A program made the translations under genes and the position numbers. This document shows positions 1 through 64,000 of a stretch of DNA of 64,000 bases, piece by piece. The notes under the pieces were generated by a model. That model was not told the origin of the DNA. It worked only from the letters and a program-made list of their open reading frames with translations, and did not search any database. Origin of the DNA: Ramazzottius varieornatus. Its lineage: Eukaryota; Animalia; Tardigrada. The first letter of the stretch is position 1; each line of letters opens with the position of its first letter. The stretch spans positions 2,787,826-2,851,825 of the forward strand of contig BDGG01000002.1 in NCBI GenBank assembly GCA_001949185.1. The letters are read 5' to 3'.

Positions 1-330
1 TCTGACGTTTCTTCAGCATCATGCCCGAAGTCGGGCGAGACCTTGGCGCTGTGGCACTTGGATCGCCAAGCTTCTTTGACTTTCGTCTGTCCATCGCACC
101 TCTTTACTCGTATCAAGCAACGTTTAGCTTCCAGGCTAACTTATTACCAGCGGTGCGAGAATCAACGTGACAACAGGCGGTACAAATAAAAACCAACTTG
201 ACGACGTTATTTCCAAAGTAACCACGACAGTTTTCTCGTTGTTTGATCATAAAGAGGCTATGCTGCATAGATCAGTGGTAATGGTCAGAAGAGGGACAAC
301 AGAGAGTATGATGAATCACAGAAGATATCT

Positions 331-1184
331 CTATCCTGTACGAAGAACGATATGACAGCCGGACTCGGTGAAGAACGGTTCGCTGATTTCTCCAGTGGTC
401 ATTCCGAAGGCTACGTCCTCAAATGCTTTCTGCATTTGTCCCCGACCGAAGAAACCCAGATCTCCTCCCTTGTGCGCTGAGCTGCAGTCGCTGTACTTGC
501 TCGCAATCTGCTCGAACGTGGCATCGCCGTTCTCAATCTGTTTTCGGTAGCCTAAAACGAAAACACTGACGAACCGGAAACTTCAGACGAGGGGCGGCTG
601 AAAATGAAATCTGTACCCAGGTGCATGTTGCATGCAGTTATAAAGTGGAGATTGCATCATGAGCCCAGATACGCACAGTAGGCCCCAACAGTAGTAAATA
701 CGGGGAACACAATGCGCACGTACGGTATGCGCAACCGTGCGCCACATTGTATGGAAATTCACGCATTCTGCGTAAACATCTCCCTCGAAGAAAACTTACC
801 TTCAATAATGGCTAGTGCTTCGTCTTTGGAGCGTGTAATATTCTCCTGTCTCCAGGAAGATGGGCGACGAGAATCTCGGTGCTTGGCCAAGATGTGAGAA
901 GCCCTAACTTGGCTGGTCTGATTGCTTCTAGCCGAACGAGCCTCTTCTTCCGTTGGCACTGTCCAGCGGCTTTCCTGTGTTTCGGTGTTGAAGTAATACT
1001 CCTTTCCTAAAATCACATGCTTCGGTAAACTTCTACCCAGTAGCTAAATGCCCCCACATCCGCGAATATCGGACGAAATATTTCAGTATCAACAGTACAA
1101 GAGTACCTTATGGCGTTATCGGCTTACTGTACCTGTAGACTTGCTGATGTTCTTTACCCATCCTGGAGGCAGCTGATCGCCCAT
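331..1184 (-). CDS. Pin1: Peptidyl-prolyl cis-trans isomerase Pin1 (WW + parvulin), 3 exons: 1184-1133, 1006-800, 551-331
   Basis: Spliced translation [18 protein letters not shown]|[17 protein letters not shown]...[31 protein letters not shown]...|[46 protein letters not shown]...[12 protein letters not shown]. Both introns are GT-AG phase 1 and consistent. Confidence 0.96.
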
Positions 1185-1456
1185 GACGCATCAACAGTCT
1201 CAACAATGTCGTCCGAACACCTCTGCGAATCTGGAAATCGGCGAATCTGTGAGACGACTCTCCGGTCTCTCCGGAAGATAGCTTCAAAAATCAAGACAAC
1301 CTGCAATGCAATGTCATGGACAGCGGTGGACGGGGGGATCTACTCAGCCAAATATCCAATCACGGAACTGTCACTTACCACCTGCCAAGCACCGGCGGAA
1401 CAGGGAAACTTTATCATCAGTGCGCAAAGTCTACCTCTACTGAACAGGAGAACCGG

Positions 1457-1596
1457 TGTTCGGACGACATTCGGAACGGCATTTTTCATATGAACAATAC
1501 TGATTGACATATTGCCGTTCCAAAGCTGGGCTGCAATTGATCTTGCGATCAATCTTTTTGATATAGAAAATATCGTGCCGAATGTCCTTCGAACAT
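1457..1596. repeat. Degenerate foldback (MITE-like) element
   Basis: Arm tgttcggacgacattcggaacggcatttttcatatg... pairs imperfectly with ...atatagaaaatatcgtgccgaatgtccttcgaaca. A further related arm (aatgtcgtccgaacacc) lies at about 1205-1221. Confidence 0.5.
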
Positions 1597-4500
1597 AATA
1601 ACCTTTATTGTCCGAATGCTCTGCCAAGCTAAGTGCTTAGGGGACAAAATTTGAAGAAAAAAAATTGGCAAGAAAGCCGTGGAGAAAAAGAGAGCTGCTG
1701 TACAAAAATACAACTATACAACCAACAGAGGATCGATAAAATCCTTGCACCACTTCAGGTTTGAAAATTTAAAGTTTAACAAGTAGTTCTCAAAAGTGCC
1801 AAGAGTGAGCAACTGACCAGGACTAGGGCTAAAGAGTGGATCTTTGAGAATCTCTGCAGCAACGTAGGCGAAGGAGGCGATAGTGGAGTCCAACAGCTTG
1901 CACGATGCTGGAGCGAAGCTGACAGGTGACAGGAGAAAATCTTTGGACTGGCTCCTGGTGGTCCTTCCGGGCATTACTCTTTTCGTGATGAGGTCGCCAC
2001 CTGCAAACATACCTTTCTAGATCGCGTAAGTATTTAACAGAATACCTTCTAGTCTTCTTTGCCATAAAGGATGCCACCCAGTCTCGCCGAGATGTTGCCG
2101 GTATTGCGAGAAGTATGCATCGTGTCTTCCGTTATCTTCCAAGCAGCCCAGGCGAATACTCTGCAGGAATTTCTTTTGGATGTTCTCAAGCTTCTTTTTT
2201 AGCCCTTTCCCCGTGGTGTGCCATGATAATGAAGCATAGTCCATTACTGATCGAACTAAGCTCTTGAATAGAGGCTGCTTGACCATACCGAAACGACGAT
2301 GGAGAAAGGCTTTGATGGAGTAAAGTCTTTCTCTGCATTTGGCTACCACCTTGTCCACTTGACCTGCCCAGTCCATTCGGCTCGAGATCGTCACACCTAG
2401 GCACTCGGCTTCGGCTTCGGTCGGGATGACCCACTGCATTGAAGCTGTAGCTACCAAATGGAATGGCAGTCTTTCTCATCTTATTAGAGATGCGGAGATG
2501 CTGCGATTTTTGGAGGTTGATCTCGAGTCCAACCTCGCAACACCATTTTGCCAAGTTGTTCAGGTCTTCCTGCGAAGCATGGCAGTCTTCTTCAACACTC
2601 ACGTTCCTGTACAGGACGATGTCATCTGCGTACTGTAGTACTCTTGACTGGACAGCTCCCGAGAGGCCATTTACTGCAACAGTGAAGAAGGTAGGCCCCA
2701 GGATGGAACCCTGAGGTACTCCAGACTTCACTGCTATCTCTTCTGAAAAGAAACCATCTACCATCACTCTCTGACTTCTACCCTTCAAGTAGTCAGAGAA
2801 GAGCGCCAGGAGGTGTTCATCCACGCCATGCTTCCGGAGACTGGCGACTATGACGTCATGCGGTAGTCTGTCGAAGGCCTTGGTACAATCGAGAAAGATG
2901 ACGTCTGCTTCTTTCCTCTCCAGAAGGACCTGCGAGAACTGATGACACATCTGCAAGAGTGCATCTCCGTGGATCACTGACGCCTAAAACCGAACTGAGA
3001 ATCAGAGTACAGCTTGTTACTATCGAGAAAGTGGGTGACATGGTCGGCAAGGATTTTCTCGAAGAGCTTCGAGAGGGGAGGCAGGAGCGATATTGGGCGG
3101 AAGGCGGAGCCATCTTTCTTCGGAACGGCAACGACGTCTGCCATCTTCCAGGCTGTGGGAAACTTTCCAGACAGAAGGATCAGGTTGAATTGTCTACAGA
3201 GAGGGTAAATGATGGTCGTACAATGATGGTCGTCTGTACCTGCAATCTTAAGAAGATGGTTTGTAATGAAAGAGGATCCAGCTGCTTTTAGGGCGTCCTG
3301 CTTGCGGATGATGCTCAGAATCGATGAAGTGGAGATCTGTAGTTCATGACAATGGACGGAGGATGGTGGAGTTATTCGACATGGTAGGGACTTGTATTAC
3401 TGACTGCAGTGGGCTGAACAATCGACGTACTCTTTGGCGAATACAGTGCTCATATGGTTTGCTTTGTCTGGAGGATGAACCAGATATCTCTCTTCGCTGC
3501 CGGGAATCGGAATGGGAGGGAAGGGGTTTGAGACGGTGTTCTTCTTGAGATACTGCCAGACCGCTCGTGGGTTTCTTTTGGATGACGATGCTATGGTACG
3601 GAGTTTTCGATATCGATCAGCGCGAATCAGTCTCTTGCTACGGATTTCCAATTCCTTCCAAGCATCGTAGTCTTTCGAATCCTTTGTCCTCCTCCACTTC
3701 TGAAAGGCACCTCTGGACTTTCGTAGACTCTCAACAGTCGTGGCCGAAAGCGAGGGACTTAGAAGGCGTCTGGATCCTACAGACCTGAGCCGAAAGCAGT
3801 CTTTTGCAGTAGCGAGGAACAGTTTATGAAACGATATGACTACCACGTCAGCATTGCAGTGCATATCAAAGAAAGCACCTCAATCAACAGAAGAACGGCT
3901 GGTGCGAAATTTTCATGCACCGTCGTCATCAAATTTCCATGTCTTCCTTAGCTTCACCGTCGTCTTTGGCGTCATGATCTCGAGGTTGAATCATATGCCA
4001 TGGTGGTCATTGGTAGCTGCAGGAGGCTTAATGATCCGCACGCCGCGAACTAGACTAACTTGGGAGGAGAAAACGAGGTCGAGCGATGAGCTGCTTCCAG
4101 GCTGTCTCGTACATTCTTTCACTTTCTGCCATAGCCGGAACTCTTTCTGCAGGGACAGCAAGTCTCTCTCTCTGATGCGCCGCCAGCATCCCTCGACCAG
4201 TCAAGTTCCGGGCAGTTGAAATCCCCGACTAGGACGATGTTTCGACGAAGATAGGGAGTAATGCGCTCCATGGAGGTACGTAGCTTACTGAAGACGTCGA
4301 CGTCGTAGCCAGGAGCGTAGATCACTCCTAACAACAAGTTCATGCGTAATGCTATTACTTTTACCCATGAACTTCGAGGCCTGCAACCTCCAGTTCATAC
4401 ATCCTGATGATCCGGATGTCTTTCTTGACGGCTAGCGCGATACCATCATCAGACTCTCTTCTGCATCCAAGCCGATCAAGTCGTTCGAGCTTGTAATGAT

Positions 4501-4910
4501 CAAGGTCGCAGAAAGAGCAATCAACCGTAGCCGTGTCATCCATGGTCTCAACAAGCGCAACGACATCCGCTTTCCCTTCTTCCATCCACTTCTCAACTTC
4601 TTCGCTCTTGCTCCGGATACCGTTGACGTTCGCGTACCGGACTACTAGCTTCCTCCCAACTTCTCCTGTGTGCTGCGGTACAGGCATGGCGATTTGTAAG
4701 AGAGAAAACGCCTCGAAAGAGATCGATCTTCCTCGGCAAGACAGATATTTAGGGAGCGACTCACTCGACGGAGGTCCCTTGGCTAGCCACCTGCCGATCC
4801 CAATGCGCCTGTAGCGTCATAAAGTTCCTACTTTTGCAAGCAGGGAGCTCTCAACTACCATTGGGGGCCAAGAAGGTGCAGACAAGATGGCGTTCTGCGG
4901 GAGGGTCAAT
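1596..4910 (-). mobile_element. Decayed non-LTR retrotransposon (APE endonuclease + RT, CR1/L2-like), copy 1
   Basis: APE motifs YANVNGIRSK..ALVET (4361-4687) and VLVGDFNCP (4119-4343). RT motifs FLDCTKAFD, GVPQGSILGP, QYADD, CLGV (2017-2977). Several frameshifts. The 3' end has AATAAA plus a short (TTA)n tail at about 1596-1612. The 5' boundary is approximate. Confidence 0.92.
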
Positions 4911-5053
4911 CAAGTTGATTGAAAATTCAAATTAATAGACAAGCTGAACTGAGGAGCTAAAAGCTGAAAATGAAACATCAAGTCTCCTGTTCAGTAGGGT
5001 AGAATCTGCGCACTGACGACAAAACTGACTGTTATAATACTTCATACCAGATC

Positions 5054-5218
5054 TAGTGCTGGGATAAATACGATAAAAATACGATATGATATTTTCTGAT
5101 AAATATCTTTCAATATTTATATTTCGATTTAGATATCAACCACGTATCGATATTTTGATATGATACGTTTCTGATCTTTTATTGTTGATATATCGAATTT
5201 TTTAACAGTGATATATCA
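5054..5218. mobile_element. Truncated hAT-type MITE end (TAGTGCTGG.. TIR family)
   Basis: Starts tagtgctgggataaatacgataaaaatacgatat, related to the elements at 10348 and 56212. It is cut off by the tail of LINE copy 2. Confidence 0.6.
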
Positions 5219-8200
5219 TTATTATTTTATTATTATTCGCTTTACTCGTCTTAAATCGCCAGCAAACAAAAGCAGAGCCTTGTAGGCAAAATTTGGCAAG
5301 AGAGCCTTAGAGAAAAAGGTAGATCAGGTAACAAATAGCACAGATCGCTACAACAAACAACTATCGATATTTTTCTTACACCATTCAAAATTTCTCACAT
5401 CCAGTTTTGTTATGTAACGTCTAAAAGCAGATAGGCTAAGGCAGTCAGCTACAGAAGGGGACAAAAGGCGATCATTGACAAGAGAAGAAGCTACGTATGC
5501 AAAGGAATCGGCAGAGACATTCCAGATATCTTTCTGTTTCAGCGTCGTTGTGGGCTTCATCCTGAATCGATGGTCGCATCCGGCCCTCAGTGCTTGGTTC
5601 CTCGTGGTAGGTCTTTGTGAAGCTGACTCTTGCGGCGCTGCACTGCTTGGGAGGTGTCCATCAGGAAAGTTATTAGCCCAGATCTTATACGCATTAACAA
5701 TCGCTGCTTTGCATCAACGCTGCCACAAGTATTCCCACTGCACTTCAGCCAGGTGCTGACGGTACTGGCTGAAATCGCTATCGTGTTGCTTGATCCTTAC
5801 TCAACCTGATGCTCTTGAGGAAATCTTTTTGGACTTGCTCGAGCTGTTTTTGAAGAGTCTTTGATGAGGGATTCCAGACAGAAATTGCATACTCAGCAAC
5901 ACTCCGAGAAAGACTCTTGAATAGCATCTGTCTTGCAGCGCCCATCTGCACCGGGACGAACGTCTTGATGGCATGGAGTCTTTTGCCGCACTTGGAAGTT
6001 ATCGCGTCAACGTGAACAGTCCAACTCAGCCTCCTATCTACTATAACGCCCAGGCAGGTGGCTCGACTTACCGCAGGGATCTTTTCCTGGTTGATCGAAT
6101 AGCTATCGCCAGACACGGCGATGCTCCGCTTCGCTTGAAGGTAAACCGCACGTGCTGCGACTTGGTCGGGTTAAGGCTGAGGCCGGCTTTCGAACAGTTC
6201 TCTCCCAGCTGGTCGAGGTTTGCTTGGAAGTTGAGGCAGTCTTCGGCACTACTCACCACTTGGTACATCACAACAACATCAGCGTACTGGTACATTGGAC
6301 AACTGATTGAGCGTGACAGCCCATTGACAGCTAAGATGAAGAATAGTGGACCTAACACTGAACGCTGAGGTACTCCGGAGCGCACTTACTGTACTCACTG
6401 TAGTAGCCGCCCACAGTGACTCGCTGTTTCCTCCCCCGCCCATAGTCCGACAATAGTGCCAGCACGTCCACTACAATGCCATGGTTCTCCAGACTTTCGA
6501 TCAGCACTTCGTGAGGAACCCTGTCGAAAGCTTTGGTACAGTCAAGGAAAACTGCATCCACTTCTTTCTTTGCCGAAAGAGCTTGACTCCACCGGTGGAC
6601 CATGTGCATAAAGCTGCGATTCCGTCGATCTCCTGGACTTGTTTGTCCGAAAACAAACTATTGCGCTCTAGAAAGGAGGACACTTGGATAGCAATGATCT
6701 TCTCGAAAATTTTAGAGAGAGGTGGTAACAGCGAGATAGGTTTCCAAGTGGCGCCGCCTTTCTTTCGAATCGGGACTACATCGGCTCGCTTCCAGGAGGA
6801 TGGTAACTGCTTTGTCTGGAGGAACAGGTTGAGCAGGCGTACGAGAGAAAAGGAGAGTGACGTGCCTGCAGCCCTTATTAACGCATTCGTGATGAGTGAC
6901 GAGCCAGCTGCCTTCTTTACTGGGAGATTCTTCAGCACACTCCACACGGTGGCAGTTGAGACTGGTGGTAGTTGAAACCGGGGGCTGGTGGTCGCTACCG
7001 GCTGCCTGCTGTCAGTTCGGTGGTTTCTGCAGTGGTCGTTGCAGTCTCGGTATTCTTTCAGGAAGACACGGGCGATGAAGTCAGCTTTGGCTTTCGGATG
7101 GACTATGTACTTGTCGACTGAGTCAGCTACTGGAATTGGAGGAAGGCTTTCCGACTTTGTTCATGCTTCCACACGGCGTCTGGATTACGGCGTGATGATG
7201 TGGCTATGTTACGCAGGTATCTCGTCTTTGCTGCCCTCTTTGATATCCTCGCACATTCGACCCATCTTGTGAAGGCGCTCATCTCTTTTGACCTATTCCA
7301 CAGACGGAAAGCCGCATCGCGTCTCTTAAGACTGTCAACAGTCCGTGACGAGAGCGATGGTCTTGTTAGGCGTTTCGAGCTGATCATCTTCAGTCTGAAG
7401 TGTCGTCGCGCGATCTCTATCAGTTTGGCTTCAAAGCAGGCAGTGGCCAGGTCAGAGTTACACTGTACCGTAAAAAATCGTTTCCAGTCGACAGCACGTA
7501 TGTCCTTTCTGAGCTGGGTGACGTCACCAGTATCGAAAATCCAGGTTGGTCTCGGAGGTGATGGGAAGCTGCAAGTCCATAAATCCACGAACCACTGTAT
7601 CCCAGCATGATCATTCTTACTTGACGGTGGAGGCACAATGGAGACACAGCGTACTAGGCTCAGTTGACTGACGAAAACCAGGTCCAGGCATGAGCAGGAC
7701 GTCTTGCGTTGTCGCGTGTCACCTCTCACTCTTTGGAATATCGCAAACTCCTTAATGACGGACACCAACTCCCGCGTGCGTCTTGTCTTCACCGATGTTT
7801 CTTCGATGCTGTAGTCGGGACAGTTGAAGTCCCCAAGAAGAACTAGATTCCGTCGAAGGCGAGGTGGTATCAGCTGCAGCGACGTTCGTAGCTTCGTGAA
7901 GACATCCAGATCGTAGCCCGGGGCATACAGTACACCAACGAGAAGGTTCGTTCTAACACTAATAAATTTCACCCAAAGGAGCTCCAGACTTTCCTCATAC
8001 TCGGCACCAGACTCCACACTTCATACTCGGCTGCACTGATGGTTTGCAGCTCTTTCTTACAGATGAGAGTGACGCCTCCTCCGTTCTCTTTCTGGCAACC
8101 TGTCCTGGCTTTCCTGTGAACATCAAAAAGGTCCAAATCAGCAATCAACGCGTCCGCCACACTGTCATCGGCCATAGTTTCAACGAAGGCACCGATATCG

Positions 8201-8745
8201 GCTTTGCTCCTGCTGATCCAGCTCTTTACTTCTTCTGTATTCGACTTGATACCATTGAGATTAGCATAGCGCAGGGTAAGCTTCTTCCCGACTTGTCCCG
8301 TCGACACATCCATCATCCAGAAATGAGGAGAAGTCCAGGCAGCAACAGACTACCACAGCGAGCAAATCAACAACGGTTCGGTTGATTGGAGGTTAATCAC
8401 AACAGTGGTATCTCCTGGCTAGTGCGATGCCTGCCCAGAGCTCGCCACTCCAGGCAAACTCCCGGAAATAGAGGATTCATCCCTAGGAAGTTTGCCCAGA
8501 AAGTCTGGGGCCACCCGAAAGAGAAGTTGAAGCCCAGATGGAAGGACTTTCGAAAATGGTTAAAACCAGTTGAACTTTCGGAGACAGCGACCAAGCTACG
8601 TCAAACCAGTACCATGTTGAAAACGATCGAAATCAAGAAAAAGCCAAAGAGATTCGCGGTGGTGGCACCCTAACGGGTACTGTTGTCGCCGAGGGAGGGT
8701 AAAAGGGAAGAAAACAGGAACTGGGATGATGGCAGCGCGTATCCC
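5218..8745 (-). mobile_element. Decayed non-LTR retrotransposon (APE + RT), copy 2, diverged relative of copy 1
   Basis: YANLNGIKSN..FVET (7969-8316), LLGDFNCP and CLDLVF..NDHA (7127-8017), WKPISLLPPLSKIFEK, FLDCTKAFD, GVPQRSVLGP, QYADV (mutated YADD). C-terminus homologous to copy 1. (TAA)n-like tail at about 5218-5237. Many frameshifts. Confidence 0.92.
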
Positions 8746-8949
8746 AAGTTCCCAACCCTTGAATTACTCCCTGTGACTCCGAATGCAATGCTATAGCCTT
8801 ATCTCCTCCTTTTGTGACCTACTTTCGCTTCTGCTCAGTCACATTCCATTCACAAGCTCTTCTCCATTAATGTTGCACTTCGCATTTCACTGGGCAAAGT
8901 TCAGCAGAGGGGTTCAAACTAAGGTTCTAAATTCGTAATTTCAACCCTT

Positions 8950-9500
8950 TCCAAATTCCGTTCCATTCTTGGAATTCCGTTCCGTCCCAAACGGCTACCC
9001 CTTGGGGTAGCCGTTTGGAATAGGAATTCCTATTTGGAAAAGCAGCAAAAATCGGAGAAAATTTAGGAATTCCACGAGGGAAACAGTCGAAGATCCAGCA
9101 GATCCTGTCCAAAAACTGAACCCGATGCTGGCTCACACATGCGTACCACTGAGGCTAATTGGTCGTTCAGCTGAACGACCAATAGCATTTTCGATCCGTC
9201 GCACTAAAGTATGCGGCGCATTCAATTGTGGGTAAGTCCTTGATTTTGCCTTGATTTTTCAGATACGACAAGACCGAAAGGTCGGATCGGCCAATCTCCA
9301 GCTGGCTTTGTCTTAAAACCAATATTTTTGATGACTTCAGATCATGTTTACTGTTTTAGATGGGTATGAAAAAACAACTAAACTGACAAATGGGACTTAG
9401 GAATTCCAGATTTTTGCGAGGACCTTCTGGAGAAGGAAATAGGAATATAGGAATATTAGGATTTCCTTTCCTATGTTCCATTCCAAGGGCGTTCGGCCTG
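8950..9500. repeat. Palindromic GGAAT/ATTCC-rich MITE-like region
   Basis: Perfect 15-bp inverted repeat ccaaacggctacccc-tt-ggggtagccgtttgg (8987-9018), perfect 26-bp palindrome attggtcgttcagctgaacgaccaat (9158-9183), and GGAAT/ATTCC subterminal repeats. Confidence 0.55.
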
Positions 9501-10347
9501 GAATTCACAACCTTAGTTCGAATACAAACTTACGAACGAAATCTGCTCCGCAACGACAGCTCGTGCCCGAAAATCCAATGTTAGACCGCCTGATGTTTTT
9601 TGACATGAGATAACATGGGGTATCAAGGCGCATGCAAGGGTTACTAGTAAGCAATGTTATCTTAATCATTGATAGGAAATCGATTTTATGAATTGAAATC
9701 GTTTTAATTGTGCGGGTCGGTGTTCGCTTGATTGATCGATCCATAGTAGGAAATTGAATTTTAATTTTAGTAGTTGAAATCGTCAGCGATAATTGATTTT
9801 ACTTGCAGTCAGCCGATCACGTTGACTTATCATTAGCACGTGACTTTTGAAAATTTTATTTGCATAGTCAATCAATACCGTTAGTAAGCTCTGCAAGCAT
9901 TACGTAATAGCCTCTTACTGTGTCGACGGCAACAAAACAAAACAGCTGTCGTTCACTACGTTCGAGTCAGAACAGTGAGATTTCTCCGTGTACGCGAGTG
10001 TGTTCGTTGCTCGATCTATCAAGGTCTGTCGTTACACACCTAGGTACGCTGACTGTTCACTTCTCCGAAGTCAGCTTGGATGCATGTGCGCGATACATTA
10101 CGGGTGAGGCTGCGCTGCCTGCGCGGTACCGAACCGGAGTACTGACTTCCGAAGTTCCGATTCTCAAGTGCGGGTTTGCGATTTATCGATACATCATCAA
10201 TATAGCGATATACCGCGATATTTATCGTTTATACTCCGCTCAGCGAAATTCTGTCCATATCGATATTTCGATATAATATTTTTGTCATATCGAATCACTG
10301 ATGTCGTGTATTTCGATAAGGTACGATATATTATTTGTCCTAGCACT

Positions 10348-10965
10348 TACTGCTGGCAACGATACGGTATACCGATATGGGATCGAAACATCGAATCTTT
10401 GCGATAAAATATGCGGCAGATATCGTATCGAGAATATGGATATGAAACTCGTGTCGAATAATGCAACAAAATATTCGGCAATATCGTATCGCGCCATATC
10501 GATATATTTTCGATATATCGGTATTTTGCTGAATGGCAAACTCGCCAGTGACATCTCGTTCACGAAAGACTATGGTTGGTTCCAAAACTTTATCTCGGCC
10601 ACGGTGTACCGAGCACACTCCACCCATTCGGTTCTGGTACTAATTCTGTCCAGATTTCCATGCGTTTAAAGTCTCGGTATAGTCATGTCTTTGCTGCATC
10701 CGACGCTTTCGATCTTACTGATACTTTACGTGGAAATCGGCTTTTTGAGTTTTTGGGCTTGGACCAGTAAAATTCCGAAAAACTAAAATTCCAGAAATAT
10801 CTATATATCGCTGCGATATGATACGATATATCGAAAATACGTTAACGGAAACTTATCGTATCGAAATATCGATGTCGAATGAATATCGAAGACCGCGATA
10901 AAGTATCCGCCGATATTGTATCGAGAAATATCGTATCGAATTTTATCGTGTTTTTGCCAGCACTA
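10348..10965. mobile_element. Non-autonomous hAT MITE (CGATAT-rich), nested in the TIR of a related MITE (about 10170-10974)
   Basis: TIRs tactgctggcaa / ttgccagcacta; 8-bp flanks ctagcact / ccagcact (7/8). Inverted homologue of 56212-57013. Confidence 0.85.
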
Positions 10966-13505
10966 CCAGCACTAGCTAAGTAATACGTGACAGCTGAGAA
11001 GAGCTCGATATCAGGCTGAGATGCCCAAGGGGACTCTGAATCGCAAACTCATCAGAGGAAGTTCGAGCTCTAGACGGCACGATCCTTTTCTCAGGATGAT
11101 GCTCCGATTTTCTTCTGATTCTTCTGATTTTATTATGTTTTGTTGAGTCATGGCTCTGTGTCCGATCAATCAAATTCGTACGAATCAACTGGCGAAAACA
11201 GCTGGTCGATCAAAAAAGAATTGATTACTCTCAGGACCCTGCCGGTCAGACAATGGTACGACCGACAGGGTATGACGTTACCCGTGCTGCTCGCTGCACG
11301 ATCGGCAGCCACGCGGCTGCGTAACAAGGTAGGAAAGCAGAGGATCGTAAAATGGTAAAATCGCCAGGGTGGATTGGTAGGTTGGTTGATCACTAGTGAT
11401 TGACCATTGGTCTTTCTAGATTGAGCACCAGGGTCCGGTCATTGGTTTTGCTATGTTTCACCACCGATACTAGCCATTGGCATTGATAAGTTGACCGCCC
11501 AATCGCAGCTGGTTTATTAGCCCGTCCTTTCTGTCTATTGGTCAGTGGGCGTGGTAACCAGTCTGGGCGGAGTCCACCGTGTACCGGAGTTGATTATTTG
11601 ACTGAAAGACGCTTCTTACTGCGTCAGATGTGAACGAACCTTGGTTCCCTTCCTTTGATCTTTCCGCCATAGGCTCAGGCTTGTCATAAAGCACTGGGCC
11701 GCAGGTCCCAAAGTACGCTGTAACTGTGCTGCGCACATTACAAGGGCGCTGTACGCTGCGCTGTGCTGCACAACTTTCATGCCCAGTGGCTAAGTAGCTG
11801 TGCTGCAGATGCGCGTTGACCTGGTGCAACTCCGCGGAACACCGATGTATTAATGTGGTTTGTAATTCAGTCAGCGAAATCGGTAGTCAACCTGGAGAAC
11901 GTTGCCCTAAAGTACGGCAAAGCTGAGACGGCTGACGTTCGAACGCCCAAAGACTGTAATTTTTGTCAGGTTTCGGTAGGTGCATCCGCGCGGTAGTCTA
12001 TGCCTTTCTGCTGTATGCTGTGCTGTGCCGCACACATTTCGTCGATTTCCGTACTGGAGCTGTGCTGCAGCGCAGCACAGCTACAGTACAATGCAGCGCG
12101 TGCGGCCAGATTCCGTGCTCTAGCTTGCCGTAGTTTCCCCAATTTAAAGGCTTAAATTCCTCCGGAGAGTCCACATCGTGCTTCATCAGTCATTGCGAGA
12201 GCTCCATGTGTGGGGGGGGTGATGTGGTCTTGCTGTCAGAGAATGTTTTTCATTACTTTTGCATCACGAGAAAGTGTGGTTCAGCGAAGTGATGGATGTC
12301 TCTGCCTGAAGGAGTGATATGTTACCTCATAAAGTCGAGAAATTAATCGAAAGTGGTGGTTAGATTTCTGGGTCAGTAAAACTTTTTCTTGCGGGTGGTT
12401 CCGGAAGGTGATTTGCTTTGATCGCTTCGGTCATCTCAATCATTCGGGCTGATACGATGTTTTGTGTCGTTGTTTTTCGAACAAAATTCGATGCCGTGTT
12501 TGATCTTATTTATGATTTTATTTTTCGTGAACCGAAAACCCTACAGTCGACATATTGCTTCAGTGCGAAGAAAACATTCAACGCTAGAGGCGAAGGAAGC
12601 AATTATGACGCAGCAGAGGTGAAAGATAGCGATTAACCTGAACTTCGACAGATATGTCGGCGTGACGTAACGCTATCCGAGTTGGGGCGCCAGAACAGGT
12701 ACATACCGGAAATACAACAGACCAAACTTTAGGCGTGATTATATTCGCGAAGACACAACGTCGCGTCACATCAATCCTTGACCGGATAGATAAGAACGGA
12801 ATTCACAAAAATGGAATAAAAACGGTAAACAAAAGACCGACAAAGATGGGACGAAAGATGAACTGTCGCCAATGCCATGAAAGTACGGCTCCATGCCTGA
12901 ATCATAACTTCCGGTTTACTTTTCCCGCGAGTCTGAAATTAAGAAATTGAATGCAATTTCCTTGAAATTTATAACGAAATACCCAAGAAATCATTCTGGT
13001 TCATCAGCAATATGACAAGGAGTCAGGCGTTCATGCATGTACAAATTTTGCTGTAATTTCAAAACGCACTTTACGTTTCTCACCTGTCTAACCCGGTACA
13101 TTATCCCGGTTAATCGTCTTGGAATAACAGGTAGTCCAGCTTGACTGAAGGTCTGCAGAAATTTCGTCAATGCAGCGAAATGCTTAGGTGATAGCTCCCC
13201 AACCGGAACACCTCCAAGCGCAAAGGCTCAGGCTTGCCATAGTCTCCCAAATTTCAGGGCTTTAAAATGCCTGAACAGCTTTCTGCGATGACTCAAACGG
13301 CCTATGATTCATTCTAAAGCTCCGCTGGAAGGCCAGCCTTTTGGGCGGAGCTCTCGCAAAAAGTAGAAAAATCATCCGTCCACCGCTACTCGTCAGTGCT
13401 TATGCCATAAACATAAGTTACACAACACAAGCCAAAAACTTCTTCAGCTTCTTGCTGGTTTTATTTGTTGTTCTTCTGTACCGTGCTAAAAACCGTGTAT
13501 ATAAA

Positions 13506-15241
13506 ATGTCTGCAAGACTAGGTGGCTTAGTGTCGTACGATGACAGCGATGAAGAGGATGAGCAGCAGAAAGCGCCACCGATGCGGCCACCGCCAACCAT
13601 CCCACCAAAACCACCTCTTCGCGTGGACACCTCCAAGCCACCACCAGGCTACAATCGTCCTTCCGTACCTCTTTTCCCTGGAGTGAGCAGGGAGCCGAAT
13701 GCACCGCCAGCAGGAATAACGTCCAGCTATTCCGACCTGGTGGAGCGTGATGATCGAGGACGTATTCGTGTGGCTGCACCTCGTTTAGATGATCGCGATG
13801 ACGACGATGAAGATGACCGTAAATCCAAGTTTAAGAAGCCCAAAACAATGCAGCTGATTTCGACCGGAGGGTCGGGTCTCATGGCCATCCTTCCCAAACC
13901 GGAAGGTTCGAAAAAGAAAGAGGAGAAAGCAACCGAGGTAAGTAAAATCGGCAACAACAAGTTTGTGTGCATGTTGATGTCGCAAGTTTATGAAGTTCAT
14001 GAAGCATTACAGTATGCTTTTCAGTACGACAGTTTGTTCCAGTCCAAGAAGAGATCAGAAGTTTCTTCATCACCCACCGTTATCGTACCTGAAGTTTCAG
14101 CCATCCGTTTTCAAGCCGAGCAGAAGAAAGCAGCCATGCTGGAGAAATACAAGAAGAAGAAGCCAGAAGAAATACAACCGGAAGTGCCCGAAGATCCGCA
14201 TTACTTTCACCGACGGCACTATCCTCCAGCGGGAGCTGACTACCTCGGGCTGAATGCAGGCTTCATGCCGGACTACCATTACCCTGCCCATTCCTCCGGC
14301 CATCCAGGTGAACAAGCAGGGGCGGACGATGAAGAAGTCGAATGGGAAGTCGACGAGAGTGCCTACAACGACTCGGAACCGTCGTCGATGGGATACGCGC
14401 ATCCTCCTCGCTTTGATAGTGGTCAACTAGACCCTAGTCAAGCAGAGATTCCAGGTCCAGCGTATGGTCTACAACCCGGAGCAGTATGGACTGCAAACTA
14501 TAAATACGACGACGTCCAGCAAATTCTAGGTGAGGAAAGTGGAAATGGTCCAATCAGCCGTTACCAACGGTCGATATGACCATGACGTCACTAGTCCCGC
14601 TGTTAGAACGGACACGTTGCTGGGGTTGATTTCCATATCGCACTGACGTCATGCGCTGCTGCTTATGTTTGGATTTATTCCGTAATAGTTTGCTGATCAG
14701 GGGCGGTTCCCGGGTGTCTTTTCCTGAAGTGCAGATCTGTCAGTGACAGATCGATGAGGCTACTGGACGTTGTCCAGTCACCAGTGCGCCAAATTTCCTT
14801 TTTCAGAATTAAACTGTTTATTGATTTATCGTGATTTTACAGTGCTTATTTTTCGTTCTTGCAGAGCGACCACAGTTTCCACCTGCCGGAAACCCTCGTA
14901 CCTTCAAGACGAACGATCAAGTGCACAACCTGATAGCACGGCATGAGGGTGTGGAGTTTCAGCAGTATCTGAACGCGGGTAACGCAGTCAATATTGTGGA
15001 TTTCCGGGCGGATGAGCACATCGGAAATGCTCGAGCCAACGTGATGCGTTCCCTGACAGACCAGAGCGCCACTCCGTCCCGACCCGTCCAAGTCAAGGGC
15101 AAGGTTAATAAACTAGCTCGCGCAAAGGGCCAGATTACCTACTTGGCTGCACAAGCGGTAGCAAGAGAGACTGAACTCCAGAATGAGTGGGCCAAGGGAA
15201 GACAGACTAGACAGATGGCGGCTAGAAAATATGGATTTTGA
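13506..15241 (+). CDS. PRCC: Proline-rich mitotic checkpoint control factor PRCC; exons 13506-13937, 14043-14529, 14865-15241
   Basis: N-terminal LVSYDDSDEE plus Pro-rich segment, GLMAILPKP motif, and C-terminal KGQITYLAAQAVARETELQNEWAKGRQTRQMAARKYGF*, typical of the PRCC domain. Splice phases are consistent. Confidence 0.88.
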
Positions 15242-15479
15242 GGAAGACGAAATGTGAATGCTTTTCCCACTCTTATATTTGTCGTTTTTACCGCTCTGTT
15301 TGTCCTTCGCGTTAGCAGAATGAATCTGGAAGCATAAGTTTCCGTTTGATAGCCGGCTTGTCGACTACAGCATCGAGAGCTCTTTGGACTAACATGAATA
15401 TATTCGCCACATAGAAAACTTCATCCGTTTCGGGCATCCTTCCAGTAAAACACGGTACTTTCGGAAGCAATGTCGGTTC

Positions 15480-16650
15480 AACCTACTGTAGCCTGGATTT
15501 TTATGAGTTCAGTTTGAACAGAAATGGTGAAAGCCCGACACTGCTGCCATTTTGCTAGGGCTAATGCCCATTGCAAGCTAGGCTTTGTCCCGTACGAGGT
15601 AATACTTTCTAGGAAGTGCGTACTAAGCTGTGCTAACTGGTGAATCCAGTTGACAACTCTCGTCATCCTCCACGTACTTGGAAAACACTCCCTCGAGCCT
15701 ATCCAATTCAATAGAGTAGAAGAGCAGTTGAGCTGCAGCAACTTTTTGCCTCACTGATGGCATATAGAAAGCTTAACAGCCATCAGTTTTCATCACGAAC
15801 AGCTGAACGTAGACAAGGCCGCGTCACGTAGACACATCTTTGGCGAATTACCAAGGTCTGCCGTCGGGTCGTCAGATTGACGGGCAAAACGATGTCAGTT
15901 ATGCTGATTAAACCGCCTAAATAGCTCCATAATCGCTCAGTCTTTCCTTCCCAATCCTCGCTCCCATTCCAACGTGCATAGTTATGGTCCAGAATACTGC
16001 TTACATCCGTCCATTAAACCCACTACAAAAGCTCCATAACCACAATTCACCATACAATATTTTCTTCCTCTTTTCCCTTACCCGGAAATTGACACTTCGT
16101 CAATTTCCAGTAATCACCATTCTCCAGTATGATTTCGAGTACAAATTATAGAAAACTCGGATCTAAAATTAAGGAATCTTCCTTAGCAGAGCCGCCCGGT
16201 GCAATATTCCATCTTCTTTTTCAAGTTGTCGTGTAAGTATACTAAGGTTTAAGGGCAAATTTCTCGGGTTACCAATGTAGTGATTTACTAACTCGCCATC
16301 TATTACATACTCCGTCACTTTATGTAAAGCAGAGCAGACAGCCACAATTGCCATACACAATTCAACGCACTAACACCCACACAACCGCAGCTCTCGTCAT
16401 GTTGCCATGAAGAACAGCAGCTCCAGCGAGAACTTTGTACAACTAGCCGATAAACGTTGCTATAACTCTTATACTTACACACCAGCCCACACTGACGGAT
16501 CGTTAACGGGCTTAAGCTTTGGAAAAAGACAAGTCGAGTTGAAGGATGCGGTGTGACCGGGACGAACTACAGTGCAACAGAGGAGGCATAATTAAAGAAG
16601 ATGAGCAGTAGGAACCAGCTCCTGTCGGCATTCCTGGGCCATTAACGCCC
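15480..16650 (-). pseudogene. Highly decayed transposase-like relic, possibly KDZ (Kyakuja-Dileera-Zisupton) class
   Basis: Broken minus-strand frames give GVSALNC, DGELVNHY, RVFYNL, CQFP and GSEDWEGKTERLWSYLGGLISIT...TRRQTL, resembling the KDZ G..DGE..ER.WS.L motif. Many stops and frameshifts. Confidence 0.4.
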
Positions 16651-16957
16651 GCTGTCGAGAGCCTCCACGACGCGTTAACGTTAATGACTATCGATTTTCC
16701 ACATGAAGCACTTTGCTGGATTGAAAAGAACGAAGGTCCCCGCGCTCTCCAAGCTTAGCTTACTGACTCCTGCTCTCCACCGCGGTGGGAAAGCTCCTCA
16801 GTAGCTTCCTCGAGCTCTCATTTCACGTGTTGCCATCCGTACGCCGCTCCATTCATTCTCCGGTTTCCTCTTCCCAATTATTCTCACGGATCAATGCCTG
16901 CAATCTGACACTGCAAAAGGCTTTCAACTGACTGACTTTTTCCCTCTTCTTTGCGCA

Positions 16958-18707
16958 ATGACTTCGAAAGAAACACCTTTGAGTGCTCGAAGTGCGCTTT
17001 TGGCCAGGAACCAGTCCGATGTTCGGTCGAAGATCGAAGCCATCCAGACCGACTGCGGGGTTTTACAAGCGCGCAATGCATTCCTGGAGAAAGAAGTAGC
17101 CACTTTGAGACTTGCCGACGAGAAGAGAGCTGCAATGCTGGTGGAAGTCTTGAAGCATGTTGACGTCATTGAAAAAGCACTGCATTCCTTGAATCCGTCG
17201 GAGCAGCCATTGATCAACCAAGAGAACCACCTCGAGTACGTTACGTCGGCGAGGAAGAGCTCAAAGTTCTACCCGTTTGTCAGAAACTCAAAATTCAATA
17301 CACACCACGCTTCACCAGAGCCGGAGAGTCCGGTCTTCCGCAATAAGAACCGGAAGTTTTCCTTGCAGCATCCAAACCAGCTAGTCCGAGATGGGAACTT
17401 TGTCATGCCGATGACTATTCCAGAATGGAAAGAAAGGTAAGCTTTTAGTCTGTTCTACTCGTGCGTATGGTCCCACGTTCATGTTGTCTTGAGTATTCGT
17501 AATTGGCAATTGCAAGCGTCTACGCCCGGCGTTTGGCCGCATACTCTTATAAGAAGCTGCTCCAAAACACGTCTCTGGGCTGGCCACCCATTTTGAAGAT
17601 CTTATGGCAATGGAGAATTCCAGTTGAGGCTTTTAGATTATCGCTGAATCGACAACTAAATCAGAATTCAGTGTTATCAGAGGAAAAATATCGTAGAAAG
17701 TTAATATCGAGATTTGTCGGATTCTAATCCACTGTCAGTCTCAATTCGGCAATGGTTGAATATGGATAGATCTGACAAGGGGATGACGGCAACCGTTGAA
17801 TCCCGATGCTGAAACCGATACTGCAGGAAGATAGGAGTTTCCTACAGTTTAAGCTATATAGACCTAGTCAGAAGAAAAATCCTGGAAGCTACTGCGGGAT
17901 CCGGAAGTTACGGCTCCCAGACGCTGCAGTGACGTAAAGATNNNNNNNNNNNNNNNNNNNNNNNNNNNNNNNNNNNNNNNNNNNNNNNNNNCATGAAGCG
18001 GTGCTAACGGATTTTGGTAGACCGCTCTGTCCCACGATGTCAGACAGCTGATGGGCTGATGAATTTATGCTCAATCAAAAAGCTCAATCAAGGATCTTTA
18101 CGTCATTGCAGCGTCTGGGAGCCATAACTTCCGGATCCCGCAGTAGCTTCTAGGATTTTCCTTCTGACTAGGTCGATAGCTCAAACTGTAGGAAACTCTC
18201 TTCTATCTTCCTGCAGTATCGGTTTCAGCACCGGGATTTAACGGTTGCCGTTATCCCTTTGTGAGGATCTGAAGAAATGTGTAGACTGATGGGACCACAG
18301 GACGTCCTCACACCAAATGAAACCTTTGATTTTTGACGTTGAATTTTCTCTCTTTTAGCGTGCACCAGGCGAATTCGGAAAGTGCGGTACATGTGCGGAC
18401 CTTCGCAGATGGCGCCAGCAGCAAAGATCAACTCCTCGCCAACGCTGCTCACTCGATAAAGGAAGTGCGCCGAGTGCTGTCGGATAAAGACTATCGTAAA
18501 CCCCGCACCAACTCAGCCCCTCACACACCCAGCCGACCTACCAAAAGGGGCTCAGTCCTCGAACAAAACTACGTCGATCTCGCGCCTTCGACATCAGAAC
18601 CAGCGGAGCGGCATAACGAAACCAAGAAATCTGGAAAGACAAAAGAGCACGCTACCGGCAAAGCTCCCTACGAACAAGCTGCTGTATTTTTCTGTGAAAT
18701 TACTTAG
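16958..18707 (+). CDS. Uncharacterised protein with N-terminal coiled coil (exons about 16958-17436 and 18359-18707)
   Basis: 160-aa ORF with a heptad-like stretch ends at AG|gtaag (phase 2). It joins in frame to acceptor ttttag|C GTG at 18359. Start and end are uncertain. Confidence 0.5.
17776..18261. mobile_element. Non-autonomous Tc4/Tc5-type foldback element spanning the assembly gap
   Basis: About 165-bp inverted arms (caaggggatgacggcaaccg... / ...cggttgccgttatccctttg). Flanked by TGA on both sides within a C-TGA-G target (CTNAG). Confidence 0.85.
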
Positions 18708-20575
18708 AGGTTAAAATAAAAGCTTTCAGTAAGCTCTGGTAACAAGAATTTCCGTTATTTTGCTGTTTCACATGAAGATTGTTCTGCATACTGCATGTTT
18801 ATCTGTCGGACTACGATATTCTATGCATGGAAGTCATCGAGCGAACGTGGGAAATCAGCTGCAGCAGGGGAGAAGATAACAGCAGTTGTCTACAGTTAGC
18901 AGGAACTTCCAGGTGGTGCTGACATCTGTGATTGACAGTTTCATTCATCTGAATCGTCCTTTGAAACCAACTTGTAACACGTTTTGGTGAATGCGGTTTT
19001 CCTCTAACTTTTGCAGAATTTGCAGAAGGAAGGAACCCATCGATAAGCTGCAAGTACTGTCTCAACGATGAAGGAGTCGGTGTGCTCGTGATCGTAATCT
19101 GACAAGTAGAGAATTACCATCATTGAGGTTACACGTGTGATACGATTCAACAAAGAAATTGTCTCAAATAGGGTTCCTCCTCTCCGGATTTTACGACTAC
19201 GAAATTACTGTCACGTTCCCGTATCGGGGTCTGACTCCGTGTTTGTCGTCCTGGCTGCCGAATTTTTACAGTATCCTTCGCTTGATCAGTTTATCTACCA
19301 CCTTCTGGTGCATTCAGTTGCGCCCGTCTTGTGCTACCACCGGTTTCACTGTCATGTTGTTTGATGATCGTCGTTACCCAAACGTTCGCTGACGTACAAT
19401 GTAAGCAGAACTTTTGACAGTAGCGGTCAGTTACGTCAACAAGCGGGAAGTGTGAAAAGGTCATGACAGGTGTATTCATCAACCGATGGACACTTTTGAC
19501 ACTTGGTTGTTTACTGCTACGATATAACGGTCGACTCATCTAAAATTTCAAAGCTTGTCACTGTGTCCAGCTATCAGGTGAGTTCACAATCCGGTTGTCC
19601 TTCCCGCCACATTAAAAAATGGATTCTTTCACCGTATCGAAAAAGTTACAGAAGAGGCTCTGGCGTGCAACGGCGTACTCCACCATATAATTACCAGCCA
19701 TTCAGTCGTTTTGTATAGGAAACAGCCAATCATCTAGAACACCATCAAACTCTTCTTTTCAGTGATACACTACCGTTTCTCCTCCTTTTCCCAATGGTTC
19801 CCCTCACGCCAACCATCAGTGCATTCCGGTTCACTCTTTCGGTCCAACTCGATCATTGCGGTTGTCAGCCGACCGACGTAAGTCTTTTGTTCTAGGAATT
19901 CTCGTGATTCATTACTCTGACGTACTTCGAGATCATTCAACGTGTTGCGAACGTGGCGCAGTCCTTCAGGTGCAATTATACAGTGAAATATGGGCAGGTC
20001 AATTACCGAGCCGGTGTGAAATTGTGCTATTAGTTTACGCTGGTACCCTTACTACCCTCGGTTACGTTGGCTCGGAAGGATTATAAAGCGAGTGAGACCG
20101 AGCGAGCTTCCAGTTCCGCTGTAGCGCCGGCAGCTCAGCTTGACTAGTCGGTGTTGCCGTCGATTGTGCTCCGTGGCTCTAATTGTACAGGAGTGCCGTA
20201 TTGGCTTCCGCTTCTGTCCTTCTCACTGCACACTGCATACTTCCACTTGGCAGTCTAGCGGACCGTGTCTTCCTTCCTGAAGATTATGTTGGTATCGCGT
20301 TCGGTTTCTTTTACGGTGTTGTTGTTGAGTCACACGTAATTTTTCGAATGATTTCAGCCTCGCCTTAATTAATGTCGACGGCAAAGAAGACATCACAACT
20401 GTCCATTCAAGGCGCGGATCTGCATTTCTGGATAGTGAAACCTTCCTCTGATCCTTCTACATCCGAATTTCGTTCTGGGTCGGTTCTTGAACTCTAGTTG
20501 GGAGCGTCTACGAGAAGGACTCACATCTGTGTCAGACTGAATAGTGGATAGTGAAGCTACGTCTGTAGAAGAAAA

Positions 20576-23500
20576 ATGGACGTGGAAGAGTATCGTCGAA
20601 GAGGTACGTTTCTTTGTCGAGTGCGTATGCCTACGTTGACTGTTGTGGGTTCAGCAATCATAATATTATCCTTAGATCAGCGGAAAGGTTTACTTGCGTG
20701 ATAGCTACAGGCAATATCCAATTTAGCAGATAGCTTCACTTAGGCGTAATACCGATCTTGCAAGGTGTTTTTCCCACTGTCGATGCAAGTCTGCATCAAA
20801 AGTTGTTGAAATTATTGATAAAGATCAGTTGAACATCGACGGCTATAGCTCGTCTTTCAAAAATACAGAAAACGAACAATGCAGGTCGGTTTGGGGACAG
20901 ACTGACCTTTTCCAATATTGATTACTGCCTGTGGTGAACAGCAGATCCGGAAGTGTTTGAGCTTGTTGAAAACTATGAGCCCGGTTCTGTGGCACGCACT
21001 GTTGTGGTTCCCGTTCATAGTTTCAAAGCACGAAGAGTGTTCCTCGTATAGTTAAACATTTTGACAGTCTGAATACTATACAGAAATATGGCAGTGTGAC
21101 AGGCTGGAGTTTTCGAGTCACAGTATAAATGAGATTGGTTTCACCTGGAAGGAAAATTACATTTGGTGGCGAACGATAAAGGCTGACTAGTAGAACGAAA
21201 ACAGCAAAAAAACTCATGCGAGCTTTCATTATGCTTTGCAGGCAAGGAAATGGTTGACTACATTGCCGACTACCTCCAGAACATCCGCTCGCGTCGCGTG
21301 TTTCCCAACGTTCAACCGGGTTACATGCGTGAGCTGGTTCCCGACAGTGCGCCAGAGAACGGCGAACCTTGGGAAGCCATCTTTGGCGACATTGAACGGG
21401 TGGTCATGCCCGGGGTAACAACTTCTGTTTTTGTGTCTAGTAAATTACCCATCGATACTTTGTGCTCATATGCACTTGTCCTCTATCCAGGTAACGCACT
21501 GGCAAAGTCCCTACATGCACGCTTACTTCCCGGCTCTCAACTCCTTCCCATCCTTGTTGGGTGACATGTTGTCAGATGCTGTCAACTGTCTCGGCTTCAC
21601 CTGGGTACGTAACTTAACTCTGACTGACCTCACCCACATCAAGGAACGCAGCTGACCATCATTACTGTTTGCTCATTCTCGCGTTTCCTCGTGTGCATGT
21701 GTGTCAAACCGGAAATGACAGCCCCCCTAATCTGTTACCTGACACCACGTCGGAAAATATATAATATAATATAATAATATAATATATAATAATATAATCA
21801 CTTGCACCTGAGAATACTGTTGTTTGCTCAGTTGACTAGTGAGAGATGACGTCGACTGTGTTTTTTTCAGGCATCGAGCCCAGCTTGTACCGAACTGGAA
21901 ACCATCGTGATGGATTGGCTGGGCAAAGCTATCGGCTTACCTAAAGAGTTCTTGCACAGTGACACATCGTCAGGTGGTGGCGTCATCCAGGTAATCTTTC
22001 AACCCCAACGACTTGCTTTCTAAAAGGAAGGCTTGTTCCTCCGCGATAAACAATTAATCATGCGGCTTTGTTTCTGTTGATCGGTAGTCAACTTGCTGTG
22101 AGGCAACCTTTGTAGCATTACTCGCTGCTCGCACGGAGGCTATTCGGCGAGTTCGTCAAATACGCCCTGACTTGGACGACTCGGAGATCAACAGTCGTCT
22201 TGTTGGATACTGTTCCGATCAGGTACAGTACACGCACGGCAGGAAGTTATGGGACAGTAAAAATTATGGGACAGGCCTTTCTGCTACGGCAGTAAGGAAG
22301 CACGTACTAACGCGACCAATCCACAGTAATACACTTTTCTAAGATCGAATTTCCATCGTACCGTCCTTTCCGTCTGTCCCATAATTTCTCATCATGCGTG
22401 TACCAATCACAACAGACTGGTCTTATTACCCTGTGGTAGAAACACTGTAAAAAACAAGCATCGTTTTTCAAGTATAGATTACGTTGAACTACCGACGCTG
22501 AAAATTTGCAATCGTGACTGGTTTAGAAAACTGGGATGTCGTGATGGAATTTCAGGCACATAGCTCGGTCTTTTTTCAGGCACATAGCTCAGTGGAGAAA
22601 GCCGGCTTGATTGGCCTCGTCAAACTACGTTTGGTTCAGAGTGACTCTCATTTGAGCCTTCGAGGTGAAGCGTTCCGTGCCGCCGTCGAAGCCGATGTTG
22701 CTGATGGACTCATACCTTTCTTCGTAAGTCCACGCCGAATTTACGTTTGTCGGGATCTAGTCTCCCATCAACGTGAACCTTTCTTTAGTTATGCGCAACC
22801 CTGGGAACAACTGGAGCATGCGCATTCGACAACCTGGTGGAACTCGGCCCAATCTGTAAGAGTACAGGCGTAAGCCTAATAGCCATACTGTACATTGGAA
22901 ACCAGAGCCAGTTGATTACACAAAGGCCTTGGGTTGTCAGGTCATGAAGAAAACATCTGGATGCACATTGACGCAGCGTATGCCGGTGCCGCCTTCATCT
23001 GTCCCGAATACCGGGTTCCGTACTTGCAAGGTGTCGAGTATTCGCAGTCCTTTGCGTTTAATCCCTCAAAGTGGCTGATGGTACACTTCGACTGCACGGC
23101 CATGTGGTATGATACCCCTCTTTTAAAGTAGTACACCACACGAAGTAGATCAAGTCGCTTCTGGATTACTCTACAGGGTTAAAAATAGCCGCGCTTTACA
23201 TCGGACATTCAACGTGGACCCATTGTACCTTCGGCACGAAAAGTCGGGCGATGCCATTGACTACATGGTAAGTGTAACTCCCTTCCGTGTACGATAATCA
23301 GAGTCATGAAACCCACGTGCATGATGCCGTGGTCAATAAAAGAAGCATGTCGGTAGTTTCCTTCATAAGCTGAAATCTTTCCTTAGCACTGGCAAATTCC
23401 CCTGAGTCGCCGGTTCCGTTCGCTGAAGCTGTGGTTCGTCATGCGGAGTTTCGGGTTGAAAGGACTCCAAAAGCATATACGTCACGTGAGCACTTCAATC

Positions 23501-25009
23501 TTTAGGTCATTGGCAAGCGAACTCACCCAGATCGTCATCCCAAGTGGCGCACGCTTTCGCCCATCAACAATGCAAACGTGCGCCACTTGTGATGACTAAA
23601 TGGCGCAACTTTGTATTGCTGACAGCTGAGAGCATGCGCGGCTTGAAACAACAATCTGGATGAACTTACTGTAATGCTTCACGAACTTGGCAAAGTGAGT
23701 CATCATAGGCGTGAAACATCCCTTAGCTGGTTGTGTGGGTATGGTTCTCGACCTGGGTGCAACTTCACCCGTATGATGACTCACTTCGCCAAGTTCATGA
23801 AGCATTACAGTATTTGCCGGCGACCCTAATGTCAGATAACCATGTGATGGCTAAGCTTTACACCTAAAAATGCACAGGGCATCGCAATGGCGAGGGAGTT
23901 TGAAGAGCTTCTTCGCGGTGACGCCATGTTCGAGATTCCAGCTGAACGAATTTTGGGCATGGTGGTGTTCCGATTGGCCGGCGAGAACGAGCGGACGGAG
24001 ATGTTGCTGAAACAGCTCAATCGGTCGGGCTTGATCCATATGGTTCCCGCCAGCCTACACAACCTGTATATCATTCGCTTCACGGTGACGTCACAGTATA
24101 CTACCTTGGAGGACATTCGCCGCGACTTCAACATTATCCGCACAGCTTCCAAGATTCTTCTGGCCGAAATCAAGAAACACGAGAATGTAACGGCGAACAA
24201 CGCCAGAGGACAAGTGAAAATGGTGAACGGGAACAAGGGAGAGGAGGAAGAGAAGAAGGAGTTCGGAGTCAGTTTGCTGTTGTCTAACAGCCCGCTTTCA
24301 CCAAAATTCATTAACGGCAGCTTCGGTAAGATTCAACTATTCGCAGTCCAGAGCGTAATAGAATGGTAATAATTGTCTCACCTGTTGCGTCACTGAAAGT
24401 GCACTCTTCATCTAAACAGAAAATTGGGTTCGAAACAGTGGATGCCGACCTGTAACAAAAGTGATCATGGGATTTTTTTCAGCCGCCATATTCGGGAACT
24501 CGGACATTGCAAAAGAATTCGCTCGTCAGCTGAACCGCCACCTTAACCTGTACCACATGCAAGGTCGCCGTCGTCCACACCGCAAACAAATAGAGAAGCT
24601 GATCGGCAAGAACCGTCAGTACAGCCTCGACTCGCGTATCCAGTCTATTTGCGACACGATCGAGGGTTACTTACCAGATTTGGAAGAGATGAACTCAGAG
24701 TACGGTGACGGATCTCCAGAGGAAGAAGTCACGGAACCAAACGGAAGTGACCGCGGCAGTGGTTCACCGAATCAAGACCATCGCGAACGCCGTGGACGCT
24801 CCAAGTCGGTGTGCGACATAACCGGAGATCCGGCTGACTTGGATAATCGAGAGAACGCATACCATCAGTTCGCCAACCATATGCTACAGATGCACAGATC
24901 ACCGTCGCTGAACCATGAATCGAGTCTAATGAAGAATGGTACCAGCGGAGAGCAGGACTTCATAGAGACCACGGTACATGTGCCGTCAGGACCTTCTGGA
25001 ACATGTTGA
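20576..25009 (+). CDS. Hdc: Histidine decarboxylase (PLP-dependent group II decarboxylase), about 12 exons
   Basis: [10 protein letters not shown]|[28 protein letters not shown]..., [39 protein letters not shown]-lysine motif [31 protein letters not shown], and the invertebrate-HDC-type [22 protein letters not shown] tail. Canonical splice sites; stop at 25007-25009. Confidence 0.93.
21758..21798. repeat. AT-only microsatellite (ATAAT/ATA)n in an Hdc intron
   Basis: atatataatataatataataatataatatataataatataat. Confidence 0.85.
22231..22400. mobile_element. MITE with TA flanks (CACGC.. TIR family) in an Hdc intron
   Basis: TA|cacgcacggcaggaagttatgggacag ... ctgtcccataatttctcatcatgcgtg|TA. Relatives at 35974-36118 and partial ends near 25790-25820 and 26180-26228. 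Confidence 0.75.
23669..23810. mobile_element. MITE with TA flanks (CTGTAATGCTTCA TIR family) in an Hdc intron
   Basis: TA|ctgtaatgcttcacgaacttggcaaagtgagtcatcata ... tatgatgactcacttcgccaagttcatgaagcattacag|TA. Second copy at 35836-35957; single end in PRCC intron 1 (about 13993-14014). Confidence 0.85.
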
Positions 25010-27363
25010 TGACTTACGCCTATACTGCGCGCTGCATACAGCATTATACTTATATCTGCTTCTCAAAACATTGTACTTCCTTTTTGGGTTTTCAGCCTGT
25101 TGGCTTCTTTTTCCTGGGTATACTGCTTGCTTCCTGTTTTAACCGTCTAGTAATGTGAGTCCATGGTTCCTTTGTGTCGTCGACAAATCTCTTCATCCCA
25201 GTCAGGTGTTCAAAATTACGTAGAGCCTTACTCGAAGTTGAACATTTCGATTTTTCAGCATTCATCACTCATAGACATACGGAAAGAACAAGCTGTCGTC
25301 CAAGGAGCCCCGGTTTTTTCCAAGCCTATTCTTCTGAGACCAACGTATCAATGTCTCACAATCTTCAGAGTGGGCTGCAAACGCTCGTTGAAACCACGTA
25401 CACTATTGCATATCCGCTCACCTAACAAAGCGGTGGTCGGAAGCTTTGTCAAATTATCGATACCACCCCTTGGCAGATGACCTTCTGGACTATAAATGGA
25501 ATATAAATGTGCAGACGGTATCCTTGCCGACTAGTAATGTTGCGGTGCTCCACGTTTCGGCATTGCATATACTCCGATGCTACGAGCTGTTCGGCGGTTT
25601 TGAAACATTACCGCTTTTCGTCCACTTATTAACTCTGGCCACCACGAGCTCAACAAGGTAGAATGGGTTCTTGACCATTTCAAGCTGGAAAATCGATCGC
25701 ACCCAAGGAAATCTCACCGTGGGAAGAGAAAATTTATCCCTAATACTTTTTGAAAATTTTCTACGGTTGAACTCTCAATTTACCGTATTTTCCGCCTGTT
25801 CCAAACATTCCTGCGCGTACGTAATAAGATACGACTGAAAACTTACCGCTGCGGTTTAGAGCATGTTTGTATTTCCAGATATTTTTCTTTGTGATAAACA
25901 AGACCTGTCGTTACGCTCTGACGAAAGGACTTTTCCATGTTGGTAGAGTAGAAAGCTAGGTGAACCCCGAATCGCGGGACCGACCACGTCTGGAAACAGT
26001 AAGCCAAAGAGTGAAGAAGATTAGTGGGGGTGCTGCCGAAAATCGAGATCGCTGGAGTGAACCTCTCTTGAGTCTCTTCATCTGTGTTACTCTGCGCATA
26101 CTCGAACAGTCCGGTCGCTCGAGATGAACTGCTGAAACCAAGAATCAATCGAGAGGGCAATTGATGACTTTGCCGTCGTTTCCGCCTGTTCCATTTTACT
26201 GTCCCATATTTACCCATCGTGCGTGTACCCTTGCTCGTTCACCTCAGTCAGAGTGAAACAAAACTGTCTCTAGTGTGTTCACTGCAATATAGGCTTCTGT
26301 ACATGCTCGTTCGAGGCCGTATTGAGGGCGGGGGGAAGAGTAACTCTGCAATTGCGAACTTTTCCGGTTTTAAAGATTGCGGATCTGCAATTTTTTAAGA
26401 CGCACCTTGGGAAAATTGCAGATCTGCAATTCCGGAGAAGGTGTTTTTCAGAAATTGCTGACCTGCATATTTCTGGAATTTTTTTATAATTACAGGATGC
26501 GCGGGTTACAGATGGGATTTGCGCAAGACGAAGTCACGTGGTTTGCCGCATTGGCCAGTGAAACCTCGTGACACACACTCGCTGAACTCAGAGCCGAGCC
26601 ACGCTTTCACTCATCGTTCGAGTCGAGTAAATCATGTTGGTACGTTGTCTTCGGCTGATTAAAGTCCCAACATGGAGACCTTGATTCGTTTCCGGTAAAC
26701 ATTTACCGCTTTCGGGAAATTTCAAATTTTCCGAGGAGATTTTCTCCCGTACAACAGTACTGTAGTTTGCCTCTTAGATTCTCCTCTTCCGTCATTGCGC
26801 TTCTGAAACGTTATCTTGTTATCTTTGCAGAGACGATCGAAGGAGTCTTGGACCAGTACGATCAAATATTCTCGGAAGCCTTGGTAATATACAACTCTAT
26901 TTGTTTCTCCTGTCGTGGTAGGTCGTACGGTACAGAGCGTGACGTCAGTATCAACATCCAAATAGAAAAAAAAGTAGCAATTGACGAACCAAGCTTGGCA
27001 TAAGTTGTATCATGTCATGCCCTTCACCACCTGGTCTACCATAACAGACACGAGTGAAGAGTCGGGAAAAAACTATTTATTGTGTCTTTCTACAGTGATC
27101 ATTTTGTGATGGCTACTCTACCTGCAGTAAGTATTTGTAATGTTGTCGGGGGCGCTTAATGCTGTGAAACTATTGGCCATACACCAAGTCGGCGGTCGGA
27201 ATTCGTCGTGTCAGCCAACGGAACATATTTAAAACTTTAATCCGCCGTAAATTTTCGACAAATTCCCAATGGCCAAAAGTTCAAATACAACATACGTGCC
27301 CGTATGTTGTATTTCTGGTGCTCGAAAGGGCTACTGAAGAACGTAATTCTAATGAAATTGCAG

Positions 27364-28176
27364 AATCATCAAACCATCCTTCCGCCCTTTGGTCTTCCGG
27401 CCGACAATATCCCAATGTTAGGTCATTGGATGGGGGAACATTATGTGGTTGCTCATACGGTCTACAAGACACTTCCCTATGTAGACCAGTATGAAGCTGA
27501 CCCCATTCTTCAAGAAGTCACGGTGAAAGGTCAGACCAAGACTGTAAAAAGAGCCGAGCATGGGACTTCGGGGGACCAGATTTCAGCAATTGGGAACTCC
27601 CGTGCGCCCCCATTAATATACAAGATGAACCGCATTGATGGGTCCATGGTGTTCGCTAGCAGTTGGTCGGGAGGCGGCTCATACGAAACCATTTTCCTCA
27701 CAACAAGATACCTGGACATGGGAATAGGCCAGCGGGCGGTTATCTTCATTTTCGGCATAAACGATATTATCGAACACTACAACCATCCATCTCACTTCCA
27801 CCTCACAAACCAGGAGTGGGAGCGCCATTCGACCTTGATGATGAGACCTCTAAGAGACTTCCTTGTAGAGTATCGCCACAAGTTTAACTCTCTTTTCGCC
27901 ACGGATGTCTTCCCCGTTACCGCAGCGTATGGGTCAGTCGGTAGCAGTTACAAGGCGGATCGGATCGACCACATTGTCGCTCGGTACAATGTTCATCTGC
28001 GAGACTTAATTGAGAGTTTCGGGGGTGAATCCATTCTTACCGGGCTCCAGCCCGGTAAGAATAGTGTCCACCTTCAACAAGTGAGAAACGGGCCTTTGGA
28101 GCAGAAGCCTAAGATCCTGTTTGCTCATATGGTCCGCGATGTTTTTTACGCTTCTTTTAAGCGCAACCATAATTAA
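27364..28176 (+). CDS. SGNH/GDSL-hydrolase-like protein (terminal exon; upstream small exons probably from about 26670)
   Basis: Uninterrupted ORF (27304-28176) with SGNH-like blocks in the correct order: ISAIGNSR (I), SWSGG (II), VIFIFGINDI (III), KNSVHL (V). Acceptor ttgcag at 27363; AATAAA at the stop. Confidence 0.6.
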   Translation, partial: NHQTILPPFGLPADNIPMLGHWMGEHYVVAHTVYKTLPYVDQYEADPILQEVTVKGQTKTVKRAEHGTSGDQISAIGNSRAPPLIYKMNRIDGSMVFASSWSGGGSYETIFLTTRYLDMGIGQRAVIFIFGINDIIEHYNHPSHFHLTNQEWERHSTLMMRPLRDFLVEYRHKFNSLFATDVFPVTAAYGSVGSSYKADRIDHIVARYNVHLRDLIESFGGESILTGLQPGKNSVHLQQVRNGPLEQKPKILFAHMVRDVFYASFKRNHN

Positions 28177-28411
28177 TAAAGTACGTCGGACAGTATGTGC
28201 GGATGGTTGGTGACTCTGTATTGTTACATACAGTCACGAATGTTTTGCAGCCTGAAAAAAGAAGATCTCAGCAACCGGTTCCAGCCACCAAACTCCTTGC
28301 ACATACCAGTGTGTGAACTGTGACGAAACTGTTACTCATTTCTGCTGGGAACCTCGAACAGTAAGGTCTTGAAAACTACCCACAGTTTCTTCCGACAAAT
28401 ATATTGTTTTA

Positions 28412-30445
28412 GATTTGCGCATTAACTGATATCACGGGCTCGCCATCAGATCCTTACAATACGCCTCAAAAGGAGCCTAGAAGCAAAGCTCATGAGTACC
28501 TTGAAAATTATCCCAGCAGAGGTTTATTGGATACGACGCCGCGTAAGCAGAACTTGTTCTGCAAGCCATGCGGGAAGACGATCAAAGTAACGGAATACTT
28601 CCAGCCTTACACCGTCACGAGGCATTGTAAAACATCCAAACATGACGCGAATATCGCGAACTACATCTTAACGCAGAAAGAGGAGTCTCCTGAGCGATCA
28701 GCACCAGCTAAATCAAAGGCTTTCTGTGAGCATTGCAATATGCTCGTGCTTCTCAGATCTCCAGCGACCATACTTCGACACCAGGCTTTCAAGAAACATC
28801 AGACAATGGTAGCACAGCGACAGAAAAATTCGGTTGAGCCCTAGCGGTCCATGCGTCCAAAGAAGGCCAATCAAACCATCATCAAAAGCTGGGTTCGTTC
28901 TCTTGCGAAAACTGGCCATGCTTTCGAGATCAGCAATCATTTTCAAGACTCCCTACACACGTGTATGGAAGGTGGCGGCTGCATACCGAAAGCCAACACT
29001 TTGCGAAAAAATTATATACCAAAGCTTGCCCAGGATGAGATAGAACGCCGAAAAGTTTTGTTCAAAGGTAACCGTGATGATCGCATCTTGGCGGCCCCTT
29101 ACTTTTGTTTGTTTTCAGGCAAGAAGTTCACTTTGGCTGTAGATGCTTCCAAGGTTGCCCATAAGCACTGCATGTCCACCGTCATCATCTCAGAAGGGTC
29201 AGCCAAGGGAATGCTCATCGATCTTGATTTTCCAACGCAGTCCATTGATGAGAATTACATAGCTCGTCTCATGAAGTACGTCATGGCTTTCTATAAGTTA
29301 GAACCCAGCAACTGCGTTGAATTCGTCTGCGATGGACATTCAGCTAACAGAAGGGCTTTCAATCTGTACTTGAGGAAAGTCATTCGCAACGCGACCTACA
29401 TGACTTGTTTCGCACATATATGGAACAATGTCCACAAAGGCTTTGTAGATTCCATGCCACAGATCAACAAATTCCTTTCGTTGGCCAAGATGCCGTTTGC
29501 GAACTCTGATCAACGTGCACTGGCTTGGCACCTTTTTCTCGAAGACAGGGGAGTATTCAGAGCAAGGCCCGTGTTTTACGTCGCGAGCAGATGGTCGACC
29601 TGGCTCAAGAGCGCAAAATACTGGTTGCAGCACTTCGATCGTTTCACTGAGTTCATCAGCAAGGTGGACAGCACGGCTCAATGCGTGAAAGATTTGAAAG
29701 ACCTCCTAAGAGACGATCGTCAGTCTTCAGTCGTGAAATTTCAGCTGAATCTTCTGGATATGTTAGCTGTACCCTTGGAATCAGAACTTGCCAAGTGCGA
29801 GTCCAACTCCTTTTCTTCAGCCCCTTCCGTTCTTCAGGACGTCACCAAAATGCAGGAGTTTTTTAGCCAAGCGAAAGTTGAAGCTCAGGACACCAAGTAC
29901 ATGCCTGAGAGTGAGCTCTTCAGGGATGAACCAACTATGTTCGATTGTGCGAGGGCAGAGTTCAGAACAGCGCTGATGAAGGCTTCGAAGAGACTTTCGA
30001 ATCTCACAAGCACCGATCCAATGTTTCGCCACCCTGGGGCCAGCTTCCTTGAAGCCGTTCAGATTTTCAGTCCGATCGCCTCAAGGAACAAGCTTCCAGG
30101 CCTCAGTCATACAGATATAAAACGTTGGAAAGGTCATTTGAAATGTGTGAAAGATGTTACATCAGATGAGTAGGCAGATTACATCAGGATGATTAAAGAG
30201 CACCCGAAACATCAGAAACACGCCAGAGATCGTCGACTTAGATGGTTACTGGAAGGAAATGACGGTGGAATTTCCGAACCTCTCAAAGGTGGCGTTACTC
30301 AACATCTGGTTAACCGTTAATTCAGTTGAGGTAGAAAGAGGTTTCAGCTATATGAATACGTTCCCTTGGACCGAGGCGAGGTCAGCTGACTGAGAAGAAC
30401 ATAGCGTGCTTAATGTTCTTTTGCTTCAACGTTAGAGACAGGTCC
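28412..30445 (+). pseudogene. hAT transposase pseudogene (two N-terminal C2H2/BED-like zinc fingers + DDE + dimerisation domain)
   Basis: LFCKPC..RHCKTSKH and AFCEHC..RHQAFKKH fingers; FTLAVDAS (D), FVCDGHSAN (D), CFAH (CxxH), SRW, and C-terminal YWKE...FPNLSKVAL...SVEVERGFS (E). In-frame TAG at 28842 and 30171, plus late frameshifts. Confidence 0.88.
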
Positions 30446-30582
30446 TCTAACGATGTGATCAGGCGTTTTATATTTTAAAGAGTGTACTGACTTATCCTAT
30501 TTTAGACTACTGTAAACAGACTTATCAAATCATTGGCCCCCACAGAAGGAATGAAATTCAGAGAAAGTTAAATATTGCAAAA

Positions 30583-30720
30583 GGGATGGGCGAAAGCCCT
30601 GCTCCACAGAAAGAACAATCAAGGGTTCAGCGAAGGCTGAGCTCTAGGAAAGGAGGGGCGAAAGCCCTACCTTTGGGGTGGATCTGGAAAACTCATGCAC
30701 TTTGATCCGATCAAAGTGCA
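30583..30720. other. Cluster of four stem-loops
   Basis: gggcgaaagccc (30588-30599), agggttcagcgaaggctgagctct (30622-30645), aggaggggcgaaagccctacct (30651-30672), tgcactttgatc-c-gatcaaagtgca (30696-30720). Confidence 0.8.
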
Positions 30721-31143
30721 AGAGTTCTCTGGTCCCACCCGGGCGCCGGTGCTGTAGGTAGTGAATTCAACTTTAATATAGAAATATTTTGTAAAGGGTG
30801 CACCGGCCCCATGGTCCTCTCCGACTGGAGGCTTCACGCGCCGAGGACTGGGTGAGTCTTTGGACTTAGCGGATGCCAGTCGCCCCACGCTGTGAAAAAA
30901 TGTATTATTCTCGATCACAACAACCAATCAATACATCACCAACTTGTTCGCAGTGTCGAGAACGACTTGGATGTGATTCAGCTGATTTTCACCTATGTAC
31001 AGCATGGTGACGTGGAGTTTTGTGCCGTACAGCTTGCCAACGGCGGATGAAAAATTTAGTTTCAACATTTTTGGAATCTTGTCCTCTTCTCGGTTGCTGC
31101 TGCTCTTTTTTTTCAGGTATGTGATCTCATTTCGTTGTTCATC

Positions 31144-31694
31144 CTGAGTGGACGCGGAGAAGGAGGCAAGTCCCGATCCAGCCGCGCTGGACTGCAGTTG
31201 CCCGTTGATCGATCCAGAAAAGCTCCGCAAAAGAAACTAAGCTGAACGGGTTGTTGCTGGCGCTCCCGTCTACCTGGCTGCTGTCCTTGAGTACCTCGCT
31301 GCCGATGTCCTGGAGTTGGCTGGAAACGCTGCTCGCGACAACAAGAAGTCTGGCATCATTCCCCGTCATTTGCAGCTCGCCATCCGGAACGACGAAGAGG
31401 TAAGCCGTTTCAGTTCAATCAACATATACCCGGTCTAACGGTTGACCGGATTTGTTCTAATATTTCCCCTTGTTCAACTTGCAGTTGAACAAGCTTCTGT
31501 TCGGAGTGACCATCGCTCAAGGTGGTGTCTTGCCGTACATCGCACTTACGCTTCTGCGCAAGAAGACTGGAGACTCGGCCATGGCTCAGGACAAGGGTGA
31601 GAAAGCCTCGGCTGGTAGTGGAGACCGCAAGAAGGGAGGAAAGGCCAAGCTGCCGCCGAATTTCAGGAAGCCTGAAGTTCGTTTTTCTTCCTAA
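31144..31694 (+). pseudogene. H2A: Histone H2A pseudogene with one intron (31400-31484) and an extended C-terminal tail
   Basis: SGRGEGGKSRSSRAGLQLPV.. (frameshift, TAA) ..[53 protein letters not shown]|LNKLLFGVTIAQGGVLP..RKKTG plus a tail of about 40 aa. CTG stands where the ATG is expected. Confidence 0.9.
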
Positions 31695-32366
31695 CTGGCT
31701 TTTCCTGTTGTACCACCGAAAAATTGTTGCCTTTCCGTTTTAGTTCGTCCGTGTATATTGTGTACAGTTCGAAAATCTTAGAATTTGTCATATCACGAAA
31801 GTCGGATTTCTTTCGTTATTTTGCTATAAAATAAGCTGGTTTCACCTTTGAAGTGCTATTGATGGCGGAATATTCGCGAGGTTAGTTTCTTCTCACACAT
31901 ATAACCCTTTTCGTAATTAAAACGGTCCCCTTACAGCAACGTCGGATTAAATCGGGAGGCCCTACGCAGGTTAACGGGTGAATGTTTTGGACTTTGAAGA
32001 GTTCTCAAGCCTTCTCGGTGCGCGAGTTCACTAGAGCAGTGAGTTATGGTACAGTGGCGCAATAAAAGGAACCGTAAGCCAACAGGGTACGCGACTCGAT
32101 CGGGGGAGACGCATGAGTGGTACGGGCTATATGAGTCACAGCTCAATTTAATGACTCAACGTGTGCACGGGCAGGTCATTGGCTGCACTTATACCCAGCG
32201 CATGCACAACTCCTCCTATTTTAAATGCGGCGACTTTTCATGGCGACGTCGTCTTGCTCGCATCACACCTGTAGCGCGGGTGGTTCTGAGCCGACTTTGA
32301 AGGAGTAACAGAGCTGAATTTGCAGCACGCTCATGCGCGAAGTACAGTGACTGACTGACTGTACAG

Positions 32367-32532
32367 CAGAGCCCTGCAGCAGTAACCCGTGCTGCTTCTG
32401 CACTGCATCCGGTTTCCAGAATCTGCAACTGCACTGCATCTGCATTTTCTCACCATTTCGGCGACTGCAACCGCGCTGCATTGCAGTAAAATGCAGTACA
32501 GTACAGAATGTACTGCATGTTGTAGCGCTCTA
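32367..32532. mobile_element. Small hAT MITE nested in the 6.6-kb element
   Basis: Perfect 8-bp TSD ctgtacag; TIRs cagagccctgcagca / tgttgtagcgctcta; CTGCA-rich interior. Confidence 0.8.
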
Positions 32533-34127
32533 CTGTACAGGTGGGACGCGAGCTAGCGACGTCGCCACTTTTATTTTCTGTGTACAGATGCCGGTTTTTT
32601 TTTGATTTCTCGTAACTTTTTGCCATACATTTGATTTTTCTTACGTTTGTATCCATCAAAATACCTAACTGTCACCTCTCAACTCCCGAAATACAGGGTA
32701 ACGCAACTAAGTCCGCATAAGACTTCCTCGTCAAATTATCAGTCGAACAACAGCCCGAACAAATATCATTTGAATAGCACCGAAATTGCCCACAGCAATT
32801 TCAAGAAGCTCACCAAAAAAATATTGCGGATCTGCTATTTTGAGCAGTATCCTAGAAAAAAATTGCGGATCTGCAAAGTTTGCGATGTTCCGCCAACCTC
32901 AGTACGTCCTTGGGCTCGTTCAAACACTGGAAAAGTCCAATCCCACAATCCAGCGTAGAAAGACAAGACAGGAAGGAATTTTCCTGTTGATCATGAGTTA
33001 TCCCTTGATTGACTAGGGAATAATTTTGTGACTTCAGTTCCGCCGTTGATTTTGGACATCATTGATTGACAGGGCTATGTGTATCAACGCGCACTTTTAA
33101 TCCAGTAAACACACCAGAGGCAGTATTGTTTCACTCCGGTTACATTTAAAGCAGAGTGCAGACCACCGTTTGACGGCGCGATTTGGTATGCAGCGTACCA
33201 CACCTCGATGACGTCACTACCAGTATATCAGCGACAACTAGACTGTTATTAACGGTGATAATACAGTTTAGAATACTTTGCGCTAAACGTTGCGCGTCAT
33301 CAGCGTCGAGTTTGTTTTATCAATCACACTTAATTCCGTCTACAAATTTTAGTGCAGCCATGTGATTGTTTGCCCTGTAAACCAACTCCGATCATGCAGA
33401 CTGCACGTCAAACAATAACATTGTTTCTGGTTTGGTACCGTTCAGTACCTGCTCACTTACCGTCGATAGCTTATAAACCATATTCTCTGCCCAAGTCGGC
33501 GGTTTTAAAGATCTGTCCCGTTTTCTCGATAAGATGTTCGTCTAAATTTAGGCGAAGTTTGTCAGCCACCATTATAATTTCCAGAAGGCGGTGGTATGTC
33601 GTCTAGTGTTATTTTGTTGCTCGCTTACCTTGGAAAAGAGCCAGGATGCACCTGCCAGCTAACTCTGTAGACTCGCCCTGACCAAAAGTTTCGATGAGCT
33701 TACTTCCTCCACCAAGGTTCAATGTCTCCCCGGTAGGACGTGCAATCGTACCTGACTTCATTAGCTATCTCAGTTTTGACTGGTCCTGGCCACAAAATGA
33801 TGAACGCCACACTGTGTGATTTCAGTTTCACTCTGTCACGAAAGGCCGAAAAGATTTCTGATGAAATCTTTCTGAAAGAAACCTGAGAAGGAAGGTACAT
33901 GCAGTATCTACCGCAGCTTTCCCGATTCCATAGGCTGGAGTTCCTTCATACTTCTTCCCGCCCACGGATAAGATACTGACGATCAAGCCCGACCTCTGTT
34001 TGATCGATTGCCGCATGATCGATGCTGCTTTGGCGGCACAGGTATAATGATTTCTCTAAGCATTGCAGAACGATCGACATATTAATTTTGTAATTGCTTT
34101 TGTTCGGTGAGCATACAATGTACTTTT

Positions 34128-34548
34128 ACGGTGACAGGCTGATGAAAGTTGAGGGGACCGGCCAGAACATGCGGACAAGAATCCAGTTGAAGATCTTCAT
34201 GATGTCTCCTGTGTCGGTGGCGCCCCCTTCCTGCAAGATGCTTGACTCGACCGTTAGCTCTTTTTCTTACATCGTAGAAGCTTTTCTGAAAGATCCCCTT
34301 TTTACTCCATCTTCTGTGGATTTGAGTAGTCTATGTAGCTTCAAAAGATATCTTGATGGTCTGAATTTTTCGAATTTTAATTGGTGCAAAAAGAATGTCG
34401 ATAGGCACTTGTTAACTTGAATCAACTTGTTTTTTTATATGTTTGCCTTTGCATCCCTTTTTCTCCGACGCTCTTGCCACTATTTTTCAAATTTGATCCG
34501 CAAGCGCGAAGCCTGACTTTGCATTGGACAAATAAAGGTTATTATTAT
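34128..34548 (+). mobile_element. 5'-truncated LINE (3' end of the copy-1 family)
   Basis: SPVSVAPPSCKMLDSTVSSFSYIVEAFLKDPLF..FNWCK matches the C-terminus of the LINE at 1714-2010. 3' UTR is similar, with AATAAA plus a (TTA)n tail. Confidence 0.88.
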
Positions 34549-34931
34549 AAGCCGACGTCATTGCAGTCGTCCCAAATGGAGGTGTCGATTTCCCAGAAGG
34601 GTTTTCCAAATAACTTGAGTAAGGTTGGCACAGCGGAGTATGCGCTGTTCACCAATATGTCCAGTCTACCTTCGTCCGCCTGAATTTGCTCGAACACTCG
34701 AGTGATATCCGCGTCCTTACTGTGATCGCACTGTACCAGAATACTTCTGCCTCCTCTTTCAATGAGCTGAGGAAGACAAGGAAAGCAAATTCCATAGATC
34801 TAATGTTTTCGAGCTGTCTTATAAAGAAATTCAAGTCTTGATATTTCGTCAGGATCTTGATAAATAAGAGCCTTCCTTCGATGGCTTCACATCACGTCTG
34901 AACGAGCTTAAGAAAACAGAGAGACTTGCCT

Positions 34932-35719
34932 TAGAGCTGTTAATGGTTTGAACCATATGGTTTGGTTTGTTTTTAGTGGTTTGCATGCCAAACCGGTTAA
35001 ATGAAAATGGTTTCTCTCGCAAACCACCAAAAGTAGTCTGGTCTAAACTAGCCATTCAAACCAAACAACGTAAACCACCGGTTTGCGAACAGGTTTTTGA
35101 TCACCAGTACATAGTAAATTCTGACACAGTTTTCTTCAATTGACTAATCAACGAAAATAACCACCGAGGACATAAAAAGTTGAGCGACCGTTGCTGGTTT
35201 CTCTAAAAAAGACGCAAACAGGCAAAACTGGCGCGTACTGAAATTAAAAAAGCACCATGGCAAGCTATCCGGTAGTGCAATCATTTTTCCACCAGCAGTG
35301 TTGTCCAACACTGCCGGAACTGCGATATTTTCCTGACGGAAGGCATAGTTCTCAAGTCGCGCAGCTTATGACACGGTGCTCACCCAGTTAAAGCTGTGCA
35401 TCACGTGGCACTCAGAACCATGTGGCTGCGCACGGTGGCAGTGGAGGCAAAAAGACTGGCACTGTCAGACGGCCAATTTCGGTCCGACTTCTAGCATAGA
35501 ATCTGCAGATTTCGTATGAAATCCCACTTTACCGCAAACCATATCAAACCACATAAACCAGTGGTTCGTATGGTTTGGCGTGAGATCGAAATCGGTTTGA
35601 GTGGTTTGGTTTGAGATACCATATGGTTTGATGTGGTTTGGTTTGGATGTCAAACCACGAACCACATAAACCATATAAACCACTTTCGAAGTGGTTGGGT
35701 CTGGTTTTCAACAGCTCTA
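34932..35719. mobile_element. Non-autonomous hAT MITE (GGTTT/AAACC subterminal repeats)
   Basis: TIR tagagctgtt / aacagctcta; perfect 8-bp TSD acttgcct. Confidence 0.92.
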
Positions 35720-35835
35720 ACTTGCCTCAGCCGCCGTAGCTCGAAGACTTCCTGGTGTTTGCGGTACGTCACTTGGATCCAGAGTCCGACCTGCAAACCT
35801 CGACACATTGCTATTCACAGGTATTTACACGTATA

Positions 35836-35957
35836 CTGTAATGCTTCATGAACTTCGCGAAGTAACATCACAGTGCGCGTACAGTTAACAGGTACGATGA
35901 CGTATACAGCAGACGCTTCCTGTGACGTCACTTCGCGAAGTCCATGAAGCATTACAG
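35836..35957. mobile_element. MITE (CTGTAATGCTTCA TIR family), TA flanks
   Basis: TA|ctgtaatgcttcatgaacttcgcgaagt ... acttcgcgaagtccatgaagcattacag|TA. Confidence 0.85.
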
Positions 35958-35973
35958 TACCAGCTAAACTTTA

Positions 35974-36118
35974 CATGCGCGATGGGAAAGCTTGGAACAG
36001 TAAAAAGTTTGGAACAGGCGAAGATGGCAAATTGAGAAAATTGTCAAAAGTGCATTGGTGTGAATCGCACACGTTATGCTGTTTCGAAATCGCCTGTTCC
36101 AAACTTTCCCTTCGCGCG
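35974..36118. mobile_element. MITE (CACGC/CATGC TIR family), TA flanks
   Basis: TA|catgcgcgatgggaaagcttggaacag ... ctgttccaaactttcccttcgcgcg|TA. Confidence 0.7.
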
Positions 36119-37022
36119 TATACTGTAGGTGCAGGTCGAGCTGCTTTTTATTTTGCTTACCCGTGATTTATACTGTGAAACCGGCTTCTCCCTGCTGATA
36201 AAGGGGTAACCAACTTGATCAGACAGCATGCAAGGCGGTCAACAAAAACATTACTTAAAGCAAATTTCACTGTCCCAGCAACGGTTAACACCTTGAGCAC
36301 GACGCAGTTTCATGCTTTCAGAAGACGAGGTGGCAAACTCACCTTCGCTCCGTTTTAACCGGTTGAGGTCGGTCAGCGACGCCGAATTCGAACAACCACC
36401 ATCTTTTCGTTTAGACAAAATTTCTGAATATGATGCACTGTGAGCCACCTACCAGCTCAAAACGTTCAACGTTCATGATTTCTTGTTGACCACTGGGGAG
36501 ATCTTTTTTCAAATCTAAATTTTTAGCAAGATACAAAAACGTTTGAACTAAGGCTGAAACTTGTCTGGCGACTCTGAGTCAAACCAGAGCTTTACTAAAC
36601 GAAAATTGGCTGCCTACGACAAGATTTCAATCGAAAAAAGAAAAGATTCCAGGCAGTATTTCATAGCCACTGTAGTGGCCGTTAGTTGCAGTTTTAAGAG
36701 AAGGTGATTTTTTGGCAAACGTTTAAAAACTGGTGGCAAAATCTAAGCTGGAATATCGCTACGTGGAGATTAGTGTGCGTCCTCCCCCCCCCTCGCTCAA
36801 GGTGGTAATTATACACTGTGGATATATTAATAGTTACGCGATGAGTAAGACGTACTTACAAGTTGAACCCTTATGCCTTTACCAATCCCGCGGGAAGCAC
36901 CACTCACAAGCGAAACTTTGCCTGGTACAGGAGTCATTTCCGTGCAGCGGGGAATTGCAGATAACATGTGATAATGAAGGCTGCACCGTTCAGTGACTAC
37001 TCCGTTTGGCTGGGTATTCTCA

Positions 37023-39526
37023 CGAGGGGATTTTTCCAATCCGCCGCCTCTGATCCTCAAACCGACATCACAGGTGGATAGAGAAGAGTTTTCTCTATAG
37101 TCTGATCCGGAAACCTGGTCATATTTCCGTTCCTGGAATAAACTGCAGGAACCGGAAGTTACGTCAAAATTAGGGCGGTACTGTACATTGACCGAGGCAC
37201 AATCAATAAGCTTGATTGACTCATAGTTGATTGGCCAAAATTGATTGTTCCTTCCATCATATGAGCTTGTCGCTGTCGCATGACGCATCTTTTGTTGATT
37301 CTCTCCTCCATAATCTTCCCACAACACTGCGATGTACTCCATCAATCCCTTGAAGGTGCTAAAGCTCCTAGAAGAGGAATACAAACTCCGGTATCAACCG
37401 GACGATGCGCCAAGTGAAGCGGACAAGCAGCTGAAAGACCTTATCAAAGGTAGGTATTTTTCCGAAGGTTCAGTGCAGAAGTAAGAGGTTTTGTTTCACC
37501 GGATTGTTGGAATATTCTAGATCTTATTGACATCAAAATTGCTCGAAGCGAAATTCCTGTGCTGGAGGTTGAAGAGGACTTGCAGGGGGACCTACAGCTC
37601 GACGGGCTAACGTTCGACGACTTTGAAAAGACGGCGGGTGGTGCTAACCTGTTGAACGGTAGCGCCGAACGTTATTTCTTCGAAGATGATCGCTTGAACG
37701 AGCCCGTTACAAGTGACACTGAACTTTCGTCCCACGAAATATTTGTTCCGCGACTCCCAGATCCAAGAGTTCCGTCAAGCCAAGCTGTCAATCTCGACTA
37801 CAAGAAACGTGCTGTTGATTTCTGGTGTAACGCTACAGCAAAGAAACGGCGGAGCTTGTCTTCAGTCCGGAACCATTTCACCAAAGTTCGGGACGAACGA
37901 CAGCTAAGAGACTGGAAGAAACAGCTAGCTGAAGGCGGATCCCGATTCGACAAATTGAAAGTCATTCGCTTGGAGACAGCAAAGCAGTACTTCTTGGCCA
38001 AGCAGAAGAGACAAGTAGTCAAGGATTTGGATCTTCAACGATGGGCGATAACCGCGAATAATGATGTGGATCTGCCTGGTTTCACCGCTTCACCGTACTA
38101 GGTGTCAAAATTCAAACGGTAATTGATATCGTGCAAGATTTTACTTATCGATTTAACGAAGGCAAATCTTCTGTATTTGAACGTCGGCAAACGATTTCAC
38201 CTGAATCGTCAGTTCAAGTAGCGCACGTTACCGTACTCAATAAGTGACAGCGGCGCCACTTGAAAAAAACGACCTTTTCCAATTTGCTGGCAGTGTTCCG
38301 ATGACATTTATGCTATTTTGGCAGGTACTACGGAATAGTTGATCGAAAGATAACGAAGTTCGTCACAAAGAAGTCCCTCGAAGCAGCTCCCCAAGTCAAG
38401 CAAAGTGCAGAAGAGTGTGTTGCGCTGGTCAGATCCAGAATAGCGGAGCACGGATTGGACTGTCTTTGGAACACGGATCAGTCGGGATTTGAATATGAGA
38501 TGAGGCCCGGGAGAACTTTGGAGCAGAAAGGCGTGAAACACGTCGAGGCTATAACCCAGTCCGAAAATTCCATGACTCATTACTATACTGTCATGATGAC
38601 AATCTCTCCCGGCACACGAAAGTTTCATCCTATTTGGTTCATCACCCTGAAAGAAGAAAAAGGAGTCTTTGGCCCAATCGTGTCGAAAACGATGTTCAAA
38701 GGTGATAACCTGTACATCACTGCGTCGACATCGGGAAAAATGACGAAGAAGCTCTACCTGGAACGGTCCGAAAATGTGTTGTTTCCGCATATGGAAGACC
38801 GCTGTATCATTCTGGCTGACTCCTGGAAGACGTTCACCGATCAGGACGCTGTTATCGAACTCAAGCCCGAAGAGCTGCAGTACGAGATGATCACTATACC
38901 TCCCAAAGTGACTGGTAGTATCCAGCCGTTAGATGTTCTTTGCTTCCGGATGTACAAGGGATGTTTCAAAAAGATCTCAAATTTCGTGGTTGTTAATGAT
39001 ATTCCTGTACATGTCCATCATAGGGACGTAATCCTGAAACTTCATTCCTTACTGTATCAGCGGTTTCAGTCATCCAGATTCGAGAACCTAATTGTACGTG
39101 CCTGGTTCAAGTCGGGATATACGGATGAACGGGCACAGTATGTGAACCCCGCAAGCTTCATGTTCAAGAAGCTGAATGGCCGCTGCATTCATAATAACTG
39201 TAAGAATACTGTCCTTCTGGTCTGTGGGTGGTGCAAAGGTCGCCTCTGTTTTCACCATTTCTATGATGTTCATCATTTCTGTACCATCTACCTGCCTTAA
39301 TGTTTTTTTGAATTTTCCACTAGATATCTTTACGAGGACGGAAGTAACAGGTTAACTTGTAGCGCCACCTGTGTTGGAATTTTGACGTAACTTCCGGTTC
39401 CTGCAGTCTATTCCAGGAACGGAAATATGACCAGGTTTCCGGTTCAGACTATAGAGAAAACTCTTCTCTATCCACCTGTGATGTCGGTTTGAGGATCAGA
39501 GGCGGCGGATTGGAAAAATCCCCTCG
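37023..39526 (+). mobile_element. Tc4/Tc5-type DNA transposon (2.5 kb) with about 150-bp TIRs
   Basis: Near-identical inverted arms starting cgaggggatttttccaatccgccgcc; TCA duplicated in a C-TCA-G target; internal transposase gene. Confidence 0.92.
37332..39300 (+). pseudogene. Tc5-like DDE transposase (exons about 37332-37449, 37521-38119, 38324-39300) with one premature stop
   Basis: HTH region (KKRAVDFW..QLRDW..DLQRWA..FTASPY*VSKFK), catalytic WNTDQSG / ILADSW / IQPLDV, and C-terminal C/H cluster CGWCKGRLCFHHF. TAG at 38099-38101 where Trp would be expected. Confidence 0.85.
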
Positions 39527-39832
39527 TCAGGTCCAACGAATCAAGAGTACAAGCTCCAGCTTTGGGATAACTTCGCTAGCTGCAAAGAACCTCGGAGGGA
39601 TTGTATACAGTCTGATACAAGACTAGAACTCTTGTCAACAGCTGATCCAGTTGAACAACAAAACAGCAGAATCGGAAGTCAGGTACCTGTGCACGTGCGA
39701 GTACCTGATTATTCCACACGGGGACGAGGCTTGTCGAATTATCCATCATCTGCCTACAAACGTCACGTCAGCAGCCGAAGGCTGTGTTGACTGGATTTTT
39801 AGTAGTATAACTGCAGGCAGGTTCTCTGGTAT

Positions 39833-40718
39833 TAGTGATGTTGGCATATATGAATATTATATTAAATTAGAACTTATTAGATGCTTTTTGTATCTAATAT
39901 ATAATATTAACATTTATTAGATGCCTCGACCGAGGCAGGATATTTGTTAGTATTAAATTAGATGAAAGCCAGAGCTGAATATATTATATTAAAATCAACT
40001 CGCAGGGCGATCCGCATTAAAATTATCACTATGCTATTTCGGCTTCGGTTGATCAAAATAAGGCTTGATTTGCGCCAAGCGAAAGCGTGCGACTCTGCAC
40101 AGTACTCTGTTGGTTTGGATCACAACGCATCACGCGCCTGCACATCAACGTATATTGACCAGCGTTCAGGACGATACATTGATTGTCAACTTCGTTTGAT
40201 TGGATAGTGCAGGTTCATGAGTCCGGCGATCCACCTGCATACTCGCAATGCTCATTGCTGATTGCAATGCTGTTTGCTTTTCCGGGTTCTGTTTTGGGCT
40301 TTCGAACGCTCTGTGTGTCGTTTCTCTAGAAATTGCAAGATATTATGGGGATACCAGCATGGCTGGGAAAGAAGGGAGTTTCATGGAAGACTTTTGATCT
40401 ATCTGTTGCTGGATCTGAAGGTTTGGAATGATGAAAGTATGTAAAGAGGAAAGTTTCCTGGCTTCGGCAACACCAAAGCGATGTTAGGAATGAGGACGGA
40501 AGTTCCCTTGCTCTGTTCACACAGGAGTCAGAAATATCACAATATGTATTATAATATATTATAATAAGCATCCGACGAAACCAGTTGATATATTAACATT
40601 ATATTAGATGCTCCGAGGTCGCGGCATATTATATTGAGATTATATTCGAACTCTGGCAGCTCGGCTTTATTTAATTAAAAGTATATTTGGTCGGGATACC
40701 CTCATGCCAACACTACTA
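39833..40718. mobile_element. Non-autonomous hAT element (AT-rich subterminal regions)
   Basis: TIRs tagtgatgttggcat / atgccaacactacta; perfect 8-bp TSD tctggtat. Confidence 0.88.
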
Positions 40719-42571
40719 TCTGGTATCTACGTCAACTCGAAAGCTGTAAACCATGTACTTGGTGTGCGTACGATACAGTCACAGACTCATGGTGGCGATG
40801 ACCTGTGGACGTGACTGTATATGCATACTGTAGTGCTGAAATCTCCAGAAACTGTGAGCAGTAATACAGTGATACTGTGAAATCTCGTTCAACTCGACGA
40901 TAGAAACGCCCTACCCGTACATTTCTACCCACGACCATGAATAGTATTTACGGCGTACGTACGTAAAACCAGCTGATTGCTTGTTACACGGCTTATTCCC
41001 CAGTCCGGGCAGCCTTTCCATGAGCACGGCCGACGCAATATGCATCATTACTGAAATTCTAGCTTCGAGTTGTGATTCTCTTGCCTTTGTTTACGTTTGA
41101 ATTTGGAGGATCTTCGAGGCGATTCTTCGCTAGTGGGTATGCATACGATATCTTCAGTAACCTGCCATCTATCGTTGTGCTGTGATGCAGAAGTTGGGGA
41201 GGTGAACAACTTGGTCAGCACTTTGCGGCCAAATTCCATTTTCTTCATTCATGAGCCAAGGCTTCGTCGGCGGGAAGTGGAACAAAGATCGATACGCTTT
41301 ACGCGATGTATATTCGCGAGAAAAAAAAATAGCCAAGGTTCGTCGAAAGCTGCGAGCTCAAACGGGACAGGCGAGCAGCATAGCATTGTAAGAAAAACTC
41401 CGGACTTGCATTTATTACAAAGCGAAACGCTTTAATTATTCCAGTCAGATCGACATCTGTCACAGCTCGACACACAACAAAATTAATGCTGTCTATATTG
41501 CAGTTCGACTTAATGCTGGTTATCATGCGCTACTACCTGGAAGATCTTTTTAAATAGCCCTCTACCATTCTCTCTTCTGTCACATCCGCGTTCTGGACCG
41601 CTATGCATCGCGAAATACAAAATGAGATAGTGTAGTCTAGTGAGCTGCGGTAGCAAGCGTAATTTTTAAGGCTGTTGATCAATGACACGCATGCTCACGC
41701 TGATAACATACGGGCTCCGCGAAGCTCGAAGATCTTTGTGTCTCTCAGTCATGGCCACCAATTGTTTGCCCGAATTCGACTAAGCCGCACCAAAACATGC
41801 GCCGATCAAGGTGAGAGGAATTTCATTGGACAAAGAGGTATTCGACTTCCTAAATTCCTGAGCTGGTATGCAGATTACGAGGATGTCCGCATAGGTTTTT
41901 TCGAACGCCTCAGTCCATTAGTTCAGGTCTTGGCTCACTAATCGCTTACCTCCCTCTGCATGAACGAACGTACCCCATCCTGGAAAACAGTGCGGCACCA
42001 TTTGAGGAACCAGGGTCTGTCTTCAGCTGTACAAAGTACCGTACGCAACGGAGAACCCTTAGTGCTAATTCTCGAATTTACTTTCGGTTTCGGTCCAGCG
42101 CACTCCAGATCTGCGGCGTCACTTTCTACCAAGTCCACCTGATATTTTGTTAGGAATGAGTAACGGAACCGCGGCGCAGGCAATCATCCAGGTCCATCGT
42201 TCAATGTCAGGAGCGTATACTGCACACTGAAAGATTCACTGTTATGCCGGCCTGGAATCCGTGTGTGCCTGGTAAACACTGCAATAATGTGGCTCATGGT
42301 ACGCTGAAGAAGATAAGTTATCGCGGAAACAAGCTTCCCACGGCCATCAAACGCTGATAAACTTTATGGTGCAAACACGACAAATCGCCGATACTCCAAA
42401 GCATAAAAGCGACTGATGTATTTGACAGTCACTAGCTATCCTATCGCTTCTTCGCATAAACCGAAACAAACCGTCCGAACGTCTCTTCACACCCGACACT
42501 TCATAAGCCCGTCTATTATCCTGACCAGTGTTTTAGTCCACCATCTGTTCCATATTGGGCACTAGCTCATC

Positions 42572-45309
42572 ATGGACAACGCTCTTTTGCTTCCGGCCAT
42601 TTTTGCCTGGCTTAGATTGTTCTCTGGTACGACAAGTGAACTGAACTGGATCGATGTCTCAGATGACGCAGGCTTTCATTGTTACTGGCTGGTACTCTGC
42701 GCCACTTGAGATACGATCTGCTTTAGTTCATTTGCCCACGACCCAAACGATTTCTTGCAATATTCTAAAATTCTAAAATATTCTAAAATTGTTTCAAGCA
42801 TGTGTAACTAAATCAGTCGATTGTTCTAGCCTCATCTGATGCACAGACGGTACCGGTCACTTGTGGGGGAACCATCCACCTACCGGCAGATGGCCGACCT
42901 GTAGAGATCACCACGCCCAACTTCCCGGACAAGTATCCGAGCAATGTCTTTTGTAAATGGACTATCCACGCACCGGAAAGGAAGGTTGTACAAGTGGATG
43001 CGCTGTACTTCGGCCTGTCTTCTGCCAAGACCTCGTTCCTGCTGCTGGCGGACAAAGGCGTTACCAGCCCTAGCCCACAGGCCATCAGCTCGGCTCCTGG
43101 ACCGCTCGGATGGCGTTCCAAAACATCCACCGCGGTAAGCTCAGTGGGAACGTTGGCATACGTATATTACTGAACGGTTTGCTCAAGTGGCTATGTTCCT
43201 AGTCAATAACAATGAGAACGTGCGCCACTTGACAGAACAATCTGGGCGAAATTTATTCGCCAACGTCCCAGCTTACGCTCGTTATCGGTGTGGTCGGAAG
43301 GTGAAACTAATGGAATGGCATGTTCATAGGAAATCGGTTTCGCGTCGCAAGCTCAGTCAGATGGAAGAGGCTTTTGGCTATCTTTGCGAATGGCCATAGC
43401 AAACACCGATTGTGTGGAGAAAGTCGCACCCAAGTACAACGTCAGTTTGGATGTAGAACCCAGGCTAAGGTGGCGTCATGTCGTCGCTGACTATCCTTAT
43501 TTGAATATCACGACCTACGGTATGCTCAAGTAAGCATCTCCTCGGCGCATTAACAACCTTTTTCGTAATTTGACACGATAGTTGTTCATGACATCGCGCT
43601 TCCTTGTATAGCGTGTTCAACTTTTTCGCGGACGGCTCATTTTATCCCTTCAACGGAAACTTCTCGCCGGACCGCAAACGAATCGTTGAGGACTACCTGA
43701 ACAGGCTGCCTCTTGATCTCAGACAAGAACTCGAAGGTTGGTAGACACGGTAGATGACACATGTTGTATGCATTGCCACCGTGTTCCACGTTTGCAGGTA
43801 TTGCCGAATTTTCAAACGTCAGTAAGGAATTCATAACTATGGCGAACATCGTCTACGAGATTGTGACGTGAGTTACACACCTTCATGACACCGTCTCTCA
43901 AATTTACGTTGTCTGGATAGCGCGACTGATATTGTGATGTCCGCTCCTAAACCCCTACTTGACGCTCATGGTGCTGGTCGTTTGACAAGCTTGAGGCCGA
44001 TAACAAGAAAGACATTTATTGTATAGGTTTTGCACGAGTATTGTCGCGAGCGACATCAACGGAAAACCCATTCACGGACGCAACTTGGATTTCCGTGGTA
44101 CACCCCTGCTGCGAGACGAGACCATCCACGTGGATTTCGTTCGTAAGATCAACGGTGTTCAACAGGTGCGTCGACCCCAAAATTTCTGCCTGTGCTGTAA
44201 ATACTTGAATTACTGACTCAATTCACAGATCGTTTACTCCGCGGTCACCGTGGCTGGTTCTATCTCTCTCATGACTGCTCAAAAGCCCGGCGTTTTCACC
44301 TACAGCCTTAACAGAAGAAGTGAGTTTCTCTGTTTACCAAAACTCCTGAAAATCTACTACCACCAAGTTTTCATTTCATCCAGTCACAAAAACCGGTCAC
44401 GGGATGGAAGATGCTACACTCAACTTTGACGTGTTTAGGAATACTTCTTCGACAGTGTTGCTCAGTATGGTTCGCCAAGTACGTCGCAATAAATGGTTAA
44501 CAGGTAGCTTGCGAAACCCGACCACTGTTTCCGATCTAGGCTCTTGAAACCGCGACGACTTACGAAGGAGCTGTTGAGCAATTTTCAAGAGCATGGCTTC
44601 CTTCACCATGTTACTTGATCATCGGGGGAACTCGTGAAAACGAAGGAGTCATCCTAACACGAGACCGGGATCGCCCAGTTGATGTTCATCCCATCGATGT
44701 ACGACAGGGTCGCTGGTACGTTGCCCAAACCAACACGGACCGCTGGCTGCCGTTCGACAACAAAACTGATCCCTTCTCGGCACAAAACCGATTGTAAGAA
44801 CTTTAATTTCGCCCAACAGCTCCACCTACATGTGACGCGGTTCGTTCCTTGACTGGCCTTGTCTGGACCCTAGGGAAATTGCTGAGCGAGCTTTAAACCG
44901 AACCACGCGCAGGAATATTAACTTTAAGACGATGTTTGACGTCATCGGAACAAATGCCGTTTACAACCAGTAAGTTTCCCGTGCAATATGTATCATCAAA
45001 ACTCGTGCCGACATATGGTATAATTGCACGTGTCTGGGATGATCTACTGTCCCTTGAAGCCCTTTGTCGAAACACGGTTCTCTTTTTAGTGCGACAGTGT
45101 TCTCAACCGTAATGAGTGCATCGAATCCGTCAGCCATGGAAACACGTATTCGCTGTCCGCTCCCTGCGGCGACACCTGGGACTCCAGGTATCAAGAACCC
45201 GCAAGCGTCCGGGCCGAGTGGACGGCCACTTACCGCTGGAGCCAACCGCAGCGTCACTTCGACGTTGATGTCGATTTTCACAATGATGTCAGCTGTTCTC
45301 TTGACCTAA
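42572..45309 (+). CDS. Signal peptide + CUB domain + NAAA/acid-ceramidase-like Ntn hydrolase with hydrophobic C-terminus (putative GPI signal); about 11 exons
   Basis: MDNALLLPAIFAWLRLFS|..CGGTIHLP..ITTPNFPDKYPSNVFCKWTIHAP (CUB)..|EIGF..GRGF..PKYNVSLDVEPRLRW..|ELEGIA..ANIVYE..|FCTSIVASDINGKPIHGRNLDF (nucleophile Cys)..SLNRR..PCYLIIGG..EGVILTR..WYVAQTN..|TVFSTVMSAS..TLMSIFTMMSAVLLT*. Junctions checked are GT-AG and in frame. Confidence 0.88.
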
Positions 45310-45719
45310 CGCAGCAAGGATTTTATAGATTTTATATTTCTGGAGTCTTCGAGGTTTCCACTGACGAAGCGTTCTCGTTTTCATCGAACGTTGACATTGG
45401 TGGCGTCCTCTACAGTAGTTGTTATTTTGCCGTAAAATAATCTCACTTCGTTTCTCGCTCATTTTGCTTCCTTAGTAGACGATAACTTGCTGGTCTAGTA
45501 CGCCTATCGAGCATGCTGCAATATAGTGCCAGCACATCTTAAACTGCAAACTGAACAAAATATTATTCGACTCATAGAATAAAGCTTGTGTGGGAAGCTG
45601 AAGTGCGCTTGATGTAAAAATTAATACTTTTGAGAACATTGTTTCTCACCCAAACCGAACAGCCATAATGTCAATTGCCATATTAAATACGTCGCTTCAT
45701 GAAGCTTGTTAGAGCAGCT

Positions 45720-46720
45720 ATCGGCCCTTGATAGAGCGTCCGAACACCTTTTCAAGCTTGTAGCAGCAGCTTACGTTAATGCTATCCGAGCGCATTAGCC
45801 AGTTGAATTTCGGCAGAACCCTGTTATAATTATGGACTGGAAGACGACCGCCACTGACCGCCTCCCCATCTCTCACAGTTTTCGCAGCTGCTGACCATGG
45901 GCAACACCTTGTCGGCAACAGCGTCGGTATCGATTTCATCCTTGCCGACATTCGAATGCCGGTTCTCACTTACCGTTTCTATATCGCACTTTCGTGACTT
46001 TCTAATCCAAAAGGTATCCCGACTAAGGTTTATGCCATTTACTTGACTTCTAGCGCCAATTTCGTGTTCACTAGTACGGCTAGCTCGGCCGCATTCGCCG
46101 CTCGGCTTGGACCGGTTCTTGGCGGTCAGCTTACCGCATCACTACAAGTGCGTGAACTCATTTGTCGTTTCTGCTGGTCTGATAGTTGTATCATGGCTGT
46201 TCGGGATACGCAATGCGGTGCTTCTTGGGAATGAGGTTGGGGTGAAGCTGACAGGGAGAACCGATGGGACTTGCTTGACGCTACGTATACCGATAAACGG
46301 TCACTGGCTGATGTTGATGATACACATCATTCCATGCAGTATCATGCTTGTTATGATGTTCTGCGTGTTCGTCAAAGCCATCTGAGCCTTCGCAGTTCGA
46401 CTAACCACCAGTACGCTACGCTAAAACGACGACTGGAGATTATCAAAGCGATGGCCGGATCCTTCATGTGGGCGTCGGCTCGCACCATCTCTGCGATGGT
46501 GGATCCGATTTTTTCTTGTTTCCGACTATGCGCTCCGCCCCGTAAAATTTGGCATAGTTCATAACAATGTGGGTTCACAGATCGAAATCTCTCGCTTTCA
46601 GGTGTTCTCCATTAGACGGATCCGTGCCGCCGCGCTTTGTGCAGGAAGTTGTGCCATCACGTGCCCAAGCGACAACCACGTGTCAAAGTACTGTATACCT
46701 CGCTTGGCAGGATTGTAATC
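45720..46720 (+). pseudogene. Class A GPCR-like relic
   Basis: LDRFLAVSLPHHYK (TM3 DRF motif), TM4 LIVVSWLFG, ECL2 Cys, TM5 IIPCSIMLVMMFCVF, then a TGA. Flanking frames are broken. Confidence 0.6.
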
Positions 46721-47459
46721 GCGAAAGCGATAGCAGGAAATGACTGCAAACTCGGTGACGGATTCTTTTACTCTCAAACGGCGCATATCCAGTGGCACCA
46801 CAACGGAATACCATTCGGAAAGGATAGCGACTCGACCCCTACATCGACCCCACCCCAATATTAACTAACCACAAAATCGACGCACCTATTAAATCATCGG
46901 CATGTACAGCGAGCAGCCAAATCATCAGTTGACCAACACGTGGCTTCACCGCATCGTCAGGATATACTGGGCTCTTGTTAGAACTTCTGAGGGCCTTTCG
47001 AATCGAAAATGAGATTACAACAACGTTGTTTGATCGCATTACATCCAACAAATAACCAAGCTACAACAAATGTCCTGAACAAAGCACTGCCACGCATCTG
47101 CAGCGATCGGTAACAGGTGCATCCGATCAGTTCAACGCATCTCTTGTACATTGATCTGTATTGGAAGACAATAATCCACACTCGAAGAGCGAGGAAGCAG
47201 CGATACAAAGATGACACGAATATTTCATCGAATTTCTTGATATCTAGAACTTGAACAGTTCCATCTGGGCTTTTCGTACTTTTCAGCACTGGACAGAATA
47301 GCAGTCACCACGAAAAATACGAGTACCTATCGCAACTCGCTGCCCGGAACATTGAAAAAACGCGGACTCGCCTGCCACGTGTCGGAACAAAGATGGTGAA
47401 GTACTTTGCCATCTTTCTGCCGACACAGTACGCTATTGATATATTACACATCAAGACAA

Positions 47460-47611
47460 TGCATACCAGCGTCTCCAGTCCGATCCAAGTCTGATCGATA
47501 ATTGCGACCAGAATTATTGATATTATAACACGAAGAGTGTATCGCATCGAAGTTACATAAAGGCTAACAAAACAATCAGAATTTGGGTCGGACTGGAGAC
47601 GTTGGTATGCA
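47460..47611. repeat. Foldback element with about 36-bp arms
   Basis: tgcataccagcgtctccagtccgatccaagtctgat ... atcagaatttgggtcggactggagacgttggtatgca. Confidence 0.75.
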
Positions 47612-48300
47612 CTGTAGCATCTTCAGTCGCAGTTGATTATTTGTATGCCGACTACAGCTCGATTACATACTGTAAAACAGTCTACGTACGGGACACAGGA
47701 CAGCCTATTGTTGGGGAACCATGAGGTCGTATTCGCACTGTACAAGTGTGGTACTCATAGTTTAACGCGCACTAAACCCCGTGAGGAGTCATCGCTGCCC
47801 AGCATGATCAGAAGCTTTCAGAGTAGCCTCCGGGACTCTCACCCGGGCAACATCTGCCGTTCACGTGGTTAAGTGCGCGTTAAACAATGCGCAGGGCAGT
47901 ATTGAAATCAAATTTAACGTAGGAGGACTGAGGGAGCCATTTGTTTTGATGCCACAGCTTTTCCAATTTTTATTCGTAATCGGGCTTCCACAAGGACCCA
48001 CTTGGTCCCCGCTGTTGTCTTGATCTGCGTTTACTGTATCTACCGCGAGGACCCGGATATGCCACACCACACGAGATATCCGAAACCAGACGATATGACT
48101 ATCGCAGTGATAAACCGAAACAATGATTTTATGGAAGGGTGACCATACTTTTCGATATGTTGACGAAAAATGTTCACAGTATTATTCTGCTTATCGTCCG
48201 CAAAACGGAAGCACGTTTTAAGCTCATGGTTTTTGACACATCACTATATATTTCGAAACGAGTTATTCAAATTTAGTTATACGCGGTCCATTTTTTCGCC

Positions 48301-50869
48301 ATGGCGTGCTTGAGATCTGTCCTCGTCTTCTGCGCTGCAGCGGTATTGGGACTTTTCACAGGTACCGTACTTTGAATTCATCTACAGTCAAGTCTTTCAT
48401 TTTCGTGACCTTTCGGCTTACACTAAACCTTCGTGGGTTACCAGGTTATGCCAGTGCAGGATGCGGAGAGGTAATCCATCTGCCCGCTAACGGTGGTAAC
48501 GTCATCATAACCAGCCCTAACTTTCCCAACCCTTATCCGGACAACAAAAACTGTGCCTGGAGGGTGTATGCTCCAGCCGGCTCGTGCATTCAAGCTGACG
48601 CCCTGTTTTGGGGCTTGTCGACCACTGGCTATACTTTTGTTGTATTATCCGACAAAGGTACGGAAAGTGCGCAGCCTTTGACTCAGGCTTACAACTACGG
48701 CCAGCCAGCTCCTCTTGCATGGCGCTCCCGCACCTCCATCCTGGTAAGTGTCGTTTCATTTCAGGGCAGGTGGTCTTCCATCCTTGATACCGTGTACGAC
48801 AAAATAATCATTCAAAATGGGCGGAGTGTCTTACTTAGAACGAGCCAACTACAAATCAAGGTGGTCAAAGTCACACATTCGACTGGCTGCTGCCGCTTAC
48901 TTACCGTTGTCGCCCATTTTTCAAACCTTCCTTGTCTTGCACTGCAGCCATGAAAACTATTCCGCTGTGTAGGAAATCGGTTTCAAGTCTCTCCAAGGTT
49001 CGAATGGCCAGGGATTTCAGCTGGCTCTTCGAGCTAAACCATGCAACACAGCCTGCGTGGAACGTCAACCGCCAAAGTACACTATCAGCTTGGACGTTCC
49101 CGCTGAGGAAAGATGGCGCCACGTCGTTGCCGACTTTCCGTTCCTCAATATTTCGACCCTGGGAATGCTCAAGTAAGAGCGCAAATGTGAACTTCTAGCT
49201 ATGAAAACTTACTGAGCCATTCACGGAACTCTTCTTTTCCTTTCAGTGTTTTCGAATATTTCTCCCAGGACAAGTGGTATCCCTTCACCGGGAACTTTAA
49301 CGAGACCCGAAAAGCCATGGTTCTAGACTACCATTCGAAGTTACCTGCCGAACAACGCGGCGAACTTACGGGTACGTACAGCATGTTCGTTGCTCAAGGT
49401 CAATTGCCTGCCTATCTCCTGCGCTGAGATAGTGTGTCAGCACTGCATCTGGTTCTCCTGATATCGCTCACAATGACATCGGCATTCTTTCGATTTTCAG
49501 GTATCGCAAAGTACACCGGAATACCTTTGGAGTTCATCGTCATGGCCAATGTCATCTACGAAACTGTGACGTAAGCTGCGAGTAACAATGTCAGTAATTG
49601 CATATCGGTCCCAGTACGAATGTGACTTGGTTGCAGAGGTTGTACCAGTATTGTTGCCAGTGATGCACTGGGTCGCCCTATTCATGGACGCAACTTGGAC
49701 TTCCGTGGCACCCCTGGTCTGCGTGATGACACTATTCATGTCGACGTTGTGCGAGACGGAAAGGTATGCAACAGCTTAAAAGAATTCGGTGTTTGGTCCG
49801 CTGTCGACGATAATTCACGTTGGGAAATCCTTACTTTACTGTAGGTTTTGTACAGCGTCGTCACGTTTGCCGGGTCGATTTCCTTCATGACAGTTCACAA
49901 GCCTCGAAAATGGACTATGAGCTTGAACAGACGAAGTATTCCAAAATAAATGCATTTACATAATTCCGGTTACATTCCCACTTCAACATTTGCAAGACTG
50001 TAATGCTTCCTCCGTAGTTGTGAACCCGGATCCCATGCCCAATCTGCAAACATTCCTGAATCCAGAACACACCGTTCTTCTCAAAGTAGTTCGAGAAGTA
50101 AGTCCCTGCAGGGTGACCATCAGCCGACAGTTTGGCAAACAAACTCGACTCAAGTGGCGGACGCTTGTAGCTAATATCACTAGAGTCGTGCGCCATCTGA
50201 CAACCCAATCTGGTCAAGTGTGCTTGCCCCCTTAAATGGGAAAGGAAGAATGGCACTGTACCATCCAATTTACTGATGGTTGGCACCACAGGCTCTGGAA
50301 ACCGCCGATTCTTACGACGAAGCTGTCGCCATGTTTTCCGAAGCTCTCTTGCCATCCCCATGCTACCTCATCATTGGCGGTATGCGCGAAAACGAAGGCG
50401 TCGTTCTGACGCGAGGTCGCGAGGGTCCCGTTGACGTCTACCCCATCAATGTACCCTTCGGCCAATGGTACGTCGTGCAGACTAACAGCGACCGCGGAAC
50501 ACCATATGTGCCCGGGACTGACCACTTCTCACCCTACGACCGACAGTAAGAGCTGCGCCACCTCAAATTACATCACGCCACTAGCTAGCCAAGTTTCCGT
50601 CTTTTGCAGAAAGTTCGCCGAAGAAGCCCTCAACGCTACTGGTCGTCCAAACATGGACTTTCGAAAAATGATGGACGTAACAAAGACCAAGGGAGTTTAC
50701 AATGTGTAAGTACCTTGCGTTGTTTACGTCACTTCGGTATGATCACCAAAGCGTTTCTATCACTTGCAGAGCAACGGTCTTCTCAACGGTAATGGGTGCC
50801 TCCAACCCAGAAGCTATGAACACAATAGTTCGCTGTCCCCTTCCGCTCAGTCCTCCTGCAGCGCCATGA
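48301..50869 (+). CDS. Signal peptide + CUB domain + NAAA/acid-ceramidase-like Ntn hydrolase, paralogue 2 (no hydrophobic tail)
   Basis: MACLRSVLVFCAAAVLGLFT|GYASAGCGEVIHLP..ITSPNFPNPYPDNKNCAWRVYAP (CUB)..|EIGF..PKYTISLDVPAEERW..|TGCTSIVASDALGRPIHGRNLDF..PCYLIIGGMRENEGVVLTR..WYVVQTN..|TVFSTVMGASNPEAMNTIVRCPLPLSPPAAP*. Intron positions match paralogue 1. Confidence 0.88.
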
Positions 50870-51788
50870 GCTAAGGTTGCAGATAAGGTGATTAGCGGAA
50901 GCCGACAAGTTCACTTTGTCCCACGGGCGTAAATGTCGTTCTCAACTTGACCATCGGTGTTTTCTGCTTTCTTATTCACCCTCGACCTGCCTCCTTATGC
51001 ACGGAACTCATGTTTTCTATACTATATCTCTTTGCGGTCAAACTTTTTCGTCATTCGTCGGTAGAAGTTGCTTAGCCAGTATGGTGACGGTCAACTGGTT
51101 ATACTCAGCTAAAAAGATAAACGGGAGTTCGCTGAGCAAACTCGACCAGATCGTTTTCCCAAGTAGCGCACGCTGCAGCCCATATCAATCGAAACGCGCG
51201 CGTTCGGCTGACAATCCGGTCGAGCTTGTCTCCCGAGCTCCCAAAGAGGAAACCAATCTGCCATAAAACGAAACAGATGATACGAAAGACTGAAACCACT
51301 CATCGTCCTCGGAAATGTTCAAAAGGTATACTGTAGGTGCGCTCTCGTGAAAACAAGAGCGCCATTGTTCGTGATTCGCAGGACAACACACGCCCCGCCC
51401 TTTTTGATCTCACTGTTCCTGCGCGCTTCATTTCCATCACAGGTTCTCTGTTTCGAACATTACAGCCGATGATACTTTTGTTACTGTTGCCAAAATCGAA
51501 CTGTTTGCTCGTACTGATAAGCTTGGCGCCTTAGAGTTTTTTCTGTGAATTGGCGACGTCGACCCCACCTTTTGTCTGTGTTTTGCTATGAATCTATTGA
51601 TACGGCGTCAACAGTTCCATATCGCGACGACGGGCTCTATTCATCTTCACATAGCAAAGATTATTATCTCCTTCGCCATCGGCTCAACATGTTCCGCATC
51701 GCTCACAAATTTAGACGACTCTTTAGCAGTATCGATTTAGACGAGAACATCGACTTCCAGGTCCTCGCTCCAGCTGTAGCATATTCCC

Positions 51789-53095
51789 ATGGACGCTCTA
51801 CTTCCTCTACCGCCTCCTGAAATTTCAGCGACCCCTAGGCCAGCTACCAAGAAGCGGAAACCCATACCGATGTCGTTCGTGCTGGTTTCCGAAGACATGG
51901 TCTTTCTGAACAAGAAGAAACCGAAGAAGCAGAAGACGCCGACGCTTCCTAAGGTATCGCGCCAGAAAGGGACAAAGAAGAGCGCCATTCCCGTTGCTAC
52001 GGCTGCAGAGAGTTTCCCAAACCCCAATTCGGCAAACGACGTCAAGACGAAGCTTATTTCGATAACTGCCATTCCGGAAAGTGCTGAAAGAAGTTCGGAG
52101 CAGCCGTTGCGCAAACGGCGGAAACAAGATAATCCCCGTCGTTCGGCAGATCAAATTGAAGTCCGGTTGGAGCAAGAGATCAAAGAAGAAGGACCATCAA
52201 CAAGTAAGCGAGGTAAATATGCCGCTGTTGGCATAATGAATTGCCAAATAATGCGACAATAGCCAATAAGTCGCACGGCTCTCATTACACTTGCCGCATT
52301 GTCCGGTGTTCCTTATTACATTTACTCAAATAACCCCACTGTTCCCACCGTCCAGCAACAACGCGGGTATAAGACCCAGCCTTCGATAAACTGTTTCTCT
52401 TTTCAGAGCAGGACGAACAATTCGTTGGATCTCCCTGTTCGACGTACAGCTACGAAGACTGCTTAAAAAAAGAAGGGGAAGACAGTCCCCGAATCCTTCT
52501 GAAAGAAAATATCACCGCTACGAAGAACCTAACGGCTTGTGGTGATCACTGGGTCCTGAATGACCAAGACATGGCGGATCTCCAGATGTTCAGCGTTCAT
52601 TCTCAAAGTAAGTGCTTTATTCCAGTGCTACATATAACCGTGCCAAGAGTCGAGACGGTTTGGACTACATAGAGTATGAGTAAAACTTCTTGAAGAAAAT
52701 CCCGCGGGAAACTAAACGCCATACTCTCACAAGCTACAGCGCAATAATACATGACACTTTCACACTGTTTCACATGCTCTTGCACGTGGCATACTCATGT
52801 TTTGATAGCTGGATCTTTTAGATCGAACAGCTACCGGTTTCCGTATCGATATTCGCTCATTTTGTCTACGTTTATCTCACCATCAGCTTTTTTCTTTACA
52901 GTTCCTTTGGATCAGTTCCTGGTGCATTTCACGACAGACGCATTTCACGAAATCCAAGAAACGACCAAGCTAATTCAAGAAAAAGAGAAAGCTTGTGGGA
53001 TACCCTTCCCGACTGGCGAACACGCTTATTCATTAGAGAACATGAAGAAAGGCCACCCAAACGATCCGTTTTATTTTTCGCTGTTTGAATGCTGA
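51789..53095 (+). CDS. Uncharacterised basic (NLS-rich) protein; probable exons 51789-52212, 52407-52607, 52902-53095
   Basis: 157-aa ORF with KKRK/KKKPKK/RKRRK clusters, followed by GT-AG-bounded open exons. No recognisable domain. Confidence 0.5.
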
Positions 53096-53343
53096 ATAGA
53101 AAGTGACTCAGTGGAATATTCCCAGACAGGAGAAACTTCTCTACGATCTGAGCTTTATCTCTCATTCGAACGCTTGCTCAAAAACCAGTGGATCAACCAC
53201 ACTTTGATACTTGAGGGGGAAATGTGCAACTCTATTTGAAGGATAAAACGATGAAAAAACCAAACGAATCACGCCACACATGGAAGAGAATGTACACAGG
53301 GACAGTATGGAGAATAAAAAAGATGACACAGATCGTGCGGGAA

Positions 53344-55932
53344 CTATATCAAGTTGCCTACGACAGACTGTCTAGCTTTCCTACTGTTCACTTCGGCAAG
53401 CACGCCGATCCAACCGGAAGTCTCACTGCAAATGGCGTCGGTCAGCTCGACCGACATGGTCTTATGCATGTTGTATCTTTGTATCAGCTCGGAGAGTTCT
53501 TTCATCAGTGCGTCTCGATCCAGGTCTGATTCTTCAGGAACCTGCGGCTGAATAAGGAGAAAGAATGGTTTCAATTAATTTCGGAATTAGGGACAGCGGC
53601 AGATGATCAGCATATCAAGTGACGCACTTTCACACTGTTACTGGCTAGAGAGCGTGCGTCACTTGGAAAAAACGATCTGGATGAATTCGTTTGCCGACGT
53701 GTCACTTCTTTTATCGTTTTTGTAAAACTTATTTGTTCACGTTTCTGATTTTGAATTTTCTACCTGGTACTGATTGTTGAGCTGGCTTATCTCTCCTTCG
53801 ATTCTGGCCAGCGCTTCACTTTCCTTCACTATCTTATCACGCAGGAACTTATTATGGTTCTGTAGCGCTTCGTACAAGCTTATCTGATGAATGAGCTCAT
53901 GGATCATATCTTTCCGTCTGACTTCATCGATAACTTCATCCTTGACATGGGTTTCCGCCACTGGATCCTGGGGTTTACTTGTCGGCTCCTTGTCAGTGAG
54001 TTTATTTACAACTGCCGTTCTGACTGCAGGTTTCGGCTTGACTGCTGGATGCGACGTACTCTTAGGAGCTTTCTCGGCCTTCTCCTGTCCGATGTTCACC
54101 GTCGGCATTTTCTCATATGTCCGAATCTACAAAAGTTCCAGCATTAACCCTCATTAGCCCTCAAGAAGTTCAGGCCAAAAAAACTTCAGTAGGAAGACAG
54201 GCAGACAACATCAGACTTTGAGTCACGTACATGCATACAGGCACATTATAACCCATAGCCAGGTCTCTGTATGGAGGCTTGTGAAATATACGCAGGTTTT
54301 CTATGCCGACTTCCAAAATTCCGCTTGTACTCCAGAAGAAAAACAACAGAGAATACAGGTACCTTTCTCTTTAACTCGGTTACTTGACGCTGCACATCCC
54401 AAAGTTGCTCCTCCTTTCTTTTACTGACTTTTCCCTGCTTGACTTCATGATGCAAGTGATTCAGCAGGACTTCCTTCTTGGCCAGTTCTTCCCTCAACTG
54501 CCCCAAGATTTCTGGTTCCGAAATCACAGCACTGGTTGGTGCTACAGGCCTAACCGATCAATTCAGACGCATCAAGTCATCAACTCTGGAGTTTTCGACA
54601 GAGATAACAAAAACTGAGAAAATTTACTTTGCGATTTTCACGTCGGGAAAGACATCGACAGCGTGCGTCAGCAGGAAACTCAGGACTTTATTGCTCTGGA
54701 TCCTCAACGTAGGTTCCAGCACCAACGCTACATTCTTCAGAGGCATCTTGTTGTGTTCCTGGTGGTCGATGATGTGTGACATGTGCACGAAGACACATCC
54801 TAGAAGGGCTCGCGAACAGGCATCCAGCTTCGTCAAGACTTTCGCCGTAGCTGACGGTCGCTTCGCCACATCGGGCAGCTCTGTTAAACGCACGCACGAT
54901 GATTAATGCGATCTACAGACGGGTGCCTAAGCTTCCGAGCCTCACCGATGGCTTCTTCTAATTCAGGAATAAATTCTTCGGGTAAAAGTCGGTGTGGCAG
55001 CTCGCGGATGAAAAGCTTCATCACGTCAGCCACTGTGGCCACATCGTAATCGTTCAAGCGCACGCGATTACCACGGTTGAAATGTTGTTTCAACTCTTGA
55101 ATCTTGGATTGCGAGCCCGATGTTCGGTAGACTCCAACGGTGTCCAAACCTGCAAGAACAACCCGTGCGACTGTGCGGGGAAAACTGTTGCGGTGAAGAT
55201 TATACCTGCGTACCGTTGTCTTCAATGTAATTTACGCAGACGCGAAAGAAAGCTGGAATGTCAATTCCGTCTGGACATCGGTCGATAGCTACGGCTTTCG
55301 CCAGAGGAATGGAGAAGATCTGGGTATCCGTGTCGTCTAGAAGAAGGAACAGAACAGGGTAAGGTAAAAAGAAGACAGAAACGACAAGCATGAAGTGCAA
55401 TCCCTGTACGCTCTCATGTTACAGTGAGAGTGCTGGGAGTCTAAGGGAATGCGCCACATTCCAGAGTAGCGATAGTCTTAATGTGATCGTGCTCGAAAAC
55501 ATTATGTGACGCTCGCCGTTAACGGAGATCACCATTGGATATGGGTCTTTCGGGTAGGGACTGCTTCAAATCTCCAGCAGCAGGATCAATGAAAGGATTG
55601 CTCGGAATTTTTCGCTTGATTTTGGTCCGTTCGACAGATTCGTCTATTTTGCGATCACGAGATTCGGCTGCCTTGTCTTTAAACGACTTCTTCTTCTTCA
55701 GGCGAAATGCGGGCTTGGGCTTCGACTTTCCAGCACTATAATCAGCTTCATGAATGAAATTGTAGGGCTATAAGGAAGAAAGAGTATTGTCCACATACCT
55801 CTGACCTCCGATAATCATGGCTGCATCGTCGTCATCTTCCGAGGTGTCCAGACCGACAGTCTTGTATCCCTTCTCCTTCTTCTTCGTCTTTCCGCCACCT
55901 CCAGAGTCGCCCGGTCCTCTTTCTCTCTCCAT
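53344..55932 (-). CDS. RALBP1: RalA-binding protein 1 (RLIP76): RhoGAP + Ral-binding coiled coil
   Basis: N-terminal KKKEKGY..SEDDDD, IFSIPLAKAVAIDRCPDGIDIPAFFRVCVNYIE, RhoGAP GVYRTSG..VADVMKLFIRELP..NKMPLKNVALVLEPTL, and Ral-binding EEQLWDVQRQVTELKRK. Multi-exon. Confidence 0.9.
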
Positions 55933-56211
55933 CTCCAGTCAAAAATATCCTACAATACGATACCAAACTGTCAAATACACTCGAAGCAAGTCTAGCAACG
56001 CAAGCAAGTTCAAGCAACGATTCTGACGTGAGTTCTCCCACGTAAGGCTGCTGTTCTCTCTGACAGTCTGGCTGCTATTACCGAATTACTGTAATCAGCA
56101 ATCAACAGTAGACAATGACCAATATTAGTCACGTGGCTCTTGAGCCTGACTGCGACTCATAAAAGTCACATGGTCGCACTTTTTTACAAGCGGAAACAGA
56201 TTACCGGCAGG

Positions 56212-57013
56212 TAGTGCTGGCAAAAATACGATAAAATTCGATACGATATATTTCGATGAAGTATCGCCGGATATTTCATCGCGGTCCTCGATATTCATTC
56301 AGTATCAATATTTCGATACGGTATTTTTGCACTACCGTATTTTCTATATATTGTATCATATCGCAGCGATATATCGATATTTCTGCAATTTTAATCTTTG
56401 TCGGAATTCCACTGATCCGGGCTCAAGAACTCAAGAAGCCGATTTTCACATTGAGTGTTAGTAAGATCGGAAGCGTCGGATGCAGCAAAAACGTGACTAT
56501 ATCAAGACTTCAAACACATGGAAACCTGGATAACATTAGTGCCAAAACCGAATGGGCGGACCATGCTCGCCTGGTCGGCATACGATGGCCAGAATCAAGG
56601 TTTTGAAATCAGTAAACGGTGGCCAAACGGCGTCATAGAGAACTTGCAATGAGGAGAAACTGCAACCAATTCTCATCCAATCAGCTGACCTTACCGTAGC
56701 AAACCTGCTCTGTTGATTGGCTGGCAGTGTTTCCTTCGGTCTCGATTCCCGTTTCATACTTCGGAATTAGACTTCGCCTTACTAACTTACTCTGCCGCTT
56801 ACCCATATTATTGCTGCGTTTGCCATTCAGCAAAATACCGATATATCGAAAATATATCGATATGGTGCGATACGATATCGCCGAATATTTTATTGCGATA
56901 TTAGATGTGAGCTTCATATCGATATCATCGATACGATATCTGCCGCATATTTTGTTGCAAAGATTTGATATACTTCGATACGATATCGGTATACCGTATC
57001 ATTGCCAGCACTA
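56212..57013. mobile_element. Non-autonomous hAT MITE (CGATAT-rich family)
   Basis: Perfect TIR tagtgctggcaa / ttgccagcacta; perfect 8-bp TSD ccggcagg. Confidence 0.95.
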
Positions 57014-57379
57014 CCGGCAGGGGCGTGCGGGCTACGGAGCGGCGGAGCCATTTGGCTAGCCGCTGACGAAGCCCAGCGAATTCACTATTAATGGCTTACA
57101 AAGATGAGGTTCGCTCGGTGGTGTAATTAACCTGATCTTTTTTGTGGATCCACCTTGTATTTCATTCAAGCAACCAAACCCTCGAGATAATCATGATACT
57201 TTGAACGGTCTACTTCAGACTTTAAAGCCCCGAACGTGTATTTTTTCAAACACTCCGATTTCTATTTTAAAAGGCATATATTTCTGTCCGCACAAAGCGC
57301 TTATTGATTTTTTTGCGAACATTCCTCAGCTGAAGGAAAGAACCCTTATTCTCGGGAAGATTGACCATCGTATCGGATT

Positions 57380-58520
57380 TTCATGCTCATCTGCTGGCGT
57401 TTGTGTGTCATTGTCAGACGAGGGTGACCAGTCTTCTGCCGAGTCGAGCAGCAGCGACGATGAAGTGACCGTACTTAAAGTTCGACGTCACATCTTGGAG
57501 AAGTGTCGATACATCCACAAAAGATCCTTCGTTCCCCAAAAAAACCATCTTGTGGTACAGCGTTTTGAGTGAGCTAAACGACGCTCGCTATAACGAAGAT
57601 GTCCGTATGTCAAGGGAAGCCTTTTCGGATCTCGTGAACCGCTTGTCAACGCATCGCGTGTTCCATTGAACTCCAACGTTCCATTGAACTCCAACTGATG
57701 GTAGCACTGTTTCGTTCTGGGTGCTCAGGTAATGGTACTGCTGTTGGTGGAGTGGTACGTCAATTCGGTGTATCAGAAGGGAGTTATTGTGGCGCTTCTC
57801 AGCATGGAGAACGACGTAGTTTTCTGGCCTGATTCTGCAGAGAAGAAGTTCAGAAAGAAACGGATCTTTGAACAGTCAGCATATCGAAATTGCTTGGGAT
57901 TCGTGCTTTCGCCAACAGCTTTCGCCAACAAGCTCGACATGGAAGGCTCGAACTACTTCAGTCATAAGTCAAGGTATGGAATCAACACGATAATTGTTTT
58001 CGCCGATCAGAAGCGGATCAGGTATTTGTTCGCAGGGTTTCTCGGGTCCACGCATGACAACCGCGTATTCAGCAATTCCAAGCTCTCAAGGTTTCCGGAT
58101 GAGTTCTGCAGCGGCGGAGAATACATACTGGCCGATGCGTACACGAGCACTCCTGACGTCATCTGCTCCTACAAGAAATCTGCCGCTTTGCGGAAGGACT
58201 ATCGCAGGTTCGTATCAAGGTAAAACACTACAATGGTATGCTGAATGGCGGATTTCAGAGCCTGAAAAGACTATGAAGTGTTCTGAATAATATAAACGAC
58301 CATCAAAAGAACGTTTACTGGATTCGAGCTTGCTGCACTCCGCACAATCTACTGATGCAAGACTACTACAGCCCTGAATGGGATGATGATTCAAAGGAAG
58401 AGCAAGACTCGGAAGCAGAAGAAGATCATCCAGCTACTAAAACGAATTTTGACAGAGGGGAATCAGAAGAGAGAGTTTATTAAGCAAGTGGTACTAGAAG
58501 CACATGGATACGTGGAACAA
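57380..58520 (+). pseudogene. Decayed PIF/Harbinger (HARBI1-like) transposase
   Basis: YRNCLGFV, YFSHKSRYGINTIIV, IRYLFAGFLGSTHDNRVFSNS, EYILAD-AY. Frameshifts and deleted catalytic segments. Confidence 0.8.
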
Positions 58521-58589
58521 CCATCGTTGAAGATCTTTCTTCTCTGGCTCCTGTTTGATGCTGGCAAGTTAAATCTGTAAAAAGAAATT

Positions 58590-59730
58590 TGCGGACTGCG
58601 CTTCTGTTCGTCTGGCTTCGGCTTCTAGTCGTTGCACGCTCAGTGCTTCCATGCGTTCTTCGTGCTGTTATTCAGCTGCCTTTTCTGGCGCCAGCATTTT
58701 CCTTCGGGATATTCCGATGTTCTCGGCTTCCAGATCCAGCTTCGTGCTCTCGTAGCCTTCGACTGCCTAGTCGTACTGGTTTCTTGTTTGGCGTCGAAGT
58801 TCCAGGCTGTGCTGCCGGAACTTCTGGTGCATCCGACCCTTCGGGGGACGTAGGGTAATCAGCAAACATATCAGCTACCATAGACGGTACGTCTAGATCG
58901 AGTAGGTGAGCCTGTCCGCTGCTCATTAGGAACTGCTGTGCATCGTCTGTTGCGTCCGTATTGTCTGCTACATACGGCGTAACCATTTTTGGACTGTCAC
59001 GGAATACAGGATGAAAGCGGCTCCAGAAGGGACAAGCTTGTTCCACCTTATCTAGAAATAAAAGACAGGTAATTGGATGAAGAAGTGATGAAACTTGGAA
59101 TTCTAAACGGTGTACCTCTGCTCGCAATTAGGAGTCCAACTTTCACCACTTTACATCCTATTGCGCTAAATCAACAATCAACTACCCGCAACATATTCCG
59201 GACTAATCGCTTGCTTGACAAGCCTGACCAGGCTTTTGGCAGTAAGAAAGCCTGTTCAGCCAGTTGATTTGCTTGGACAGCTTGAAACATACCTTTGAGA
59301 GAGATGATATACTGCTGGATATCGTCCACTGTCGCACCTTCTCCCGTTGTCCCAAACTGTGCACGGGCATCCCGGTAAGAGCTCTCAAAGGATGTGAGCA
59401 TAAACTTCACGGAATCTACGGACACGTTGTCGATGCCGTTCGCTTTCAAATAATCCACAATCGATCGTAGTACTGCCATCTTCGTGTTTTTAGACGTCTT
59501 CTTCTGACCGGCAGCCGTCTTGGTCCCAGCGCAACGCCACTTAGCCCAGTTGCCTCGCTCTTCGATCCACTGCAGAAGTCAGTCCTGAACGGCGGTGTTG
59601 GCGCATCGGAACTGTGGCCCACGAGGCTTGGGATTACGCTTGCCGGTGGCTTCGACAAAAGGAGCACTCGGCTCCAGTTGTAACTGCGAACTTGCTGGTT
59701 TAGCACGGATGGGCTGTAGCGGTGGCATGC
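58590..59730 (-). pseudogene. Harbinger accessory Myb/SANT-like ORF (spliced, partly decayed), convergent with the transposase
   Basis: IVDYLKANGI..SVKFMLTSFESSYRDARAQFGTTGEG..|KVEQACPFWSRFHPVF, followed by a low-complexity tail. This matches the two-gene Harbinger layout. Confidence 0.65.
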
Positions 59731-60151
59731 TTATTTGAGCATCAGGAAGAGAAGCCAGGACGGAATTGAAGAAGGGAAGACTTTCAGAAGGACTAGGTTA
59801 AAGAAATAGCGTCGGTAAAGCGAAATAGAAACTGAAAATTTCGTCAGCTGGTGGGATTACGAGTCGCTCCGGAATAGGTCGTAATTACACCGAAAAGCCG
59901 GTGGAATGTGAGTTTTGGTGGAACAGATGGCCCAATCGTGCGGTGCGGGCGGAGCCAATTCCACCAACGTTGTAATCCCACCAGCGGTGGAATCTATTTT
60001 TGTAAGCCATTCAGTACTATTCAGTATTCACCAACAAACAAAATCCTTTTTGAATGTTCTTCTCATGATCTCGCGTTTTTAAACTTCTAGCCGGTCTAGC
60101 GCAAGACTTCTCGATCGATCTCTTACTTGCAGATCTGGGCAACGCATCAAG

Positions 60152-61157
60152 ATGGGACGCACCTTCGTCAGGAACAAGCGACGAGGCTCTTCCCTCCTGG
60201 GGCAGACGCCTGATCCTCGCAAGTCTTCCGCATCTCTCGAGCTAGAAAGCGTAAGGATTTGTTGTGCTTGATTGATTGTTAGGTTCAGTGACCCACCTGA
60301 ACCTTTTGTTTCTCTGCAGATGGAAGGCTGGGAGCCCGTTACAGAATCCAACGCTTCCATGGGTAGTGCTGCGGAAGCCTTCGCTGGCGTTTCTTCGGTT
60401 GCCAAGAATACACTGCACACAAAGAAGAAGAAACGGCAGAGTTACAGACTGTGCGAGGTGAAGATTGACGTGGACGAAGAAGGCAAGGAGAATTGTGTCG
60501 CTGGCCAACCACCCTCTGCCTGGACCAATATGTCCAAGGTTGGAGACCGAATTCAGAGTTTTACAGACAAGAGCTGGCATCGTTCGTTACTGACTCGCAA
60601 GAGCAAGTGTACCCCAGAAAAGATGGCAGTCGCGGGATGGTTCTGTACGGGGAAAAGGTCTGCCATGTGCTACGCCTGCTTGAAGGTACTCAGCTGAAAT
60701 CTTCTCAATGACGTCAGAAGTTAAACACGAGTCGCGGTATGGATCTCAGTCGTCACAACTGCACTATCGTTACTTCCGCCTGTTTCAAGATACCTGCTGA
60801 CTTTAGCGATTGATTTTCCATTTTCTAATTTGAAGTCATTGTTCTTTGCCTTCTGTGTTCTTCTAGGAGATGGATGAATGGGAAGATAGTGACGATCCGA
60901 TCTTGATTCACGCAAAACGGTGCCAGCAGTGTCCCTTGGAATTTTTGAGACCAAAGCCCTACGGTGTGATGACTATACGAGAATTAATTCGGTTGAATGT
61001 CGTCATCGAGTATTTTCACAAGAAGAAAGCCTTAGAAGAGGAGATGGATACTGTCATGGAGGCTTTTGGTGCAGCAAAGACGGAGCTCCGAGGTTACTTG
61101 CGTGATCTGGGCGCAACCGTCGAGTCCGACGAAGAAGACTCTTCAACTCATGTCTAG
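60152..61157 (+). CDS. Survivin/Deterin-like single-BIR protein (exons 60152-60250, 60320-60685, 60867-61157)
   Basis: RIQSF..W..CTPEKMAVAGWF..AMCYACLK|EMDEWEDSDDPILIHAKRCQQCP (CxxC..H..C zinc ligands), followed by a long helical C-terminus and no RING. Confidence 0.85.
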
Positions 61158-61909
61158 AAACGAAGTGCTTATGTGAAAATAACTTCTCTTTTCGAATTTC
61201 GGATTGTATTTTTGAACTTTTGATCTTAAGTTAGAAATTTTGGCGTGCGTTTTGTCGGCATGCACTGGACAATTTTATGGACGTGCTTCTGATTTTTAAA
61301 CATGTCGGTGTTCATCCATCTAGATTCGATAAACGTGTCGTGTTTTTGTCAGGCTTGTCCTGTACTAGTTTTGCGAGAGTGGTGGCACGTAATTCAATAA
61401 ACGATGACTGCGAGCAGATAATCTGTTTGTTGCGGATGTTGTACCCCAAAGAGGTCAAGCGAAGCCGTTTTTTGCCAAATTGTGACGCGCACCAATGCGG
61501 AGTTCCCATCGGTTATGGGCTGCGACAGCGTGACATGGTCGGAAAAACGGAAGACGTGCTGGCTAATGTCCTCTTCCTCAGATTCGGAAACCCTTGAGGT
61601 GGAAAGACCTGCTTAGGAGACGTGGGATGAACGTCGAAATGGTTATGGTGCGTACGTGGTCGTCATCCATAGAACTATCCCAAGCTTGCCAGCCAGTGAT
61701 AAACAGAGACAAGAGCTTCGTCTCTTCATAAGTACATCCACCAAGGATGTATTCTCCCGTTGGATAATTGGCTGGATCAGGTGTAAACCTCCGGGTTATG
61801 CTTTATTCTCACACTTACTGAATCTGAATCACTTTGAGCTTTCCTTTTCCGAATCAGAGTGGAATGTCGAGGAACTCTTGAAGCTTGCGCACCGCAGAAT
61901 ACCATCACA

Positions 61910-62831
61910 ATGTCCGTGAACCTTCAGTCCTCTTCTCTTCCTCATCTACACCTGATCTTTGCGATGTTTTTGTCCGTAATGGTACTACGAGATTCTAGAG
62001 TGGAAGCTTTGGGACCCTTCAACACCCTGCTCAATTTCCGTGAACGTCATACCAGGACGCCGCCGACGACCACTGAGCAACCTACGCCTACTACATCGGT
62101 CAGGTACACAGCTGTTGGAGGCCCAAGTCCTACTCGGCCATTCAAGCTCATCGCCACGTCAAGTCCAATTCCCACTCCGCCGTTCAAAGTGGTCTCTCAG
62201 CCCGGAAGTCGACCTGCGTTCTTGAGACTGCAAAACCTTCGTGGACTGATGGCTTCAAGTCACGGAAATCGAGTTCGACACTACTTCCAGGTGCAAACCA
62301 AAACCATTAAAACGCCCATTCGTGCTACTGAAAGTTTTGTTTACTCTTACCCGCAAAGTAAGATGTGAATGGGAGGTCATGAAAATATATATGATAAAAC
62401 GACCTTCAGGCGGCGCACGTTACCTGATATTATGGTTAGTGGCTGGAGGTGTGCGCCACTTGAGGAAGCGATCTGGTTCAAACCTTTACCCGTGTCCCAA
62501 ACAATTTTACTAAGTTTACAGAATTTTAATTTTCCGGTTGTCCCAGATGTCGAAAGCCCCCGGGAAACGAAGTGTCATGACGGATATTCCACCATGGGTC
62601 AAGTGGGTGATGGCTCTTAAGGCACAAGAACGAAGCACCCGATCTCGGGAAATCGCCCCTTCCGAAACCATCATCGGCGAGGAAGACGCTCGTACAATTC
62701 GAGAGATTCGCGCACTTGAAAGGGCAAGCATGGGCACCGATCAGACACCCAGGAACCACCATGTTGCCTGCTTCTTCAACCCTGTTTCTTGCTTCGGACA
62801 AGCAGCTTTCCGTGAACGGGAACCGAATTAA
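61910..62831 (+). CDS. Allatostatin-C/somatostatin-family neuropeptide precursor (probable exons 61910-62290, 62547-62831)
   Basis: Signal-like LHLIFAMFLSVMVL; phase-0 join RHYFQ|MSKAPGKR; C-terminal R-NHHVACFFNPVSCF with the C-x6-C P(I/V)SCF hallmark. Confidence 0.78.
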
Positions 62832-63184
62832 TCTAATTAAGCATCAGCATGCTTCAATCCTCGTTTTGCACCCATCCAACCCTGCGCACTTCCGGTCCAC
62901 GTAAAGTTTCTTTGATTCTTTCTCAGTTTGTTCGTCCCACAAAGAGTGGAACCGAACCTTTTTCCAAGGAATCTTCAAAGGTCGTCAAGGTTTTTTGCTA
63001 TGGTTTAAGTACACGTACAGTAATTGCACTACACGCCCCGGATTTCCACATACACGTGTACCATTGTGTCGAACAGTGAACACCGATGTGGAGAATATTA
63101 TGTATCAAACTTGTCTTTTTTGTGAAGTCGCCAGCCACACCCTAGAGTTCTTCCTCCATTTGAACCTTATCGTATGAAACGTCA

Positions 63185-63560
63185 CTAGCTTTTGGGGATC
63201 GAGCTGCGTGTCGAGGGCTTCCTCATTGGCTTACTAAATTGGAATTCATACTGGATCTCGTCGGTTGTTTTCCTTTTTGTTTCAATCACGCAGCTTCGCG
63301 TGAAGATTACGGTTAATATCATGCATTCTGCATAGACCCCAAAAGAGCACTCGCCCATATCTGCTTACAAAATAACCATAAACTTCAAGTCGCGCGTTAA
63401 CGCTGCGCGGTAGGATTTCGAAGTAAGAATGGTTTACCTGCAACGTAAGGGAATATGAACGCAATGGTCAAGCTACATTTCAAAGGATTCCGCCATGTAG
63501 AAAAACCCCAACACGCCTGCTGTAACGAGTGCAACGATCGCATTCCACCCAAAGGTGCCT
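63185..63560 (-). pseudogene. Decayed partial duplicate of the sugar transporter 3' end
   Basis: IFTRSCVIETKRKTTDEIQYEFQFSKPMRKPS*; nucleotide direct repeat of 63870-64000. Confidence 0.6.
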
Positions 63561-63833
63561 TATCTAGAACGATGCAGGGTTTCACCCATGCCTCAAGATG
63601 CAATGTGGATGGTACCAAGACGTCAGTAATTACCGGACCAGTTTATCTGCCAAAATGTTGGTGGACAACAAAGACGACAAAGAACAATAGTGCGAAAGTT
63701 TCGCTCGTTATCGGAAAAGATAGCCTAATCGGCGTAATTTTATGTGTAATCCGTTCGTAACAAAATGCCGGTGACTAATAGCCTTCCGTCCAACAGAATT
63801 CGGACACGCTAGCAAGATTAACCGGCTCTATCT

Positions 63834-64000
63834 TCAAAGTTTATCTTCCAACTGCACTTTGTCGTAGGAAATGTCGCCAGCTTTGGAAAACGAACTGGGT
63901 CTCGAGGGCTTCCTCATCGGCTTGCCATGTTGAAGTTCATACTGGATCTCTTCTGTCGTTTTGCCTTTAGTCTCAATGATGCAGGTCTGCGTGAAGATCG
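63834..64000 (-). CDS. C-terminal end of an MFS sugar porter (GLUT/Tret1-like), gene continues beyond the window
   Basis: IFTQTCIIETKGKTTEEIQYELQ...EDKL*; ETKG.T.EEI is the sugar-porter C-terminal motif. Confidence 0.7.
   Translation of the reverse strand, partial: IFTQTCIIETKGKTTEEIQYELQHGKPMRKPSRPSSFSKAGDISYDKVQLEDKL

What the first reader, a model, noticed from the sequence alone, without database searches (positions are those of the whole stretch)
26312..32912. Cargo-carrying hAT transposon: SGNH-like gene + transposase + intron-containing histone H2A within one TIR/TSD pair
Seen in sequence: TIRs (13/16), an 8-bp TSD (tgctcgtt/ggctcgtt) and shared subterminal attgcggatctgc motifs bracket 6.6 kb. 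Inside, all on the + strand, are an SGNH-like gene, a two-zinc-finger hAT transposase, a hairpin cluster and an H2A gene. Established: hAT elements make 8-bp TSDs and typically encode only a transposase. Inference: this may be a multi-gene hAT lineage carrying accessory genes (a possible esterase and a chromatin protein), or a Pack-type capture of host DNA. The retained H2A intron argues for DNA-level capture rather than retroposition.
Basis: partly seen in the sequence, partly recalled or inferred. Interest (0 to 1): 0.82.

Follow-up and report, generated by a model that had tools for sequence, protein, structure and literature searches.

The report
Nested tardigrade hAT transposon with extra parts
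The 6.6-kb "element" is four cut-and-paste transposons nested in one another in a tardigrade genome. The genes sit in an inner, dead 5.8-kb hAT transposon whose family carries a transposase, a second esterase-like gene, a likely self-cleaving RNA and a broken copy of a host histone H2A gene.

Summary
Genome: Ramazzottius varieornatus (tardigrade).

The 13/16 TIR, the (t/g)gctcgtt duplication and the attgcggatctgc motifs are the ends of a ~650-bp hAT-like MITE family. That family carries no genes.

**This MITE copy has three relationships:**
- It lies inside a ~285-bp MITE.
- It was hit by a 166-bp mini-MITE.
- It was hit by the gene-bearing unit, a 5,767-bp hAT element at 26507-32273. This has TIRs starting TACAG and a perfect 8-bp duplication, GCGCGGGT.

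**The inner element recurs.** Copies lie on contigs C3 (own duplication), C13 and C6. A diverged full-length subfamily copy (C1b, 6,269 bp) has the same order:
- an SGNH-fold ORF1;
- a zinc-finger hAT transposase;
- a conserved hairpin block ending in a candidate HDV-like ribozyme (30813-30882);
- a histone H2A segment with intron and UTRs, copied from the host histone cluster at C2:7.83 Mb.

**State of the parts.**
- Between subfamilies, the transposase (dN/dS about 0.09) and ORF1 (pN 0.33, pS 0.88) evolved under constraint.
- The H2A copy has no ATG in any copy and is broken in the window.
- Every transposase copy found is broken.

**Verdict.** The single 6.6-kb element is wrong. The idea of a multi-part hAT lineage with DNA-level H2A capture is supported. 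The scan had noted the same module on other DNA of this genome (s1-794868).

The parts
26242..26311 (.). Left part of the outermost ~285-bp MITE (layer A). Its 39-nt inverted repeat is 26251-26289 / 33098-33136.
   Evidence: Inverted repeat I1. In paralogues the left and right parts are contiguous, e.g. C1:5911632-5911701 followed by C1:5911705-5911920.
32921..33139 (.). Right part of the outermost MITE (layer A).
   Evidence: At least 15 copies at 72-90% identity.
26304..26311 (.). Target-site duplication of the layer-B MITE (TGCTCGTT). Its partner is GGCTCGTT at 32913-32920.
   Evidence: Read. Layer-A paralogues hold the site once, judged from match coordinates.
26312..26506 (+). TIR CAAGGACGTATTGAGG-type, with ATTGCGGATCTGCAA subterminal repeats.
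   Evidence: Alignment with 6 paralogues, which have their own 8-bp TSDs.
32274..32912 (+). Right arm of the layer-B MITE, interrupted by the mini-MITE at 32367-32532.
26499..26506 (.). Target-site duplication of the inner hAT element (GCGCGGGT). Its partner is at 32274-32281 and the match is perfect.
   Evidence: Layer-B paralogues hold a single GCGCGGGT.
26507..32273 (+). Inner 5,767-bp hAT element (layer C). This is the unit that carries all the genes.
   Evidence: Own-genome search, copy mapping, ends and TSDs.
26507..26535 (+). Left TIR TACAGATGGGATTTGCGCAAGACGAAGTC. It matches the right TIR (32245-32273) at 23/29.
   Evidence: I2. The same ends occur in ~870-bp MITE derivatives, seven with perfect 8-bp TSDs.
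32245..32273 (+). Right TIR (...GACGTCGTCTTGCTCGCATCACACCTGTA).
27304..28176 (+). ORF1: an SGNH/GDSL-fold protein of 290 aa, open in this copy. Block I reads GNS (family GDS) and block V reads NSVH (family DGVH).
   Evidence: Motifs. AlphaFold2 pLDDT 76. Top Foldseek hits are all GDSL/SGNH esterases. Homologue at the same position in C1b, 52% aa identity.
28182..30476 (+). hAT transposase pseudogene, multi-exon. Stops at 28842 and 30171, and frameshifts near 30200 and 30390.
   Evidence: Three-frame read. Annotated fragments RvY_16332 and RvY_03331 in other copies.
28527..28841 (+). Two C2H2/U1-type zinc fingers at the N-terminal part of the transposase.
   Evidence: Pfam zf-U1: 20.8 bits here; 27.8 bits against a cut-off of 22 in the C13 copy's protein.
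30238..30387 (+). hAT C-terminal dimerisation domain.
   Evidence: Pfam PF05699, 22.1 bits, cut-off 21.4.
30586..30812 (+). Conserved hairpin block: GNRA-loop hairpins (GGGCGAAAGCCC twice), the 30676-30740 palindrome, and a GC-rich long stem that ends 2 nt before the ribozyme cleavage site.
   Evidence: D7 and I3. Consensus fold over 5 copies, 4 pairs with compensatory changes.
30813..30882 (+). Candidate HDV-like self-cleaving ribozyme. P1 GGUCCUC/GAGGACU (G.U at its base), P2 CGACUGG/CCAGUCG, P3 GGC/GCC, P1.1 GG, P4 UGAGUC/GACUUA, J4/2 GCGGAUG (C at 30870). Predicted cut between 30812 and 30813.
   Evidence: 94.7% of cells paired in 6 copies against 21-43% in slid controls. Strict descriptor: 1 hit in the window, 0 in 150 random 64-kb sequences. 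All 6 copies fit with 0-2 mismatches. No Rfam match.
31138..31853 (+). Host-derived histone H2A segment, a pseudogene. Ex-start codon CTG at 31144, exon 1 to 31399, intron 31400-31484, exon 2 from 31485, then 3' UTR.
   Evidence: 81% identical to C2:7826761-7827517 including intron and UTR. Pfam Histone_H2A_C 5.5e-13. Lesions.
32367..32532 (+). 166-bp mini hAT-type MITE (layer D). TIR CAGAGCCCTGCAGCA / TAGAGCGCTACAACA. Perfect TSD CTGTACAG (32359-32366 / 32533-32540).
   Evidence: Absent from all layer-B paralogues. Own copies elsewhere.

Best explanation
**A four-level nest of cut-and-paste DNA transposons in Ramazzottius varieornatus**

Order of events, shown by the nesting:
1. A ~285-bp MITE inserted.
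2. A ~650-bp hAT-like MITE landed in it, duplicating (T/G)GCTCGTT.
3. Two further hAT-type elements landed in that MITE: a 166-bp mini-MITE (TSD CTGTACAG) and a 5.77-kb hAT element (TSD GCGCGGGT).

Only the 5.77-kb element is relevant to the cargo question.

**Family architecture, shown by two subfamilies**

TIR, then SGNH-fold ORF1, then a zinc-finger hAT transposase, then a structured non-coding block ending in an HDV-like ribozyme motif, then a histone H2A transcription unit copied from the host histone cluster, then TIR.

**How it moved (inferred)**
- Movement was by ordinary hAT cut-and-paste. This is inferred from the 8-bp duplications of full-length and ~870-bp derivative copies.

**The coding parts**
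- ORF1 and the transposase were functional genes of the element while the subfamilies diverged. This is shown by pN being far below pS.
- ORF1 is inferred to be an element-encoded esterase-like accessory protein.

**The H2A piece**
- It was picked up once at the DNA level: the intron is retained, and ATG>CTG, G37R and S>F are shared against all host paralogues.
- It is a dead passenger with no start codon.

**The ribozyme (inferred, not shown)**
- It would cut the element's transcript 3' of the transposase ORF. The upstream product would end in a GC-rich hairpin.

**Current state**
- All full-length copies found are now broken, so the family appears extinct in this assembly.
For: **Nesting and empty sites**
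-.

**Inner ends and TSDs**
- Window GCGCGGGT perfect; C3 7/8; C1b 7/8; seven ~870-bp derivatives perfect.

**Same gene order at unrelated loci**
-.

**hAT identity**
- 8-bp TSDs.
- PF05699 above its cut-off.
- 27% identity (E 2e-53) to a second hAT-like transposase family in the genome.
- All ten nearest named Atlas clusters are hAT/ZBED/DUF659 RNase-H-like domains (a lead only).

**Selection**
- Transposase core between subfamilies: dN/dS 0.08-0.09.
- ORF1 between subfamilies: pN 0.33 against pS 0.88.
- Within a subfamily: 0.65-0.87.

**SGNH fold**
-.

**H2A origin and lesions**
-.

**Ribozyme**
-.
Against: - No intact transposase copy was found, so activity is historical only.
- ORF1 has no Pfam hit of its own. 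The window copy has lost the block-V Asp.
- Selection on ORF1 rests on one inter-subfamily comparison with saturated synonymous sites.
- H2A synonymous divergence between subfamilies (pS 0.29) is well below that of the transposase (0.65). The segments therefore do not share one simple history; recombination between subfamilies or conversion from host genes is needed.
- The ribozyme has no Rfam match and no two-sided covariation, with only 6 close copies. Cleavage is untested.
- I could not look in other tardigrade genomes.
Confidence: 0.8

Rival explanations
1. One reading: one 6.6-kb cargo-carrying hAT element bounded by the 13/16 TIR and the (t/g)gctcgtt duplication.
For: The TIR, TSD and subterminal motifs are real, and they bracket the genes.
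Against: - At least 6 other copies with these ends are ~650 bp long and gene-less. They carry the unoccupied GCGCGGGT site.
- The gene block has its own TIR/TSD and recurs on C3, C13, C6 and C1 without these ends.
Confidence: 0.03
2. ORF1 is only an old captured host gene, or a captured gene of another mobile element. On this view it hitch-hikes like H2A and is not an accessory protein used by the element.
For: - No known hAT needs a second protein (my knowledge).
- SGNH genes have been captured by other transposons, e.g. a Helitron in platyfish (PMC4021074).
- Weakly related genes exist in the genome (RvY_03494).
- The window copy has degenerate catalytic blocks.
Against: - ORF1 sits at the same position and in the same orientation in both subfamilies.
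- pN 0.33 against pS 0.88 over 273 codons, with GDS/GIND/DGVH kept in C1b.
- A second repeat family has a 30%-identical SGNH ORF about 150 bp from an end that also starts TACAGA.
- Unlike H2A, no host parent with flanking similarity was found.
Confidence: 0.22
3. The H2A segment is, or was, a working cargo. It would be translated without AUG, for instance by ribozyme-assisted internal initiation as proposed for R2 elements, or as a fusion such as the annotated RvY_07097.
For: - pN/pS is about 0.5 between subfamilies, below neutral.
- The histone-fold part stays open in C13 and C3.
- An HDV-like motif lies 260 nt upstream.
- A database model fuses a transposase fragment to H2A.
Against: - There is no ATG, and in-frame stops lie within about 30 codons upstream in every copy.
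- Frameshifts or stops occur in the window, C3, C1a and C1b copies.
- RvY_07097 reads part of exon 1 out of frame, so it looks like a predictor's patch.
- Low pN/pS can come from conversion by host genes.
Confidence: 0.07
4. The HDV-like motif is not a ribozyme. It is a conserved stem-rich DNA or RNA element, for example protein-binding sites or a 3' UTR structure, that happens to fit the descriptor.
For: - No Rfam family matches, even at E 10.
- No compensatory double changes.
- The minimum-free-energy z-score is not significant.
- The neighbouring hairpins are conserved too.
Against: - It fits all five helices, the G.U at the cut site, a UCC-type L3 in C1a/b and a GCGGAUG J4/2 (HDV has GCGAAUG, from memory).
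- 0 strict hits in 150 random 64-kb sequences.
- The one-sided changes all keep pairing in P4 and P1.1.
Confidence: 0.3

Closest known systems
hAT transposons that captured histone H3 in Dothideomycete fungi (Pseudocercospora fijiensis, Pyrenophora tritici-repentis; PMC6710886, PMC3538342)
   Same: A full-size hAT element (8-bp TSD, DUF659-type transposase) carries a core-histone sequence between the transposase and a TIR and multiplies it.
   Different: - Here the histone is H2A and the host is an animal.
- The intron and UTRs are retained, so capture was from genomic DNA. The fungal case is intron-less (a retrocopy).
- There are about 6 copies here, against tens to hundreds in the fungi.
- No RIP is involved.
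- The element also carries an SGNH ORF and a ribozyme-like motif.
SGNH-type esterase domain of ORF1p in CR1/L2-type non-LTR retrotransposons (ZfL2-1; PMC3905857)
   Same: A mobile element encodes an SGNH-fold esterase-like protein upstream of its catalytic protein.
   Different: - That is a class I element, with the esterase fused to a coiled coil in ORF1p.
- Here it is a stand-alone ~285-aa ORF in a class II hAT element.
- No detectable sequence similarity was shown here.
- Activity is untested.
HDV-like self-cleaving ribozymes of R2, RTE and L1Tc retrotransposons and of animal genes (my knowledge: Webb 2009; Eickbush and Eickbush 2010; Ruminski 2011)
   Same: The same nested double-pseudoknot layout, with G.U at the base of P1 and a C in J4/2, inside a mobile element.
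   Different: - Those sit at the 5' end of retrotransposon RNA.
- This one lies 3' of a DNA-transposase ORF.
- A search for the phrase together with DNA transposon or hAT listed no paper holding "HDV-like ribozyme".
- It is not in Rfam.
Pack-MULE / Pack-TYPE transduplication (PMC8903248)
   Same: A host gene fragment with its intron is copied between TIRs and moves with the element.
   Different: Pack elements are non-autonomous and mainly found in plants. Here the carrier kept its transposase gene.
Multi-gene DNA transposons (PIF/Harbinger, MuDR, CACTA; fungal DNA transposons with a TET/JBP gene, PMC12730594)
   Same: A second conserved protein-coding gene lies beside the transposase.
   Different: To my knowledge, hAT elements normally have one gene. 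The partner here is an esterase-like enzyme.

Membership tests
hAT superfamily | 8-bp target-site duplication | tested here: met
   Window GCGCGGGT 8/8; seven short derivatives 8/8; C3 7/8; C1b 7/8.
hAT superfamily | Short terminal inverted repeats | tested here: met
   29-nt TIR, 23/29. The ends TACAGRTGGGATTTGCG... / ...CACACCTGTA are conserved in at least 10 copies.
hAT superfamily | Transposase with the C-terminal hAT dimerisation domain | tested here: met
   PF05699, 22.1 bits against a cut-off of 21.4, E 1.3e-4. This is borderline.
hAT superfamily | RNase-H-like DDE core of hAT type | tested here: inconclusive
   - No Pfam or PDB sequence hit for the core.
- CFAH and SRWS motifs seen by eye.
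- The nearest Atlas clusters are all DUF659/ZBED/FAM200, scores 0.84-0.87, which counts as a lead only.
SGNH/GDSL hydrolase superfamily (ORF1) | Conserved blocks I, II, III and V with Ser, Gly, Asn and His | tested here: met
   The family alignment shows GDS / SSWSG / G[IV]ND / DG[IVL]H. The window copy reads GNS and NSVH: Ser and His are kept, the block-V Asp is lost.
SGNH/GDSL hydrolase superfamily (ORF1) | Three-layer alpha/beta/alpha SGNH fold | tested here: met
   AlphaFold2 pLDDT 76, pTM 0.78. 62 PDB matches at E<=1e-3. The listed top matches are mostly GDSL/SGNH esterases, target-normalised TM-score 0.5-0.62.
SGNH/GDSL hydrolase superfamily (ORF1) | Match to a curated family model above its cut-off | tested here: not met
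   No Pfam hit for ORF1. Distant relatives give only sub-threshold Lipase_GDSL, Lipase_GDSL_2, SGNH and DUF459 hits.
SGNH/GDSL hydrolase superfamily (ORF1) | Esterase or lipase activity | not testable with these tools
   Needs an enzyme assay.
HDV-like ribozyme | Nested double pseudoknot (P1, P1.1, P2, P3, P4), with G.U at the cleavage site and a C in J4/2 | tested here: met
   25 pairs, 94.7% of cells paired, slid controls 21-43%. Strict descriptor unique in the window, with 0 hits in 150 random sequences.
HDV-like ribozyme | Match to an Rfam HDV-type covariance model | tested here: not met
   No such hit at E<=1 over 7 kb or at E<=10 over 161 nt.
HDV-like ribozyme | Self-cleavage | not testable with these tools
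   Needs in vitro transcription.
Transduplicated (Pack-type) host gene | A parent gene elsewhere, with similarity extending into intron and UTR | tested here: met
   C2:7826761-7827517, 81% identity, in an H4/H2B/H2A cluster.
Transduplicated (Pack-type) host gene | A non-autonomous carrier | tested here: not met
   The carrier holds a transposase gene, now broken.
Functional histone H2A gene | Start codon and an uninterrupted reading frame | tested here: not met
   CTG or GTG replaces ATG in all six copies. In-frame stops lie upstream. The window has a frameshift and a TAA.

The most novel reading that the evidence does not exclude
This is an animal hAT lineage that is a true multi-component transposon. 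It encodes an SGNH esterase-like accessory protein kept under selection. It also uses an HDV-like self-cleaving ribozyme, preceded by protective hairpins, to form the 3' end of its transposase transcript. As far as I could find, that would be the first self-cleaving ribozyme reported as an integral part of a class II DNA transposon. The captured H2A unit is left as a cut-off downstream passenger.
Probability: 0.35. Interest if true: 0.75.

Novelty: new variant of a known kind. Interest (0 to 1): 0.55.

Why it matters
**What is ordinary**
- hAT elements are textbook one-gene transposons.
- Nested insertions and dead copies are common.
- Capture of a core histone by a hAT element is already known from fungi.

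**What would be new, if it holds**
- A hAT family whose second ORF is an SGNH-fold enzyme conserved under selection. This would parallel, in a DNA transposon, the unexplained esterase of CR1/L2 retrotransposon ORF1 proteins. It would give a second, independent system for asking what a lipid or ester hydrolase does for a mobile element.
- A conserved HDV-like ribozyme downstream of a transposase gene. This would extend ribozyme-based RNA processing from retrotransposons to cut-and-paste elements.

**Practical points**
- Naive TIR/TSD pairing can mis-bound elements in MITE-rich tardigrade genomes.
- The database entry RvY_07097 ("Histone H2A") is a chimeric gene model built on a dead transposon.

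Tried and rejected
**Searches that gave nothing useful**
- Pfam and PDB sequence searches gave nothing for ORF1 or for the transposase core.
- The word-based protein search found only this species' own copies.
- Rfam found no family for the hairpin block or the ribozyme.

**Attempts that failed technically**
- The first AlphaFold2 model, from 7 sequences, was poor (pLDDT 46). It was replaced after the profile search supplied more homologues.
- A global MAFFT alignment of the window element against C1b mis-aligned downstream of 30900, because C1b has a 1.4-kb insertion there. Local alignments were used instead.
- A plain MFE fold of the ribozyme is uninformative, since pseudoknots are not modelled (z -0.44).
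- My first, loose ribozyme descriptor was too permissive (0.6 chance hits per 64 kb) and was tightened.
- A fuzzy-regex search timed out.

**Questions left open**
- I looked for a transposase next to the second SGNH-bearing repeat family (C10, C4, C15, C2, C18). None lay within the 3.5-kb loci or near hits of the second hAT family.
- I looked for the hAT target consensus in the TSDs. No nTnnnnAn or nnnTAnnn pattern is visible, so the clade is not assigned.

**Idea rejected**
- Independent H2A captures in the two subfamilies, because of the shared ATG>CTG, G37R and S>F changes.

Full report
**1.

The window is contig C2:2787826-2851825 of a 55.8-Mb, 200-contig assembly. Proteins encoded by copies of this element are deposited as Ramazzottius varieornatus RvY_16333, RvY_16332, RvY_07097, RvY_07098 and RvY_03331. 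The genome is therefore that tardigrade's.

- a 13/16 TIR at 26312-26327 and 32897-32912;
- flanking tgctcgtt and ggctcgtt;
- ATTGCGGATCTGC(A) repeats at both ends;
- on the + strand, an open 290-aa ORF, zinc fingers, a hAT C-terminal domain, a hairpin block and an H2A-like segment with an intron.

**2. The 6.6 kb is a nest, not one element**

A search of the whole genome with the 6.6 kb splits it into separate repeat families.

- Query positions 1-195, 5963-6053 and 6221-6601 recur together as ~650-bp copies on C1 (three copies), C4, C9 and C10.
- When the window's interior is removed, these copies align straight across the junction.
- They share the TIR CAAGGACGTATTGAGG... / ...CCTCAATACGTCCTTG and the subterminal ATTGCGGATCTGCAA repeats.
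- They have their own flanks and 8-bp duplications; C4 has TTACTGTA on both sides.
- They contain a single GCGCGGGT where the window has GCGCGGGT, then 5,767 bp, then GCGCGGGT.

*Layer D, a mini-MITE.*
- The same paralogues lack window 32367-32532.
- This is a 166-bp mini-MITE with CAGAG/TAGAG-type TIRs, a perfect CTGTACAG duplication and its own copies elsewhere.

*Layer A, the outermost MITE.*
Window 26242-26311 and 32921-33139 are contiguous in at least 6 other places, for example C1:5911632-5911920.
- They end in the 39-nt inverted repeat found.
The coordinates leave room for one copy of the 8-mer only.

**3. The gene-bearing unit**

Window 26507-32273 has 29-nt TIRs (TACAGATGGG... / ...CACACCTGTA, 23/29) and a perfect 8-bp duplication. 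Its ends recur in ~870-bp derivatives, seven of which have perfect 8-bp duplications.

Longer copies:

| Copy | Length and state | Identity to window | Notes |
|---|---|---|---|
| C3:1928452-1934670 | 6,219 bp | 91-97% | Both ends present; duplication CAACACGC/CAACAAGC |
| C13:895789-901390 | 3'-truncated; 500-bp deletion in the transposase | 94-96% | Different flanks |
| C6:1972244-1974832 | 5'-truncated | 94% | Different flanks |
| C1b (C1:6506181-6512449) | 6,269 bp, diverged subfamily | 72-77% where alignable | Recognisable TIRs; G-rich 7/8 duplication |
| C1a (C1:9225610-9228488) | Partial, diverged subfamily | 73-76% | 5' part unknown |

In the window, C3, C13 and C1b copies the order is ORF1, then transposase, then hairpin block, then H2A. 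The C6 and C1a copies keep the part that survives.

**4. Transposase**

*Evidence for hAT identity:*
- It has two U1/C2H2-type zinc fingers.
- Its core carries CFAH and SRWS motifs. The core is 27% identical (E 2e-53) to a second, multi-copy hAT-like family of this genome.
- It has a hAT dimerisation domain just above Pfam's cut-off.
- The protein atlas places the core among DUF659, ZBED and FAM200 hAT-type domains, at scores that count only as a lead.

*State of the copies:*
- The window copy has stops at 28842 and 30171 and at least two frameshifts.
- No copy in the genome is intact.

*Selection:*
- Between subfamilies the core has pN 0.12-0.13, pS 0.65-0.66 and dN/dS 0.08-0.09. Within the young subfamily dN/dS is 0.7-0.9.
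- The gene therefore worked for most of the family's history, and the present copies decay neutrally.

*How it was searched:*
- I searched the transposase exon by exon, or ORF by ORF, by reference.

**5. ORF1**

*Relatives and motifs:*
- Pfam, PDB sequence and word-based searches were blank outside this species.
- A profile search of 1.84 billion representatives found 13 relatives. Several are unnamed 280-285-aa proteins from metagenome or read-archive assemblies.
- The most distant relatives give sub-threshold Lipase_GDSL, Lipase_GDSL_2, SGNH and DUF459 hits.
- The alignment shows the four SGNH blocks: GDS, SSWSG, G(I/V)ND and DG(I/V/L)H.

*Fold:*
- With that alignment AlphaFold2 gives pLDDT 76 and pTM 0.78.
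- Foldseek returns 62 PDB matches at E<=1e-3. They are led by GDSL/SGNH acylhydrolases, sialate O-acetylesterases and Axe2.
- "SGNH-like" is therefore confirmed at the level of fold and motifs.

*State and selection:*
- The window copy is open, but reads GNS in block I and NSVH in block V, so the catalytic Asp is lost.
- The C3 and C1b copies keep GDS and DGVH.
- C1b carries the homologue at the same place with 52% identity, pN 0.33 against pS 0.88. That is far from neutral, so ORF1 was a selected gene of the element.

*A second family:*
- A second repeat family (five sampled copies, about 90% alike) has a 30%-identical SGNH ORF.
- That ORF lies about 150 bp from an end that also starts TACAGA.
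- No transposase lies within reach.

**6. H2A**

*Origin:*
- The segment 31138-31853 is 81% identical to C2:7826761-7827517. The similarity covers part of the leader, both exons, the intron at the same position and about 260 bp of 3' UTR.
- That locus is a normal histone cluster with H4, and H2B divergent from H2A.

*Lesions:*
- Five of the six element copies have CTG in place of ATG; C6 has GTG.
- All have in-frame stops within about 30 codons upstream and no alternative ATG.
- The young subfamily shares an 18-bp deletion.
- The window has in addition a 2-bp frameshift and TAA for Tyr.
- C1a and C1b have their own frameshifts and stops.

*One capture or two:*
- ATG>CTG, G37R and an S>F change near the C-terminus are shared by both subfamilies against all three host paralogues. 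This points to one capture.

*An unresolved discrepancy:*
- The H2A synonymous difference between subfamilies (0.29) is less than half that of the transposase (0.65).
- pN/pS is about 0.5, not 1.
- Later exchange of this segment between subfamilies, or conversion by host genes, would explain both. I could not decide between them.

*Method and annotation:*
- For this count only, codon columns were defined in a script across the two host exons. Nothing joined was searched.
- RvY_07097, named "Histone H2A" in UniRef, is a predictor's fusion of a transposase fragment, an out-of-frame stretch of exon 1 and the rest of H2A from the C3 copy.

**7. The hairpin cluster**

An earlier unchecked note of this scan, on another piece of the genome (s1-794868), mentioned GAAA hairpins and an HDV-like ribozyme after a hAT transposase. 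I tested this here.

*The hairpin block:*
- The block 30586-30882 is conserved between subfamilies, with four compensatory pairs.

*The last 70 nt (30813-30882) fit the HDV-like layout exactly:*
- P1 is 7 bp and starts with G.U.
- P2 is 7 bp.
- P3 is 3 bp.
- L3 is 7 nt, UUCACGC here and UCCACGC in C1a/b.
- P1.1 is 2 bp.
- P4 is 6 bp.
- J4/2 is GCGGAUG.

*Tests:*
- Over six copies 94.7% of pair cells are standard pairs, against 21-43% when partners are slid. The seven further pair types seen are all one-sided changes that keep a standard pair, mainly in P4 and P1.1. A few cells are unpaired, for example in P3 and P4 of C1a/b.
- A strict descriptor hits once in the 64-kb window and never in 150 random sequences of the same size.
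- All six copies fit with 0-2 mismatches.
- The 93-nt stretch containing the motif (30799-30891) is 86-89% identical between subfamilies. Synonymous sites of the transposase are 65% different.

*Against:*
- No Rfam match.
- No two-sided covariation.
- No experiment.

I rate a real ribozyme at about 0.65.

*Possible role:*
- Its position is 340 nt after the transposase stop, directly after an 11-bp GC-rich stem and 260 nt before H2A.
- This suggests 3'-end formation of the transposase transcript. That is inference only.

**8. Comparison and verdict**

*Ordinary features:* the nested insertions, the dead copies, and the capture of a core histone by a hAT element, which has a fungal precedent for H3 (PMC6710886; PMC3538342).

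*Unusual features:*
- a selected SGNH-fold second ORF in a hAT family, whose nearest analogue is the esterase of L2/CR1 ORF1p (PMC3905857);
- a conserved HDV-like motif in a class II element, for which my literature search found no precedent.

*Limits of this work:*
- I could not examine other tardigrade genomes.

*Verdict:* observation partly confirmed; interpretation partly supported. This is a new variant of a known kind, of moderate interest.

Noticed in passing
window 26169-26229: A ~64-bp sequence just left of the outermost MITE recurs in more than 35 places in the genome at 80-88% identity, often as inverted pairs about 100-150 bp apart. It is probably another tiny MITE family.
   Followed up: no
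L044-L048 (C10:184721, C4:702324, C15:12074, C2:7400383, C18:106645): A second repeat family (copies about 90% alike, more than 2.5 kb) carries a 30%-identical SGNH-like ORF about 150 bp from an end starting TACAGAAATCTTG. That is the same first six bases as the inner hAT TIR. No transposase was found within the 3.5-kb loci.
   Followed up: partly
C3 copy, L032:3453-9671 (protein P0003 = RvY_07097): The public protein RvY_07097, named "Histone H2A" in UniRef, is a chimeric gene model. It joins a transposase fragment, out-of-frame H2A exon 1 and the rest of H2A from a dead transposon copy. This is likely a misannotation.
   Followed up: partly
L035:7103-8843 (C1b copy): The diverged copy has about 1.4 kb of extra sequence between the ribozyme block and H2A. 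The C13 and C3 copies have about 380 bp extra right after the position matching window 26823, which is the same breakpoint at which the ~870-bp derivatives are deleted.
   Followed up: no
L036:1424-4518 (C2:7824423-7827517): The host histone cluster has H4 (with an intron), H2B and H2A. The H2A has an intron and a 40-aa tail ending in SQEA (H2A.X-like). Two paralogues (C2:7595901, C12:270030) have different tails.
   Followed up: no
L034, about 8795-8835 (C1:9227794-9227834): A run of N (masked or withheld letters) lies inside the C1a copy, just upstream of its hairpin block.
   Followed up: no
L056 (C12:875895-877262) and about 15 other places: A second, more numerous hAT-like transposase family is present, with copies 86-95% alike. 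One has a 456-aa open frame. It is 27-34% identical to the transposase studied here.
   Followed up: partly
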